64,000 bases of DNA from Spirochaetota bacterium (GTDB taxonomy: Bacteria; Spirochaetota; UBA4802; UBA5550), in contig JBNKTL010000024.1 of the NCBI GenBank assembly GCA_050298055.1, positions 14,809 through 78,808 of the forward strand. The letters run 5' to 3'. The notes under the pieces are model-generated. The model ran no database searches. It was given only the letters and a program-made list of their open reading frames with translations, and was not told the origin of the DNA. How positions within the stretch are numbered: the stretch's first letter is position 1; every line of letters begins with the position of its first letter. Below, piece after piece: positions 1 to 64,000 of the stretch. The position numbers and the translations under genes are program-made.

Positions 1-1
1 G

Positions 2-688
2 ATGGATAGTGTATATATAATCTCTCTTGGTTCAGCGTTCTGGCTTGGTATTATCACTTCAATAAGCCCGTGTTCTCTTGCCACAAACATTGCTGCTGTT
101 TCATATATCGGAAAGAATATTGAAGCAAAGACAACATCGGTTCTTTCAGGCATATTTTACGCTGCTGGAAGAGTCATCGTTTACATGTGCATTTCTTTCA
201 TAGTTGTTGAAACTTTTGACCGAGTGCCGGCTTTATCAATGTTTCTTCAGACCAAAGTTAATCTTGTTCTCGGCCCCCTGCTCATCCTGACCGGCCTGAT
301 ACTGCTGAATGTAATCAAACTGAGCTTTGGAGGTAATAACCATTCGGAGAAGGCTGAAAAGTTAACAAGAAAGGCTCCTCTGCTGGGTTCTGTGTTTATC
401 GGTGCTCTTTTCGCACTGGCTTTCTGTCCTGTTTCAGCTGCTCTCTTTTTCGGAAGCATGCTCCCCATTGCGGTGAAGCATAAATCAACTATTATTATTC
501 CTTCTCTCTATGGATTGGGTACGGCCCTCCCAGTTGTTGCTTTTGCTGTTTTAATAGCTAACGGAGCGAATTATCTCGGCAGTGTCTTCAACAAATTAAC
601 ACAGATAGAACTTTGGGTAAGAAGGGGCACAGGAATTATCTTTATTGGTGTGGGTGTATATTTAACCCTTGTATTTTTAATAATATAA
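2..688 (+). CDS. CcdA/DsbD-like (ArsG-like) membrane protein
   Basis: About 6 TM helices with the paired Cys motifs SISPC and AFCP typical of the CcdA/ArsG family. Confidence 0.75.
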   Translation: MDSVYIISLGSAFWLGIITSISPCSLATNIAAVSYIGKNIEAKTTSVLSGIFYAAGRVIVYMCISFIVVETFDRVPALSMFLQTKVNLVLGPLLILTGLILLNVIKLSFGGNNHSEKAEKLTRKAPLLGSVFIGALFALAFCPVSAALFFGSMLPIAVKHKSTIIIPSLYGLGTALPVVAFAVLIANGANYLGSVFNKLTQIELWVRRGTGIIFIGVGVYLTLVFLII

Positions 689-1219
689 AGTTCTGTTAGG
701 TTAATTTATATTGGAAAGCACGGGTATCCTTAAAAGATGAAATTATAGAAATTGTCAACAGTCATTCTCATACACCCCCTTCGGGGGCAAAAAGAGGAGT
801 TATTTTATACTACTTCATTAGTGTATGGATAAATAAATCCTTTACAAAATAAATAATCCCTCTATTTATGGAAGGAACTAAACGGAATGTCAGGTTACCG
901 GGATATCGCGGGTTGTCTTTTTAAATATTTCCATGCGCTTCATATGGCTATCAAAGCCCTGTTGCCCTCGGTTCTTAATAATGATATTGCTCAGGTTGAT
1001 CCTCTTTTTTCTAATATCTGGTTAAAAAACAAATGGTGGTTTCGCATTGGATATTCAATGATTGCAATAGGTCTCATTCTTCTCTTAATGGCATATATCC
1101 GCATCATCATTCCCTGATCTCTGTTTTGAGAGTCTGTAAATGGAAAAATCATACTGTCTTAACTCCCCGACAACTGCAGGGATTTTTTCTCCGGGGCCCG
1201 GGCCCGTAAGAGTGTTAGT

Positions 1220-1846
1220 ATGAAAATAAGAAATAAAATAAGAATATCAATTTTATTAACTATTATACTCTTATATCTCATTATCATCTTATTCCCCCGG
1301 GGAAAAAATAAAAAGATAGATGATACAGGCTTTTATGATGTATATAAAATTTATGATTATATACTTGTAGCGTCAATACAGGGCTCAGGTGAATATGTTT
1401 ATCTGCAACTTTTTACAGAAGAAATTTTTAATAAAAACAAATTAAGTTTTAAAGATCACTATCCCTCTAATGAATATATGGATAAATATAATTTATTTTT
1501 AAAATTATCAAAACCCGTGTTATATTCCTATCCTGAAGGAAATTATTTAATCGGAGATTATGATTTTGACGGGGAAATTGAGATTACTACATTTCCCAAT
1601 GAGTTCTGGAAAGGTTTTAAAAATTTTCAGCCTGTTCAGGTAAACAGACAGGGTGCTGTTACTGTTGAAAACAATAAAATGACATTATTAATATTGAAAG
1701 TCTTCTCTTTTTTCTCAAGTATTTTTACAGTAATGATTTTTTTCTTTCTCATGACTCTTATAATATTTTCTTATATACTTGAATATTTTATTAAATATAT
1801 TTTTTGGATTTATAGAAATCGAATAAGGAGATTTCCCGGCATTTAA
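1220..1846 (+). CDS. Hypothetical membrane protein
   Basis: 208 aa ORF, hydrophobic N- and C-terminal segments, AT-rich. Confidence 0.6.
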   Translation: MKIRNKIRISILLTIILLYLIIILFPRGKNKKIDDTGFYDVYKIYDYILVASIQGSGEYVYLQLFTEEIFNKNKLSFKDHYPSNEYMDKYNLFLKLSKPVLYSYPEGNYLIGDYDFDGEIEITTFPNEFWKGFKNFQPVQVNRQGAVTVENNKMTLLILKVFSFFSSIFTVMIFFFLMTLIIFSYILEYFIKYIFWIYRNRIRRFPGI

Positions 1847-2044
1847 AGAACTGTCACCTGTAAGGTTCTCTCCCTTTTCCGCAGCAGGTTTTTTGCGGGT
1901 TTCACCCGAAAGGGATTTGTCCGGGGGGCCTGGAGTGGGAAGAGTACCAAGGGATGTCAGTGCGGATAAATTTCATTTTATCTTCCAATTTAAGCGAAAT
2001 TATTCGATCTGTATTTTGCATCTATTTCAGGAGAAAAATAAAAA

Positions 2045-2563
2045 ATGAGTTACATTATGGTCGATGTGGAAGCAGACGGCCCCATACCCGGGGATTATTC
2101 CATGATCTCTCTGGGGGCTATCGTCGTTGATGAACAGCTGGATAAAACCTTTTACGGTAAATTGAAACCGGTATCGGATAATTATATTACCGATGCCCTC
2201 AAAGTAAGCGGATTCAGTCGTGAAGAAACCCTGGCATTTGATGATCCCCTTAAGGTTATGGATGATTTCAGGCAATGGCTGAAAAGAAATTCAAAAGGTA
2301 AGCCGATCTTTATCTCTGATAATAATGGGTTCGACTGGATGTTCGTATGCTGGTATTTTCACCATTTTATTCATGAAAATCCCTTTGGATTCAGTTCAAC
2401 TAATTTAGGTTCGCTCTATAAAGGCGTGATAAGGGACACATTCAAAAACTTTAAACATTTTCGCAGGACAAAGCATACCCACAACCCGGTGGATGATGCC
2501 AGGGGAAATGCCGAGGCGTTGCTTCATATTAAAAAGAAATATAACCTGAAGATTAAACTGTAG
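2045..2563 (+). CDS. DEDDh 3'-5' exonuclease (RNase AS-like)
   Basis: ExoI VDVEADGP, ExoII DNNGFDWMF, ExoIII HNPVDDA; RBS aggag upstream. Confidence 0.8.
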   Translation: MSYIMVDVEADGPIPGDYSMISLGAIVVDEQLDKTFYGKLKPVSDNYITDALKVSGFSREETLAFDDPLKVMDDFRQWLKRNSKGKPIFISDNNGFDWMFVCWYFHHFIHENPFGFSSTNLGSLYKGVIRDTFKNFKHFRRTKHTHNPVDDARGNAEALLHIKKKYNLKIKL

Positions 2564-2770
2564 ATTATTAATCTAGCTGATACCGCACTATCTGCAACAC
2601 TTCCCGTTCTTACTACATCCACTTTCCGGGAGACAGTGGACAGTAACCAGCCAATTATCCTGATAGTGAAATTCAAAATTTAGTTGCAAAAACAGTTTTT
2701 GTACATTAAATAGTCAAGGTAAACACTGTATCTGCTGCGGTATTTAAAAAATTGTCAGGTATATCGAAAT

Positions 2771-3166
2771 ATGCAAAATAATATTATTCTCCTTCTCGTC
2801 TCTTTACTTCTCGCAAACTCCGGCAGTCAATGGAATAATGACTTTACCGCAGGGAAGATCAACAGGGACACCATAGTAAAAAAAATCCCTATAGGTTCGG
2901 AATACCCTGTTCTTCTCTCATATATTAAAAACAATAAAATCCCGAAATACTCAGAAAGGCAAAAATACGGATATAGTGAAAAAGTTTATTCAAAGGAATT
3001 TGTCTTTAACATTCAAACAGCTGTTAAAAATAAGACAAGTTATGTTGTAGAGCTTCACGGGCATCATGATTATCGCGAACCTTACCGTTACTATCATCCC
3101 GTACTCTATTTTTGCTATGATAAAAATGACAAGTTAATTTATATTGGTGAGCACGGGTATCCATAA
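2771..3166 (+). CDS. Hypothetical exported protein
   Basis: 131 aa with an N-terminal signal-like hydrophobic stretch. Confidence 0.55.
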   Translation: MQNNIILLLVSLLLANSGSQWNNDFTAGKINRDTIVKKIPIGSEYPVLLSYIKNNKIPKYSERQKYGYSEKVYSKEFVFNIQTAVKNKTSYVVELHGHHDYREPYRYYHPVLYFCYDKNDKLIYIGEHGYP

Positions 3167-3247
3167 AAGCCTGCAAACTTTTACAAACCGGTTTCGCTGC
3201 TCCGCTCTTTCACATTTTAACAGTTATGAAAGGTAAAGATAAAAGAG

Positions 3248-3616
3248 ATGTTCAAAAATATACAGGATGAGATCAGGAAAATATGCAGTGAGGATCTCTA
3301 TGAGATCGGATTTGCCTCATTACGGGGATTACTGGAACCCCAATGGAACAGGTACGGGTTCGGAATATCACTGGCAAGAAAACTTGATGATTCAATTATT
3401 GACGGTATTGGGGATGGCCCTACCCGGGAATATTATGATCACTATCACCGGGTGAATGATGAATTAAATCAAAAAGGGGAGGAAATAGTAAAGCTTCTCG
3501 GTGAATATGATATTAAAGCTGTATCGGTTAAATCCACAGTGAAAGATCATGAGCTTGATGACGATTATAGTAAAACACTGCGGTATTTGCGTCTCTGTCT
3601 GCCCCGGGGGGAGTGA
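3248..3616 (+). pseudogene. Truncated QueG-like / 4Fe-4S protein (N-terminal half only)
   Basis: IGFA..GIS..GPTREYYDHY..N..L matches the N-terminus of this family; it stops before the expected SHK..AGLGW and CxxCxxC motifs. Confidence 0.6.
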
Positions 3617-3637
3617 ATGAAATATTTAAAAACATTA

Positions 3638-3666
3638 TTGACATTTAATTATTTAGTAATTATATT
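3638..3666 (+). promoter_or_regulatory. Sigma70-type promoter of the brnTA pair
   Basis: TTGACA-17 nt-TATATT just upstream of ATG 3676. Confidence 0.55.
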
Positions 3667-3675
3667 ATAATTATT

Positions 3676-3950
3676 ATGTCTGTGGAATTTTTATGGGATG
3701 AAAAAAAGAACCGGTCGAATATTGCCAAACATAAAATATCATTTGATGAAGCTGAATCTGTTTTCTCCGATGATTATGTGTGTGTAATATTTGATCCTGA
3801 TCATTGATTATTATTCTCGGGTTGAGTAAATTTACGACCATCTTGATTGTTGTGCATTGTTATAGGGAGAATAATTCAATAATGAGATTAATATCCGTCC
3901 GAAAAGCAACCAAGAATGAAAGAAATCAATATCTGGGTTATTTAAAATGA
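3676..3950 (+). pseudogene. brnT: BrnT-family toxin, frameshifted
   Basis: Manual translation: MSVEFLWDEKKNRSNIAKHKISFDEAESVF..DPDH* (TGA 3805-3807), then in another frame IIILGLSKFTTILIVVHCYRE..RLISVRKATKNERNQY; ATGA overlap with the antitoxin. Confidence 0.85.
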
Positions 3951-4162
3951 GAAAAGAATATGATTTTTCCAAATCAAAAAAGAATCCATATTCAAAGAAG
4001 TTAAAAAAGCAGATTACTATCAGGATTGACGAGGGAACCATAGACTATTTTAAAAATCTCTCCGAAGATACGGGTATTCCTTATCAAAATCTCATAAATC
4101 TCTATTTAACCGACTGTGCCATGCAGAATAAAAAATTAAAAATGAATTGGGGAAAAAAATAG
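3947..4162 (+). CDS. brnA: BrnA-family antitoxin
   Basis: MRKEYDFS..NPY..KKQITIRID..IDYFK..GIPYQNLINLYL ribbon-helix-helix signature. Confidence 0.9.
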   Translation: MRKEYDFSKSKKNPYSKKLKKQITIRIDEGTIDYFKNLSEDTGIPYQNLINLYLTDCAMQNKKLKMNWGKK

Positions 4163-4208
4163 TCAAAACTACACCTGATAAGCTTTCTGAATAAAATGGA
4201 GAACAATT

Positions 4209-4541
4209 ATGGAAGAACTGCTGAAAAAAGCCAATGAACTGGGAAGGATGCTCAAAGAGACAGAGGTCTGCTCGCAGTATGAGAAACTCTCCGCGGACCT
4301 GGAGGCTGACCGGGACTCAAAAGGGCTCCTGGATGAGTACCTGGATCTCTTCGAAAAGATGCACAAAAAGGAGATGAGCGGAGGGGTTATCGAGGTCCAT
4401 GAAAAGGAGAAGCTCGCGGAGGTCCAGACACGTGTCTCTGAAAACCCTCTTATTGTGGAATATATCGATGCCAAGAACAGGTATGTGACCCTCCTCATGG
4501 AGATACAGAAGGCCGTCAGCGGCGAAGATCTCTCAATATAA
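4209..4541 (+). CDS. YlbF/RicAF-like regulator
   Basis: 110 aa helical protein, KA.ELG..L.E..NP.I.EY.DA pattern. Confidence 0.7.
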   Translation: MEELLKKANELGRMLKETEVCSQYEKLSADLEADRDSKGLLDEYLDLFEKMHKKEMSGGVIEVHEKEKLAEVQTRVSENPLIVEYIDAKNRYVTLLMEIQKAVSGEDLSI

Positions 4542-4646
4542 CCTGCCAATAATAATTAACCGTGAATAAAAACTTGACTTATACTCTCTATTCGGGTAAA
4601 GTCGTGATAATAGTTTTGTCAATATTGATGATAAAGGGATAAAATA

Positions 4647-5174
4647 ATGCAACCAGATCTGGATAACATTAAGAAGAAAGTTGAGGAGAGCAGGGACCTG
4701 ATCGATAAGATCTCCACAAAGATCCCCGGTTTCAGCAGCATGGTTGAGCAGGCCGAAAGTTATGCCGCTGACCAGGTTGTGAGGGATTTTATGGCCGATA
4801 AGGTCCAGGGCCTCAAGGGAGAGCTGGGCGAAGTTTCCGGCCGTTTTTCCCGGGAGAAGGTATACGACCTTATGACCGACCTGGACTCTCTTAATATTAA
4901 TTTTGAGAAGCTTTACAAAAAGACAAAATTCGCCGATTACGCGTCTTCCGCGTCCGCATCGGGTCTCAAGGTGAGCGATAAGGACAAGGAGAGGCTCCTT
5001 GAGTATGACTGGAGGCTCATTGCCGGCCTTGACGAATTTGACGATGCAATGGGGCGCCTGAAGGGGGCCTCCCGGGAAGATGCTCCGGCTATCCTCAATG
5101 AAATCAGGAGTAAGATAAGTGATTTCGAAAAATCTTTCGATGAAAGAAAAAATGCAATTATGGAGGTACTTTAA
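4647..5174 (+). CDS. Conserved helical hypothetical protein, first gene of SPFH operon
   Basis: KIPGF..AD..R..ADY..LLEYD pattern; stop codon abuts the next ATG. Confidence 0.7.
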   Translation: MQPDLDNIKKKVEESRDLIDKISTKIPGFSSMVEQAESYAADQVVRDFMADKVQGLKGELGEVSGRFSREKVYDLMTDLDSLNINFEKLYKKTKFADYASSASASGLKVSDKDKERLLEYDWRLIAGLDEFDDAMGRLKGASREDAPAILNEIRSKISDFEKSFDERKNAIMEVL

Positions 5175-6302
5175 ATGGCTTTGCTTGATGTTGTAAAATG
5201 GGACAATGCTCCCGGTGAAGTAATATTCAGGTTCAGGGAGGGGGAGATTGCCATCGGGTCACAGCTGATCGTCAAGGAAGGCCAGCAGGCGATATTCTTC
5301 AAGGAGGGACAGGCCCTTGACGCCTTCGGCGCCGGAAGGCACACCCTGAAGACCGGAAATATTCCCATTCTGGAAAAACTGATAAACCTTCCTTTCGGCG
5401 GAAGTTCTCCTTTTCCCGCGGAGGTTTACTTTATCAATACAACGGAAATCCCCAACCTGAAGTGGGGCACAAAACAGCCTTTTAAGATCATGGACCCTGA
5501 GTTCAGGCTCGCGGTCCCCATGAGGGCGTTCGGGTCCTACGCAATACGTATTACCGACCTGAAGCAGTTTGTGATACAGGCTTCCGGGACCTGGCAGGCC
5601 TTTGATACCGATTCAATCGGTTCCGCCATGAGGGACCAGATCATCGTTCCCAAGATCCAGGACCTCATAAGCGAGTACCTGAAGCAGGAGAAGACCACGG
5701 CCCTGGATGCCACAACCTACCTGGATGAGATAAGCGCCGCGGCGAAGGGGAAAATGGGCGAGGATTTTGCCAGCTACGGTATCGAGCTTGTCCGTTTCGC
5801 CATCGAATCCATAAATGTTCCCGATGAGGACCCCAACGTCCAGAGGCTCCAGAAGGCCCTGGCGGACAAGGCCGAGATGAACATCATGGGCGAGGACTAT
5901 AAAACAAAGAGGACCTTTGACACCATGGAGAAGGCCGCTGAAAATGAAGGTATGGCCGGCGGCATGGTGGGTGCCGGAATGGGCATGGGTATGGGCCAGC
6001 AGATGGGCCAGATGATGGGCGGCATGACGCAGAACGTCGCGGGAGGCCAGCAGCAGGCACAGGGGATGACCTGTCCCCACTGTAATGTCGCCAACCCCGC
6101 GGGGGGGAAGTTCTGCTCCTCATGCGGGAAGGAGATGGTTGTCCAGCAGGCGGCGTGCCCCGCGTGTAATGAAGCAATTCCGGCCAACTCCAAGTTCTGT
6201 CCAAAGTGCGGCGCGAACCTTGAGGGTTCCAGCTGCAAGAAGTGTAATGCCAGGCTTGCCCCGGGAGCGAAGTTCTGCCCCGAATGCGGCGAAGCGCAGT
6301 AG
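5175..6302 (+). CDS. SPFH/Band-7-like protein with C-terminal zinc ribbons
   Basis: GSQLIVKEGQ.AIFF..G.HTL.T.NIP and KWGT motifs, G/M-rich linker, three CxxC..KFCxxCG repeats. Confidence 0.9.
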   Translation: MALLDVVKWDNAPGEVIFRFREGEIAIGSQLIVKEGQQAIFFKEGQALDAFGAGRHTLKTGNIPILEKLINLPFGGSSPFPAEVYFINTTEIPNLKWGTKQPFKIMDPEFRLAVPMRAFGSYAIRITDLKQFVIQASGTWQAFDTDSIGSAMRDQIIVPKIQDLISEYLKQEKTTALDATTYLDEISAAAKGKMGEDFASYGIELVRFAIESINVPDEDPNVQRLQKALADKAEMNIMGEDYKTKRTFDTMEKAAENEGMAGGMVGAGMGMGMGQQMGQMMGGMTQNVAGGQQQAQGMTCPHCNVANPAGGKFCSSCGKEMVVQQAACPACNEAIPANSKFCPKCGANLEGSSCKKCNARLAPGAKFCPECGEAQ

Positions 6303-6317
6303 AGAGGGTTTCCGGAT

Positions 6318-6920
6318 ATGTCTTCAATGAACTGTACATCCTGCGGCGCGCCCCTGGAAATAGAGAACAGGTTCAGCAAGGTCCTGGTCTGCGGTTATTG
6401 CGGGACGCACCTGAAGGTTTCGGGAGACAGCCTGGATATATCAGGCAAGCACCCCAAGCTTGCTGAATTTCCTTCGATCTTCAGTGTGGGTACAACAGGG
6501 ACAATCCTGGGCAAACCCTTCAAGGCCCTGGGAAGAATGAGATACAAAACCGAAGATTCTTATTATGATGAATGGTTTCTCGATTATGACGGGGATACCG
6601 CGTGGTTCGTTGAGGATGAGGGGACCTACTCCATCTTCTTCGAGATGTTTGAGGCGGCGGACCTCCCTGACCCTGAGACCATCAGGGCCGGGCAGAATAT
6701 CGAGGTTGGCGGCAGGAGGGTGATGATCAAGGAGAAGGGAGTATCGGTTATTGAGGGAGGAGAGGGAGAACTCTCCTACTACCAGGAACCGGGGACCCGG
6801 GTGACCTATATTGATGGTGTTGCCGAGGGAAAGAAGATATCCATAGAGACCACCGAAGATGAGGTGGAGATCTTTACGGGAAGGCCGCTTATGAAAAGGG
6901 ACATTGTGGTGGGGGGATAA
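6318..6920 (+). CDS. Zn-ribbon + DUF4178-like protein
   Basis: CTSCGAP..CGYCG followed by GRMRY..DEWFL..W..EDEG..GEGEL. Confidence 0.8.
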   Translation: MSSMNCTSCGAPLEIENRFSKVLVCGYCGTHLKVSGDSLDISGKHPKLAEFPSIFSVGTTGTILGKPFKALGRMRYKTEDSYYDEWFLDYDGDTAWFVEDEGTYSIFFEMFEAADLPDPETIRAGQNIEVGGRRVMIKEKGVSVIEGGEGELSYYQEPGTRVTYIDGVAEGKKISIETTEDEVEIFTGRPLMKRDIVVGG

Positions 6921-6926
6921 GGACCC

Positions 6927-8312
6927 ATGGGTGAGAACGAAAAGCTGGATGCCATGAAATGCACGGCCTGCGGCGGGGACATCGTCAAGGCCTACAGGAG
7001 CGTTGACGAGGACGAGGAGGTCCCGGTCGCCCGGTGTGTCTCCTGCGGTAACGAGTATGACCAGTACTCCGAAGAGTATTACCGTTTCTTTGCCGATGAC
7101 TTTACCTATGACACCGGGAACTCTGTCCTGAAACTGGGACTGAAGGGCGCCCTGGAGGGTGTGGAATACGAAATTATCGGCCGTATCAGGATGCAGGAGG
7201 AAGATGAGTCTGAAAAGACCACCTGGGACGAGTGGTTCGCCGTGTCAGGCGACGGGGGCTACCACTTCTTCGTTGAGGAGGAGGGTGAGATCAGTTCCTA
7301 CGAGGAGTATGTCCCCGAGTCAATAAACATGGAGACCGGTGATGATTATATCGAGTTCGAAGGGAAAAAGATAGACAGGGACGAGGCCTATATCGGCCGC
7401 GTTGTCTTCTTTGAAGGTGAACTCCCCTGGGAGCCGGAAATAGGCGAAGCAATAACCTGTTACGATTTTAAGAAGGACGGAGATAAATATACCATAGAAC
7501 AGTCGGAGAACGAGGTCTCCATTACAAAGGGTGACAGGCTCTCCTATAAGGACATTATTGCCGCCTTCGGTAAAGAGGAAGACAAAATCCTCTATGATAA
7601 TACCATGAGGATGAGGAGTGAATATAAGAAAAAATCTTATGTCTACCTCCTGGGATTTCTCCTTGCGCTGGCTTTTTCCATTTACAGCTGCGGTCAGAGC
7701 AAAGCGGTACCCGGGCTCATGAAGAGCAGGCGGGTCCTGACGGATAACCAGCTGATGGTTGAGAAGACCTCCCGGAGTTTTTTCAGCCAGGTCCTCTACG
7801 GTCCGGTTGAAATCCCCGGAGGTGATAATCTCTACGAGGCGTACCTGAGGGTTAATGAAGGTATCCAGAGGTTTCACCTTGAGTGGCAGTCTTTCAGGTT
7901 CATGATGGTGAGCGAAGAAAGGCTCAACAAGGTCCTGGGCGGCAGCAGCGATCCCGCGCTCTTAAAGTCGCTTTTCAGCGAGATCGACGCGCAGAAGGAG
8001 CCGGTGGAATCGTATGTTGTGACCGGTGATTTCTGGGACGAGCAGGGGCGTGACAGCGACGGCGCGTGGCATGAGAGCGATCTGAACGTGTCCGCGGATT
8101 TTATTCTGGATGAGCCGGGGAACTATTACGGCTATCTTGAACTCTACAGCAATAAAAGAAGGAAGATAGAGTCTGTGATCGTATCTCTTTCCACAGTAAA
8201 GAGCGTACGGTACCTGGTGGTGGTCATGGTGCTCATGGGTGTCCTGATGATCGTAAACAGGGCAAAAGCAAAGAGTTATAACGAGCTTCCCTTTGAGATG
8301 GCAGATGAGTAA
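6927..8312 (+). CDS. Zn-ribbon + DUF4178-like membrane protein
   Basis: CTACGG..CVSCG, GR..WDEWF..EGELPW; two TM segments around an extracytoplasmic domain (EQGRDSDGAWHE). Confidence 0.8.
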   Translation: MGENEKLDAMKCTACGGDIVKAYRSVDEDEEVPVARCVSCGNEYDQYSEEYYRFFADDFTYDTGNSVLKLGLKGALEGVEYEIIGRIRMQEEDESEKTTWDEWFAVSGDGGYHFFVEEEGEISSYEEYVPESINMETGDDYIEFEGKKIDRDEAYIGRVVFFEGELPWEPEIGEAITCYDFKKDGDKYTIEQSENEVSITKGDRLSYKDIIAAFGKEEDKILYDNTMRMRSEYKKKSYVYLLGFLLALAFSIYSCGQSKAVPGLMKSRRVLTDNQLMVEKTSRSFFSQVLYGPVEIPGGDNLYEAYLRVNEGIQRFHLEWQSFRFMMVSEERLNKVLGGSSDPALLKSLFSEIDAQKEPVESYVVTGDFWDEQGRDSDGAWHESDLNVSADFILDEPGNYYGYLELYSNKRRKIESVIVSLSTVKSVRYLVVVMVLMGVLMIVNRAKAKSYNELPFEMADE

Positions 8313-8326
8313 CGGGGTGATGAGTA

Positions 8327-8512
8327 ATGATTAAAAGCATAGTTGTTGTACTTGTACTGCTGGGGTCGGGATTTGCCGCTTCGCATTTCTATTTAGGCTA
8401 TCCCCGGGCCGGGAAAAAATATATATCCAAACACAGGGAAGAGAGGAAGTCTCTACGCCACGGAAGCGGCATCTACTATATGGGCAGCCGCGGATTCAGG
8501 GGAGGAAAGTAA
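8327..8512 (+). CDS. Small membrane-anchored protein with basic tail ending RGFRGGK
   Basis: 61 aa, one hydrophobic N-terminal segment, lies within the operon. Confidence 0.7.
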   Translation: MIKSIVVVLVLLGSGFAASHFYLGYPRAGKKYISKHREERKSLRHGSGIYYMGSRGFRGGK

Positions 8513-8593
8513 GAAATTCTTTTATTTTTGAAAACGAAGACGTAATACTGAATTATTTTTATAAAAGTAACTATCAAGGAGGTTTACTGACAT

Positions 8594-8869
8594 ATGGATT
8601 TGAGTAATCTACTCTACGGAATAATAGACACTGCAATCTATTCCCTGGTGGGGATAATAATGATGGGACTGGGGTTTCTGTTGATTAATTTTTTTACGCC
8701 TTTTTCTGTGAAGAAGGAGATCGAGGATGACCAGAACACGTCCCTGGGGATCATTATCGGTTCGGTTATTATCGGGATATCAATAATAATCGCTGCTGTT
8801 GTCAGCTCCCCCTCAAGCACTTCGGGAAAGACCGCGGCTCCGAAAACAGAGATGAAAACCGATAAATAG
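8594..8869 (+). CDS. DUF350 small membrane protein
   Basis: Two TM helices flanking TPF.VKKEIEDDQN.SLGI; RBS aggagg. Confidence 0.85.
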   Translation: MDLSNLLYGIIDTAIYSLVGIIMMGLGFLLINFFTPFSVKKEIEDDQNTSLGIIIGSVIIGISIIIAAVVSSPSSTSGKTAAPKTEMKTDK

Positions 8870-10395
8870 TGAAGAACAGGTTAAAGGTCTCACAGGAGAG
8901 ACTTCTTTTATTCTCTGTTTTTATTTTATCGCTCTGTGGAATTACATATGAACTTGTCCTGGGTTCCCTGGCCACTTACCTGCTGGGGAATCCTGTGCAG
9001 CAGTATTCCCTGACAATCGGGATATTCTTAAGTTCAATGGGTATCGGGTCCTATCTTTCCCGGTTCCTGGTCAGGAACATCCTCCGTGATTTCATCATCA
9101 TCGAGATTTCCCTGGGTTTTATCGGCGGGCTCTCCGTTCTCGTTCTCAACCTCATGTTTTCATTTTCCGTTTCTTTTTACCTGCTCCATATTTTTTTTCT
9201 CACTGTGATCGGGACACTGGTGGGGCTTGAGATCCCCCTGATCGCGAGGATACTCAGGAAGCATGGCTCTTTCAGGGACATTATATCAAACGTGCTCACC
9301 CTGGACTATATGGGAGGGCTCGCAGGTTCCCTTCTCTTTCCCCTTCTGCTTTTTCCCTTTGTGGGGAGGTTCCTCACCAGTCTTCTTATCGGTATCGCGA
9401 ATATTTCCGTGGCGGCGCTTATCATACTGAAGATAGAATATCCGGGGAGAAAAAAACATGATCTGCTGCTGCCGGCTGTCATGGTCCTCATCCTTGCTCT
9501 TCTGGCAGTTAATTCCGATATGATAAACACAATTATACAGAAGAGGCTTTTTTATGACGACATCGTCTTCTCAAAGAGGTCCAGGTTCCAGGAGATTGTC
9601 CTCACCCGGAACGGGGGTGAGTTCAGGCTCTACCTTGACGGGTCGCTTCAGTTCTCCACATTTGACGAATACAGGTACCATGAAATGCTTGTCTACCCGG
9701 CCCTTGCTCTCAATAAGGAAAGCCGGAAGAAGGTGCTGATTCTGGGAGGGGGTGACGGTATCGCGGTAGGGTATATTTTAAAGTGGAAGGGGATAAAGAG
9801 CGTAACCCTGGTTGAGCTTGACCCGGAGATAATTAACCTGGCAAGCTCTAACTCATCGTTTAAAATGATCAATAAAAATTCACTTGCAGACAGGAGAGTC
9901 AAAGTTGTTACAGCGGATGCTTACAGGTACCTGGCAGAGAAGAAAGAGAGGTATGATATTATCGTTGCGGATTTCCCCGATCCCCACGATGAAACAATAT
10001 CCAAGCTTTATACGGTTGAGTTCTTCATGATGGTAAAAAGGTCCCTGGCTCCCGGCGGGGTTTTTGTCACCCAGTCAACTTCACCCCTTTTCGCCCGGGA
10101 AGCCTTCTGGTGCATTAACGGTACCCTTAAAAAGGTCTTCGGAAACGTTCTTCCCTATCATGTCTTTATTCCCTCGTTCGGGGACTGGGGATTTAATATG
10201 GCATCGGAGGGGGTTCTGGACCCGGGGTCTGCGGGGAAGGTGAGTATAAAAACGTCATTTTTTTCCGGGGAGACCTTCAGGAATTCCCTTCACTTTCCCG
10301 ATGATACGAAAACAGAGGCAGGAAAAATAAATACCTTTAACACGCCGGTGCTCTATACCTACTACCTGAAGGGCTGGAAAACCACCGATTATTGA
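8869..10395 (+). CDS. Membrane-bound spermidine synthase-like aminopropyltransferase
   Basis: N-terminal multi-TM domain (CGITYEL, GLEIPL, DYMGGLAG); catalytic domain LQFS..DEYRYHE, LILGGGDG, VELD, DFPDP. Confidence 0.9.
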   Translation: MKNRLKVSQERLLLFSVFILSLCGITYELVLGSLATYLLGNPVQQYSLTIGIFLSSMGIGSYLSRFLVRNILRDFIIIEISLGFIGGLSVLVLNLMFSFSVSFYLLHIFFLTVIGTLVGLEIPLIARILRKHGSFRDIISNVLTLDYMGGLAGSLLFPLLLFPFVGRFLTSLLIGIANISVAALIILKIEYPGRKKHDLLLPAVMVLILALLAVNSDMINTIIQKRLFYDDIVFSKRSRFQEIVLTRNGGEFRLYLDGSLQFSTFDEYRYHEMLVYPALALNKESRKKVLILGGGDGIAVGYILKWKGIKSVTLVELDPEIINLASSNSSFKMINKNSLADRRVKVVTADAYRYLAEKKERYDIIVADFPDPHDETISKLYTVEFFMMVKRSLAPGGVFVTQSTSPLFAREAFWCINGTLKKVFGNVLPYHVFIPSFGDWGFNMASEGVLDPGSAGKVSIKTSFFSGETFRNSLHFPDDTKTEAGKINTFNTPVLYTYYLKGWKTTDY

Positions 10396-10397
10396 AA

Positions 10398-10586
10398 TCA
10401 GACAGCCTTCTGAATTTTTCCCGACTTAATGCAGCTTGTGCAGACGTTTTTTCGGACTACGCTTTTATTTTCCAGGACCCTGATTTTCTTTACATTGGGC
10501 CGCCACATCTTCTTTGTCTTCTTGTTTGAGTGACTTACATTATTGCCAAACTGTACGGATTTTCCGCAGACTTCACATTTTGCCAT
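10398..10586 (-). CDS. rpmB: 50S ribosomal protein L28
   Basis: MAKCEVCGK..GNNVSHS..W.PN..VCTSCIK; start reassigned to ATG 10586. Confidence 0.95.
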   Translation of the reverse strand: MAKCEVCGKSVQFGNNVSHSNKKTKKMWRPNVKKIRVLENKSVVRKNVCTSCIKSGKIQKAV

Positions 10587-10835
10587 GACTATATCCTTAA
10601 TATTCCAGAATTTGCTGATTTTTGAAATCATCAAAATGATATTCTTATCATCGAATGACAATACTGAATAGAAGCTCTTTTTTTTCAAGCACTTTAATAG
10701 TACAAATTTGAACCTGTAAATAAAAAAATAATATCATTAAGTATATTCAAAAAGCATCGTTAAAAAGATGTGTAAAAAGGGGGATGAGGGGTGCCTTTTG
10801 CGGTTCAAAAATTTTAAAATTTTTATCCTGAAATA

Positions 10836-10864
10836 TTGACGATTTTTTCTGTTTTTATTATATT
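10836..10864 (+). promoter_or_regulatory. Sigma70 promoter of the hsp20 operon
   Basis: TTGACG-17 nt-TATATT directly upstream of the CIRCE. Confidence 0.6.
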
Positions 10865-10878
10865 ATTAATGCAAAAAT

Positions 10879-10905
10879 CTAGCACTCACCAAGTAAGAGT
10901 GCTAA
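10879..10905 (+). promoter_or_regulatory. CIRCE element (HrcA operator)
   Basis: CTAGCACTC-accaagtaa-GAGTGCTAA, one mismatch to TTAGCACTC-N9-GAGTGCTAA, upstream of heat-shock genes. Confidence 0.92.
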
Positions 10906-10937
10906 CAGAAATTGACTAATAAATCAGGAGGTCAGTT

Positions 10938-11390
10938 ATGAAATGGGGAATAAGTAAAAGAGGAAAGGACTCAGAGCATACTGTTGATCTCTTCAGAAAG
11001 AATTTTAACAGTTTATTTGATGATTTTTTCTCAACAGGTCCCACGGCGCTTTTTGATTCTGATTGGCTCCCTACTGTTGATGTTGAGGAGAATCAGAGGG
11101 AGATCCATGTAAAGGCCGAAATGCCGGGGCTTGAAGAAAAGGACATCAATGTGACCCTGGACAGGAATATCCTCACAATTTCCGGTGAGAAAAAAGAGGA
11201 GAGGGACGAAGAGGACAATGAGAAAAAATATGTTCTCTCCGAAAGGCGTTTTGGTTCCTTTTCGCGGTCAATAACTCTTCCGGAAGGGGTCAAGTCCGAT
11301 AAGATCACAGCAAAATTTAAGAAGGGAGTCCTGAATATCAGGATCCCCAGGGACGAAAAAAAACAACCGAAAAAAATTGATATTAAATAA
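10938..11390 (+). CDS. Hsp20/alpha-crystallin small heat shock protein
   Basis: P.VDV.E..AEMPG..ERRFGSFSRSITLP..A.FKKGVL.I. Confidence 0.95.
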   Translation: MKWGISKRGKDSEHTVDLFRKNFNSLFDDFFSTGPTALFDSDWLPTVDVEENQREIHVKAEMPGLEEKDINVTLDRNILTISGEKKEERDEEDNEKKYVLSERRFGSFSRSITLPEGVKSDKITAKFKKGVLNIRIPRDEKKQPKKIDIK

Positions 11391-11404
11391 TCAGGGAGGC
11401 AGCC

Positions 11405-11818
11405 ATGTTTTACACATACGATCTTTTTGATGATATGCTGAGATTGAGGGATGTTCTTGATGATTTCTACAGTGATACCCCCGCGCGGTATAACAGGAGA
11501 ATAGATTTTCCCTATGTCAATATCTCTGAGAGCGATGATGTGGTTACCGCCACGGCACTTGTTCCCGGTATTGAAGCGGGTGATATCGATATCGAACTCC
11601 AGGACAAGGGTCTTGTTCTTCAGGGTACACGGAAGAGCGATTATGAGGACAGGCCCTATATCAGGAAGGAGAGGAGTTTCGGTGATTTTAAGAAAATCGT
11701 GAGGCTTCCCTACCGGGTAGAGAGGGATAAAATCAAGGCCAGCCTCAGGGAAGGTGTTCTGACAATAACTCTTCCCAAGGCTGAAGATGCAAAACCGAAG
11801 AAGATAACCATCGGGTAA
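11405..11818 (+). CDS. Hsp20/alpha-crystallin small heat shock protein
   Basis: FPYVNI..VPG..ERSFGDF..LP..GVLTITLPK. Confidence 0.95.
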   Translation: MFYTYDLFDDMLRLRDVLDDFYSDTPARYNRRIDFPYVNISESDDVVTATALVPGIEAGDIDIELQDKGLVLQGTRKSDYEDRPYIRKERSFGDFKKIVRLPYRVERDKIKASLREGVLTITLPKAEDAKPKKITIG

Positions 11819-11832
11819 AAGGAGGTATAATC

Positions 11833-12177
11833 ATGAGCAGAGAAGAATATGTGCTTATGCCGCCTATTGACATCTATGTTTCAGATGATGAATATGTCAT
11901 TAAGGCGGATATGCCCGCGGTGAGTAAAAATGATCTTGATATTACGCTCCATGATAACAAGCTTGAGATAAGCGGTAAAGTTGCCACGGATGAATCAAAG
12001 CCTGATGGAGCGGCCTATAATGAGTATACGCTCTACGATTATTACAGAAGCTTCCAGGTGGGAAATGATATTGACGGTGACAGAATATCCGCCGAAATCG
12101 ATAAAGGCGTATTGACGCTGAAGCTTCCGAAAAGAGAAGAGGTTAAACCGAAAAAGATAAACATTGAAGTTGAATAA
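11833..12177 (+). CDS. Hsp20/alpha-crystallin small heat shock protein
   Basis: PPIDIY..ADMP..Y.RSF..GVLTLKLPK. Confidence 0.93.
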   Translation: MSREEYVLMPPIDIYVSDDEYVIKADMPAVSKNDLDITLHDNKLEISGKVATDESKPDGAAYNEYTLYDYYRSFQVGNDIDGDRISAEIDKGVLTLKLPKREEVKPKKINIEVE

Positions 12178-12201
12178 CACCACTTTAATAAATGTCACAG
12201 G

Positions 12202-12231
12202 CCCATGTTTTCAGAGCATGGGTTTTTTTTT
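12202..12231 (+). terminator. Rho-independent terminator
   Basis: CCCATG/CATGGG stem followed by a T run after the hsp20 genes. Confidence 0.7.
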
Positions 12232-12408
12232 GCTTGAAAAATCCCCCCCGCTGGCAGCAGATGAATCTTGATCATATAATTAACATGGCTATGTATAAGA
12301 AAAAATATATTCATTGATAAAATTTGATAATGTTTGTTAATATATATTTTAATTCGATAGCCGGGTCTTTATTATATTACTATAGATGAACCAGGAAACA
12401 AGCAGAAG

Positions 12409-12603
12409 ATGAAAATCAGTGAAAAAACACACGTTTTGGAAACTCTGAAAATGTCCGGGGATATTCTGAAAGTCTATAAAAAATACGGTCTCGATTGTCC
12501 CGGATGCAAGGGAGCGGGGGAGGATACCGTTGAAATGGCTGCCCTGAATAATGGTCTCGACCTGAAAAAATTCTTGAGTGACCTGAATAAAGCCGTAAAA
12601 TGA
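12409..12603 (+). CDS. DUF1858-like small Cys protein
   Basis: KYGLDCPGC.GA..DTVE.AA..NGLD. Confidence 0.75.
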   Translation: MKISEKTHVLETLKMSGDILKVYKKYGLDCPGCKGAGEDTVEMAALNNGLDLKKFLSDLNKAVK

Positions 12604-12607
12604 CCTG

Positions 12608-13204
12608 ATGTTCAAGGTAAGGGTCATAGCGGGAAGCCTCAGGGGGAGGACCATACCCTTCTCAATAAGCAAGTATGATGACGCGGACATAACACCTCAG
12701 AAAGTCAAGGAGGCCCTCTTTTCAATAATCGGTGAAGACCTTACCGGGAAGGGTTTCCTTGATCTCTATGCCGGCTCGGGACAGGTGGGCATCGAGGCCC
12801 TGAGCCGCGGTGCCGACCCGGTGATCCTGAATGAATATGACAGAAAGAGGTTCGGGTTCATCAGGTCGTTTCTGGAAGGTATCAGTATCAGCGCGAAAAT
12901 TCTTCTCTATAACATGCATTCATTCAGGGTCCTGAAGCTTCTCGGTAAGCGAAAGAGGGCCGTGGACTATATATTTGTTGATATTCCCTATGTTAAGGTA
13001 AGGGAGAAAGTCAATAAATATGATGAGGTGATCAGCCATATCCAGAGAAGCGGAATTCTTAAGATTGGGGGACTGATTATTATTCAGCATTACGGCAAAA
13101 ACCGGATGAGTGAAAAATCCGGGAACTTTCTCCTCACCGGTACCAAGACCTATGGCACCAGCTGTCTTTCGTTTTATCGGGAAACCACTAAATCCTGGAA
13201 ATAA
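12608..13204 (+). CDS. rsmD: 16S rRNA m2G966 methyltransferase RsmD-like
   Basis: RVIAG..RGR, KVKEALFS, FLDLYAGSG.VGIEALSRGA, DIPY. Confidence 0.88.
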   Translation: MFKVRVIAGSLRGRTIPFSISKYDDADITPQKVKEALFSIIGEDLTGKGFLDLYAGSGQVGIEALSRGADPVILNEYDRKRFGFIRSFLEGISISAKILLYNMHSFRVLKLLGKRKRAVDYIFVDIPYVKVREKVNKYDEVISHIQRSGILKIGGLIIIQHYGKNRMSEKSGNFLLTGTKTYGTSCLSFYRETTKSWK

Positions 13205-13235
13205 ATTTTTGTTACCCTGCAAAAGGCACCGTTTA

Positions 13236-13352
13236 AAAGATGTGTAAAAAGGGGGATAAGGGGATAAAGAGGGGATGTGGGGATAAAATATTTCTGATTT
13301 TTCTTATCCCCTTATCCCCTCCATCCCCTTATCTCCTTTCGTACACTCTTTC
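13236..13352. repeat. Long imperfect inverted repeat built of GGGGATAA units
   Basis: Left arm gggggataaggggataaagaggggatgtggggataa, right arm ttatccccttatcccctccatccccttatctcc; partial left-arm copy at about 10750-10792. Confidence 0.8.
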
Positions 13353-13444
13353 TTCGTACGCTTCGTGAGCTTTGTGTGAAACCCTCTTCTCAGAAAATTC
13401 ACCCTGTGAAATAAATTTTATTGACATTAAGCTCAATGAAATCT

Positions 13445-13480
13445 TTTTTTAGCCACGGGTTTAAACCCGTGGCTAAAAAA
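13445..13480. repeat. Perfect 36-bp palindrome (REP-like)
   Basis: ttttttAGCCACGGGTTT|AAACCCGTGGCTaaaaaa immediately before the glnS RBS. Confidence 0.85.
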
Positions 13481-13487
13481 GGAGATC

Positions 13488-15179
13488 ATGATGGCAGATG
13501 AAAAAACATCCTCGAATTTCATCGAAGATATTATTATCGAAGATATAAAGAACAACAAGAATGGCGGAAACGTGGTGACCCGTTTCCCGCCGGAACCCAA
13601 CGGCTACCTTCACATTGGGCACGCAAAGTCCATCTGTCTCAATTTCGGACTTGCCGGGAAGTTCAACGGCAGGTGCCACCTCCGGTTTGATGATACCAAC
13701 CCGGAAAAAGAGGAGATAGAATATATCGAATCCATCCAGGAAGACGTAAAGTGGCTCGGTTTTGACTGGGGCGAACACCTCTATTACGCGTCGGACTATT
13801 TCGAGAAGCTCTATGGGTACGCGGTCCACCTTATTGAAAGGGGTAAGGCCTATGTGGACAGCCTCAGTGCCGAAGAGATAAGGGAGCACAGGGGGACCCT
13901 TAAGGAGCCGGGCAGAGAAAGCCCTTACCGGGACCGCCCCGTTGAGGAAAACCTGGAGCTCTTCCGGAAAATGCGGAACGGGGAATTCAGGGACGGCGAG
14001 CATGTACTCCGGGCGAAGATTGATATGACATCGGGAAACATCGTTATGAGAGACCCCACCCTCTACCGAATCAGGCATGTTGAACACCACAGGACGGGGG
14101 ACACCTGGTGTATCTATCCCATGTACGATTTTACCCACTGTATCTCCGACGCCATAGAAGGAGTCACCCACTCAGTCTGTACCCTGGAGTTTGAAAATAA
14201 CCGCCCCCTCTACGACTGGGTGCTTATTGAAGCGGAAACAGAGAACCGGCCCCAACAGATCGAGTTCGCGCGCCTGAACCTCACTCACACCCTGATGAGT
14301 AAGAGGAAGCTCCTGAAGCTTGTTGAGGAGGGCCATGTTTCCGGCTGGGACGATCCCCGGATGCCCACAATATCCGGACTCCGCAGGAGGGGGTACACAC
14401 CCGAGTCAATCCGGGATTTTGCCGAAAGGATCGGTGTTGCAAAGGCGGACAGCATGGTTGACAGTGCCCTTCTGGAACACTGTCTCAGGGAAGACCTCAA
14501 TAAACGGGCGCAGAGGGTCATGGCGGTCCTCCGGCCCCTGAAGGTGGTGATAACAAACTATCCCCAGGGAGAAACCGAGGAACTGGATGCCGTTAACAAT
14601 CCCGAGGATGAATCCGCAGGGAAAAGGAAGCTCCCCTTCTCCCGGGAGCTCTATATCGAACAGGATGATTTCATGGAGGACCCCCCAAAAAAGTTTTTTC
14701 GCCTCGCCCCCGGCAGGGAGGTAAGGTTCAAGTTTGCCTACTATATCACCTGTGAGAGGGTCATAAAGGACGAAAGTACCGGCGAGATACTGGAGGTCCA
14801 CTGCACCTATGATCCGAAGACCCGGGGAGGCTGGTCGGAGGACGGGCGCAAAGTCAAAGGAACAATACACTGGGTTTGTGCGACGGAATCTCTGGAGGCC
14901 GAGGTCCGGCTTTATGAAAATCTCTTTACCAGTGAAAACCCGGGAGATGAAAACACCTGCCCCGACCTTGAATCGTGCATCAATAAAAACTCACTGGAAG
15001 TCCTCACATCATGCAGGGTGGAGCCTTCCCTTGCAGGGGCGGGTCCCGGAGAGAGGTTCCAGTTCGAGAGGCTGGGATACTTCTGTGTGGACGCAAAGGA
15101 CTCCGGGCCCGGAAAGCCTGTCTTTAACAGGACCGTTTCATTGAGGGATACCTGGGCCAGGATAAGCAGTAAAAGCTGA
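13488..15179 (+). CDS. glnS: Glutamine--tRNA ligase
   Basis: [50 protein letters not shown]. Confidence 0.97.
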
Positions 15180-15184
15180 TCCTT

Positions 15185-15970
15185 TTAATCCAGAAAAGTT
15201 ATTTCCAGGTCCTGTATGGTTGATACGATCCTCAGGTAGGAGAGGGGCATGGGGGATTTCAGGGAATGGTAGGTAAAGGCGATATACCTGTTTAAGGACT
15301 TTGTGCCGGGGCGGGTAGCGTCCACAAGGTGCCATCTCCCCCTGTCATACGCCTCTACCCACATATGGTAGACGAAGACATTGTTTGTTCCCATAAATTC
15401 TTCCGCGAGATAAACCCCCACCACTGCCCGTGAAGGTATGCCGTTTGCCCTGAGAAGGGCCAGGGAGAGGACCGCGTGTTCGGTGCAGTCACCGGTTTTT
15501 GATTCAATGATGCCCGTTGAAGGAAGAAGGGGAATACCTATTGTCTTTTTGTTTATGAACCTGTAAACAAACGCTTCAATATTGGCCGGTTTGTTTACAG
15601 AGGATCTGAACCTGCGGGCCAGGTCTTTTACGGGAGGGGAGTCCAGCCTGAGGAAGGGTGTATTCTCCAGGTCTTTTTTCGATACGGAATTTACCCTCCG
15701 GGAAGCAGTGCCGGTCTCAATAGTGAGGGAAGATGATTTTTCCCCCTTATCCGGTTTACTTATTGACTGGAAGGCCGAGCTTACCAGTCTGAACCTGCTG
15801 CAGGATGAAACAAGCCTGAACCTGCTTCTCTTCTCCCGGAAGACCCTGCTGTTGAAGTTTTTTATCCCGATTGTAAATGATGAGGGATCAACCGGGTAAA
15901 TCCGCCGGGGAGAGAAAAATATGATTGCGGGTATTATTATGAAGAGCGTCAAATGTTTCATTTTTTGCAT
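15185..15970 (-). CDS. Exported transglutaminase-like protein
   Basis: Cys-His-Asp triad GDCTEHA, YHMWVE, VDAT; signal peptide. Confidence 0.85.
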   Translation of the reverse strand: MQKMKHLTLFIIIPAIIFFSPRRIYPVDPSSFTIGIKNFNSRVFREKRSRFRLVSSCSRFRLVSSAFQSISKPDKGEKSSSLTIETGTASRRVNSVSKKDLENTPFLRLDSPPVKDLARRFRSSVNKPANIEAFVYRFINKKTIGIPLLPSTGIIESKTGDCTEHAVLSLALLRANGIPSRAVVGVYLAEEFMGTNNVFVYHMWVEAYDRGRWHLVDATRPGTKSLNRYIAFTYHSLKSPMPLSYLRIVSTIQDLEITFLD

Positions 15971-15979
15971 CTTACCGTT

Positions 15980-16669
15980 CTATTTCCTTACCAGCTCTAT
16001 CCTGTTATTGAGCATCCTGATAACGGCCTTTTCCATGGTACCGTCAAAGTTTAAGTAAATATCAACACTCTTAAAATTGTCTATTGACTGGACAATATGG
16101 ATCAGCTCAATACTCTCCTCGCCTGTTTTTACCTTCTCAATCCCCAGAACCCTGACGGTAACACCTATTGTTTCATCAGGTTCCATGGAGGGTTCGTATA
16201 TCCGTGATGAAACCGTGTAGCCCTTTCTGAAGCTGTTCTTTATCAGCTTGCTCATAAAATAATTTCCGTCAATGACAAAGGGTTCTTTCACGCTGATCTT
16301 TGATTTACTCCCCATTGAAACAAGTTCTATTGTCCTGTCACGGAAAAAGGCAGTGGTTACTATTTTCTGGGAGGTGTCGTTAAAATTGACACTGTTGTTT
16401 ATCTCAAGTTTAACGGGCCTGTACTCCTTTGTCTCGGTAACAACCTGGTGAGAGACATTTGTGATTTTGCCAACCTTCATTTTCATCTCGGTTTCGCTGA
16501 TATAGTGTTTTTCGGTCTGTGAGCTGGATATGACCGCGCTCCCCACGGTGACATTGTTTATCAGGAGCCTGTACTCCCACCGGCCCATGGGTATTTTCCG
16601 GGGCATATTCCGGGAAGAGCATTCTGTTGAGATGAGAAGGATTATCGGGAGAATAAATCTGATTTTCAT
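15980..16669 (-). CDS. Hypothetical lipoprotein
   Basis: Signal peptide ending ..ISTEC; beta-rich; operonic with thiL. Confidence 0.7.
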   Translation of the reverse strand: MKIRFILPIILLISTECSSRNMPRKIPMGRWEYRLLINNVTVGSAVISSSQTEKHYISETEMKMKVGKITNVSHQVVTETKEYRPVKLEINNSVNFNDTSQKIVTTAFFRDRTIELVSMGSKSKISVKEPFVIDGNYFMSKLIKNSFRKGYTVSSRIYEPSMEPDETIGVTVRVLGIEKVKTGEESIELIHIVQSIDNFKSVDIYLNFDGTMEKAVIRMLNNRIELVRK

Positions 16670-17667
16670 TTTTCCTTTCCTGTTGTAAAGTGATCAAAAC
16701 CGGTAATTGATATTTCTTTTTTTCTGCCTGATATTTCAAGGCAATAACCGTCATCGGTTATTTCTCCCATGCAGACAGCATCTCCTGTTCTGCCGCCGGG
16801 TATCTTTTCCGGCGGCAGAGCGGATGTAAAGAGGAGCTGGTAGTCTTCGCCCCCGGTAAGCACCATCTCGTACGGGTTCCTCTCTTTTTCGCTGCAGTAT
16901 TCTTTCAACAGGGCGGATACCGGGAGTTTCTCCTTCTGAAGAGTAAATCCCCTGCGGCTTTCAGTACAGATATGTCCCAGGTCGGAGAGGAGCCCGTCGG
17001 AAATATCGATCATGGCTGTGGGGGAATAAAGATCAAGAATATCATTCATAATATCATACCTGCAGGATGGCCTCCTGTGCTTTTCAACCAGGGGTCCGTA
17101 CTTCTCCATCTGCCGGCCGCTGCCCCTCTGCAAAATCTCCAGTCCGGCCAGGGACTCACCCGGGGTCCCGGTAACATAGATATAATCTCCCGCGGAGGCC
17201 CCGTTGCGGTAAACGGGTTCTCTCTCCCTGCACTCTCCGTATACGGCTATACTCACAATGAGAGTATCCGATCCCGATGTATCACCCCCGGCAATAACCG
17301 TTCCCGGTTCACGGCACGCATCCAGCATACCCCTGTAGATATCCAGAACAAACTCCTCTTCCTTATCATCGGGGATCCCCAGGGAAACAAGCGCCAGAAC
17401 AGGGGAACCTCCCATGGAGATAATATCGGAGAGGTTGCCCGTCATGGATTTGTAGCCGATCTCTTCCGGTGAAGAGTAATCCTGCCTGAAGTGGATGTTT
17501 TCAATGCTTATGTCTGTTGTAAAAAGCCCGTACCGCGCCTCGGCGATTTTATAAACGGCGCAGTCTTCCCCCATGGACCTGCCGAGCTCTTCCGGAACAC
17601 CGGTCCCCTTCTCCCGGACCAGGTTCTGTATCTTTGAGATAAGGTCCCATTCGCTTTTTATTTTCAT
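16666..17667 (-). CDS. thiL: Thiamine-monophosphate kinase
   Basis: GEDCA, TTD, NLSDI..MGG, GGDT, MIDISDGL, GGEDY. Confidence 0.93.
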   Translation of the reverse strand: MKIKSEWDLISKIQNLVREKGTGVPEELGRSMGEDCAVYKIAEARYGLFTTDISIENIHFRQDYSSPEEIGYKSMTGNLSDIISMGGSPVLALVSLGIPDDKEEEFVLDIYRGMLDACREPGTVIAGGDTSGSDTLIVSIAVYGECREREPVYRNGASAGDYIYVTGTPGESLAGLEILQRGSGRQMEKYGPLVEKHRRPSCRYDIMNDILDLYSPTAMIDISDGLLSDLGHICTESRRGFTLQKEKLPVSALLKEYCSEKERNPYEMVLTGGEDYQLLFTSALPPEKIPGGRTGDAVCMGEITDDGYCLEISGRKKEISITGFDHFTTGKEK

Positions 17668-17669
17668 TA

Positions 17670-19112
17670 TTACTTGCAGTACTTGTCAAAACAGTACTCG
17701 ATCCTCTTCCGGTACTTTTCAAAACCGATCAGGGGGAGGACAAGGTCAAGTTCCGGTCCCCTGAGCCTTCCCGTGAGCATGGCCCGTACGGGCATGAAGA
17801 GCTTCTTTCCCTTCTGCCCTGAGGCTTCTTTTACCCGGTTAACGGTATCGGTGATAAAATTCTCTTCATTAATATCAGACTCAAGGAGCTCCTTTGCAGC
17901 TTTTATGACATCGGCGGAATATTCTTCTTTTAACATGCTTTCGGCATCTTCATCCGGTATTGAAACATCCTCAAAGAACATGGGGAGAAATTTCCCTATA
18001 TCGGAGAGCACCTCGCAGTATCCCTTCATCAGCTGAAGGACCTTCTCAAGGAGGTCACTTTCCATATCCCCGGGGTCGTATCCCGCCTCTTCTATGAAGG
18101 GGAAAAAGAGTTCCGGGATCCTCTCCTCAGGGTAGTTCCTGATGTAGACCCCGTTCATCCACCGGAGCTTCCTGAAGTCAAAGACAGCGGCACTCTTGGC
18201 GATGCTGGTGATATCTATCTGGCTGATAATCTCATCCTGTGAAAGTATCTCCTCTCCCGATTCCGTTGCCCAGCCCAGCATGGCAAGATAGTTGACCAGC
18301 GCCTCGGGGAGGTAGCCCTCCTTCCGGTAGAGTTCCACAGAGGTGATCCCGTGGCGTTTGCTCAGCTTCGACCTGTCCTCACCCAGGACCAGGGCGTGGT
18401 GGGCGTACTGGGGGACCGGCAGTCCCAGGGCATCGGCCATGAGTATCTGTTTCGGTGTGTTGGAGAGATGGTCCTCGCCCCGGATCACATGGGTCACCCC
18501 CATGAGGGCGTCGTCGATGACCACGATATAGTTGTAGACCGGGGTCCCGTCTGACCGGACAATGATGAAATCCCCGCCGATATTTTCACTTTTGAACTGA
18601 ATGTTTCCCTTTATATGGTCCTTTACGGTGACAGGCACTCCCTCGGGGACCCTGAACCGTATTACTGGTTTTCTCCCTTCATCCTCAAAAGACTTCTTCT
18701 TCGCGTCATCGATCTCGCCGCACCTGTTGGGACAGACGAAGGGCTGGTTTTCATTCTCAATTTCGGCCCGTACCTTGTCCACCTCTTCCGGTGTGCAGTA
18801 GCAGTAGTAGGCCTTGTTCTCATTTATGAGTTTTTCCGAGTATTCCCTGTAGATCTCAAAGCGTTCCGACTGCCGGTAAGGCCCTCTCTCCCCACCCAGG
18901 TCGGGGCCTTCGTTCCACTGGATCCCCAGCCACTTGAGGTCCTTGATAATGGACTCCTCGGACTCTTTGCTGCTCCTTTCAAAGTCGGTATCTTCGATCC
19001 TCAGGGTATAGTCCCAGTTGTTCTTTTTCGCGATCAGGTGGTTGATCAGGGCTGTTCGGGCATTCCCGATATGAAGGTAGCCTGTGGGGCTCGGGGCAAA
19101 TCGTACTCTCAT
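17670..19112 (-). CDS. gltX: Glutamate--tRNA ligase
   Basis: RFAPSPTGYLHIG, RIEDTD, IRGEDH, KLSKR. Confidence 0.97.
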   Translation of the reverse strand: MRVRFAPSPTGYLHIGNARTALINHLIAKKNNWDYTLRIEDTDFERSSKESEESIIKDLKWLGIQWNEGPDLGGERGPYRQSERFEIYREYSEKLINENKAYYCYCTPEEVDKVRAEIENENQPFVCPNRCGEIDDAKKKSFEDEGRKPVIRFRVPEGVPVTVKDHIKGNIQFKSENIGGDFIIVRSDGTPVYNYIVVIDDALMGVTHVIRGEDHLSNTPKQILMADALGLPVPQYAHHALVLGEDRSKLSKRHGITSVELYRKEGYLPEALVNYLAMLGWATESGEEILSQDEIISQIDITSIAKSAAVFDFRKLRWMNGVYIRNYPEERIPELFFPFIEEAGYDPGDMESDLLEKVLQLMKGYCEVLSDIGKFLPMFFEDVSIPDEDAESMLKEEYSADVIKAAKELLESDINEENFITDTVNRVKEASGQKGKKLFMPVRAMLTGRLRGPELDLVLPLIGFEKYRKRIEYCFDKYCK

Positions 19113-19306
19113 TATCGTCTCCGGGTATCTGTTCTTTTATTGGAGTCGTTAAGATAAGATTTGCCCGATTAATGTCAATGAGAAAAGGGGGGTAGGTAAT
19201 TGAATATGATTCAATTAAACCTGTTTATTTAATTGACGATATTTTGATATTTATTTAAAAGTTCATGAAATATGGTTTTTTATGAGAACATTAGGATAGT
19301 ACTGCT

Positions 19307-20209
19307 ATGAAAAAAATAAAGATAATAATAAATGCCTTCGGCTGCACCGGTGATGATTTTGACGCGAAAGAAGTTAACCGGGAAAAACTCCTGGATAAAG
19401 ATCCATCTGATGCCAGGCTGACAGTGAATGATCTGGAACAGATCCTTGAATCCATGATTGCTTCTGTAAAGGAAATTAAAGTACTCTATCCAGATGAACA
19501 AACTGGCATGAGCTATCACCATGATAACAGGGTGGAGAGCATCAAGTTTTTCATAGAATTCAGCGATGAAAAGGGAAATGTTCAAAAACTCGAGGAAAAA
19601 GAATTTTTTGAAAATGTGGCAGAGCACCCTGTCCTGGCCCCTAAAGTCCTGGAATATTGCAGGGTAACAGATGACGGTGAAGAGGGAACACGAATCTGGA
19701 TAGCCGATGAATTCGACGAGGGTCCTCCCGCGGGAACCTTTGCTATTCTGGGTCTTGTTCATCAGGACAAAAAGTGGATCCCCGATTATATTGAATTTTT
19801 AAGGACAAATGATCTGGATCATGAAGTTGAGCAGCAATGGCAGATTAAGGGGATCATTGATAAATATGGCTGGTGTAATGAAACGTCCCGTCTTGCTATC
19901 GCGAGAAATGTCAGTTGTTGCGGTCAGGGTGGGACGCAGCAGTTTAAAGAATTCATTGATAACGGCCTGGGTGATTATATTAAACAGCAGGAAAACAGGC
20001 CGGCTTTTCTGAAGGATATCACCCGGGAGTTTCTTGATTATGAATCAACCGATCACGGGAAAAAACTGCTTAATGATTCAAAAGAGTATTATATGAAATG
20101 GAGAAGCGAAGAACTGGAAGGTTTTGAGTTTGTTTTGACAGAAGATGAAAAAGTGACAATTAAAGAAGAGATCGCCCGGAGATGGGATCTCTTTAACCGG
20201 GAAAAATAA
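19307..20209 (+). CDS. Hypothetical protein
   Basis: 300 aa ORF, acidic; no family confidently recognised. Confidence 0.7.
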   Translation: MKKIKIIINAFGCTGDDFDAKEVNREKLLDKDPSDARLTVNDLEQILESMIASVKEIKVLYPDEQTGMSYHHDNRVESIKFFIEFSDEKGNVQKLEEKEFFENVAEHPVLAPKVLEYCRVTDDGEEGTRIWIADEFDEGPPAGTFAILGLVHQDKKWIPDYIEFLRTNDLDHEVEQQWQIKGIIDKYGWCNETSRLAIARNVSCCGQGGTQQFKEFIDNGLGDYIKQQENRPAFLKDITREFLDYESTDHGKKLLNDSKEYYMKWRSEELEGFEFVLTEDEKVTIKEEIARRWDLFNREK

Positions 20210-20372
20210 AAATAAATTTGAATAGTGAACCAGTAAGGAATAAAATCAGGATGTATGCAATTATCTGCTCGTGCTGAGCCCGCGTGATTTTACACCTATA
20301 TGACTCTCATAATAGTTGGATATCCCAGCAGTTAACCGATCATGATGAGTTGAAAATCACGCAGTCGAAGTG

Positions 20373-20609
20373 CTAATAATCATAGAGATTCGCCGAGGGG
20401 ATCCCCGAAGCGATCTCGTTTGCCTCTTTCTCGATCCTGTTAATCAGCTTTTTGATCTTCAGGGAGATATCATCCTCCACAAGGACCGCGTCACACCTCA
20501 TGCATTTATAGGCGGGAATATTTTCCAGGATAAAATTAAAGTTCTTCCTGCTGAATTTCTGGATCGTTTTCCCCTCCACAAGAACTCCCCCGCAGCTTGT
20601 ACATTCCAT
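20373..20609 (-). CDS. YgiT-type (MqsA-like) zinc finger protein
   Basis: MECTSCGG..ENIPAYKCMRC; start reassigned to ATG 20609 after gagg RBS. Confidence 0.8.
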   Translation of the reverse strand: MECTSCGGVLVEGKTIQKFSRKNFNFILENIPAYKCMRCDAVLVEDDISLKIKKLINRIEKEANEIASGIPSANLYDY

Positions 20610-20747
20610 ATTAAAACCTCTTTTCTCCCGAAAATATTCTATCAAGTTACTAAACGTGTATTATTTTGAGAAAAAATCCATTTTTGTCAAGCGTCTATTC
20701 CCCTTATTTTTATTGACAGAAGATTCTCTCAATGGAATTCTCATACC

Positions 20748-21515
20748 ATGAACGGGATATACACAGAAGCCGCGGAGATCATTAAGAACTCAAAAAACCT
20801 GATCGCCCTCACCGGCGCGGGAATTTCCGTTGAAAGCGGGATCCCTGATTTCAGGAGCCCCGGGGGGCTCTGGGAGAAGTTCGATCCGGAAGTTTACGCG
20901 TCAATTGACACATTCAATAAGATGCCCGGCAAAGCCTGGGAGATGATTTTCGAGATGATGGATGTCATTATTGACGCGAAACCGAACCCGGCGCACCAGG
21001 CCCTGGCATGGATGGAAGGCGAGGGTTACCTCAGGTCCGTGATAACTCAGAATGTTGATAACCTTCACCAGGCAGCAGGAAGCAGGAATGTCATCGAATA
21101 CCATGGGAACTCCAGTATGTTTACCTGTGTACACTGTCACAGGGAATATGAGGCTGATCAGTTCAGGAAGAGCCTTAAGGAGAGGAAAATTCCCGGGTGC
21201 AGCGAATGCGAAAGAATATTGAAGCCGTCGGTTGTTTTCTTCGGAGAGATGATCCCCCAGCGGGCACTCATGGAAGCACAGTTCCTTGCGGACTCGGCGG
21301 ACGCGCTCCTTGTTATCGGGACCTCCGCCATAATATATCCCGCCGCGGGGATACCGGTTGTGGCAAAGAACAACGGGGCAAAAATAGTGGAATTCAACCT
21401 TGAAGAGACCAACTACACGGAGAGCATAACGGACCTCTTTATAAAGGGTCCCGCGGGCCAGACCCTTCCCGCAGTGGTTGATGCTCTCAGCGGGTTAGCA
21501 GGTGCGGGCCATTGA
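20748..21515 (+). CDS. cobB: NAD-dependent protein deacylase (sirtuin)
   Basis: GAGISVESGIPDFR, TQNVDNLH, HG, CxxC..CxxC, GTS. Confidence 0.93.
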   Translation: MNGIYTEAAEIIKNSKNLIALTGAGISVESGIPDFRSPGGLWEKFDPEVYASIDTFNKMPGKAWEMIFEMMDVIIDAKPNPAHQALAWMEGEGYLRSVITQNVDNLHQAAGSRNVIEYHGNSSMFTCVHCHREYEADQFRKSLKERKIPGCSECERILKPSVVFFGEMIPQRALMEAQFLADSADALLVIGTSAIIYPAAGIPVVAKNNGAKIVEFNLEETNYTESITDLFIKGPAGQTLPAVVDALSGLAGAGH

Positions 21516-23272
21516 AACGAATTAAAGTATTACCCGATTCTGTCCGTAAAAAGATCGCGGCCGGGGAGGTCGTGGAGGGGCCCTTTTCCGTAATAAAGGA
21601 ACTCCTGGAAAATTCCCTGGATGCCGGTGCGACGGAAATTGATGTGCAGGTCCACGACAGCGGACTGAAAAAGATCCTTGTCCGTGACAACGGACAGGGA
21701 ATAGAACCTGAAGACATTGAGCTTGTCATTGCCGACTATGCAACCAGCAAGATAGATGATGTTTACGATATTCACAGGGTGGATACCTACGGATTCCGGG
21801 GCGAAGCCGTTTCCAGCATCTCTTCAATATCAGACATTACCATACTCTCCCGGCGTCATGAATGTGAAACAGGGGTCAGGCTGTCCGGTTCTGACAGGGG
21901 GGTTGAAACCGGTGATTTTGCCGGACCCGGGGGAACAACGGTTATCGTTGAGAATCTCTTCTATAATGTGCCCGCGAGAAAAAAGTTTCTCAAGACCCGG
22001 AGGACTGAAATGCGGTATATCAGGGAGACATTTTTAAAGGCGTCGCTTCCCCATCCCGGTACGGCCTTTACCCTTGATGTTGACGGGAAGCGGCATATCA
22101 CCCTTGGGAAAGTCTCTTCCCCGGACGAAAGGGTGGGGCAGATATACGGGAACGAGGTCCTGGACAATCTCTCTTTTGAGAGTATGCAGGATATTAAAGT
22201 CAGGATAAACGGGTTTTTCTCTCAACCCGGTTTCATGAGATCATCCCGGTCAATGCAGCTTCTCTATATAAACAGAAGGCCGGTGGAGTTTAAGTATTTC
22301 GGATACATTCTCATGAAAGCCTATGAAGCAATAGCCGTGAGGGGGAAGCACCCGGCGGCAATCATTTTCATTGATATTGAGCCGGAACTTGTTGATGTGA
22401 ACATCCATCCCGCCAAGAGGGAAGTGAAGGTCTTTGACCAGAAATACCTGGAATCGCTGATCTTTAAGCTGGCTGAGAAGGCCCTCAACAGAAAACACTC
22501 TCTTACGGATGAATTCTTTAGAAGTGAAGAGAAGGTCGTTCGTGAAACCGCGGGAACTGCCCCTTTCCCGGGAGGGACCGTCAGGGACTCCTCCGGCACG
22601 GGAAGCCTCTTCAGGGGACGAGAGGTGTTTCACGCATCACCGGGCTTTTCGGGAAGGGACGTGGTCAATGAAGGGGCCGAATTATACAGGGAGTTCAGAG
22701 ATGATGATGAGAGCATCAGGATACTGGGGACTGCTTTCGGGACTTATATTGTGGTGGAACAGGGGGATTCACTGAACTTTATCGATTTTCATGCGGCCCA
22801 CGAGAGGTTAATCTATGACAGGCTCAGGGAGAACAGCCCGGAAATTGAGAGCCAGGCCCTGGCGTTCCCGGTCATGGCGGAGCTCCCCGTGGATGAATAC
22901 AGGCTTGTTCTTGAGAACTTTCAGCTTCTGGGCGAAATGGGTTTTGACATAGATGATTTTGCGGACAATACGGTAACCGTCCGTGCGGTCCCCGGGATAG
23001 TGAGAGACATGGATGTGAAAGAGTTCCTGGAAGATTTCGCGGAATCCATAAAGGGGGAGAAGGGAGGAGGTTCCGATTTCAGGGACGCCATGGCGAAAAG
23101 CGCGGCCTGTCATTCCGCCAAAAGGTCCGGCGATCACCTGAGTAGAAACGACCTTGAACTTCTTGTGAGGGATGTTTTCAGCGGAGACCATGAGATGAGG
23201 TGTCCCCACGGACGGCCCTATATCTACAGTATCAGTAAATCAGATTTTGAGAGGATGTTCAGCAGACAATGA
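21512..23272 (+). CDS. mutL: DNA mismatch repair endonuclease MutL
   Basis: IAAGEVVE, GFRGEA, DVNIHPAK.EV, DFHAAHER, CPHGRP. Confidence 0.96.
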   Translation: MKRIKVLPDSVRKKIAAGEVVEGPFSVIKELLENSLDAGATEIDVQVHDSGLKKILVRDNGQGIEPEDIELVIADYATSKIDDVYDIHRVDTYGFRGEAVSSISSISDITILSRRHECETGVRLSGSDRGVETGDFAGPGGTTVIVENLFYNVPARKKFLKTRRTEMRYIRETFLKASLPHPGTAFTLDVDGKRHITLGKVSSPDERVGQIYGNEVLDNLSFESMQDIKVRINGFFSQPGFMRSSRSMQLLYINRRPVEFKYFGYILMKAYEAIAVRGKHPAAIIFIDIEPELVDVNIHPAKREVKVFDQKYLESLIFKLAEKALNRKHSLTDEFFRSEEKVVRETAGTAPFPGGTVRDSSGTGSLFRGREVFHASPGFSGRDVVNEGAELYREFRDDDESIRILGTAFGTYIVVEQGDSLNFIDFHAAHERLIYDRLRENSPEIESQALAFPVMAELPVDEYRLVLENFQLLGEMGFDIDDFADNTVTVRAVPGIVRDMDVKEFLEDFAESIKGEKGGGSDFRDAMAKSAACHSAKRSGDHLSRNDLELLVRDVFSGDHEMRCPHGRPYIYSISKSDFERMFSRQ

Positions 23273-23796
23273 AAAAGATAATACTGGGAGTCAGCGCTTC
23301 AATTGCGGCCTACAAGGCCTATGATCTTACACGGCTTTTTGTGAAGGAGGGGTTTTCCGTTTACAATCTCCTTACGGAAAATTCACTTCACCTTGTTTCA
23401 CCCCTGACATTTGAGACCCTGTCGGGAAACCGGGTCTCTATTCACTCATTTTCCCCGGAACAGCACGAGATGGAACACATATCCCTGAAACAGGACGCGG
23501 CCCTTTTCCTTGTGGCCCCGGCAACCGCGGACGTCATCGGCAAGTTCGCCAACGGGATAGCGGATGACCTTCTCAGTACCACATACCTCTCGGTGGAGTG
23601 CCCGGTCCTTCTTGCCCCTGCAATGAACCCGGCCATGTACAGCCATCCCGCGGTAGAGGAGAACCTTGCGCGGCTGAAGAAGAGGGGCGTCCGTATAGTT
23701 GAGCCCCAGACAGGGGATGTTATCTGCGGCGATGAAGGAAAGGGAAAGCTGGCTGATATTGAAGAGATCTTCAGGGCATCACTGGATGTCATTTAA
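23269..23796 (+). CDS. coaC: Phosphopantothenoylcysteine decarboxylase (stand-alone)
   Basis: GVSASIAAYK, APATA..GIADD, PAMN..M, ICGD.G.GKL. Confidence 0.9.
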   Translation: MKKIILGVSASIAAYKAYDLTRLFVKEGFSVYNLLTENSLHLVSPLTFETLSGNRVSIHSFSPEQHEMEHISLKQDAALFLVAPATADVIGKFANGIADDLLSTTYLSVECPVLLAPAMNPAMYSHPAVEENLARLKKRGVRIVEPQTGDVICGDEGKGKLADIEEIFRASLDVI

Positions 23797-24451
23797 GGAG
23801 AGAAAGGTCATCGTAACAGGAGGTCCCGCCAGGGAGTGGATCGATCCCGTGAGGTATATCTCCAATCCCTCCACGGGGAAAATGGGGGCTGCTCTTGCGG
23901 ATGAAGCCTGGAAAAGATGCAGGGAGACCGTGTTTATCCACGGGCATATGGAAAAGGCTCTTATATCGGAAAAACCGTACCGGTGTGTCATGGCCGGCAC
24001 CACATCCCTGATGCTGTCAGCTGTTCTGGAGGAGCTGGAAGATGGGGCGCTCCTCATTATGGCGGCGGCCCCGGCGGATTATACTCCCGTGTCACCCTGT
24101 GAAACAAAGATTAAAAAAGGCGCCCGGAACCTGGTCCTGGAACTTACCCGGACCCCGGACATATTACTGGAGATAAGACGCAAAAGGGAAAAGGGCCATT
24201 TCAGGAACACCTTCGTTGTGGGGTTTGCGGCTGAAACCGATCATCCCGAAGAATATGCCCTGAAAAAGCTGCATGAGAAAAACCTGGACATGATATGCCT
24301 TAACGATGTTTCCCGGAAGGACGCCGGGTTCGGAACGGACACCAATGCGGTCACTCTCTTTTTCCGGGACGGTGAAAGGAATGAACTTCCCCTCCTGAGT
24401 AAATCGGACACTGCCGAAAGGATCCTTGATGAGATTGAGAGGAGGATGTAG
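23786..24451 (+). CDS. coaB: Phosphopantothenate--cysteine ligase (stand-alone)
   Basis: VTGG..E.IDPVRYISN.STGKMG, AAPADY, VGFAAET; start ATG 23786 overlaps coaC. Confidence 0.9.
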   Translation: MSFKERKVIVTGGPAREWIDPVRYISNPSTGKMGAALADEAWKRCRETVFIHGHMEKALISEKPYRCVMAGTTSLMLSAVLEELEDGALLIMAAAPADYTPVSPCETKIKKGARNLVLELTRTPDILLEIRRKREKGHFRNTFVVGFAAETDHPEEYALKKLHEKNLDMICLNDVSRKDAGFGTDTNAVTLFFRDGERNELPLLSKSDTAERILDEIERRM

Positions 24452-24541
24452 CCGCAGAATCGGATCAATTTATTAATTGATTTTCACGAGTGGTTATTAT
24501 ATATTAAAATATCATCATACTCATTACAGGAAGGTGATACC

Positions 24542-25363
24542 ATGTACCAGAGAAAACCAGCAGTTGCCGGCGCTTTTTATTCCGCAGGGAAAAACGATCT
24601 CATGAGGAGTGTTGACACATATCTCAACAGCGCGGAATTACCCGGTCTTGACGGGGAGATCGTAGGGGTCGTGTCCCCCCATGCGGGATATATCTACTCG
24701 GGACCCATTGCCGCTTACTCATTCAGGGCCATAAAGGACTCCGATTATGAGCTGGCAGTGGTCCTCGCTCCTTCCCACAGGGCCCGCTTTGACGGGGCCT
24801 CGGTGATACCTGAAGGTATCTATAAAACACCCCTTGGAGACGTTGAAATCGACAGTGCCATAGGGAAAAAGCTCATGGAAAAACGGGGTTTCGCCTTTCT
24901 GAAGGAGGTCCATGCCGTTGAACACTCCCTGGAGGTGCAGGTCCCTTTTCTCCAGCGGGTACTCAGTACATTTAAAATTGTGCCTGTTATTGTGGGGACC
25001 ACCGACCTCACCGCGTGCACTCTTCTTGCGGAAGGACTCGGCATCATCCTGAAAGAGGAGAAGAGGAAATTCATTGTCGTTATCTCCACTGACCTTTCCC
25101 ACTACTATTCATACGACAGCGCGGTGAGCAGGGATGGGCAGTTTATTGAGAGCCTTAAGACCTTTGATGAAAAAGGGATAAAGGACCTCCTGGCCAGCGG
25201 AAAATCGGAAGCATGCGGGGAGGGGCCTCTCCTTACAGGTATCATGCTCTGCAAGGAACTTGGCGCTGAGGGAGTCACTATACTGAAATATGGCAATTCG
25301 GGGGACACTGCCGGGGACAGGAACCAGGTTGTGGGATATCTCTCCGCGGCTTTCCTACGGTAG
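24542..25363 (+). CDS. amrB: AmmeMemoRadiSam protein B (MEMO1 family)
   Basis: PAVAG.FY, PHAGY.YSG, EHSLEVQ.PFLQ, STDLSHY, CG, VVGY. Confidence 0.92.
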   Translation: MYQRKPAVAGAFYSAGKNDLMRSVDTYLNSAELPGLDGEIVGVVSPHAGYIYSGPIAAYSFRAIKDSDYELAVVLAPSHRARFDGASVIPEGIYKTPLGDVEIDSAIGKKLMEKRGFAFLKEVHAVEHSLEVQVPFLQRVLSTFKIVPVIVGTTDLTACTLLAEGLGIILKEEKRKFIVVISTDLSHYYSYDSAVSRDGQFIESLKTFDEKGIKDLLASGKSEACGEGPLLTGIMLCKELGAEGVTILKYGNSGDTAGDRNQVVGYLSAAFLR

Positions 25364-25374
25364 GAGTACTCTAA

Positions 25375-25950
25375 ATGATAGAACTGAACAGGGAACAGCA
25401 GGTAAAGCTTCTTAAACTGGCACGAAAGACCATCGCAGAACATCTGAATACGGAATATAACAGCGGGGGACTTGATCTCAGTGATGAAATATTGCAGGAG
25501 AAGTGCGGGGCCTTTGTCACTCTTCACAGTGAGGGGAATCTCAGGGGATGTATCGGCAATATTGTGGGCGTATACCCGATCCCGCAGACCATTGTAGAGA
25601 TGTCAAAATCCTCGGCTTTCAGGGACCCCCGGTTTCCTCCGCTGACAAAATCAGAGTACAGCGGTATCGATATCGAAATATCGGTCCTGAGCCCCATTGA
25701 AAGAGTGTATGAGATCTCAGAGATTGTTGTTGGCCGAGACGGGCTTATCGTCTCCAGCGGGTTTAACTCGGGGCTTCTCCTTCCCCAGGTCCCCGTTGAG
25801 CAGGGCTGGGACCTGGAAACGTTTCTTACCCACACCTGTTACAAGGCGGGCCTGCCGGGTGATTCATGGAGAAAGCCGGGGCTCAAGATCGAGAAGTTCT
25901 CCGCCCAGGTCTTCGGGGAGAAGGAACTTGGCCTAATCCCGAAAGAGTAG
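25375..25950 (+). CDS. amrA: AmmeMemoRadiSam protein A (AMMECR1 family)
   Basis: GAFVTL..LRGCIG, DPRFPP, EISVLSP, GLLLPQV, KAG. Confidence 0.92.
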   Translation: MIELNREQQVKLLKLARKTIAEHLNTEYNSGGLDLSDEILQEKCGAFVTLHSEGNLRGCIGNIVGVYPIPQTIVEMSKSSAFRDPRFPPLTKSEYSGIDIEISVLSPIERVYEISEIVVGRDGLIVSSGFNSGLLLPQVPVEQGWDLETFLTHTCYKAGLPGDSWRKPGLKIEKFSAQVFGEKELGLIPKE

Positions 25951-26052
25951 AATTGTACCTCCATCTCCTTTGATATTCTCATCGGCAAAAGAAAAAGGCG
26001 GATTATTATCCGCCTATTAACTGTCTGTGATAAAAACATGTCCTGTGGGGGA

Positions 26053-27834
26053 TCAGAGAGCGTCGTATTCATAGGCCCCCATGGACCAGGGGGCTGTTCT
26101 CAGGTTGTAGAGAATATCAATTGTCGTAATGTCAGTATAGGGATATGCCCCCCGGGTTACCGCAACCGGACTGTTTACCGTAAGCGGGTAGTCCGCTCCG
26201 GTGCTGGCTGTAATAAAGGGATTAACACTTATGTTATTATTTACACCCGTATAGTCTGTACCCATATCATCCGGTACCCAAATGTCATTATAGCTTACTA
26301 CGGGGGAGCTTCCGGAACTGTTCATGATCCCGAAGCTGACCTGGGGATCAGAGTCAAAATCTGAGAAGATGATATTATTACTTATCACTGGATGGGAATC
26401 CATGAGATTATAGATTCCGAATACTCCAATGATCGCTTTTCCTGTGTTTATGGTGTTGTTGATTATTTTACTGTCAGAATTGACATTAATGATTCCGAGA
26501 GTTCTGCTGGAGGCTGTCATTCCTGCCCATATCGAATTATTTACCAGTAATGCCGGCGAGTATCTTATTTCAACTCCGATACTTGCCCCGGGGGATTGAT
26601 TGCAGCCGGAAATTTTATTATGAGTAATGACAGCAAAGGTGTTTATTATGGAAATACCTTTACTGTATGAAGAATATGTACCGCCCGAGATTGTATTGTT
26701 TTCTATTTCAACATTATACCCGTTGCTATATTCTACATATATTCCGCAGCTGTTTCCAGAATAGATACCCCCGCTGATAACATTATTTTTAATTATTGCA
26801 GCACCCTGGGATGAGTATATTGCTCTTGTGTTTTTACAGGAGAAAGATGTGTTCCCCCCCCGCGCGTTAATTGCTTGATTGTTCTCCACTCGTATATTTC
26901 CGTTTAAACTCATAATCCCGACGGTCTCCTCTGTCCCGAGGCCGCCATCGATAGTATTCTGACTGATCTCCAGTGGATCACTCTCTGTACTGAAAATTCC
27001 CGTTATCTGAATGGCTTTCGTATACTTTCCCTCTCCTCCAAGTATCCAATTGTCCTGAATTTTGCCTGTGGATTTTTCAAACAAAATCCCTGCCGGATTA
27101 TCATGTGCTCCCCCGTTTATTATATTGCCGGTTATTTCAAAAATTGATTGATTGGCCCTGAGAGCATATGTTGTTCCGCTGACTTTACCTCCGCTTCCGT
27201 AAATAAGGTTGTCATCAATCCACCCAAAACTCTTGTCAAGATTAAGTCCCGTTCCATTTTCACCCTTACTCTCGATATAATTTCTGTGTAATTTTATTCT
27301 CGATATTTTAACATCCATTGCCGGGGTATTTGAGTTATATGATTGTACAGTGAAGCCTTCAAATGTTAAATTTTTAACAAGTGTAACGGTAACCGCCGGA
27401 CCGGAATCAGCCGGGCTCTCAATACGTGTGGTGTAGATATAAGCTGCATTGGGTGAGATATCCCTGTCGTTCCAGTCACCGGCATTATATCCTCCCAGAA
27501 TATCTATCTTGAAATTATCTGTGGCTGCACAGGGCGCATAGGTTCCCGCAGCAACATGAACAGAGCCGTATCCATCCAGAGGGATGAGATCCACCGCAGC
27601 CTGGATCGTGGCCTTGGGCAGGTCCTGGGTCCCGGGATTGCTGTCACTCCCCCCGTCCTGAGGTGTCCTCACATAGATATCGATACCTGGTTTTGTAAGC
27701 AGTTTTAAAGATGCTTTGGAAGATGTATCATAAGCATCTCCCTGAGGTACCTGAGATCCCGAACTCCTTTCATAATCGCAGCGAAAAAGAGAAGTGATCA
27801 GTAAGGTAAAAATCAGAAAATCTCTTATTTTCAT
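26053..27834 (-). CDS. Lipoprotein with right-handed parallel beta-helix
   Basis: Lipobox-like SLFRC, G.D.NPGT..P.ATIQ.A, many NN.I.GG repeats, MGAYE C-terminus; start moved to ATG 27834 after ggag. Confidence 0.8.
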   Translation of the reverse strand: MKIRDFLIFTLLITSLFRCDYERSSGSQVPQGDAYDTSSKASLKLLTKPGIDIYVRTPQDGGSDSNPGTQDLPKATIQAAVDLIPLDGYGSVHVAAGTYAPCAATDNFKIDILGGYNAGDWNDRDISPNAAYIYTTRIESPADSGPAVTVTLVKNLTFEGFTVQSYNSNTPAMDVKISRIKLHRNYIESKGENGTGLNLDKSFGWIDDNLIYGSGGKVSGTTYALRANQSIFEITGNIINGGAHDNPAGILFEKSTGKIQDNWILGGEGKYTKAIQITGIFSTESDPLEISQNTIDGGLGTEETVGIMSLNGNIRVENNQAINARGGNTSFSCKNTRAIYSSQGAAIIKNNVISGGIYSGNSCGIYVEYSNGYNVEIENNTISGGTYSSYSKGISIINTFAVITHNKISGCNQSPGASIGVEIRYSPALLVNNSIWAGMTASSRTLGIINVNSDSKIINNTINTGKAIIGVFGIYNLMDSHPVISNNIIFSDFDSDPQVSFGIMNSSGSSPVVSYNDIWVPDDMGTDYTGVNNNISVNPFITASTGADYPLTVNSPVAVTRGAYPYTDITTIDILYNLRTAPWSMGAYEYDAL

Positions 27835-28010
27835 TTTGTCCTCCTTTATAATTTTGTAATGAACGGGCAATTGCCTGTCTGGCATAAGTAGAAAATACCG
27901 TATCATGTTGCCCGAAAAAAAATACTCCTCCGGATTTTTAGGAGTTTTTTGATCATTGAATGCCCTTATATCCCGGTTTAACTTTTTAAGGATTCTCTGT
28001 TTGTAACGAA

Positions 28011-28095
28011 TCAGCTATATGTTTTAAATATTTATCATTAATAAAATATTAACAATATGTCCCCGCCGCCGAAGGCGGCGGGGACATATCAGTTT
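28011..28095. repeat. Dispersed hairpin element, copy 1
   Basis: 16-bp stem ATATGTCCCCGCCGCC-gaa-GGCGGCGGGGACATAT; flanks shared with the copy at 52976-53060. Confidence 0.85.
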
Positions 28096-28220
28096 TATCT
28101 CTTAATGAATATGATCATTCACACAAATAGATGAGTAGTTGTATCTGTTTTAAAAAAAAGTAAATGACAAATTAAGCATTGGTGAGATTCTTATCCTCAT
28201 CTTTACTCTCACAGGAGATT

Positions 28221-28664
28221 ATGAGAACCTTAATCCTTTTACTGACGATTTTCTTCTGCGCGAATATCTCATGCAAAAAGAAGGAAAATTTTATTGAACC
28301 TGAGACCGTTCTCAGGAAATGGATGAGTGCCGTTGAAAAGATGAACTACCAGGCCTATACTGAATGTGAAGCATATCCCAAGAGCAGGGATCTTTTCAGA
28401 GAGATGTTCACTGAGTATTATCTCACTGAACTCTATATGGGGAAAATCGAGGAACTTGACCCGAAAGATATAAAACAGGATGCGCAAAATAACTCATATC
28501 TAAAGAGAAATGTCTCTTTCACGGTAAAGGCTGTTAACAGGAAGAGCGGGAAAAAGGGATACATCATCAGGGGGGATGTTGACTTTATCAGGTTCCTTGA
28601 AGGAAAGCGCAGGGATGACGGATGGTTGATGTCAAACAGGACTCTTATAAGGATCAGCAAATAG
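28221..28664 (+). CDS. Hypothetical lipoprotein
   Basis: RBS aggag, lipobox-like NISC. Confidence 0.7.
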   Translation: MRTLILLLTIFFCANISCKKKENFIEPETVLRKWMSAVEKMNYQAYTECEAYPKSRDLFREMFTEYYLTELYMGKIEELDPKDIKQDAQNNSYLKRNVSFTVKAVNRKSGKKGYIIRGDVDFIRFLEGKRRDDGWLMSNRTLIRISK

Positions 28665-28679
28665 AGGGAAGAGACAAAA

Positions 28680-29984
28680 ATGAGATTATATGAACTTTTT
28701 ATCGGATTCAGGTATCTGAAGGCCAAGAAGAGCCAGGGATTCATATCTTTTAATACGCTTCTCTCTGTCTTTATTGTTTTTATCGGCGTATTTATTCTCA
28801 TTATCGTTATCTCCGTGATGAACGGCTTCCAGGCCCAGATCAAGGACAAGATCCTTGACGTGGATTCGCATATTACCATCTCAAATGTTTACGGTTCCCG
28901 GAAGGGGGAGACGATCAGGAATTACAGGGAGATCGTTGAAAAAATCAAGACCGTTAAAGGGGTTGTTTCCTCTTATCCCTATATCCAGGGACAGGGTCTT
29001 ATGAGGTTTAAGAAAAACATCTCCTATGTGATGATCAGGGGTATGGGTAAAAAAGGAGACATCCCTCTTCATTTTAAGAAGTTCATTACCGAAGGAGAGA
29101 AAAATCTCAGCAGGAAGCAGGGTATCTTCATCGGTTCCGAGATGGCCCTTAATTACAATATCGATATTGGCGACTGGATAGAGATCATTGTCCCCAAGGG
29201 GAGGCTTACCGCCCGGGAGGGCGTTATCCCCGGCATGGGAAAATTCAGGGTCAACGGGTTTTTTAAAACAGGCTACTACGATTTTGATACGAAGCTTATC
29301 GTGATGTCTCTTCCCGGTGCTCAGGGGCTCTACTCCGTGGGTGATGTGGCAAAGGGCATAGGGGTTAAGATAAAAGATGTCTACAGGATGGATGCAACCG
29401 CTGCTCATATTCAGGCAACTATTGGTTATGAATATGTTCCCATGACCGCGGAAGAGAGGAACCAGAATCTCTTCTATGCGCTCAAACTGGAAAAACTGAT
29501 AATGACCATCATCCTTTTCCTGGTCATTGTTTCCGCGGGATTTACCATAATGGGTACCCTGGTCATGGTGGTGATGGAGAAGAGGAAGGATATCGGTGTT
29601 CTCAAATCCATGGGGGCAAAACCCACATCGATCATGGTTGTGTTCATCCTTGAGGGTTTTCTTATCGGCGTTACCGGTACTCTCATGGGTGTGATCCTCG
29701 GACTTGCCGCGTCCCTCAACCTTGAGGCTATCATCATGTGGACAGAGGCAACAATAAATAAGATCGGCACGCAGGTCTATCTCTTCTTTAACCTGGGTAT
29801 CTGGGATAAGGTCGTTATCGTTCCCACAAATGTTTATTATATCGATACTATTCCCACCCAGGTAAAGCCCGAATTTATTGTTTTCATTTCCATATTTGCG
29901 GTTTTCCTTTCCACAGTTGCGGCGATCTTTCCCGCGTGGAACGCGTCACGGCTAAACCCCGTGGAGACTATCAGGTACGAGTAG
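28680..29984 (+). CDS. Lipoprotein-releasing ABC permease LolC/E
   Basis: RYL..K, SVMNGF, EKRKDIGVLKSMGA, PAW.ASRLNPVE.IRYE. Confidence 0.9.
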   Translation: MRLYELFIGFRYLKAKKSQGFISFNTLLSVFIVFIGVFILIIVISVMNGFQAQIKDKILDVDSHITISNVYGSRKGETIRNYREIVEKIKTVKGVVSSYPYIQGQGLMRFKKNISYVMIRGMGKKGDIPLHFKKFITEGEKNLSRKQGIFIGSEMALNYNIDIGDWIEIIVPKGRLTAREGVIPGMGKFRVNGFFKTGYYDFDTKLIVMSLPGAQGLYSVGDVAKGIGVKIKDVYRMDATAAHIQATIGYEYVPMTAEERNQNLFYALKLEKLIMTIILFLVIVSAGFTIMGTLVMVVMEKRKDIGVLKSMGAKPTSIMVVFILEGFLIGVTGTLMGVILGLAASLNLEAIIMWTEATINKIGTQVYLFFNLGIWDKVVIVPTNVYYIDTIPTQVKPEFIVFISIFAVFLSTVAAIFPAWNASRLNPVETIRYE

Positions 29985-29992
29985 AGACAATA

Positions 29993-30679
29993 ATGACAAA
30001 AGAACTGATCATTAAAGGTAATAATATAGAAAAAATCTACGGGCAGGGAAGAAATGCCCTCAAGGTCCTCAAAGATATCTCATTTGAAATTGCCCGGGGA
30101 GATATTGCGTCAATTATCGGGCCTTCAGGTGCGGGAAAATCCACACTCCTTAATCTTGTGGGGTGCCTCGACTCCTTTAACAGCGGCAGGCTTGAGCTTC
30201 TTGGAAAAGATGTCTCGCATTTAACGGTAGAAGACCTTTCGGGTTTCAGGAACAGGCATATCGGTTTTGTCTTTCAGCAGCACAATCTTCTCCCTGAATT
30301 TACCGCCCTGGAAAATATCATGATCCCCCTGCTGATCAGGAGGACCCGCAGGAAGAAAGCCAGGGAGAGGGCTCTCGAGATGCTGGAAAATTTTAACCTT
30401 ACCGAGAGGGGGCATCACTATCCTTCCGAACTCTCCGGAGGGGAGTGCCAGAGAATCGCGGTTGCAAGGGCAATTATCGGTGATCCGGATATCCTCCTGG
30501 CCGATGAACCCACCGGCAGCCTTGACAGCGCCAATTCGGACAATCTTGTGAATATCATGCTTGACCTGGGAAGAAAAAAAAATACCACTATTATCATTAT
30601 AACCCACGATCTCAAAATAGCCTCCAGGACTGAAAAGACAATATCTCTCATTGACGGCAAGATTGTGGGAGGAAATTAA
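29993..30679 (+). CDS. lolD: Lipoprotein-releasing ABC ATPase LolD
   Basis: GPSGAGKST, GFVFQ.HNLLPEF, LSGGE.QR, ADEPTG; start ATG 29993. Confidence 0.88.
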   Translation: MTKELIIKGNNIEKIYGQGRNALKVLKDISFEIARGDIASIIGPSGAGKSTLLNLVGCLDSFNSGRLELLGKDVSHLTVEDLSGFRNRHIGFVFQQHNLLPEFTALENIMIPLLIRRTRRKKARERALEMLENFNLTERGHHYPSELSGGECQRIAVARAIIGDPDILLADEPTGSLDSANSDNLVNIMLDLGRKKNTTIIIITHDLKIASRTEKTISLIDGKIVGGN

Positions 30680-30731
30680 TTCCTTGATTTTTTTCTCTTT
30701 TCCCATTACTGTTAAATAACTTAACAGGTAA

Positions 30732-31937
30732 TTGGCGCAGAGAGAGATAATGACAGGTCAGATTAAAACAGTTACGGACGAGTCCCAGTTTCCCATGCTT
30801 ATCAACCGGTTTTTTACCGGGCCCAATGTTTTTATTAAGACAAAGAGCGGGAACCTCTTCCTTCAGTTCCTGGGATATTCCGAGGGAAAGATTGCCTATA
30901 GAATTCCCCGTGTGAAAAACATTCCTGAAGTCGTACAGGTCATTACCCGTCACAATAACACAACCATAAACGCAAGACTGAAGTTCGAGGAAAGAAATGA
31001 GGATACCTTCATCTTTACGCCGGTCATGTTCCAGGTCCTCATCGCGGCAAGAAGGGAGGGAAGGATCGCCCTTGAAGGGGGAGAGAGTAAAAGCATAATC
31101 TATATTGAAAAGGTCATCTCCGATTTTGTCATAACCAATGAGCTTACCATGAATGACAAAAAGGTCGACCATGTTAAGGAGATCGTTACCTTTGATCTTG
31201 AGAAGCAGTTCCAGAATATCGTTGTTCATTTTATCAATGAATCGGGAAGAGATATTCGGATGAAATACTTTTCCACCAATATCCGTCCTATCTTTATTCC
31301 CGATCTCAACAGTGAACCTGACAAGAGGTTCGAGAAGGACTATAATTTTTATATCAATGAGATCTTATCAAACGACTACAAGCTTTCCTCCCGGCACGAA
31401 TTTATCTCAGAAGCTTCCGCCCCTGTCCTTATTCGTAACATGATTCCTTACGGCTACCTGCAGGTGAACAATACAACTCCCATGACAGACGGGCACTTCT
31501 CGGTTGTCAAGAGAATGGCAGTGGTCATCAATGAGCTTTTCAGAAAGAACAGGCTCTTTCAGCCGTCACCTGATAAAATCCTTGTCTCTGACCTTTCAAA
31601 AAACGGTATCGGTGTTGTCTTTAAGGAAAGAAAAATTGCCCGGCTCTTTAAAAAGGGGAGTCTTGTGAGCTTCGAAATGATGCTTCCCTCACAGAAGAAG
31701 GTCATATTAGGAGCAGTTGTCAGGAATATCAATTTTCTGGAGAACGGTATCATCAAGGCCGGGTTTGAGATCCGCCTTATTGACGCTCTCAGTGAAGTCC
31801 ATTACGAGGAGTTCCTTGAGACACTCCCCGTATCAAAGGAACCCCCTCCGGAAAAGAAACCCGTGGCAGTTGATGAACTCACCGACGAAGAAGCGGAAAA
31901 CCAGCTCGGCGACATTGTTGACGAGATGTTTGAGTAA
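30732..31937 (+). CDS. DUF1577-like protein with C-terminal PilZ-like domain
   Basis: IPYGYLQV and DLSKNGIG motifs; resembles a Leptospira family. Confidence 0.55.
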   Translation: MAQREIMTGQIKTVTDESQFPMLINRFFTGPNVFIKTKSGNLFLQFLGYSEGKIAYRIPRVKNIPEVVQVITRHNNTTINARLKFEERNEDTFIFTPVMFQVLIAARREGRIALEGGESKSIIYIEKVISDFVITNELTMNDKKVDHVKEIVTFDLEKQFQNIVVHFINESGRDIRMKYFSTNIRPIFIPDLNSEPDKRFEKDYNFYINEILSNDYKLSSRHEFISEASAPVLIRNMIPYGYLQVNNTTPMTDGHFSVVKRMAVVINELFRKNRLFQPSPDKILVSDLSKNGIGVVFKERKIARLFKKGSLVSFEMMLPSQKKVILGAVVRNINFLENGIIKAGFEIRLIDALSEVHYEEFLETLPVSKEPPPEKKPVAVDELTDEEAENQLGDIVDEMFE

Positions 31938-31988
31938 GGATAGAGATACTCGTTCACATGAAGTATAATAGGTTCTATAAAAAATAGA

Positions 31989-32897
31989 TCATTTTATTAA
32001 AGTTATATCGTGTCTTGGGATGATGTTAATTCCATAAAAGATATTTTTTAGTCCATTATTCAAAATAATTGTCTTATCACTTTTTTTAAGTAATAAGCCG
32101 TTTAATGTATAACTTTTTCCTAAAAATGTTCCGGATATTTTAACGGGATCTTTTTTCCAGATAGATGGTTCTTTTGTATCATTTATCATTACATCGATTG
32201 TTTTATCAATTCCTATGAATATTTCAGTTTTCATTTCTTTTGCGTCATTATCAGTCCAACTGTTTTCACCTTTAAGTGTACGAGTAACTGGTACATAATA
32301 AACATATTTACCTTCCCAGATTTCTTTATTTTTTTTAAGAATCTTTGTTTTTAAGAAGAGGTATAGTTTGCCTGTTGAATTCATATCAAGAGTCATAATG
32401 ACATATGGAGTTATTTCAAGACGTCCATTTGTTCCTTTTTCGTCTAATGTCCAGTTGGAAGGAGGTGATGTTTCTTTGAATTTCTTTTCAAGAATATTTT
32501 TTGTATATATATCAAGACCTATTTTGAGTGTGTTTTCTACACCGGATATATCTTTCCTAGCATGTTCCTTGCCGATTGAATTTGCAACAAATGCTCCAAG
32601 TAATCCAAATGCCATCCCGCAGCTCTTTGCAGAATTTCCTTTCTCACTCAGGACTATAACATTACTATCGGGTATGCGATATGATCCCATGGGAAGATCA
32701 TTTAATTCTGATATTCCTTCAGAAAGAATTTTTACTACAAATTGGCCTTTTGGTGAAGGCATTGGCTTATTAGGTAATGTTGAACACCCTGATGTAAAAA
32801 TGGAATAGATAATTATTATTGTAATTGCTAACAATGCATGGTACTTGTTTCTTATCGTATAATTAATCTTCATGAATCTCATTATCCCCTCTTGCAA
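31989..32897 (-). CDS. Hypothetical lipoprotein (AT-rich)
   Basis: Lipobox-like FTSGC; FGLLGA motif; true start uncertain. Confidence 0.65.
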   Translation of the reverse strand: MQEGIMRFMKINYTIRNKYHALLAITIIIIYSIFTSGCSTLPNKPMPSPKGQFVVKILSEGISELNDLPMGSYRIPDSNVIVLSEKGNSAKSCGMAFGLLGAFVANSIGKEHARKDISGVENTLKIGLDIYTKNILEKKFKETSPPSNWTLDEKGTNGRLEITPYVIMTLDMNSTGKLYLFLKTKILKKNKEIWEGKYVYYVPVTRTLKGENSWTDNDAKEMKTEIFIGIDKTIDVMINDTKEPSIWKKDPVKISGTFLGKSYTLNGLLLKKSDKTIILNNGLKNIFYGINIIPRHDITLIK

Positions 32898-33175
32898 TTA
32901 TTTTTATGGAATATATTTAATTATTGAAAAAACAGGCACTAATCTTTGCATAAAAATTCTCCTTTGATTTTATTTTTAATGTGTTAGAATTGCTTCAGCA
33001 ATTACTGAAAAAAATTGCTAGTGCACACCACTACCAATACTAATAAATACATATTTTTTGTCAGGTCAAGAAGAAATTTTTTATTTCTGATCGTATTCAG
33101 GGGCGTGATTGAAATTACGGGATAAAGCCAGTTTTTTTATGAAAGGGTTTTCTAACTTATTGGCTGTGGCTTTGG

Positions 33176-33643
33176 CTAGAGCATGAGTCTTTCCAGAGTT
33201 TTTAGGTCCGGAAATCCCAGAATTGAGATATAAAGAGGAACAGTATCCAGCATTCGTGTAATATATACGAAATTTCTTGCATAGTTATCCAAGATCTTTT
33301 TATGATCCCTGGGATTACTCAGATCATAAACAAGTTCATCAAGATAATGCCTGATGGCAAAACCAATAAGCAAGGAAACGGAAAACTTAAAATTCCTTCT
33401 TAAATCCAGATATTGTTCATAAAAAACAGAATCAATATTAATATGCTCTTTTTCCAGGATAATAAAATCCTTACCCCTCTTCTGGTAAGTGACTCTTTCA
33501 TAGGGCCTGGGTTCAAACTCGTTTTTCCTGATAATCCGCGCGAGAAGGAGTGAGATCATTTCATTATTAGAGAGACGAAGTGTACTTGCAGCCTCTTCCA
33601 GTTTTTCAAGAAGTTCCGAGTCAATAGTGATGGTGGTTCTCAT
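33176..33643 (-). CDS. Putative DNA-binding protein (RHH-like N-terminus, DUF1564-like)
   Basis: MRTTITID..LEKL..AA; YQK..DLR..K.SVSLLI; ggag RBS before ATG 33643. Confidence 0.55.
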   Translation of the reverse strand: MRTTITIDSELLEKLEEAASTLRLSNNEMISLLLARIIRKNEFEPRPYERVTYQKRGKDFIILEKEHINIDSVFYEQYLDLRRNFKFSVSLLIGFAIRHYLDELVYDLSNPRDHKKILDNYARNFVYITRMLDTVPLYISILGFPDLKTLERLML

Positions 33644-33856
33644 AATGTTCAATCTCCCGGTATTTTGATCAGAATTGCAATTATTTATCAATATTAATAC
33701 GATTCTGAAACCGGATTCATTAAAACTTTTTTTAATTTTCGAGAATTTTACCGGAATTTAATTCACGCCTGTATTCAGAGGTCTTTGAAATTTACAATAA
33801 GAGGTTCCTTCAAAGGAATATGATAAAATGTCATTGATAGAGTTTTCCTCTCAATG

Positions 33857-33890
33857 AAAAAAGGCTGCCTCAATTATGAGACAGCCTTTC
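33857..33890 (-). terminator. Rho-independent terminator
   Basis: AAAGGCTG.CTCA/TGAG.CAGCCTTT stem with an A run, downstream of the MORN gene. Confidence 0.7.
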
Positions 33891-33928
33891 GCATTTAATT
33901 GTAGTTTTAAGAATCAGTTAAAATAAGA

Positions 33929-35158
33929 CTACTGCCCGAACCCTTTCCGGTATCTTCCCATCATATAATAACCTGTTTTATTCGCGTCAGCCGAACCGTC
34001 GGGATTGTAGAACTTCCATGTTCCGTTTCTCTTGTCGTTCATGTAGTCTCCTTCGGCCATCAGCTTGCCGTTGGGATGGTACTCCCTGAATTTTCCCGAT
34101 TTGCGGTTCATCATGTAACTTCCTTCGGACATGAGCTTCCCGTTGGGATAGAACTCCTTCCCGGCGCCGTTTTTCTTCGGGTTCTTTGCGGACCCTACCA
34201 TCATGTATTCACCGGTAAGCACGCCGTTTTTGTAAAGCCAGCCTTTGCCGTTTACCGCGGCGCCTTTCAGGGTAAGCTTCTTTGTGATCTTCTTTTTCTT
34301 ATCGTAATAGGTCCAGACTCCCACCTGTGTATTTTTCTTGAACATCCCCTCGTTCCATACCATTCCTTCGGGATAGAACATGGTCCATTTCCCTTCCATC
34401 TTGCCGTCTGACATGTTACCGGTCATGGCGACCTTTCCGTTTGTTTGATGATAAAATGACCATTTGCCGGTCCTCTTGCCGTCGGTGTACATGCCAAAGC
34501 TCTTTTTCTTCCCATTGGGCCAGTTTTCCGACCATGCACCATGGAGCTTATCATCCCTGTACATTGAGTTGGATTTCAACTTGCCGTTGGGATAGTATTC
34601 CTTGCTCACACCGTCTTTCTTATCGTACCGGTACACAAATTCGTTCATGGGTATTCCGTTTTTATAAAAATTTGTGCCGGGTCCGTTTTTCTTCCCATCG
34701 ATATATCTCTCTTTTGACTTCTTTTTGCCGTTGGGGTAGTAAACGGTCTTGTCACCATTGGGTTTATTGTTTCTGTACTCTGTTTCAGACATGAGTGTAC
34801 CGTCTTTATAGTACGATTTCTGTACGCCCTCTACCATTCCTGCTTTATAATCTGCTTCGAACTTCTTTTTCCCGTCTTCGTAGTACCCTGTCCAATGGCC
34901 GTCTTTTTTGTCGGTCGCAAAATTTCCCTCTGAGTGTTTTACCTTTCCCCCCTTATAATAGAAGGTCCAGCTGCCGTTCTTTATCTTTCCGCCGGTGACT
35001 TTCCCCCGTCCCTGAAGGGAACCGTCCCCGTAGTATATCTCCAGAATGTCCCCTTTTAGTTTTGATTTTGCTGCTTTTGTGTCCTTCTTCTGACCGGAAC
35101 CGCAGGAAATCATGGTGATCAATACTGCTGCGATAATTCCACTTTTTCGAAAGTTCAT
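33929..35158 (-). CDS. MORN-variant repeat lipoprotein
   Basis: Lipobox MISC; many G.W..YY.NG repeats. Confidence 0.88.
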   Translation of the reverse strand: MNFRKSGIIAAVLITMISCGSGQKKDTKAAKSKLKGDILEIYYGDGSLQGRGKVTGGKIKNGSWTFYYKGGKVKHSEGNFATDKKDGHWTGYYEDGKKKFEADYKAGMVEGVQKSYYKDGTLMSETEYRNNKPNGDKTVYYPNGKKKSKERYIDGKKNGPGTNFYKNGIPMNEFVYRYDKKDGVSKEYYPNGKLKSNSMYRDDKLHGAWSENWPNGKKKSFGMYTDGKRTGKWSFYHQTNGKVAMTGNMSDGKMEGKWTMFYPEGMVWNEGMFKKNTQVGVWTYYDKKKKITKKLTLKGAAVNGKGWLYKNGVLTGEYMMVGSAKNPKKNGAGKEFYPNGKLMSEGSYMMNRKSGKFREYHPNGKLMAEGDYMNDKRNGTWKFYNPDGSADANKTGYYMMGRYRKGFGQ

Positions 35159-35496
35159 TGAGTAATCCTCCATATAAATTAAAAAACAGATGTTTAAGTT
35201 TCAATCTTTGTACTGATACATCAAAAATGCGGCCCGCTTCATATACATTGAAGATCAGCCGTCAATTACCATTTAAAAAAATATATAATCAGCAATATTT
35301 TATTAATGAATATAATAATTCTTACACATGGCTAAATAGTTACAGATATATTCTGGTATACTATGCTCCTCATGTCAATTAATTTCTCCATTTAATCCAG
35401 TAATCTTCTTATTTAAATTATTAAATCACCGATATTAATACAGAATCAGGATACTTTTATCCTTATAAAAACACTATTGGACCCCGGGGGTAAACA

Positions 35497-36003
35497 ATGT
35501 ACAAGCCGGTCATAGAGATGGAAAAGATCCTTTCCCGAGAAATTGAGCTTTATGAAGATCTTTACAAGCTGGAGATTGAGAAAAGTGAAGCAATAATCCG
35601 GAAAGAGTGGGACGTTGTGGAGAAGCTTGCGGCCCGGCAGGAGACGGGGCTTTCCGAGATTGATTTACTGGAGAAAAGGAGGGAGGACCTTATCGAGGAT
35701 TACAGAAGGACCAATAACCTGGATGACTTCTCCCGAAATATCACACTGAAGGAGATCGTTCTTTCAATGGATGAAGATTCGTCTCATCATCTTCTCCGGC
35801 TGGGTATGGACCTGAAGGACATAATGAATAAAACGTCACATCTTGTGAAAACAAACGACACCCTGCTGCATGACAACAGGGAGTTTTTCAATATCTTAAT
35901 GTCGGGCCTTAAGACGGGCGGGGGCCAGGCAGGTTACGGGAACGACGGGAAGGAGGAGAACATGAAAATCTCCAATCCTGTTCTCTTTAACCAGACAGCC
36001 TGA
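35497..36003 (+). CDS. flgN: Flagellar chaperone FlgN
   Basis: Helical protein ending Y..DG..LFNQTA directly upstream of flgK. Confidence 0.8.
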   Translation: MYKPVIEMEKILSREIELYEDLYKLEIEKSEAIIRKEWDVVEKLAARQETGLSEIDLLEKRREDLIEDYRRTNNLDDFSRNITLKEIVLSMDEDSSHHLLRLGMDLKDIMNKTSHLVKTNDTLLHDNREFFNILMSGLKTGGGQAGYGNDGKEENMKISNPVLFNQTA

Positions 36004-36014
36004 GGAGGAGTAAA

Positions 36015-37922
36015 ATGCCAAATACATTTATGGGACTGGAAATCGGGAAGAGAGGGCTGATGTCGCACCAGCAGGCCCTTCATGTGACGGGGCACAATAT
36101 TTCCAATGCCGAGAACAAGGAGTACTCGAGACAGAGAGTTGTCATTACTTCCGCAGACCCCCTTTATGTTCCCGCGCTCAACAGGGAGATGGTGAAAGGG
36201 ATGCTGGGGCAGGGCTCCACGGTGTCACAGGTTGAGAGAATAAGGAACGCGTTTATCGATGACCGGATCGTTTCTGAAAAAAATGTCATGGGTTTCTGGA
36301 AATCCAAAAACGATTTTATATACCAGGTCGAGTCTATCTATAACGAGCCCTCCGACCGGTCCATCAGGTCGAGAATGGACGAACTCTGGAAGGCATGGGA
36401 GGAGCTTTCCAAGTACCCGGAAATGAGGGCAACACGGGAGGTTGTCAAGGAGAAGGGGGTTAACCTTTCCAACGAGGTTAACAATGTCTACAGGCAGCTC
36501 TATGAGCTCCGGCTCGATGCCAACAGGCAGGTCAAACATATGACCGAACAGCTCAACATGTATGCCCGGGACGTCAGGGATTTAAACGAAAGGATACTGA
36601 AATCCGAAGCGGTGGGAGACAACCCCAACGATCTCAAGGACAGGAGAGACGCCCTTATTGAAAAGATGTCAACTATCGCCGATATCTCGGTGGGCAGGAG
36701 CGATAAAGACGAGATCATTGTCTACCTGGGTGCCGAGAACTTTGTCCAGGGAGAGGTCTTCCGCCCGTTGAAGGCGGTCATGGACCCGGAAAATAACGGC
36801 CTGTTCAAGGTCGTCTGGAAAGAGACAGAGACAGACGTTACCATAAAAGGGGGAGAGCTCGCGGGGATGTTCGAGGTGAGGGATGTGATAATCAGGGACA
36901 ACATCAATGACTTAAATGCCTTTGCAATAAACCTCGCTGACATGACAAACGAGGTCCACAGGGACGGATTTGGAAGGAGAAGCGAGACCAATGTGAATTT
37001 TTTCAGGCACATTGCCGCAAGCGATAATACCGACGGAAACTTCGATCTTAACAGTGACGGCGTTGAGGAGGTGAGTGCCATATTCAAGGTTTCGGGAAAT
37101 AATAAAGTTGACGCCTCTGCGGCAATAGGGATATCGGGCACACTTACCTTTGTTTCCAATACCCGGCTGGAGACACTCCAGCAGGTGGATTACAACGCGT
37201 CGGATACGGTGAATACCGTTATAAAGAAGATAAACGACGCGAAGCTGGGAGTTGTGGCGTACCTTGACCATGAGAAGAGACTGGCTGTCAAGGCCACAAT
37301 CGCGCGGGACCATGACAATAAGAACTTTATGATCAGGCACCTGGAGGATTCGGGGCAGTTTCTCGTGGGACTTACGGGTGTTCTGAAACAATCGGGCAGG
37401 GACGGCGCCTTCGATTACAGAAGGATCAATGATATAAGCAAGTTTCTCCCCTCGCGGGAGCATATAACCATTACGCCGAAGTTCAATCCCGCCGCGTACA
37501 TGGCGGTTTCTGACAGGATTGTTCGTGATGTTGACCTCATAGCGGCAGCCCGGGGAAAGGACATCGGGGGAACGGGAGATTTTAATACCGCAAACGGTAT
37601 CGGTGACGGGACCAACGCCTTGAGACTGGCGGGCCTCCGGCACAAGCATGCGATGGTTGATAAAAATTCCACCTTCAATGACTTTTACATCGCCCTGGTC
37701 TCGCGGATAGGAACACAGGGTGAAGAGGCCAAGGACAGGATAAAGAACCAGGAGACCCTGCTGAAGAACCTGACCAATCTCAGGGAATCCGTATCCGGCA
37801 TAAACCTGGATGAGGAGATGGCCAACATGGTCGCCTTCCAGCACGGCTACAATGCCGCGGCCAGGGTCATTTCAACAATGGACAGTATGCTCGATACCAT
37901 TATCAACAGGATGGGAGTGTAG
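36015..37922 (+). CDS. flgK: Flagellar hook-associated protein 1
   Basis: GHNISNA..YSRQRV; SVSGINLDEEM..FQH.YNAAAR. Confidence 0.96.
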   Translation: MPNTFMGLEIGKRGLMSHQQALHVTGHNISNAENKEYSRQRVVITSADPLYVPALNREMVKGMLGQGSTVSQVERIRNAFIDDRIVSEKNVMGFWKSKNDFIYQVESIYNEPSDRSIRSRMDELWKAWEELSKYPEMRATREVVKEKGVNLSNEVNNVYRQLYELRLDANRQVKHMTEQLNMYARDVRDLNERILKSEAVGDNPNDLKDRRDALIEKMSTIADISVGRSDKDEIIVYLGAENFVQGEVFRPLKAVMDPENNGLFKVVWKETETDVTIKGGELAGMFEVRDVIIRDNINDLNAFAINLADMTNEVHRDGFGRRSETNVNFFRHIAASDNTDGNFDLNSDGVEEVSAIFKVSGNNKVDASAAIGISGTLTFVSNTRLETLQQVDYNASDTVNTVIKKINDAKLGVVAYLDHEKRLAVKATIARDHDNKNFMIRHLEDSGQFLVGLTGVLKQSGRDGAFDYRRINDISKFLPSREHITITPKFNPAAYMAVSDRIVRDVDLIAAARGKDIGGTGDFNTANGIGDGTNALRLAGLRHKHAMVDKNSTFNDFYIALVSRIGTQGEEAKDRIKNQETLLKNLTNLRESVSGINLDEEMANMVAFQHGYNAAARVISTMDSMLDTIINRMGV

Positions 37923-37926
37923 ATAA

Positions 37927-39189
37927 ATGAACAGAATAACAAACCAGATGCTTAACAATACCATGACCTACAACCTCAACAGGCATACCCAGGAGATGGA
38001 CAGTATCCAGGACAAGCTGGCAACGGGAAAGAATGTCAGGCTTCCCCGGGACAATCCCATCTCGGCAACCAACCAGATGCTCTACAGGTCACGGCTTTCC
38101 GAGATCCACCAGTATATCAGCAACCTGGATGAGAGCAAGAACAGGCTCAGCGATATCGACACCTCGGTGCAGTCCATGCTGAGGATCTTTCAGAGAATAA
38201 GGGTCCTCACCGTGCAGGGCGCCCACGGGATCTACTCATCCTTTGAGAGGAAGGAGGCAGCGGCAACGGAGATAAACCAGCTTCTGGAGGAACTCGTGGC
38301 CATCGCAAACACAAAGAGTTCCACCGGCAGGCCGATCTTCGGCGGACATATGACCGGTACGGAAAAGCAGCCCAATCCCTTTGTGCCCATTTATCAGACT
38401 CTCACCGCGGGACAGCAGGGTGACGCCATGATAGGTGTGGAGTACAGGGGAGACATCGGCGGTGTCACCAGGGAAGTTTCCAAAGGCGAGTATATGGATG
38501 TGAATATCCCGGGCAACAGAATATTCTGGGCCTCAAACCAGATCCTTACATCCAACAGGGACACATCGGACTATTCCTCCGTTTCCAACCAGGCTGTCCG
38601 GATCGACGGGAAGGAGATAAATATATCCGCCGGTGATAACCTTGATATTATTATCGACAAGATAAATAACGGCGGGCTCAGCGTGAGGGCGTCCAAGGGC
38701 GGGCGGAACAATATCATCCTCGAATCAACTACCCCCCACCAGATATGGCTGGAGGACGTGGGAAGCGGAACGGTCCTCAAGGACCTGGGACTGGTAAACA
38801 GCAATTTTCCCGATCCCCCCAATAATATTGATCCCACGGTGACTGTGGGAGGAATGTCCATCTTTGAGATGATCATCCAGCTCAGGGACGACCTTGTAAG
38901 GGGCGACCAGGAGCTTGTAGGCGGCAGGGACCTGGGTCTTATCGATGTTGCACTGGACAACCTGCTGCGCAATGTGTCCCTGGTCGGCGCTAAGCAGAAC
39001 AGGGTGGAAGAGCTTGCCAAGAGGTCCGAGTATGAAAAGGGAAATGTCCTTGAAATGCTCTCAAAGACCGAGGGTATCGATTACGCGGAGACGATAATGA
39101 ACTTCAAGTGGATTGAGAGCGTACACCAGTATGCCCTGGCAGTGGGAGCAAAATCCATCCGGCCCACACTTATGGATTTCCTGAGATAG
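37927..39189 (+). CDS. flgL: Flagellar hook-associated protein 3
   Basis: RIT..LATGK..P.DNP; GA.QNR; PTLMDFLR. Confidence 0.95.
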   Translation: MNRITNQMLNNTMTYNLNRHTQEMDSIQDKLATGKNVRLPRDNPISATNQMLYRSRLSEIHQYISNLDESKNRLSDIDTSVQSMLRIFQRIRVLTVQGAHGIYSSFERKEAAATEINQLLEELVAIANTKSSTGRPIFGGHMTGTEKQPNPFVPIYQTLTAGQQGDAMIGVEYRGDIGGVTREVSKGEYMDVNIPGNRIFWASNQILTSNRDTSDYSSVSNQAVRIDGKEINISAGDNLDIIIDKINNGGLSVRASKGGRNNIILESTTPHQIWLEDVGSGTVLKDLGLVNSNFPDPPNNIDPTVTVGGMSIFEMIIQLRDDLVRGDQELVGGRDLGLIDVALDNLLRNVSLVGAKQNRVEELAKRSEYEKGNVLEMLSKTEGIDYAETIMNFKWIESVHQYALAVGAKSIRPTLMDFLR

Positions 39190-39248
39190 ACGGGCAGGCA
39201 ATCCGGAAATTTGATACGCAAGAAGATTAACCCATAAGGAGCAAGCAG

Positions 39249-39713
39249 TTGAGAATAAAGATTGTTACAAAGCCGTTCGGTGAAATTGAAATTGATGAAA
39301 AACAGGTTGTGGATTTTCCCGATGGTATCCTTGGATTTGACTTTATTAAGAAGTACGCAATTATCGATTCTGATGATGAAAAGTCCCCCTTTAAATGGCT
39401 GCAGGCTTTTGATGAACCGGGTCTTGCTTTTGTCATAATAAGACCCGAGGACTTTATGTCGTCATTTGTCCTCAGGGTTTCTCAAAACGACCTTGATGCC
39501 GTGGGTATAGAGGATAAAAAAGACGCGATTGTTTTCGCCATAGTCACAATCCCCGAAAATCCTTCCGATATGACTGCTAACCTTCAGGGGCCCGTTCTTA
39601 TAAACCCGGAGAAACACCTGGGGAGACAGGCCATCTCACTTGACGACCAGCACAATGTACGGCACAGAATACTGGACGAGATAAAGAAGTCCACAGAGAA
39701 AGAGGGTAAATAA
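39249..39713 (+). CDS. fliW: Flagellar assembly factor FliW
   Basis: [21 protein letters not shown]. Confidence 0.95.
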
Positions 39714-39714
39714 G

Positions 39715-39999
39715 ATGCTGGTACTGGCAAGAAAACTGAATGAAAGCATAATGATAGGGGACGATGTGGAGGTTGTTGTTATCGATATTAAAGGCGACCA
39801 GGTCAAGCTTGGCATACGGGCTCCGAAAAATGTTACCGTCCACAGGAAAGAGATATACCAGGACATTAAACAGGAAAATATTGCCGCCATAAGCTCTGAG
39901 TTTAAACCCGATGATCTGAGAGAGCTCTCAGATTTCTTCAGGAAGGAGAAGGAGGGGAAGAAACCGGAGGGAAAAGACAGGGAAAAAAAGGAGAAGTAG
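39715..39999 (+). CDS. csrA: Carbon storage regulator
   Basis: [24 protein letters not shown]...HRKEIY. Confidence 0.97.
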
Positions 40000-40003
40000 T
40001 TGG

Positions 40004-40669
40004 ATGGCGGGTATCTTATCAATAGATTATCTTCTCCTCTCCCTGGTCTCATTTTCGATTCTGCTGCTTCTCCGGGAATTCTTTGCATATAAGCGGGTCC
40101 TCGCGTTAAAATATCTCCTCACACCGCTTGTCACCATCTCCATTCTCCTGGTTATTCCGGTTTCCATTAATAACAGCGGAGTAAACAGCTACAGGATACT
40201 TATTTTTACGGCCCTTCTCATGTCTCTTGTTGCGGACACACTCCTCATGATTGAAGAAGTGAATCTGCTGAAACCGGGGATCCTCTTTTTCATGCTGGCC
40301 CATATATTTTACACTGCGGCCTTTTCGGGGGGATTCAGTTTCCAGGGGTGGAACTTCCTGATCATCATCTTGCTTATTTTATTCCTGAAAAAAATCAGCA
40401 GGGTCTTTCTGGGAAAAGCGGGTGACATGAGGATACCTGTCATGGCTTATATGCTGGTCATTTCTGTTATGGTGTTTTTTGCCGTGTCAACATTTAACAA
40501 AGGGTATACCGCCAGGAGTTTCCTGTTAACGGCGGGAGCGCTTCTCTTTGTTGCTTCTGACATGGTCCTGGCTTTCAACCAGTTTGTTAAGGAGATACCT
40601 CACAGTACCGTGAAAACCTGGGCGCTCTATGCACCGGCCCAGATGTTGATTGCGCTCTCCTGTCTGTAA
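40004..40669 (+). CDS. Lysoplasmalogenase-like (YhhN) membrane protein
   Basis: S..ADT.L, F..AH.FY, GA.LF.ASD, Y..AQ. Confidence 0.85.
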   Translation: MAGILSIDYLLLSLVSFSILLLLREFFAYKRVLALKYLLTPLVTISILLVIPVSINNSGVNSYRILIFTALLMSLVADTLLMIEEVNLLKPGILFFMLAHIFYTAAFSGGFSFQGWNFLIIILLILFLKKISRVFLGKAGDMRIPVMAYMLVISVMVFFAVSTFNKGYTARSFLLTAGALLFVASDMVLAFNQFVKEIPHSTVKTWALYAPAQMLIALSCL

Positions 40670-40818
40670 TACCTGCTGTCCCCCTGAGGACATAGTCCTG
40701 TTATCTCCGGAAGGCACTGTGGAAATGATGTGAAAAAAGGGTCAAAAAAATCCTTTACAAAAACAGTGTTTTAAAAAAAGAATACATTATTTAATAATTT
40801 AGTATATAATGAAATAGT

Positions 40819-41661
40819 TTGATGAAACCGGGAAAAAATTATAAGTATGTCTTTCTTTTCTCTGCGATACTTCTGATGTCTGTCCTGAATGCAGCAGGGA
40901 AGGTAAAAAAGGAAAGTCCGGCAGGGAAAGACAATCTCGGTGGTAATAAATCAGTAACAGCTGATATACTGAAAATTAAAAAGACCGGCACTGTTATCAG
41001 TGTGGGTGGCATTGAGTTTGTTGCCATAAAAGGGGGCTGTTTTACTCTGGGCTCAGATGATCATAACGACGAGAAGCCGGCCCACAGGGTATGTGTTGAC
41101 TCATTCTGGATAGGAAAGTATGAGGTCACACAGGAACAGTATAAGGCGATTACGGGGAAAAATCCCAGCAGGTTCAAAGGAAGCAGAAGGCCGGTTGAGA
41201 AGGTGAACTGGAACGATGCGATGAATTTCGCGAAAAAATTCGGCAGGAGATTCGAAGTGGAGGCAAGGCTCCCCTACGAAGCGGAGTGGGAGTATGCGGC
41301 CCGTGCAGGTTCTTCAACGAAGTTTTTCTGGGGAGACAGCTTTCATGAGGATTATGCCTGGTACAGCGGAAATTCAGGGAAACAGACAAACCCGGTCGGC
41401 CAAAAAAAACCGAATCCCTGGGGTCTGTATGATATGTCGGGAAATGTCTGGGAATGGTGTATGGACTGGTATGGGAGCATGTATTACAGTAAAAGCCCGG
41501 AAAGAAATCCCCGGGGGCCCCAAACGGGTAAGTACAGGATCTTAAGGGGCGGATGCTGGGACGATTACAGGTTTAACCTGCGTTCGTCATACCGCAACTA
41601 CATTAACCCGGATTGCCGCTATTATGATGATGGTTTTCGCCTGGTTATTCCTGTGAAGTAG
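40819..41661 (+). CDS. Exported FGE-sulfatase/CLec-fold protein
   Basis: P.H.V, YEVTQ.QY, LP.EAEWEYAAR, PNPWGLYDMSGNVWEW, RGG.W..GFR. Confidence 0.9.
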   Translation: MMKPGKNYKYVFLFSAILLMSVLNAAGKVKKESPAGKDNLGGNKSVTADILKIKKTGTVISVGGIEFVAIKGGCFTLGSDDHNDEKPAHRVCVDSFWIGKYEVTQEQYKAITGKNPSRFKGSRRPVEKVNWNDAMNFAKKFGRRFEVEARLPYEAEWEYAARAGSSTKFFWGDSFHEDYAWYSGNSGKQTNPVGQKKPNPWGLYDMSGNVWEWCMDWYGSMYYSKSPERNPRGPQTGKYRILRGGCWDDYRFNLRSSYRNYINPDCRYYDDGFRLVIPVK

Positions 41662-41663
41662 GC

Positions 41664-41760
41664 CGGGGTTATTTCTGGTAATAGGCGGGGTTATTTCTGG
41701 TAATAGGCGGGGTTATTTCTGGTAATAGGCGGGGTCACGTGACCCCGCCTATTACCAGAA
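41664..41760. repeat. Three 22-bp tandem repeats fused to a perfect 44-bp palindrome
   Basis: (CGGGGTTATTTCTGGTAATAGG)x3 at 41664-41729; palindrome 41717-41760 centred on CAC|GTG. Confidence 0.95.
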
Positions 41761-42565
41761 TATGCCTCTTCCCGAAAACCCTCACATATCCCGAATAGAG
41801 TTTCGTTGAATGGGGATGCCTGAAGGGTTCCACCTTTCTCTTCATCATGTCATTTTTTGCATAGAGCTTTCTGCCAACAGAGCTTGCAGAGTAGACTTTC
41901 TCTCCATTATCGATTATTATATAGAATTTTGTTTGAGTTGCATCGGTAGTTGTACTGCCGAAATGGTCAAAAGCCGTATAGGTCCCGTTCCTGTATGTGA
42001 ACCGGGAATGTTCATTGTCCGTGCGGACTTCCTTTTCCGTGTCCTCTTTATTTATGATCAGCAGATCCGAAAACGGTGAGATAAACCATGACCGGTTTTT
42101 TTCATATGTTATCCACTTGTAAGGCCTGTCCCGGTACTCCTTCTTCTCCTTCGCTTCCCTGTAAACCGGTTCACCTTTCGGTTCATTCCTGTGCCGGAGC
42201 AGGGGAAAATCCTCAACGCTCCTGTCCCGGAGTTCCCCGATTTTTCTGAGGAGAAAATGGATGAGATCAAAATCAATACCCTCCCCGGTGTAATGCCGCC
42301 TGTATTCCCTGATGAGGGTATTGAGCTTCATTACATGACCGCCGCCGTGGATGGAGTTGTAACTTGAATAGATGGATGAGAGGGTGTTGAGTTCTTCCTC
42401 GATGAGATCATAGATCTCATCGAAACCGGAGTATTTTATCTCAAGCTCCTTTACCGCGCTGTGGAGTTTGCCCTGGATCTCCTCGATCTTCTCCATGCTG
42501 ACGCGCCAGAATTCGGAGTAGTCCAGGTATTTCCCATTGCCGTCTATGCCATTTTCCTTATTCAT
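41735..42565 (-). CDS. Hypothetical protein
   Basis: 276 aa ORF; its 3' end forms the right arm of the palindrome. Confidence 0.7.
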   Translation of the reverse strand: MNKENGIDGNGKYLDYSEFWRVSMEKIEEIQGKLHSAVKELEIKYSGFDEIYDLIEEELNTLSSIYSSYNSIHGGGHVMKLNTLIREYRRHYTGEGIDFDLIHFLLRKIGELRDRSVEDFPLLRHRNEPKGEPVYREAKEKKEYRDRPYKWITYEKNRSWFISPFSDLLIINKEDTEKEVRTDNEHSRFTYRNGTYTAFDHFGSTTTDATQTKFYIIIDNGEKVYSASSVGRKLYAKNDMMKRKVEPFRHPHSTKLYSGYVRVFGKRHILVIGGVT

Positions 42566-42720
42566 TCCCGGTCCTGTGGATTTTTCTTAAGTTAATAAAC
42601 TGGATAGTATCAAGTAAGCTGATGCTGTCAACTGATTTTAGCAACGGGTCATGTTAATGCCAATATTAGTTTATCAGAAATTTAAAATTAATATAACTAA
42701 AAAAAGAACACAAAGTTTTT

Positions 42721-42769
42721 TTGCCACAGAGACACGGAGACACAGAGTGCCTCTATGTCTCTGTGGCAA
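42721..42769. repeat. 9-nt-periodic inverted repeat
   Basis: TTGCCACAGAGACACGGAGACACAGAG-tgc-CTCTATGTCTCTGTGGCAA. Confidence 0.85.
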
Positions 42770-42930
42770 CTCTTCCTCCGCATACTTAGTGGTATAAAAT
42801 ATTATTTCTGAACCGGGAATTTCATAATTTATTGCGGCCAATACTTATTTAAGGAATAAATACAGCTTAAATCTAATAAAATAATTGATATATCATTAAT
42901 TATGATATATAAATATATTAATGTAAGGAG

Positions 42931-43590
42931 TTGATCATGAAAAGGATCAAGTCAATTCTCTTGATAACAGTCTTGTGGGCGCTTTCCTGCGCTTACCAGA
43001 GTCCCCTTGTGGAATGGGAAGACGGTATTATACCCTACTACTATACCGGAAGTTTTTCAGATGAAGAAATTCTCCTTATTGAAGAGGGTATGAGACGGTG
43101 GGAATCTGTCTGCGGAGTGGACTTTATTGAAGTCACTCCCCGGTCATATGCATATGAGATCAGGAAAGAGGTTGGAAACCAGTCCTGGACTTCAAGTATC
43201 GGGGAGAACAATATCAGCTGTTTCTTCAACTATGGCTACTCCACGAATCCCCTGAAGCATATCATTCATGAACTGGGGCACTGCCTCGGGTTGCTCCACG
43301 AACATCAGAGACCTGACAGGGACAGCTATGTGACAATCATCTGGGGGAATATCTATCCTGAATATGAACATGACTTTGAAATGAGAGACAATCCCCTCAT
43401 AACAGAAGAGGACTATGAGTATGATTATGACTCCATAATGCACTATCCCCGGTATGCCTTCAGCATAAATGGTTTCGAAACCATAGTACCGGCTGATCCC
43501 GATACTGATATCGGGCTGGCTGATGATATAAGTCCCCTGGATGCTGAAAAAGTCAGGGAAATTTATGGTCCCCCCGGGGACAATGATTAA
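42931..43590 (+). CDS. Astacin-like (M12A) zinc metallopeptidase lipoprotein
   Basis: HELGHCLGLLHEHQRPDRD and SIMHY Met-turn; lipobox ALSC. Confidence 0.92.
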   Translation: MIMKRIKSILLITVLWALSCAYQSPLVEWEDGIIPYYYTGSFSDEEILLIEEGMRRWESVCGVDFIEVTPRSYAYEIRKEVGNQSWTSSIGENNISCFFNYGYSTNPLKHIIHELGHCLGLLHEHQRPDRDSYVTIIWGNIYPEYEHDFEMRDNPLITEEDYEYDYDSIMHYPRYAFSINGFETIVPADPDTDIGLADDISPLDAEKVREIYGPPGDND

Positions 43591-43614
43591 TATGAGTTCT
43601 CCAAAGGTATTCAG

Positions 43615-44841
43615 GTGAAGTTTGTCAGTGCAACAATTATTCTCTCTCTTCTGGTTATGGGTAAAATGGATCTCCGGGGAAAATCAATTGTTGAGATCTA
43701 TGAATACAGCACTGTCATTGCCCGGGCGGATGAGAGGGAAAAGAAAAAGGGCCCGAATATCAGCAATAAACCGGCGGAAAAGGGGAAAAGAAGTGTTGAA
43801 GAGGAACTTGCCGAAATGCGTCGTGAAATCGAGGAGCTGAAGGACCGGGTTGCGGAACTGGAAAAGGCCGAAAACGAACGGAGCAATTTAAAATTCAGCG
43901 GGTTCTTTGATGTGGGGGCATCAAACTATAAGAACAAGCCCAATGTCTTTGAAATCGGGGGACTGGAACTTGACCTGGAGCATAATTATAAGGAGAACTT
44001 CCAGGTAGCGGCGGCCCTGGTCTTCAGTGAGGGTGCCGAGCTTGGCGTGGGGTTTATCGACTACCACATATTCGGGGGAGAGATATCTCCCCGGGGGCGT
44101 CTTTTCAAAGAGGAGGGTCTCCACCTCCAGGTCGGGAAATTCGATGTCCCCTTTGGTAATGACTGGCAGTTTTTTCCAGCTATTAACAGAATTACAGTAA
44201 CACCTCCCCTCACAACCGATGTGATCATGGAGGGAGGTTATAACGATGTGGGGATGAGGCTCCTCTCCAACTTTGTCTCCTTTAATGTGTCAATGTACCT
44301 GCTCCGGGGAATTGAGCAGGGATATTCGTACGGCGGGAATTCATACGGGGGGAGGCTGGGGATCACTCCCTTCAGCAACCCCTATTCCCTGAGGGTAAAG
44401 AGCATTCCCGTTTTTGAACTGGGCGGGTCGTATATCCTGGACGTTGACAGGAACGGGGGTACCACGGAAAAACTTGTCGCTGCTGATTTCCAGAGCAAAA
44501 TAGGTCCCCTGATTTTACGCAGCGAATACACCCGGCGCGACAAAACGGTGGGTATACTCCTCCAGGGGTATCACGTGACCGGCGGGTTTGATTTTTCCGC
44601 CATTACACAGCTTCCGCTTATAATCTACTCCCGGTACGACACAACAGTGTCAGAGAGGTATGAAAGGGGAGATGAAAAGAACAGGCTGGCCAGGGTTGCC
44701 GCCGGTCTCAATATCAACCTCTATAATATCTCCTATATAAAGTTTGAATACCTGCAGTATCTTGATGCATACGATGAGTATAAACAGGATGAGTATTATA
44801 CCGAGAGGCTCTACTATTTCCGGCTGGTTATAGCATTTTAA
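43615..44841 (+). CDS. Putative outer-membrane beta-barrel porin with N-terminal coiled coil
   Basis: FSGFFD, QVGKFDVPFG, alternating beta-strands, C-terminal Phe. Confidence 0.7.
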   Translation: MKFVSATIILSLLVMGKMDLRGKSIVEIYEYSTVIARADEREKKKGPNISNKPAEKGKRSVEEELAEMRREIEELKDRVAELEKAENERSNLKFSGFFDVGASNYKNKPNVFEIGGLELDLEHNYKENFQVAAALVFSEGAELGVGFIDYHIFGGEISPRGRLFKEEGLHLQVGKFDVPFGNDWQFFPAINRITVTPPLTTDVIMEGGYNDVGMRLLSNFVSFNVSMYLLRGIEQGYSYGGNSYGGRLGITPFSNPYSLRVKSIPVFELGGSYILDVDRNGGTTEKLVAADFQSKIGPLILRSEYTRRDKTVGILLQGYHVTGGFDFSAITQLPLIIYSRYDTTVSERYERGDEKNRLARVAAGLNINLYNISYIKFEYLQYLDAYDEYKQDEYYTERLYYFRLVIAF

Positions 44842-44849
44842 CAGGGATA

Positions 44850-45329
44850 ATGATGAAAAAAAAGCTTATAAGAGTGACACTGATAATCCTGATTTCACAT
44901 TCTTTTATGCAACTCTCCTCAAATGGAGCTGACAGTGAAACGGTTAAAATCATGCCCTTTGTTGAATCAGCTTCGCACTGCAGAAAGTGTCACTCTGATA
45001 AAAAGTCAGCCGGGCTTCTCATAAATCCTGCATTATCATGCGACATCAACTGCATGACATGCCACGGGAAAAAGAAGGAAGTCATGGAAAAACACCATGC
45101 GGTAAAGGTCAGGTTGAGTTTCAAAACGAAATTCCAATTCAGGTTGTCGGTACATAACAGGATGATGTGTATTACATGCCACAACCTTAATGGGAAAAGA
45201 TTTGATTCGGTATCATGGAAATCTGAAAGTCTCTTTGAAAAGATGTTTAAAGGGAAGTCCCGTTATAAAACATTTTATCTTGTCATGAGAAATAATAAAG
45301 GTACACTGTGCGTGCAATGCCACTATTAA
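44850..45329 (+). CDS. Exported tetraheme cytochrome c
   Basis: Signal peptide; CRKCH, CMTCH, CITCH, CVQCH. Confidence 0.85.
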   Translation: MMKKKLIRVTLIILISHSFMQLSSNGADSETVKIMPFVESASHCRKCHSDKKSAGLLINPALSCDINCMTCHGKKKEVMEKHHAVKVRLSFKTKFQFRLSVHNRMMCITCHNLNGKRFDSVSWKSESLFEKMFKGKSRYKTFYLVMRNNKGTLCVQCHY

Positions 45330-45348
45330 TGCCTGATGGAGAGAGAAA

Positions 45349-45906
45349 ATGAACAATCAACATGAAAGAAGAATAATATTGATAAACAAAAAGTTCCAGT
45401 TTAAGATGATAATAAAATTCATCCTTATTAATATTATCATACTGACACTCTTCGGTTATCTCTGTTATATCTTTTTCGACAGTGAGATTGAAAGTAACCT
45501 GCAATCGGCACATGTGAGCTATACGAATTTCAGGGATATGCTCTTTCCTATTGTCCTTACCCTCTCGCTGATCAATATCATTCTCTCTTCATTGATTATA
45601 AGCGGATATGTTCTCTATGCTTCCTTCAGGCTGGCAGGTCCCATGTACAGGTTTAATGAAATCAGCAGGGCCATTGGCGAAAGGGACCTCAACCCGGTAA
45701 CGAAGATCAGGAGTGATGACCAGTTCTCCGAATGCTCCAGGACAATATCCGCCTCCATGAAAATTCTCTCCGATGATATTGCCCTGATGAAAGATCATAT
45801 TGGCAGCCTGAGAGATCTTACTGAGAAAAACGGTGAGAAAGGACTGCTCTTGGTTAAAATTAAAGAGCTGGAAAAGATAACCGGAAAGTACAGGCTTCAG
45901 GGGTAA
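45349..45906 (+). CDS. Two-TM protein with HAMP-like domain
   Basis: RR..LI.KKFQ, two TMs, RLAGP.YR..DL..IR..DQ. Confidence 0.75.
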   Translation: MNNQHERRIILINKKFQFKMIIKFILINIIILTLFGYLCYIFFDSEIESNLQSAHVSYTNFRDMLFPIVLTLSLINIILSSLIISGYVLYASFRLAGPMYRFNEISRAIGERDLNPVTKIRSDDQFSECSRTISASMKILSDDIALMKDHIGSLRDLTEKNGEKGLLLVKIKELEKITGKYRLQG

Positions 45907-45956
45907 TTCTGTTCAGCGGCTTTCCCCCTGAAGCGGCCCCGTTCATTTCGCAGTCC

Positions 45957-47006
45957 TTAAAGCTTAAACTTCCGGGCCTCATCGATCTTGAGTTCAACAG
46001 GGCTCTTTTTGATGGCTGGCGGAAGCTGTATCATTGTAGAACCATCCAGACGGAAATCCACCAGTTTACTCTTAAAAGCGTCAAGAACGGATTTTGACAG
46101 TGCCCTGGTACTGAACTCATTTACAACAGTGAGTATCATCTTATTAGCGATCTTCCTTATATTCCCGGTATTCCCTTTTACGAGCAGCTGGTTTTTCACA
46201 TAGAAGTTATATTTCAGTTTTTTGAAATTCAAATGCGCCCGTGTTTTATTCTGGAGGACAATATCAAATTTTACCTTCAGCTTGAGATCAAGGTCTTTGG
46301 GTGCAACCTCTTTTGTGATATCTTTAGCGGATTTTTTCTTTTTAGAGAAGACCATATCGAGATAGTTAATGACCTTCTCGGGTTCTATGGATTTCTTACC
46401 GGCCTTTCTCAGTGAATTGACAACATCACTCTTTTTCGGCATCTGGACCGTGAAGTTCATTATATCAATAGTCGGTTTAATGGCCGGGATCTTCCTGGAC
46501 AGCTTGAAGGGGACAGACCATACCCTGGGAAACCCGGAAATCCCCACACGGGGAAGATTGATCAGGATGTCCCCTTTTATTGTCACATCCAGGTAGTCTT
46601 TAGACTGGTAAGCCCTGATGATCCGCATGATCTCGCTGTATTTCAGGTTAAGGGTAAACTGGTTGTTTCTTGATTTTTTCGCAGGGATTTTAAGCCCCTT
46701 TGCGGCGCTGGTTTTGAGAAAGGGCCTTTTCTCAATGTGCAGGTCCATGTTAACGCCCGCGAGGTTTATTCCCAGGGGATAGGGATTGCTTATCTTCACA
46801 TCAAAAAGAAATGTAATGTCCCGGAAGCTTATCTGTATGATATCAACATTTTCGATCTGCGCGGATGGCCGTTTTTTAAATATGGAGGAGTCCCGCAACC
46901 TGAAACCCGGCAGTGTGCTTATTGATATTATTGCAATGAATATCAGCATTAACCGCCTTTTCGTAAACTGCTTTCCCGATACCCTGTCTTTATTGTTTCT
47001 TCCCAT
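45957..47006 (-). CDS. LEA type 2 (WHy) domain protein
   Basis: N-terminal TM, NPYP..I.L motif, two repeated beta-sandwich domains. Confidence 0.75.
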
Positions 47007-47278
47007 TGATTTACCCTCCTTTAGAGTATTATGTCAGCATAACCATCCGCAAACCACAATATTATTTACATATAAGAGGCTGTCTGTCAACAAAAATCAA
47101 CGGGAACTGTCCGAGAACCGGGGAGTTGACAAAAAAACCGGTAACTCTGATAAACAATTGGAGTGTGATAACGGAATTGGAAACTTTTTACTTGACTTCC
47201 ATACTTGCCGGATTATTGATACCCCTAAATATTATGGATTTGCTTTTAAATCCTTTTACAAAATTACAGGATAGAATC

Positions 47279-48043
47279 ATGATCGGGAAAAAGATCCGTC
47301 TTCAGAGAATAATCAACAGGAACACAAACAGGATAATTGTGGTCCCCCTGGACCATGGTGTTACAATAGGCCCTGTGAACGGCCTTATTGACCTTGCGGG
47401 TACTGTGGACAAGATCGCGCGGGGAGGGGCCAATGCCATCCTTCAGCACAAAGGGATTGTGGCAACCGGTTTTCGGGACCGGGGGAAGGACATCGGGCTG
47501 ATTATTCATCTCTCTGCCAGCACCGTGCTTGCTCCCGATTCCAATGCGAAGACCCTTGTCTGTACCGTTGAGGAAGCAATGAAGATGGGAGCGGACGCGG
47601 TATCCATACATGTGAACATAGGCGCAAATACTGAGGCGGAGATGCTTGCCAATTTCGGTGAGGTTTCCCGGGCATGTCTTGAATGGCAGATGCCCCTTCT
47701 TGCCATGATGTATACCCGGGGCGAAAAGATAAAGGACGAGTACAATGGTGAAGTTGTAAAGCATGCGGCACGTGTAGGAGCAGAGCTTGGCGCGGATATT
47801 GTCAAAGTAAACTATACCGGGTCACCGGAAACATTCAGAGAAGTTGTGGAAGGATGCCCGGTACCTGTTGTCATTGCCGGCGGTGAAAAGATGGAGAGTG
47901 ATGAAGAGATACTGGCCATGGTTGAAGGAGCGGTCAGTGCCGGGGGCGCGGGCGTATCAATAGGAAGAAATATATTTCAGCACAGGGACCCCGAGGAGAT
48001 TGTCGCAAAGATCTCCCGGATAGTACACGGAAGCCAGACATGA
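47279..48043 (+). CDS. 2-amino-3,7-dideoxy-D-threo-hept-6-ulosonate synthase (AroA'-like DhnA aldolase)
   Basis: [39 protein letters not shown]; start ATG 47279; paired with DHQ synthase II. Confidence 0.85.
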
Positions 48044-49044
48044 AAAAGTGCTGGGTGAGCCTCACAGAGTGGAACAAGGATATTGTTACCGAGTCCATAG
48101 AATCGGGTGTTAATGCAATACTGGCTTCCCCCCGGCTGGTCCCCCGGATCAGGGAGCTGGGAAGGATAGCGGTTGTATCGGAGAAGGATGGGGACCTCTC
48201 TATTCCCGGTGATGTTGAGATCGTTGAGATAAAGAATAAAAAGGATGAAGAATATGCCGCAGCCGCGCTGAATTCAAAGACCGTCATTGTCAGGACAACA
48301 GACTGGGACATCATCCCTATCGAAAATCTCATACCCCGGGGCGGCGAAAGGCTTTTTACCTATGTCAGGGACCTGGAAGACGCCAGACTTGCCGTGGAGA
48401 TAATGGAAAAGGGGGTTGCAGGTCTGGTCCTGGAAACCTCCGATCCGGCCATTGTCTCCGAGGTCGCAGATTATATTAACGGGCTCAATGTGGAAAAAAT
48501 TGACCTGGTCTCATTGGAGGTTACCGAGGTGAAGAACCTCGGTATCGGCGACAGGGTGTGCGTGGATACCTGCAGTAACCTGAATCCGGGGGAGGGACTC
48601 CTGGTGGGGAACTCCAGCAGCGGGATGTTTCTTGTGCATGCGGAAAACCTGGAAAATCCTTATGTGGATCCCCGGCCCTTCAGGGTGAATGCAGGGGCAG
48701 TCCACTCGTATATTCGTGTGCCCGGCAACAGGACGCGGTACCTGGGTGAGCTTTCCACCGGTGATACTGTCCTTGTTGCTGACAGTAAGGGGACCGGGTC
48801 AACAGTCTATGTGGGGAGGTCCAAAATTGAGAAGAGGCCCATGCTTGCTGTTTTTGCACGTGACGAATCCGGAAAATCCCACTCGGTCATTCTGCAGAAT
48901 GCCGAAACAATCAGGCTCACGGGGCTGAAGGGTGAAGCAATAAGCGTTGCCTCCCTTAAACCGGGAGACAGGATTCTCGGTTATGTTGAGAAGGGCGGCA
49001 GGCACTTTGGTATGGCAGTGGATGAAACGATTCTGGAAAAGTGA
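48040..49044 (+). CDS. 3-dehydroquinate synthase II (AroB'-like)
   Basis: [44 protein letters not shown]. Confidence 0.92.
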
Positions 49045-49344
49045 TTTATCCTGATTATTTTACTGTTTTTTTGAATTTTCTTTGACTAATTGTTTCTCTT
49101 TTTTTAAAATATGTTTTCCATAAGCTTTCCTGCTTTTGCTTTTTCAGATGTATACCGGTTTTAAAGTCTCAATGATATTTGCTTTAAAATTTTGGCAGAC
49201 TGATTTTTCCGGTAGCAAATTTTTACTCTGACGGGATTTATTCATAATAAAAAATTTGTTTACTAAAACGGAAATAATATATAAATAGACAGGGATAACT
49301 GAGTCCCGTTTTAAAAAGGAAATAACAAATAAAGGAGATTATAT

Positions 49345-52300
49345 ATGTCGGGTAAAAAAAAGATGAAGTCAATGGATGGAAACCAGGCTGCATCCCATGT
49401 AGCATACGCTTTTACGGAAGTAGCGGCAATTTATCCAATTACACCATCTTCACCCATGGCGGAACATGTTGATGAATGGTCGGCACACGGGAAAAAGAAC
49501 ATATTTGGTGATATCATCAATGTTATTGAAATGCAGTCGGAAGCCGGTGCTGCAGGAGCAGTGCATGGTTCACTCCAGGCAGGCGCCCTTACTACAACCT
49601 TTACTGCGTCACAGGGGCTTCTGCTCATGATACCAAACATGTATAAAATTTCCGGCGAACTCTTACCCGGTGTTTTCCATGTAAGCGCCAGGACTTTGTC
49701 GGCCCATGCGCTCTCCATATTCGGCGATCATTCGGATGTCTATGCCACACGTCAGACGGGGTTCGCGCTGCTGGCAAGCAGCAGTGTCCAGGAAGTCATG
49801 GACCTCGGATCTATCGCGCACCTTGCCGCTGTAAAGAGCAGGGTCCCATTTCTCCATTTTTTTGACGGTTTCAGGACATCTCATGAGATCCAGAAGATTG
49901 AAGTCATTGAATATGATGACCTGGAAAAGCTCCTGGACAAGGATGCTGTTGATGAGTTCAGGAAAAGGGCCCTCAATCCTGAATCACCCGTTACCCGGGG
50001 TACCGCTCAGAATCCTGATATCTTTTTCCAGGAGAGAGAAGCGTCTAACCTCTACTATGAAAATGTTCCCGGCATGGTTGCCGGTTATATGGATGAAATC
50101 AGTAAAATTACCGGCCGAAAATACAGGCCTTTTGTCTACTACGGTGCGAAGGATGCCGAAAATATTGTCATTGCAATGGGCTCAGTCACCGAAACGCTTA
50201 AAGAGGTTGTGGATTACCTCAATTCCAGGGGAGAGAAGGCCGGACTTGTTACGGTCCATCTCTACAGGCCGTTTTCCGCAAAGTATCTCATGGAAGCCAT
50301 ACCGGATACAGCTAAAAAAATTACGGTTCTGGACAGGACAAAAGAACCGGGAGCAGAGGGAGAACCTCTCTACCTGGATGTGAGGAATGCCTATTACGAA
50401 TCAGGCACGCAGCCGGTAATTGTTGGGGGACGGTACGGACTCAGTTCCAAGGATGTCACCCCGGGAAGCCTTATTCCTGTTTTTGATAACATGAAGCTCC
50501 CGGAACCGAAGAACGGTTTTACCGTGGGTATTGTTGATGATGTTACCTTTAAGTCGCTTCCGCTCCACGATGAAGTCATTACTGTTCCCGAAGGAACAAT
50601 TGAGTGCAAGTTTTACGGGATTGGAGCCGACGGGACCGTTGGCGCCAACAAAAACTCAATAAAGATCATCGGTGACAATACCGATCTCTATTCCCAGGCA
50701 TATTTTTCATACGATTCGAAAAAATCGGGAGGGGTTACTGTTTCTAACCTCAGGTTCGGAAAGTCTCCCATCAAGTCAACCTACCTGATAACAAATCCCG
50801 ATTTTGTGGCCTGCCACGTCCCGTCATATCTCGATAAGTACGACATGCTCAAAGGGCTCAAGAAAGGGGGGACCTTCCTCATCAACAGTCTCTGGTGCGA
50901 GGATGAAATACTTGAGAAGATACCTGACAACATGAAAAAGTATATCGCCGATAACGACATCAAGGTCTATGTGATCAATGCAACGGACATTGCCGAGGAT
51001 ATCGGGCTGGGTACCCGGACAAATACCATCATGCAGTCCGCTTTTTTCAAGCTGGCCAATGTTATTCCCTACGAGGAATCGCAGAAGATGATGAAGGACG
51101 CTATCCTTAAATCATACGGAACAAAGGGGGATAATGTCGTCAAGATGAACTATGCCGCTGTAGACAGGGGCGGCGGAGAACTTGTTCAGCTGAAAATACC
51201 GGAGGAGTGGAAAAACCTGAAAGTCAAAGAACACCCGGTCATGGAAAACGCCCCTGCTTTTATCAGGGACGTGGCTGATCCCATTAACCACCTCAGGGGA
51301 GACCAGCTTCCCGTCTCATCATTTAAAGACTTCCCCGACGGGACCTTCCCTCCGGGAACAACCGCATACGAAAAGAGAGGAGTCGCGGTCCATGTTCCCC
51401 AGTGGATCCCCGACAATTGCATCCAGTGCAACCAGTGTTCCTATGTCTGCCCCCACGCGGTCATAAGGCCCTTTCTCCTCGATGAGAAGGAAGCGGCGGG
51501 AGTGCCGGAAGGGACACCGCTCATTGACGCGAAGGGAAAGGGACTGGAAGGCTACAGGTTCAGGATGCAGATAAGTCCCCTGGACTGTACCGGCTGCGGA
51601 AACTGCGCGGACGTATGCCCGTCAAAGGAGAAGGCCCTTGTTATGCAGCCCATGGAGTCCCAGATGGATGAAGACGCGCGCTGGGATTACTTCAGCAGAA
51701 ATGTCAGCTATAAGGGGGGTATCCTGGCCCCGGGCAATGTGAAGGGGAGCCAGTTCCTTCAGCCCCTCTTTGAATACTCCGGGGCATGCGCGGGATGCGG
51801 TGAGACCCCCTATGTGAAGCTTGTCACACAGCTTTTCGGGAGCAGAATGCTCATAGCAAACGCAACAGGCTGTTCTTCCATTTACGGCGGATCGGCCCCG
51901 TCTACACCCTACTGCACAAACACCGACGGCTGCGGTCCCGCATGGGCAAGCTCACTTTTTGAGGACGCGGCGGAGTTCGGATACGGCATGATGCTGGGGA
52001 TCAACCAGATGAAGGCCAGGGTCGCGGAACTTGCCCGGGTGTACATCGAGAACGGTTCCTCAAGCGATCTCAAGGATGCCCTGAAAGAGTGGATTGAAGG
52101 GAAAGAGGATGCGGATAAATCCGCCGAAACAGCAAAGAAGATCCTGCCCCTCCTGGAAAAGGATAAGAGCAGTGAGGCAAAGGAGATCCTCAAGCTGAAA
52201 AGCTACCTCGTTAAGAAGTCCGTGTGGAGTCTCGGGGGTGACGGCTGGGCCTACGATATCGGCTACGGCGGTCTTGACCATGTTCTTGCCTCGGGTGAAG

Positions 52301-52872
52301 ATATCAACATCCTCGTTCTCGATACCGAGGTCTACTCGAATACCGGGGGGCAGTCATCCAAGGCAACGCCTACCGGTTCCGTGGCGAAGTTTGCGGCCGC
52401 CGGCAAGAGGGTAAAGAAAAAGGACCTGGGGATGATGGCCATGAGCTACGGCTACGTGTACGTCGCGCAGATATCCATGGGCGCAAGCCAGTCGCAGACA
52501 CTGAAGGCCATTCGGGAAGCGGAAGCATACCCGGGACCCTCCCTGGTCATTGCCTACGCTCCCTGTATCAATCACGGGATCAGGGCCGGTATGGGCAAGA
52601 CACAGCAGGAGATGAAGAATGCCGTTGAGTCCGGGTACTGGCACCTCTACAGGTTCAACCCCCTCCTGGAAAAGGAGGGAAAGAATCCCTTCACCCTTGA
52701 CTCAAAGGAACCTGACTGGGGCAAGTTCCGGGATTTCCTCATGAGCGAGGTAAGGTATACATCTCTCAAGAAGACATTTCCCGAAGTTGCCGACGGGCTC
52801 TACGGGGAAGCGGAGGAGAACGCAAAGTGGAGATACAACAGGTATAAGAAGCTCGCGGAGATGGAGTATTAA
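49345..52872 (+). CDS. nifJ: Pyruvate:ferredoxin (flavodoxin) oxidoreductase
   Basis: YPITPS, CIQCNQC/CTGCGNC, GACAGCGE, GGDGWAYDIG. Confidence 0.97.
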   Translation: MSGKKKMKSMDGNQAASHVAYAFTEVAAIYPITPSSPMAEHVDEWSAHGKKNIFGDIINVIEMQSEAGAAGAVHGSLQAGALTTTFTASQGLLLMIPNMYKISGELLPGVFHVSARTLSAHALSIFGDHSDVYATRQTGFALLASSSVQEVMDLGSIAHLAAVKSRVPFLHFFDGFRTSHEIQKIEVIEYDDLEKLLDKDAVDEFRKRALNPESPVTRGTAQNPDIFFQEREASNLYYENVPGMVAGYMDEISKITGRKYRPFVYYGAKDAENIVIAMGSVTETLKEVVDYLNSRGEKAGLVTVHLYRPFSAKYLMEAIPDTAKKITVLDRTKEPGAEGEPLYLDVRNAYYESGTQPVIVGGRYGLSSKDVTPGSLIPVFDNMKLPEPKNGFTVGIVDDVTFKSLPLHDEVITVPEGTIECKFYGIGADGTVGANKNSIKIIGDNTDLYSQAYFSYDSKKSGGVTVSNLRFGKSPIKSTYLITNPDFVACHVPSYLDKYDMLKGLKKGGTFLINSLWCEDEILEKIPDNMKKYIADNDIKVYVINATDIAEDIGLGTRTNTIMQSAFFKLANVIPYEESQKMMKDAILKSYGTKGDNVVKMNYAAVDRGGGELVQLKIPEEWKNLKVKEHPVMENAPAFIRDVADPINHLRGDQLPVSSFKDFPDGTFPPGTTAYEKRGVAVHVPQWIPDNCIQCNQCSYVCPHAVIRPFLLDEKEAAGVPEGTPLIDAKGKGLEGYRFRMQISPLDCTGCGNCADVCPSKEKALVMQPMESQMDEDARWDYFSRNVSYKGGILAPGNVKGSQFLQPLFEYSGACAGCGETPYVKLVTQLFGSRMLIANATGCSSIYGGSAPSTPYCTNTDGCGPAWASSLFEDAAEFGYGMMLGINQMKARVAELARVYIENGSSSDLKDALKEWIEGKEDADKSAETAKKILPLLEKDKSSEAKEILKLKSYLVKKSVWSLGGDGWAYDIGYGGLDHVLASGEDINILVLDTEVYSNTGGQSSKATPTGSVAKFAAAGKRVKKKDLGMMAMSYGYVYVAQISMGASQSQTLKAIREAEAYPGPSLVIAYAPCINHGIRAGMGKTQQEMKNAVESGYWHLYRFNPLLEKEGKNPFTLDSKEPDWGKFRDFLMSEVRYTSLKKTFPEVADGLYGEAEENAKWRYNRYKKLAEMEY

Positions 52873-52902
52873 AGAGATACCTGAAGATAAGAGAATATTG
52901 TC

Positions 52903-52938
52903 AAAAGGGATGCCCTCCGGGAGCATCCCTTTTTTTTG
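52903..52938 (+). terminator. Rho-independent terminator
   Basis: AAAAGGGATGC..GCATCCCTTTTTTTT after nifJ. Confidence 0.8.
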
Positions 52939-52975
52939 AAATATCAGCATTTAATGAAAATACTCACCTGGCTAC

Positions 52976-53060
52976 TCAGCTATATAACTTAAAATTTGTA
53001 TATTGAATAAAATATCAGCAATGTGTCCCCGCCGCCCTCGGCGGCGGGGACACATCAGTT
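52976..53060. repeat. Dispersed hairpin element, copy 2
   Basis: ATGTGTCCCCGCCGCC-ctc-GGCGGCGGGGACACAT; flanks similar to 28011-28095. Confidence 0.85.
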
Positions 53061-53218
53061 ATGTCTTTTTATTAAAATGCTCTTTTTTATACACAGCCGG
53101 GTAGTTGCATACAAACTGATTATTAATATAAAAAATCATTGATTCTCTTTTTTTTACAGAGTATTATATGAATAGGATAAAAGGATATAATGTTCTCTAT
53201 ACAAAAAGGGGTGCTGTT

Positions 53219-55009
53219 ATGCTTAAAAATATTTCAATTAAACTAAAACTTATTCTCATCGGGGCCGTTTCCTTTTTAGCCATCGGGACGACTTTTTTTA
53301 TCCTGAATTTTTTTTCCCAGAGAACCGACAGGCTGAAGGACGGAAATTATTATACTGTTGCAATTGCCCGGGACGTCCTGCAGCTGAGAAGAGATGAGAA
53401 GGATTTTCTTAACAGGAAGGACCTGAAGTATCGCGACAAATTTGAAAAAAATTATCAACAGCTGAAAGGGAATGTCGAGAAGCTTGAAAGTATACTGAGG
53501 GACTATAATATTGCCGTTGATCATATCAAGGAAATGAAAAATGTCATATCGGAGTATAATACAAAATTTAATGCCATTGTTGAAGCTGAAACAAAGATCG
53601 GGTTAAATGAAAAAATCGGACTTTACGGCTCTTTGCGGAAAGCGGTTCATAATGCGGAAAACCTGTTAAATAAATTAAACAATTATGTGCTGCTCAAAGA
53701 TATACTGACACTGAGGCGTAACGAAAAGGACTTCATGCTGCGGCAGGACTGGAAATATGTTGATAAGTTCCAGAAGGATTTTCTTGTGATGAGGAATGGG
53801 GTGACGGGATCCGCTCTTTCACCTGGCATGAAAATACAGGTCCGGACTTTTCTCGATAAATACAGGAGTGATTTCATGAAGCTTGCGGAAAACCTGAAAA
53901 CAAGAGGGCTTTCTTCAAATGAAGGGCTCCTGGGCGAACTGCGGGACGCCATACACAGAACCGATAAGATCATAGTCGAGTCCTCAACTGAAATAACGAA
54001 GGGTATTGAAAGAGAGGTCTTAAACGCGAGGTTTTTAGGAGTTCTTTTCCCTGTAATTTTTCTTTTCATAATAATTGTATTTATTTCTCTTATCGCAAGG
54101 AACATTCTTACGGCGCTCAGGCAGGTTGTTGACGTGTCCGAAAGGCTTGCCCGGGGAGATCTGACTGCAAAAATTGATATCTCCGGAAAGGATGAAACTT
54201 CACAGGTCCTTCTCTCAATACAGAACATGCTGAAAAAAATCAACGGCGTCCTCTCCCTTGTTGCGCAACAGGCATTTGAGATCTCGGAATATTCACGTGA
54301 ACTGAACAAAGCCGCGCAGGACCTCTCCCAGGGAGCAAATGAGCAGGCCGCAAATGCAGAAGAGTTTTCATCTTCACTGGAAGAGTTAATGGCGACTATC
54401 AGCCAGAATGCCGAAAATTCAAAGGCTACTGAAAAAATCGCTGTGAATACTGCCAGGCAGGCCCGGGAGGGGGGAGATGCGGTAGATTTAACCGTCAACG
54501 CAATGAAGGACATTGCGGAAAGGATCAGCCTGATCGATGATATTGCCTACCAGACAAACCTCCTGGCCCTTAACGCTGCCATTGAAGCAGCCCGTGCGGG
54601 AGAACATGGGAAAGGCTTTGCTGTTGTTTCCGGTGAAGTGCGCAAACTTGCCGAACGCAGCCAGCTTGCTTCCAAAGATATTGGAGAGCTTGCAGAATCA
54701 AGTGTGGACCTGGCTAACAGGGCCGGGTCGCTTCTTAAAGAAATAGTGCCCAGTATTAATAAAACTACCGATCTTGTGCAGGATATCACAAATGCTTCGG
54801 AGCAGCAGGACAGCGGTATCAAGCAGATCGGTTCGGGAATGGATCAGCTCAATCTTGTAACACAGAGTAATGCATCAATATCGGAAGAGCTGGCGGCTTC
54901 ATCGTCAAAAATGGAAGAGAATGCCGTGAAACTTAAAGATGCAATTGATTTCTTTAAGCTGGATGATCTTCAGAAAGCAGAGGATGTTCATTTAATAGAG
55001 GAACAATAA
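53219..55009 (+). CDS. Methyl-accepting chemotaxis protein
   Basis: TM, duplicated LRR.EKDF sensor, [33 protein letters not shown]. Confidence 0.95.
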
Positions 55010-55061
55010 TTAATTGCAGGATATAATGTCCTGCAATGTTCCAAATCTGTTTTATTACGAT

Positions 55062-55239
55062 ATACCCGCTCTGCCGTGTAGGTAAGGTTTTTGAACCTGG
55101 TAAACCAGGTGGGGTCCCGCATGGAAACTTCAACCTTCTCCTGACAGGGGAGTATGATCTCCAGATCCAGATTAGGGTTTCCCTCTTAACATGTATTGGT
55201 TCAAAAATACGTCATACCTATCACGCACAGCGCAGGCAT
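55062..55239 (-). ncRNA. ssrS: 6S RNA
   Basis: Reverse strand ..CTGCGCTGTGCGTGATAGG..TTTTTGAACCAAT..AGGG..CCCACCTG..GGTTCAAAAA..CCTACACGGCAGAGCGGG: about 180 nt rod with paired ends, TTGAACC/GGTTCAA stem and central bubble. Confidence 0.8.
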
Positions 55240-55326
55240 ATAACCAAAGCACAAAAAGAGCTGTATATATCAACTGTTTTTTTCATCTCTCAATAATAAT
55301 TATTACTTAAATAGAGAGTCAAATTG

Positions 55327-55484
55327 AACCGCTAGGGCGCAAAGGGCGCAAAGGGCGCAAAGTTTTTTCAATTTACATTTGGAAAAAATATTGTGTTATA
55401 TCCAAAAGGCACTTTTTCTTCCTCTTGCTTTGTGTGAACCTATTCTTTCCTTTCTTCCTTTGCGAACCTTGCGTCTTTGCGGTT
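55327..55484. repeat. 9-nt-periodic inverted repeat element
   Basis: Left AACCGCTAG(GGCGCAAAG)x3, right CTTTGCGAACCTTGCGTCTTTGCGGTT, about 95 nt spacer. Confidence 0.8.
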
Positions 55485-55672
55485 TCAGATTCTTTTTTTC
55501 AACCCGGAACCCTGAATTATTCGTGGTAAATTTTTAATTGACAGTATCCGGTTGAGACGTAAAAGTATTTTTTTCAATTTTAATACTGGACAGCAGAAAC
55601 CTGATCAACTATCTGTAAAGTGAGTTGAATATTAAAGCAAAAACAACAGAAAAGGCAATTGAGGGAAAAAAG

Positions 55673-56434
55673 ATGTTAACCAAATATTTTGAAGAGTTTG
55701 ATAAAAAGGTCGTAACGAAAACAAAGGCAGCTGCAAAAAAAACAGCATCAAAAACAGCAAAGAAAAAAGCAGGAAAAAAGAGTGCTAAAAAAACTGTTTC
55801 AACAACGAAAAAAATCAAATTCAATACAAAGCTGTTTGCTGAAAATCTCAATAAAATAATACCCACTCATCTTACCGCAAAAGATGTAAAACCGGTGGAT
55901 TCATCGGGATTTTCACCTGAAGGGGCGGATCTTATCATCTTTAAAGAATACTGCAGAGACATTGTTGAGATCATGAATGGCTGCATCCCCTTCGAACTTG
56001 TCTATGGAGCAATCCACATCGAACCTCAACTGAACCAGAAAACCCTTAAGGAAACAATTGAACGGGTTCTCTCTGTGAAGAAACTTAACAGGTATACAGA
56101 GACAGCTGATGAAGCTGAAAGTTATCCCATTCCCTCTTTTGTGGTATCTGCGGATACCGATTTGACCATCGGTGAAATGAAGAATTCCCTCATCAACTAT
56201 TACATGGCGAAGAGCATTGATCACAAGCTGGAAGTTGATATTCTTGTTGTTTTGAACAAAGGAATTGTTGTTAAGGATTGGAAGGAGAAGAGAAGCTATA
56301 TCGGCCTTGAAACCAATGAAGATACGATGTACTGGTTCTTTATTCTTATGAATGAATATCTTGATATCGAGAAAAACATTGAACTGGATTTCAGGAATTA
56401 TATCATGAAGAATGTGACATATAACCAGTATTAA
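55673..56434 (+). CDS. Hypothetical protein (DUF6602-like) with Lys/Ala-rich insert
   Basis: DSSG.S...DLII..IPFE.VYG.I pattern; alternative TTG start at 55625. Confidence 0.55.
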   Translation: MLTKYFEEFDKKVVTKTKAAAKKTASKTAKKKAGKKSAKKTVSTTKKIKFNTKLFAENLNKIIPTHLTAKDVKPVDSSGFSPEGADLIIFKEYCRDIVEIMNGCIPFELVYGAIHIEPQLNQKTLKETIERVLSVKKLNRYTETADEAESYPIPSFVVSADTDLTIGEMKNSLINYYMAKSIDHKLEVDILVVLNKGIVVKDWKEKRSYIGLETNEDTMYWFFILMNEYLDIEKNIELDFRNYIMKNVTYNQY

Positions 56435-56627
56435 GTGTTTTGTTAAAAAAACTTGTATATCCAATAAATATTATTTGACATATTCATTAATCTCTCTCAA
56501 TCTTATACCCGGTGTATGCAATAAAAAGGGAGTGTTCTCATAATTACAGAGATGTTCCTTTTCGGGTACATAATACAGAGGAAATTTAATTGTTAAGGTA
56601 CCCAGAATCCATAACAGGAGATTTATT

Positions 56628-57716
56628 TTGAATAAATATCTAACAAAACGCGGGTGGATCATTCTATTTCTGGTTGTTTCTCTCATCTCCGGTCTTATGC
56701 AGAACAGGCTGTATGCACGGGATAACAGGAATGTTATTCTGGTCCTGGATACCTCCATGAGTATGATCGGATATGGCGGGAAAGATATCCTTGGAAGAGT
56801 TAAGGCAAGCATTAAGAACTATGTGGACAAACTGGAGGATGGGGACAAGGTTACCTTTATGACCTTTGATACAGAGGTGAAGACGTATCCTACCATACTT
56901 GTCGATGATGAGAACGATAAGGATATTCTTAAAAAGTATATCTCCATGATAGAAGCAAAGGGTAAGTGGACCTTTACCATAAAGATGATTAAAGCTGTTT
57001 TTAAAAAGGCCGAGGAGATTACGAAACTTGAGGACGATAAGGACAGAAAAACCGTTATTGTCATAATGACTGATGCCCTTGATGATCCTCCTCCGGGGAA
57101 ACGGAGAGAGAGATTCAACATGAAATCACTTTCCAGTGAATATTCCGGTAAAGACTGGTGGATATACTTTGTAAGTTTTACAGAGTTGAAGAAGAACCAG
57201 AAGATTGTGGATGAGCTGAAAAAGGAACTGAAAAAAGTTGCTCAAAAAACAAAAATTATTGATGCAACAGATCAGCCTGAGAAAGGAATGAAAGAGGTTG
57301 AAAAAGACCATCCTGCTGATGCGGGCATTCCTTCCTGGATAATAATTGCCATACTCCTTGTGGGGGTTCTTGTTATTGTTTTACTGGTGGTTAAGAGAGG
57401 TCCCGGTGTTGTGGTAACGGGAACACTGGAATACTGGAACACCGACATCCTGGATCCGTATATTGAACAATTTGACCTGGGTAAGCATATGACCAATGAG
57501 ATAGTTGTCGGAAAGGGCGTAAACTGTCACCTGAAGGTGCATGATATAGAAATTCCGGGTACCTTCAGCATCTTTGCTGATAAAAATCAGCCGGGACTCA
57601 GAATCAAGGCATCGCAGGGTGTGGAATTTAACTTTAAGAATAAGGACTCAGGGAATGTCCTGGAAGATGGTGATATATTTGAGGTTGGCAACTTTGGTTT
57701 TAAATATAATGCCTGA
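56628..57716 (+). CDS. vWA-domain membrane protein with C-terminal FHA-like domain
   Basis: Signal peptide, MIDAS DTSMSM..T..TD, TM helix, IVVGKG..LEDGDIFEVG tail. Confidence 0.8.
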   Translation: MNKYLTKRGWIILFLVVSLISGLMQNRLYARDNRNVILVLDTSMSMIGYGGKDILGRVKASIKNYVDKLEDGDKVTFMTFDTEVKTYPTILVDDENDKDILKKYISMIEAKGKWTFTIKMIKAVFKKAEEITKLEDDKDRKTVIVIMTDALDDPPPGKRRERFNMKSLSSEYSGKDWWIYFVSFTELKKNQKIVDELKKELKKVAQKTKIIDATDQPEKGMKEVEKDHPADAGIPSWIIIAILLVGVLVIVLLVVKRGPGVVVTGTLEYWNTDILDPYIEQFDLGKHMTNEIVVGKGVNCHLKVHDIEIPGTFSIFADKNQPGLRIKASQGVEFNFKNKDSGNVLEDGDIFEVGNFGFKYNA

Positions 57717-57927
57717 AAAAGAATTTTGAATGCTGATAAAATATGCTCTGTTTGCCGGTTTTTTCCGGCCGGCAAAGGAGCTTTGCAAAAATTAGTTATA
57801 AGCTTAAATATATCTTGACATTAAAACTTATTTTGATAAATATATCTAAAATTTGTTTTCTATATTCTAAATTTTGATAATCTTGAAAAACTGATTGTGT
57901 TTTAATAATTTGAAGGAGGATAGTTAA

Positions 57928-59886
57928 ATGGCTGTAGGTCAATTCCCAAAAAGTCCAAACAAGTTCCATCCGGAAATTCCCAGTGCTGTCGGTTCGAGGA
58001 ATTCTCTGGCTCAGGAAGGGAGGGATAAGGTTGCTGAACATAAACTCATCCTGGATGAGACGACTGATAAAGTTCTCAATCATATTGTGAACAAACTCCC
58101 CCCGGAAGTACTGGAAAATATGAATGTAATGGGTGGTCTGAAAGAATATCTTTACAGGTATATTAACCAGCACTATGTTAACATGTTTAACAGGTACCAG
58201 GTAACTGTTGAAGACGAATTTATAAAAAAAGTAAGGGACTTTGTGGACAGGGAAGAGTCCAAGACCCTTAACAGGTATACTCCCAAAGAGATAACCGAGA
58301 TTCTTGACAAGATTGGTGGTGCCGATAAGTTCCATACCGGTGAGATTGAAAAATCCATCGTAAACATGTATGGACACCTCCAGGGTCACATTCAGAGGGG
58401 TGTGACTGACCTGGAAGTTGAGACCAACTCCATACTGAGACAGAAAACAGATGTCGGCGCCTTTGTCCGCGGTGAAAATGCTTACTCAATCCTGAAATGT
58501 ATATTTAAAGACAATAACTTGAGAAAGAAGCATGTCTATGATGTTAAGCTTTCAATAAACATACTGGACAGTGAGCTTATCAGCCCCATGTATCACTATC
58601 AGACAACTGTTGAAAAGCTTTTAAAAGACGCGATCCAGAAGCATGTCCAGGACCTCATTGACCACCAGGTCGAGGCATTTAACGATGAACTGGTTGACCA
58701 GGGTAAGAGGGATCTCGGAGCAAGCGAAAAGATGTTTGAGAAGTTCAAAAGAATTGAGAACTTTACAGATGACGAAAAGGAAGACGAGAAGTCAAAGAGA
58801 TACACAATCCTTGCCAAGAAGTTCCTCGACAAAATAGAGGGCCTCAGGGCGGAGATCGATGAAGAGGAAAGAGATCCTCTGAACATCCGGGATAATATCA
58901 AATATATTATCGATGAAGAGAATATCAGGAACAGGGGCTACAACACATGCGTTAATTCTCTTACCTCCATTCTCGATACAAGTAAGCTCGGTTACCAGGT
59001 GTGCGACAACCTGAAAAACGCGCGGATCTGTCATATCAGGGAGTACGAGAGCAGAGATGTTATTGAACTCCCCGATGAAAGATACGCAATGAGGCTTGCA
59101 TATTATGACAGCAACCAGCTTCGGGAAGAGAAGAAAGAGTTTGATAAGCAGATGAGAGCTTTCACCATTGCTATCCAGGAGATATGGGACGTTACACACG
59201 CTTACTACGAGTCCAAGAAGAGATTCAGGTCTCTCAAGGACCTTGATGATCTTTACAACAGGATCATGAGTAAGGAGTGGAAAGCCGAGAAGAAAGCCCG
59301 GGACGTAGATCCTGATTCTGTTCCCTGGAATGAAGTGGGTGAGATGTATATCGAAAACACTTTTGTTGAGAAGAACAACAGGACATATGAGGACAGGATC
59401 AAGAATCTTCAGGGTAAGATAAAATACCTGAGAGATATTCTGGAAAACATGCACAAGTACCAGAACCCGGTTGAGCGGGTGATCATTGATGAAAGGCTGA
59501 ACTTCCTCGAAGCAAAGTTCAACGCTTTTACCTACATAGTGAATCCTCACCACATTCAACCCGGCGTTGTGCTTGATATTGATATTACAACAATCAAGAG
59601 AAAGCAGTACATGCTGAAGGGTATGGCTAATGTGCTCAACGAATTCCTCTACGGTGTTTCAAAAGGATTTGCGGATGCGGCATTTGCGTCATACAGCAGA
59701 AGGAGAAGTACCGTTCGGGCTGATATCGACCAGACTTTCGGCGATGAAGCCGTGGAAGATGAGTTCTTCGATATGGCTTACAAGGATTCCGGCGGGACCG
59801 GTGTAAAGAGTGAAGTGAAAGGTTCGGTAAGCCTGTCACCTTCTAAGAGCAAAAGCAAGAAAAGTTCAGGACTTAAAGAGCTATAG
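57928..59886 (+). CDS. cfpA: Cytoplasmic filament protein CfpA
   Basis: PKSPN.FHPE.PSAVGSRNSLAQE and LRQKTDVGAFVRGENAYS motifs of spirochaete CfpA. Confidence 0.88.
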   Translation: MAVGQFPKSPNKFHPEIPSAVGSRNSLAQEGRDKVAEHKLILDETTDKVLNHIVNKLPPEVLENMNVMGGLKEYLYRYINQHYVNMFNRYQVTVEDEFIKKVRDFVDREESKTLNRYTPKEITEILDKIGGADKFHTGEIEKSIVNMYGHLQGHIQRGVTDLEVETNSILRQKTDVGAFVRGENAYSILKCIFKDNNLRKKHVYDVKLSINILDSELISPMYHYQTTVEKLLKDAIQKHVQDLIDHQVEAFNDELVDQGKRDLGASEKMFEKFKRIENFTDDEKEDEKSKRYTILAKKFLDKIEGLRAEIDEEERDPLNIRDNIKYIIDEENIRNRGYNTCVNSLTSILDTSKLGYQVCDNLKNARICHIREYESRDVIELPDERYAMRLAYYDSNQLREEKKEFDKQMRAFTIAIQEIWDVTHAYYESKKRFRSLKDLDDLYNRIMSKEWKAEKKARDVDPDSVPWNEVGEMYIENTFVEKNNRTYEDRIKNLQGKIKYLRDILENMHKYQNPVERVIIDERLNFLEAKFNAFTYIVNPHHIQPGVVLDIDITTIKRKQYMLKGMANVLNEFLYGVSKGFADAAFASYSRRRSTVRADIDQTFGDEAVEDEFFDMAYKDSGGTGVKSEVKGSVSLSPSKSKSKKSSGLKEL

Positions 59887-59907
59887 AAAAACGTAAATTG
59901 AATTGAA

Positions 59908-59943
59908 GAAAGGGGTACCCTGCGGGGATACCCCTTTTTTTTT
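59908..59943 (+). terminator. Rho-independent terminator
   Basis: AAAGGGGTA.CC..GG.TACCCCTTTTTTTT after cfpA. Confidence 0.8.
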
Positions 59944-60162
59944 CTTTAGTTTGAGATTTTTTTTTATTTTTTCACAAAATACTTGCAAATTATTGAAGTC
60001 TTGATTATCTTCTCAATTTACATGATCAGAAGGTATTTTTTTATCCGGTCAATAGTTTCTTTCCATTCTGACAGAAGTACCGGTTGCCTTACCGGTTCTT
60101 TTCTGAGAAAAGGATGTGTTATTTGATCCGGTTATTTATACCTCAAAAAGGAGATTAGTATA

Positions 60163-61068
60163 ATGGATACCACATTTATTTCACTTGCTTCAAAATCAAA
60201 TTTTAACAAGGCCCTGCGGCATTTTTTCAGTGTTACCGATATAGTTGATGAAGTAGAGTCTGATTCCAACCTGGCAGATGTTGTCAATAAATTGCTGGAT
60301 GCGGATGAAATTCAGCATGAACAGGTTTTGCCCTTTGTTGGCGCAATCATACGGGACAAATTTCAGTACAGCTATGATTCATACAGTTTAACGGAATCGG
60401 TTTCAGATTTTAGTAAAATTGCAGAAGAGGTCTCAAAGTGGAGTGCCCTGGACATAGTGATCGTATACTTTTCGCCTCTTGGTGATGCAGTACTTATCAA
60501 TCCTAAAAACACATCCCATTTTGATATTGCAAGGGAACTCACGAAAGACCAACTGGTGGTTATCTACTCCAAATACTTAAAAAATGATAACAAAAAACTT
60601 GAAGAAGAAGCCATTTCCTCACTGGAAGAGATGCTGGCCGGGAAAGATGTTTTCAGCAATAAAGAATTTATTGACCAGACAAGAGTGGCAAAACCCGTGG
60701 CAGCACCTCAACCCGTTCAGGCTCCCGGGAAAAAATCGAAGAATGTTACCGAAAAATACCCGGTGGTGGTTTCAAACGAACTTTTCCATAATGGCAATGT
60801 TGAAGCCTGGAAAAAAATAATTGAAAGCTATCACACCAAGTTCCCGGATCTCACGGTTACTGTTTACTTCGAAGGTGAACTTATTAATGATATCAATGCT
60901 CTTTTCAAGTGGGGTAAAGTAAAGCACGCGGATTCAATATTTTTTGATGTTGCCGGTGATAATATTAAAGGTGTATCAAAGCTTAAAAAATATCTCTACG
61001 AGGGAGCAAGTCCCCGGTTTGAGCAGTTTTTAAAGGTTGGTATCGGCCAGGTCCTGAACCTGTTTTAG
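60163..61068 (+). CDS. Conserved hypothetical protein with putative C-terminal HPr-like domain
   Basis: RBS aggag; VVVSNELFHNG..KF..VTVYFEG..IN..GKVKHADSI..VAG.N resembles the HPr pattern (by-eye alignment). Confidence 0.7.
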   Translation: MDTTFISLASKSNFNKALRHFFSVTDIVDEVESDSNLADVVNKLLDADEIQHEQVLPFVGAIIRDKFQYSYDSYSLTESVSDFSKIAEEVSKWSALDIVIVYFSPLGDAVLINPKNTSHFDIARELTKDQLVVIYSKYLKNDNKKLEEEAISSLEEMLAGKDVFSNKEFIDQTRVAKPVAAPQPVQAPGKKSKNVTEKYPVVVSNELFHNGNVEAWKKIIESYHTKFPDLTVTVYFEGELINDINALFKWGKVKHADSIFFDVAGDNIKGVSKLKKYLYEGASPRFEQFLKVGIGQVLNLF

Positions 61069-61099
61069 AAAACATGAGAATGATTAAGGAGATAAGTAA

Positions 61100-63706
61100 A
61101 TGGATAAGAATATAATATATTTTAACAAGGATCTGAAAGATCTTGATGAAAAAGTAAGGGAAAAACTCGGTATAAGGGGAAGGAGAGCTGTTGATCTTGC
61201 ATTGATGGGTCTGCCCATTGCTCCGGGTTTTATCATTGATTCCGAACTTACCCTTAAGCTTCCCAAGGTAAATATCAAAACAATGCTGAAAACCTATATC
61301 AATAATATTGAGAAGGAAGTGAAGAAAAAATTCGGAGATCCGGAAAAGCCGCTGATGCTGAAAATGGTATTAAGTTCTGATCTCAATGTTCCTTACTTTC
61401 CCTCTATCCACAACATCGGGATGAATGATCAGACCGTTAAGGGATTCGGGAAAAATACCGGCATCGATTTTGCCTATGGTGAATATGTCTACCTTCTGAG
61501 AAATATCGGGGATAAACTTTTCGATGTTGAAGAGGCTGATAAAAAAAACATCGAGGGAAAGCTCCCTAAAAAACCGAAAGTCGAAGATAATAAAAAAGTT
61601 ATTGCCGACTATAAGAAACACTATGGTGATCAATTTTCCGAAGATGTCTATGATCAGCTGATCAATCTCCTGAAGACCGCGTCAGAGAAATACTGTGATT
61701 CTGATATTGATGTTGATAACTCACTTTCCATAATGATCCAGGCGATGGTCTATGGCAATTTCGGAACAAACTCCTATTCCGGTAACTACTATACGAGAAA
61801 CATTGTAACGGGTGATTCCGAGATACAGGGGGATTTCCTCAAGAATGCCTTTGATTTTGGCTATGGGAAGTCTACGGATATCAAAAAAATTGACAAGAAA
61901 TACTATGACAAGTTTACAAAGATTGCCCAGAACCTCGAAGAAAATTTCAAGGAAGTGAGGAATATCAAGTTTACAATAGAAGAAGGAGACTTCTGGCTGG
62001 TTGAACAGAGGGAAGTGGATGAAAAGTCAACACAGTCCCAGATCAAGTGCCTCCTGGAACTGAACAAACGGAAGAAAATCGAAGATGATTACCTCGTGAA
62101 GAACATCAAACCGAACCAGCTTAATGAGCTGCTTCACCCTGTCATCGATCCGCGGACGATAAAAACAATAAAGAGCATCAAGGGCGGCATTTCCGGATCA
62201 ACCGGTGCGGCCATAGGAAGGGTCTATTTCTCAACAGCCAAGCTCATGGAGGAATACAGAAAAGCCATTATGAAGGGGCAGGATAAAAACGTTATCCTCT
62301 GTCTCCCTGCTTCATACGCGGAGGATGTAAAGGCGATTGAGGTGGCACAGGGTGTACTGACAAACGAAGGCGGATTTTCATCACATGCCCCGGTTGTTGC
62401 GCGAAGCCTCGGAAAGGTGGCAATGGTCCAGCCCGATATGAAGATCAGGGGGAATACGTTTACCCTGGGGGGGAAAACGGTAAAAGAAGGTGATTACATC
62501 TCCATGAATGTTCCTTATTATGAGGACCCGACCATATACCTGGGCAAGGTCGGGTTGATTGAGCCCGATTTTAAAAAGAACGGGCTGCATGATTTTCTTG
62601 CGGTAACTGAGAACTTTATCGATGAATTCGATGTTCATGCAAATGCCGACCAGGGGAGGGACGCGATTGTTGCCCGGGAATTCAATGCAACGGGGATCGG
62701 GCTCTGCAGAACCGAGCATATGTTCTTTAATGAAAAAAGGATCATGAAGTTCAGAGAGATGGTCATCGCCGATGATGAGAAGGAGAGGAGAAAGGCCCTG
62801 GACCAGCTTCTTCCAATGCAGCGGTCGGATTTTTATGACCTTTTCAAGGTCATGGGCGGATACCCGGTTACTATCCGTCTCCTTGACGCCCCGCTTCACG
62901 AGTTTCTCCCGAGATCTGAAGCGAGCATGAAGGACTTTATCAAGTATATGAAGACCCGGAAGAAGAGTGCTTCTCCCACAGAGATAAGGGCACGGTGCGA
63001 GGAGCTGGGGGAGATGAACCCCATGCTCGGTCACAGGGGGTGCAGGGTGGCCGTAACATATCCCGAGATATACGAAATGCAGTGCCGGGGAATTTTTGAA
63101 GCTGCCTGTATGCTGAAAAAAGAGGGTCTCGATGTAAAGCCTGAAATAATGATACCCATTGTCATGACAGAAGAGGAGATCAAGTTTGTCAAGAATGGGA
63201 AAAAGATAGAGGGTACAACTGTCAAAGGGATCAGGGACATCATGGCCGAGGTCGTGGAAGAGTATGGCTTTGATGAGCTGGAATATAAGGTGGGAACCAT
63301 GATTGAGCTTCCTGCCGCGGCACTGGGTGCGGGAAATATCGCCAAGTATGCGGAGTTTTTCAGTTTTGGAACAAACGACCTGACACAGACTACATACGGT
63401 CTTTCACGGGATGACTCCAACACCTTCTTCCCCGATTACTCTCTCTTTGACCTTTTGAAACACAACCCGTTTAAATATCTCGGAGATGAGGTTAAGGAGC
63501 TTATCAGTGTGGCTTCCATCAGGGGTAAGCTGACACGGCCGGATATCATGATGGGACTCTGCGGTGAACATGGTGCTAATCCCGATAACATCAGATTCCT
63601 CATGGAAGCCGGGCTTAACTACGTATCATGTTCCCCCTATTCCGTACCTCTTGCAAAACTTGCAATAGCTCAGATAAATATTGAGGCCCGGGAAGCTGAT
63701 AATTAA
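61100..63706 (+). CDS. Pyruvate phosphate dikinase-like PEP-utilising protein with degenerate nucleotide-binding domain
   Basis: GGFSSHAPVVAR (His429), GLCRTEHMF, NPMLGHRGCR, FGTNDLTQ, GLCGEHG intact; N-terminal ATP motifs altered. Confidence 0.88.
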   Translation: MDKNIIYFNKDLKDLDEKVREKLGIRGRRAVDLALMGLPIAPGFIIDSELTLKLPKVNIKTMLKTYINNIEKEVKKKFGDPEKPLMLKMVLSSDLNVPYFPSIHNIGMNDQTVKGFGKNTGIDFAYGEYVYLLRNIGDKLFDVEEADKKNIEGKLPKKPKVEDNKKVIADYKKHYGDQFSEDVYDQLINLLKTASEKYCDSDIDVDNSLSIMIQAMVYGNFGTNSYSGNYYTRNIVTGDSEIQGDFLKNAFDFGYGKSTDIKKIDKKYYDKFTKIAQNLEENFKEVRNIKFTIEEGDFWLVEQREVDEKSTQSQIKCLLELNKRKKIEDDYLVKNIKPNQLNELLHPVIDPRTIKTIKSIKGGISGSTGAAIGRVYFSTAKLMEEYRKAIMKGQDKNVILCLPASYAEDVKAIEVAQGVLTNEGGFSSHAPVVARSLGKVAMVQPDMKIRGNTFTLGGKTVKEGDYISMNVPYYEDPTIYLGKVGLIEPDFKKNGLHDFLAVTENFIDEFDVHANADQGRDAIVAREFNATGIGLCRTEHMFFNEKRIMKFREMVIADDEKERRKALDQLLPMQRSDFYDLFKVMGGYPVTIRLLDAPLHEFLPRSEASMKDFIKYMKTRKKSASPTEIRARCEELGEMNPMLGHRGCRVAVTYPEIYEMQCRGIFEAACMLKKEGLDVKPEIMIPIVMTEEEIKFVKNGKKIEGTTVKGIRDIMAEVVEEYGFDELEYKVGTMIELPAAALGAGNIAKYAEFFSFGTNDLTQTTYGLSRDDSNTFFPDYSLFDLLKHNPFKYLGDEVKELISVASIRGKLTRPDIMMGLCGEHGANPDNIRFLMEAGLNYVSCSPYSVPLAKLAIAQINIEAREADN

Positions 63707-63718
63707 ACAGTCTTATAA

Positions 63719-63746
63719 ACAGGCGCGGCGGTTTTGCCGCGCCTGT
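63719..63746 (+). terminator. Hairpin, probable terminator
   Basis: ACAGGCGCGGC-ggtttt-GCCGCGCCTGT after the PPDK-like gene; no clear T tail. Confidence 0.5.
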
Positions 63747-63781
63747 AAGAGAAAAACAATATCACGCCTGTAATTGAGATA

Positions 63782-64000
63782 GTGGGAAAAATATCAACCG
63801 AACTCAGGGAAATCTATCTCTTCCTTAAAAACAATAACGATTCAATTATTATAATGAGCGCAGCTGTTCTTTTCCTTATCCTGGGAAAATATATGGGGAT
63901 AAGGCCCGGCTGGTTTAATGCGTTTCTTTTCTATTTTCTTTTCCCGGCTCTTGTAATACTGCTGTTGCTGAGAAAAAATCCCCTGGATTTCGGGTTGAGG
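63782..64000 (+). CDS. 5' part of a membrane protein, probably CPBP/CAAX-protease family (runs off window)
   Basis: Open frame from GTG 63782: ..SAAVLFLILG..FLFPALVILLLLRKNPLDFGLR. Confidence 0.5.
   Translation, partial: MGKISTELREIYLFLKNNNDSIIIMSAAVLFLILGKYMGIRPGWFNAFLFYFLFPALVILLLLRKNPLDFGLR

Follow-up and report, generated by a model that had tools for sequence, protein, structure and literature searches.

We report that a spirochaetal paralogue of pyruvate, phosphate dikinase (PPDK), here called PPDKL, has kept its PEP/pyruvate site and its phospho-His while catalytic residues of its ATP-grasp domain have been replaced family-wide, and that it is inherited together with UP, a TP_0747-family protein carrying two predicted HPr-shaped folds, and with cfpA, the gene for cytoplasmic filament protein A. 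These features are best explained, although with somewhat less than an even chance of being right, by a relay in which phosphate would pass from PEP to His429 of PPDKL and on to His209 of UP, tied to the CfpA filament. Specifically, PPDKL would be a neofunctionalised PPDK paralogue whose PEP domain and His429, to judge from their intact residues, would be expected to carry out the reaction PEP + E-His -> pyruvate + E-His~P. Its ATP-grasp domain would have lost the canonical AMP/PPi chemistry and been remodelled, most likely into a docking site, and UP would be the obligate partner, the second of its two HPr-shaped domains presenting His209 at the position of HPr His15. PEP to His429 to His209 would be the most likely route, i.e. 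a PTS-like front end on a PPDK scaffold, with an output that may act on, or report the metabolic state to, the CfpA filament.

The genes were studied in a 64,000-nucleotide stretch of DNA from a Spirochaetota bacterium (contig JBNKTL010000024.1; in the following "the window"), and the features are collected in Table 1. The two open reading frames and the 31 nt between them are as given in an earlier sequence-only reading of this DNA; an AAGGAG motif is present 8 nt 5' of the PPDKL ATG. That reading mentioned neither cfpA directly upstream nor the better of the two HPr-like folds in UP (residues 69-162). A point against the proposed tie is that, in the window, cfpA and the UP-PPDKL pair have a strong terminator between them (z -4.79 on RNA folding, with 0 of 200 shuffles as good); this hairpin was spotted by reading and folding the sequence and is absent from the consensus terminator scan.

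Table 1. Features of the cfpA-UP-PPDKL region (positions are those of the window)
Feature	Position	Strand	Evidence
cfpA, cytoplasmic filament protein A, 652 aa	57928..59886	+	NF040882 889.3 bits, cut-off 500
Intrinsic-terminator-like hairpin and U-run 3' of cfpA	59905..59943	+	RNA fold -24.3 kcal/mol
UP, TP_0747-family protein, 301 aa	60163..61068	+	Pfam PF27497
UP HPr-like fold 1 (predicted), residues 69-162	60367..60648	+	VIA-align vs HPr chains
UP HPr-like fold 2 (predicted), residues 196-290, with invariant block V203..S222	60748..61032	+	Domain model
UP His209 codon CAT, candidate phospho-acceptor	60787-60789	+	
PPDKL, PPDK paralogue, 868 aa	61100..63706	+	TIGR01828, 1dik alignment
PPDKL remodelled ATP-grasp domain, residues 1-340	61100..62119	+	PF01326 25.3 bits, <27
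PPDKL His429 codon CAT, swivel-domain phospho-His	62384..62386	+	PF00391 40.2 bits
PPDKL intact PEP/pyruvate domain, residues 498-860	62591..63679	+	PF02896 230.8 bits

The HMMER alignment of PPDKL with Clostridium symbiosum PPDK (1dik_A; E 8.1e-156, with a numbering that reproduces H455) runs from end to end, residues 18-860 on residues 14-870 of 1dik, and the PPDK domain order of ATP-grasp, swivel His and PEP/pyruvate TIM barrel is kept, with PF00391 and PF02896 both above their own cut-offs. The catalytic His is conserved (H455 in 1dik, H429 in PPDKL), as are the PEP/pyruvate residues R561 (R537), R617 (R593), E745 (E736), N768/D769 (N759/D760) and C831 (C821), all checked at the codon level. 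H429 is His in 69 of 69 PPDKL-family sequences, and R537, R593, E736, N759, D760 and C821 are invariant columns of the family alignment, which bears out the earlier observation that the phospho-His and the PEP/pyruvate-site motifs are retained; at the level of residues, this full conservation argues for real phosphoryl chemistry. The whole protein scores 697.7 bits with TIGR01828 and does not reach the equivalog cut-off of 843.45, and the TIGR01828 scores are bimodal (~1300 versus ~610-740 bits). Elsewhere the genome has genes for a canonical PPDK (TIGR01828, 1397.5 bits) and for a pyruvate kinase, and the sequence-only reading was thus right that PPDKL, a diverged paralogue, is not the metabolic PPDK of the organism; the identity between PPDKL and this canonical PPDK is 34% overall and 23% in the N domain. 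With respect to PTS Enzyme I (EI), TIGR01417 matches the PEP domain only (residues 638-863; 105.6 bits, with the cut-off of 341.7 not reached), this domain aligns with solved EI chains at E 3e-19, and the N-terminus of PPDKL aligns to the PPDK ATP-grasp and not to the helical HPr-binding subdomain of EIN.

In canonical PPDK, mutagenesis points to K22, R92, D321, E323, Q335 and R337, together with the GEDVVAG loop, as the catalytic residues of the ATP-grasp domain. Compared with 1dik, the changes in PPDKL are K22->R26, R92->V90, G101->Y99, M103->F100, R135->Y131, Q277->F251, D321->N288, E323->K290 and Q335->E302, with R337 aligned to R304, and the Gly-rich GEDVVAG loop is deleted. The replacements are family-wide (n=69 sequences; K22R, R92V/A and Q277F in 69 each and E323K/R in 67). 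The register at Q335/R337 is ambiguous, there being two extra PPDKL residues between W299 and K309: MAFFT aligns the canonical Gln with the invariant PPDKL Q303 instead of E302, and the Arg337 position is variable across the family in either register. The earlier claim that the canonical nucleotide-domain motifs had been replaced therefore stands for K22, R92, D321, E323 and GEDVVAG, while the assignment of Q335 and R337 is ambiguous. Moreover, Pfam PPDK_N (PF01326) scores 25.3 bits on PPDKL (cut-off 27) versus 223.7 on the canonical PPDK of the same genome. These changes are not chance, and the N domain is not decaying, since it has invariant residues of its own (R26, K88, S92, H104, E128, F251, R287 and E294) and a mean pairwise identity of 45%. 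PPDKL is thus probably not a canonical AMP/PPi dikinase. A role of Lys22 in ATP-grasp catalysis is described in PMC4844700, and residue-level roles of the PPDK ATP-grasp residues were not found in PMC5507339 or PMC5371819.

UP is a member of the TP_0747_N family (PF27497, T. pallidum TP0747) and is composed of a helical N-terminus (residues 1-66), fold 1 (69-162), a variable disordered linker (163-195), fold 2 (196-290) and a C-terminal tail; the mean pLDDT of its AF2 model is 90.4. Precomputed Pfam data have PF27497.1 (TP_0747_N) on UP itself and on 120 of the 120 homologues listed, and the domain is carried by 92-98% of the members in the Atlas clusters. TP_0747_N is a named domain whose function is unassigned in Pfam. 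The predicted fold 1 superposes on HPr chains with Z 9.6 and rmsd 1.7 A over 79/83 residues (VIA-align) and has no conserved His, the His15-equivalent being F83, which is variable. For the domain model of residues 196-290 (pLDDT 92.0, pTM 0.87), HPr takes the top 4 places among 48,161 chains (Z 7.2-6.6), and the best superposition has an rmsd of 2.5 A over 80/84 residues at Z 7.2, a middling value of a size that, according to the search tool, models lacking a true relative often reach. Foldseek likewise lists HPr in its top rows (E 0.025-0.2, best 0.025), and both predicted folds show the open-faced beta-alpha-beta-beta-alpha-beta-alpha sandwich of HPr. At the sequence level, Pfam at E<=10 gave no match, PF00381 included, for either half of UP, hhalign against 31 spirochaete HPr sequences gave probabilities of 1.6% (C-terminal domain) and 2.9% (middle domain), and the best phmmer match of UP in the PDB had E 0.066, to unrelated proteins. 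The HPr pattern noted earlier in the last ~90 aa is accordingly upheld as a fold (predicted models, Foldseek and chain ranking) and undetectable as a sequence (Pfam, hhalign). Between the two folds of UP the hhalign probability is 0.2%, and a common origin by internal duplication is thus unsupported. No functional study of TP0747/TDE0843 or TDE0844 was found in the literature searched, where TP0747 is absent and TDE0843 is mentioned only in a row of a transcriptome table.

In the models of UP, His209 directly precedes helix A (210-226), and from the aligned ranges together with DSSP we infer that it holds the His15-like helix-A N-cap position, in line with what had been read from the sequence. 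All 77 of 77 orthologues have His here, as do 77 of 81 members of a wider family set, the four divergent members having S, Q, N or T; the residue sits inside a 20-residue block that is invariant among the 77 orthologues. All residues of its immediate context, H209-N-G-N, are invariant. In HPr, Arg17 lies two residues after His15, and a counterpart of this Arg is absent from UP. Invariance of the whole block would be as much in keeping with an interface or a catalytic site as with a phospho-acceptor loop. Prediction of a complex between PPDKL 1-490 and full-length UP, both supplied as alignments, gave an ipSAE of 0.00 in two runs, which speaks neither for nor against binding. The sequence-only reading had proposed an EI-like His kinase that phosphorylates its HPr-like partner, and this proposal is supported in part. 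That phosphate passes to His209 is a real possibility, if on balance a doubtful one.

The adjacency of UP and PPDKL is tighter than that of either with cfpA. PPDKL directly follows UP in 79 of 80 related loci (the remaining one, L057, ends at UP) with a median gap of 32 nt and a gap of <=92 nt in 70 of the 79, and in 73 of the 80 the gene immediately 5' of the pair is cfpA. Among 61 genomes of the phylum, UP and PPDKL-level matches are present in the same 21, always adjacent, and CfpA in 20 of those, with CfpA in 0 of the 40 genomes without UP. In G011 and G039 the pair is intact with cfpA on another contig, and in G010 with cfpA apart on the same contig and on the opposite strand. An exhaustive search of representative proteins identified one, P0381 (841 aa), in which CfpA (626.8 bits) is fused to the N-terminal part of UP. 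Of 3215 longer proteins screened as candidates for a fused UP form none scored, which is weak evidence. Table 5 of PMC3914990 shows joint repression of the T. denticola genes TDE0842 (cfpA), TDE0843 and TDE0844. On the co-inheritance counts chance adjacency is rejected; UP and PPDKL very probably form a functional partnership, and the best reading is a module specific to spirochaetes and associated with the filament gene cfpA.

Depositors often label PPDKL-type proteins "pyruvate, phosphate dikinase", as would be expected if an ordinary, somewhat divergent PPDK merely neighboured an unrelated hypothetical protein; with adjacency in 79 of 80 loci, both genes in the same 21 of 61 genomes, bimodal TIGR01828 scores and replaced catalytic residues, this is most improbable. 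Another explanation is that PPDKL is a small-molecule phosphotransferase with a rewired nucleotide/phosphate site, e.g. PEP + NDP/NMP (+/- PPi) -> pyruvate + NTP or transfer to another acceptor in the remodelled cleft, UP being a regulator or tether and no phospho-acceptor. On the adenine side, the ATP-grasp motifs Q214, M-V-Y-G-N and T232 are still present, hence a rewired nucleotide site may exist; K22->Arg is conservative, acidic E/D302 and basic K/R290 remain in the cleft, and charge seems to have been relocated (K88 two residues before V90, K/R290 at E323, and E/D302 or Q303 at Q335). In the PPDK-related rifampin phosphotransferase (RPH) catalysis survives removal of the Mg-coordinating Glu (PMC4844700), the literature assumes that T. 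pallidum TP0746 is glycolytic (PMC10013896), and a treponeme genome that lacks canonical PPDK and pyruvate kinase (G321) fits a metabolic role there. We nevertheless consider it unlikely, since R92, R135, the G101/M103 loop and the GEDVVAG loop have been lost together and PPDK_N scores below its threshold. Furthermore, a canonical PPDK accompanies PPDKL in 20 of the 21 genomes of the phylum sample that have the latter (the exception, G017, is only 73% complete), and PPDKL is found only in UP genomes, all but one with CfpA, unlike a central-metabolism enzyme.

The phyletic coupling with CfpA and the P0381 fusion would equally suit UP and PPDKL as accessories of the CfpA filament without His-to-His transfer to UP. 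PPDKL might then sense PEP/pyruvate or phosphorylate another target, for instance CfpA, and UP might be an adaptor whose HPr-shaped domains merely represent a common alpha/beta sandwich; UP has no sequence homology to HPr, its fold 1 is devoid of a His at the His15 position, and His209 is missing from 4 of 81 divergent members. Such an accessory role, which we hold to be somewhat unlikely, has to be set against a His209 that is invariant in the 77 orthologues exactly at the helix-A N-cap, a pairing with PPDKL that is tighter than with cfpA (G011, G039 and G010), and a PPDKL with its PEP site and phospho-His fully conserved.

The proposed relay can be compared with known systems. PPDKL and the homologous EI have the PEP-binding TIM barrel and the swivel phospho-His domain in common, and as for EI/HPr the partner has an HPr fold (predicted) with a His at the helix-A N-cap, the genes being adjacent and co-inherited. 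In contrast, PPDKL has an ATP-grasp relic where EI has its helical HPr-binding subdomain, and UP differs from HPr in lacking sequence similarity and Arg17 and in having two HPr-like folds and a helical N-terminus. Unlike the PTS (EI/HPr, EI-Ntr/NPr), PPDKL/UP travels with a cytoskeletal gene and not with sugar permeases. The genome also encodes EI-type proteins and, on contig C20, a true HPr, the only PF00381 match in a whole-genome search. Relative to canonical PPDK (TIGR01828; C. symbiosum 1dik and maize 1vbg), the three-domain order, the phospho-His and the PEP/pyruvate residues are identical, whereas the score is below the equivalog cut-off and the ATP-grasp residues are replaced throughout the family. 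VadK (Rv1127c) of M. tuberculosis offers a precedent: it is described as a His kinase that derives from PPDK, has a regulatory function and acts via its catalytic His, and it is, like PPDKL, a PPDK relative with a proposed regulatory role outside central metabolism (PMC13400623). The losses are opposite ones: VadK, which autophosphorylates from ATP, retains ATP-grasp and His domains and no longer has a PEP domain, and PPDKL retains PEP and His domains and has lost the ATP-site residues.

With more reserve, we suggest that spirochaetes with a CfpA filament may carry a second, PTS-independent PEP phosphorelay (His429 to His209 of a tandem HPr fold) that couples the PEP/pyruvate ratio to the cytoskeleton. 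If true, this would be the third bacterial use of PEP as a protein phosphoryl donor, after EI/HPr and EI-Ntr/NPr, and would have arisen independently from PPDK, mirroring the VadK case described recently. The enigmatic cytoplasmic filament of spirochaetes gains two conserved and testable partners, UP and PPDKL.

Finally, in the 1.14-Mb genome G321 of a syphilis-type treponeme, PPDKL is the sole PPDK-type gene and pyruvate kinase is absent; its product scores 608.5 bits with TIGR01828, which is below the cut-off, and has its ATP-grasp residues replaced. The locus agrees with the published TP0746-TP0751 region in gene sizes, in coordinates and in having a Pallilysin-domain neighbour, and T. pallidum TP0746, annotated as a glycolytic Ppdk, appears to be a PPDKL-type paralogue and not a canonical PPDK. 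No functional study of the T. pallidum dikinase was found in the literature searched, and T. pallidum metabolic models that count ATP from the TP0746 step rely on a putative annotation; were the PPDKL phosphorelay true, the enzyme shown as the final, ATP-yielding step of glycolysis in the syphilis spirochaete would be no dikinase. A GTP-type PEPCK in G321 represents an alternative exit from PEP.

In the window, the filament gene cfpA is followed by the genes of UP, a TP_0747-family protein, and PPDKL, a PPDK paralogue in which H429 is the phospho-His (table). The UP-PPDKL spacing is 31 nt and an AAGGAG motif is located 8 nt upstream of the PPDKL start. Because a strong terminator-like hairpin is positioned directly after cfpA, UP and PPDKL are probably expressed through read-through or from a promoter of their own, at a level below that of the filament protein; this hairpin is absent from the output of the consensus terminator scan. 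By its CfpA match, the organism belongs to Spirochaetota.

Positions of genes, hairpins and predicted protein segments at and around the UP-PPDKL locus and in L123, G321 and contig C8
Feature	Position	Strand	Remarks
GC-rich stretch	window 51000-52500		GC up to 0.55-0.57 vs 0.37-0.44 over most of the profiled 50000-64000
Methyl-accepting chemotaxis protein	window 53168-55009		MCPsignal 124.2 bits, HAMP 41.2 bits
DUF6602 protein	window 55625-56434; L123 8215-8883		upstream of cfpA
VWA-domain protein	window 56628-57716; L123 8923-9633		upstream of cfpA
cfpA	window 57928-59886	+	652 aa; NF040882 889.3 bits (cut-off 500)
Intrinsic-terminator-like hairpin and U-run	window 59905-59943		directly 3' of cfpA; -24.3 kcal/mol, z -4.79
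Second, weaker hairpin	window 60079-60096		
UP	window 60163-61068	+	301-aa ORF
PPDKL	window 61100-63706	+	868-aa ORF
UP helices	residues 11-66		three (AlphaFold2)
UP unit 1	residues 70-158		beta-alpha-beta-beta-alpha-beta-alpha (AlphaFold2)
UP linker	residues about 163-195		disordered, length-variable (AlphaFold2)
UP unit 2	residues 199-281		topology of unit 1 plus an extra short helix (AlphaFold2)
CfpA, UP orthologue and PPDKL of G321	810,674-816,545	-	678, 344 and 901 aa
Open frame in the genome of the window	C8:66684-68135		1469 aa (L003, L004)

Among the 80 loci fetched with UP (named records, all MAGs, labelled spirochaete or only "bacterium"), PPDKL follows UP in 79 and the remaining one, L057, ends at UP; measured with the first start codon as gene start, the gap between the two genes is 32 nt at the median and ≤92 nt in 70/79. 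CfpA is encoded directly upstream of UP in 73 of these loci; of the remaining seven, six offer <320 nt of sequence ahead of UP, and L034 has 1.95 kb with no CfpA match. In an even draw of 61 Spirochaetota genomes, a profile of the UP C-terminal domain matches 21 and CfpA 20, while full-length TIGR01828 matches below cut-off (620-740 bits) are present in exactly the 21 UP genomes, each adjoining UP. Only one of the 21 (G048) has the pair with no CfpA match, and CfpA was found in none of the 40 UP-negative genomes of the sample. Canonical PPDK is present in 20 of the 21 (the exception, G017, is 73% complete) and true HPr in all 61. Mere adjacency of UP and PPDKL is excluded by the co-inheritance counts. 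The UP-PPDKL pair is a real, conserved module and would represent a new variation on PEP-dependent phosphotransfer.

According to Table 5 of PMC3914990, TDE0842 (cfpA), TDE0843 and TDE0844 ("PPDK, putative") of T. denticola are repressed together. In our literature search a single transcriptome table was the only place where TDE0843 and TDE0844 appeared, as rows; TP0747 was absent, and the search returned no functional study of TDE0843/TP0747 or TDE0844. One protein of the UP family search (P0381, 841 aa) carries CfpA (626.8 bits, residues 8-594) followed by UP residues 5-196 at 620-810; this single case could reflect a genuine fusion or an error of gene calling. One sampled genome (G005) has three CfpA-family matches above cut-off on three contigs, of which only one adjoins a UP-PPDKL pair.

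PPDKL is a paralogue and not the metabolic enzyme: at other loci, the genome of the window (4.7 Mb, 98% complete) has genes for a canonical PPDK (1397.5 bits), to which PPDKL is only 34% identical, as well as for a pyruvate kinase (617.5 bits), two EI-type proteins and a single true HPr (83.9 bits). The alignment generated with HMMER between PPDKL and C. symbiosum PPDK (1dik_A, whose chain numbering gives H455 correctly and was used directly) runs end to end (E 8.1e-156, residues 18-860 on 14-870). The phospho-His and PEP-site residues H455, R561, R617, E745, N768/D769 and C831 are kept as H429, R537, R593, E736, N759/D760 and C821, in contrast to the changes K22 to R26, R92 to V90, G101 to Y99, M103 to F100, R135 to Y131, Q277 to F251, D321 to N288 and E323 to K290. 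R337 corresponds to R304, the same residue, and the Gly-rich GEDVVAG loop is deleted. Q335 falls on E302, in a register (300-305) that is ambiguous due to two extra residues, MAFFT aligning the canonical Gln with the invariant Q303. PPDKL scores 25.3 bits with Pfam PPDK_N (cut-off 27) vs 223.7 for the canonical PPDK of the same genome, and 697.7 bits with TIGR01828 (cut-off 843.45). The motif changes described in the sequence-only reading were thus accurate, and PPDKL, while homologous to canonical PPDK, falls outside it by equivalog score and ATP site.

The same pattern is present in 69 PPDKL sequences (68 full-length orthologues from the 80 loci plus the window; L021 and L083, which overrun their stop at the C-terminal end, are in this count and were left out of the family alignment). 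In all 69 the K22 position is R, R92 is V or A, Q277 is F, the Q335 column is E or D and the phospho-His is H; the E323 position is K or R in 67/69, and the residues at the D321 and R337 positions vary. Once the G321 orthologue is included (70 sequences), the N domain is the least conserved part, at 45% mean pairwise identity; the corresponding values are 64% (His domain) and 67% (PEP domain). Invariant N-domain residues that differ from canonical PPDK are R26, K88, S92, H104, E128, F251, R287 and E294, and as judged from the alignment the N domain is remodelled and not decaying. Another PPDK-derived architecture in the genome of the window is the 1469-aa frame on contig C8, with matches to the PPDK ATP-grasp (240.5 bits, profile 18-335) and swivel-His (98 bits) domains and no PEP-domain match.

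UP gave no match in our local Pfam or NCBIfam copies and none in the PDB (best E 0.066); its database tag is PF27497 (Atlas name TP_0747_N). The family is narrow: a search of 1.84 billion representatives yielded 196 clusters at E≤0.001. An AlphaFold2 model based on an 81-row alignment has a mean pLDDT of 90.4. For residues 69-162, VIA-align over the Foldseek list ranks approximately 30 HPr/Crh/NPr chains first (Z 9.6, rmsd 1.7 Å, 79/83 residues). The C-terminal domain modelled alone (pLDDT 92.0, pTM 0.87) has HPr as its best four matches among 48,161 representative chains, with Z 7.2, 7.1, 6.7 and 6.6 (rmsd 2.3-2.9 Å over 78-80 residues; model 7..96 aligned to chain 1..84). According to the tool's own guidance, models lacking a true relative often reach Z 7-8. 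Behind HPr come the C-terminal domains of aIF2-alpha and further ferredoxin-like folds (Z ≤6.0), and Foldseek agrees weakly with HPr (best E 0.025). Profile-profile comparison gave no sequence relationship between the C-terminal domain and 31 spirochaete HPr sequences (probability 1.6%), between the middle domain and HPr (2.9%) or between the two domains (0.2%). Hence, the HPr pattern proposed from sequence for the end of UP holds as a predicted fold but not as sequence kinship. A 488-aa protein, P0343, with UP residues 4-138 N-terminally and a LigA fragment (248 bits) C-terminally, is probably a chimera or two genes called as one.

In the model, helix A of the C-terminal unit starts at 210 and His209 is its N-cap residue, at the site where HPr carries His15; as ranges and not residue pairs were compared, this equivalence is good to about one residue. 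The histidine, whose conservation had been one of the proposed checks, is invariant in 77/77 orthologues, within an invariant block from V203 to S222. In the wider 81-row set, which includes distant cluster representatives, 77 have His at 209 and four have S (P0286), Q (P0292), N (P0334) or T (P0356). The middle unit has F83, a variable hydrophobic position, at the equivalent place.

The best-supported reading, which we hold tentatively, is that the pair constitutes a PPDK-derived, PTS-like front end. PEP would phosphorylate His429, the swivel domain would move the phosphoryl group to the remodelled N domain, and UP, docked there, would accept it on His209, with an output that would concern the CfpA filament. 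The likeness to EI/HPr, drawn from sequence and predicted folds, would be one of mode of working: PPDKL scores 105.6 bits with the EI profile (cut-off 341.7), and UP falls outside HPr by sequence but has the predicted fold and the His15-like histidine. The EI-like kinase with an HPr-like partner suggested previously is borne out in part, in the observed residue patterns, predicted folds and co-inheritance, from which we infer every chemical step. The nearest precedent for a PPDK that became a regulator is M. tuberculosis VadK, in which the other half of the enzyme was retained (PMC13400623).

Two other explanations have to be weighed against this relay. That PPDKL and UP are filament accessories with no transfer to UP is rather unlikely, and is favoured by the lack of sequence homology between UP and HPr and by the four relatives lacking the histidine. 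That PPDKL is a rewired small-molecule phosphotransferase we consider unlikely. Its N domain retains Q214, an M-V-Y-G-N segment and T232, which we take to be the adenine side of the ATP-grasp fold, and because of these motifs PPDKL may have a rewired ligand site; charges also appear to be relocated (K88, K/R290, E/D302). Moreover, the Mg-ligand Glu is dispensable in rifampin phosphotransferase (PMC4844700).

G321, a single contig of 1,139,633 bp from the order that also includes the Treponema MAG behind L086, was treated as a T. pallidum-type genome for two reasons. Its gene sizes agree with the T. pallidum literature, as do the codon positions of the published TP0746 variants A869T (810772) and P655S (811414), and beyond cfpA, on the opposite strand, lie genes for a VWA protein and a Pallilysin-domain protein. 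Its only PPDK-type gene is PPDKL (TIGR01828 608.5 bits, below cut-off; PPDK_N 21.8 bits), with R, V, R, F and E at the K22, R92, E323, Q277 and Q335 positions and with intact His and PEP sites. Pyruvate kinase was not found in this genome, and a GTP-type PEPCK was (544.3 bits); the latter would be a candidate route from PEP should TP0746 lack dikinase activity. TP0746 is described in PMC10013896 as the glycolytic enzyme that "most likely" converts PEP, AMP and PPi into pyruvate and ATP, an assignment by annotation. G321 cuts both ways: it gives the finding its importance, the module bearing directly on how T. pallidum metabolism is drawn, and it is the best argument for PPDKL still moving carbon from PEP to pyruvate.

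The VWA-cfpA neighbourhood may be old. DUF6602 and VWA keep their order upstream of cfpA in the closer relatives of the 80-locus set, with DUF6602 matched in 30 and VWA in 36. Further upstream in the window are the chemotaxis protein gene and the GC-rich stretch listed in the table.
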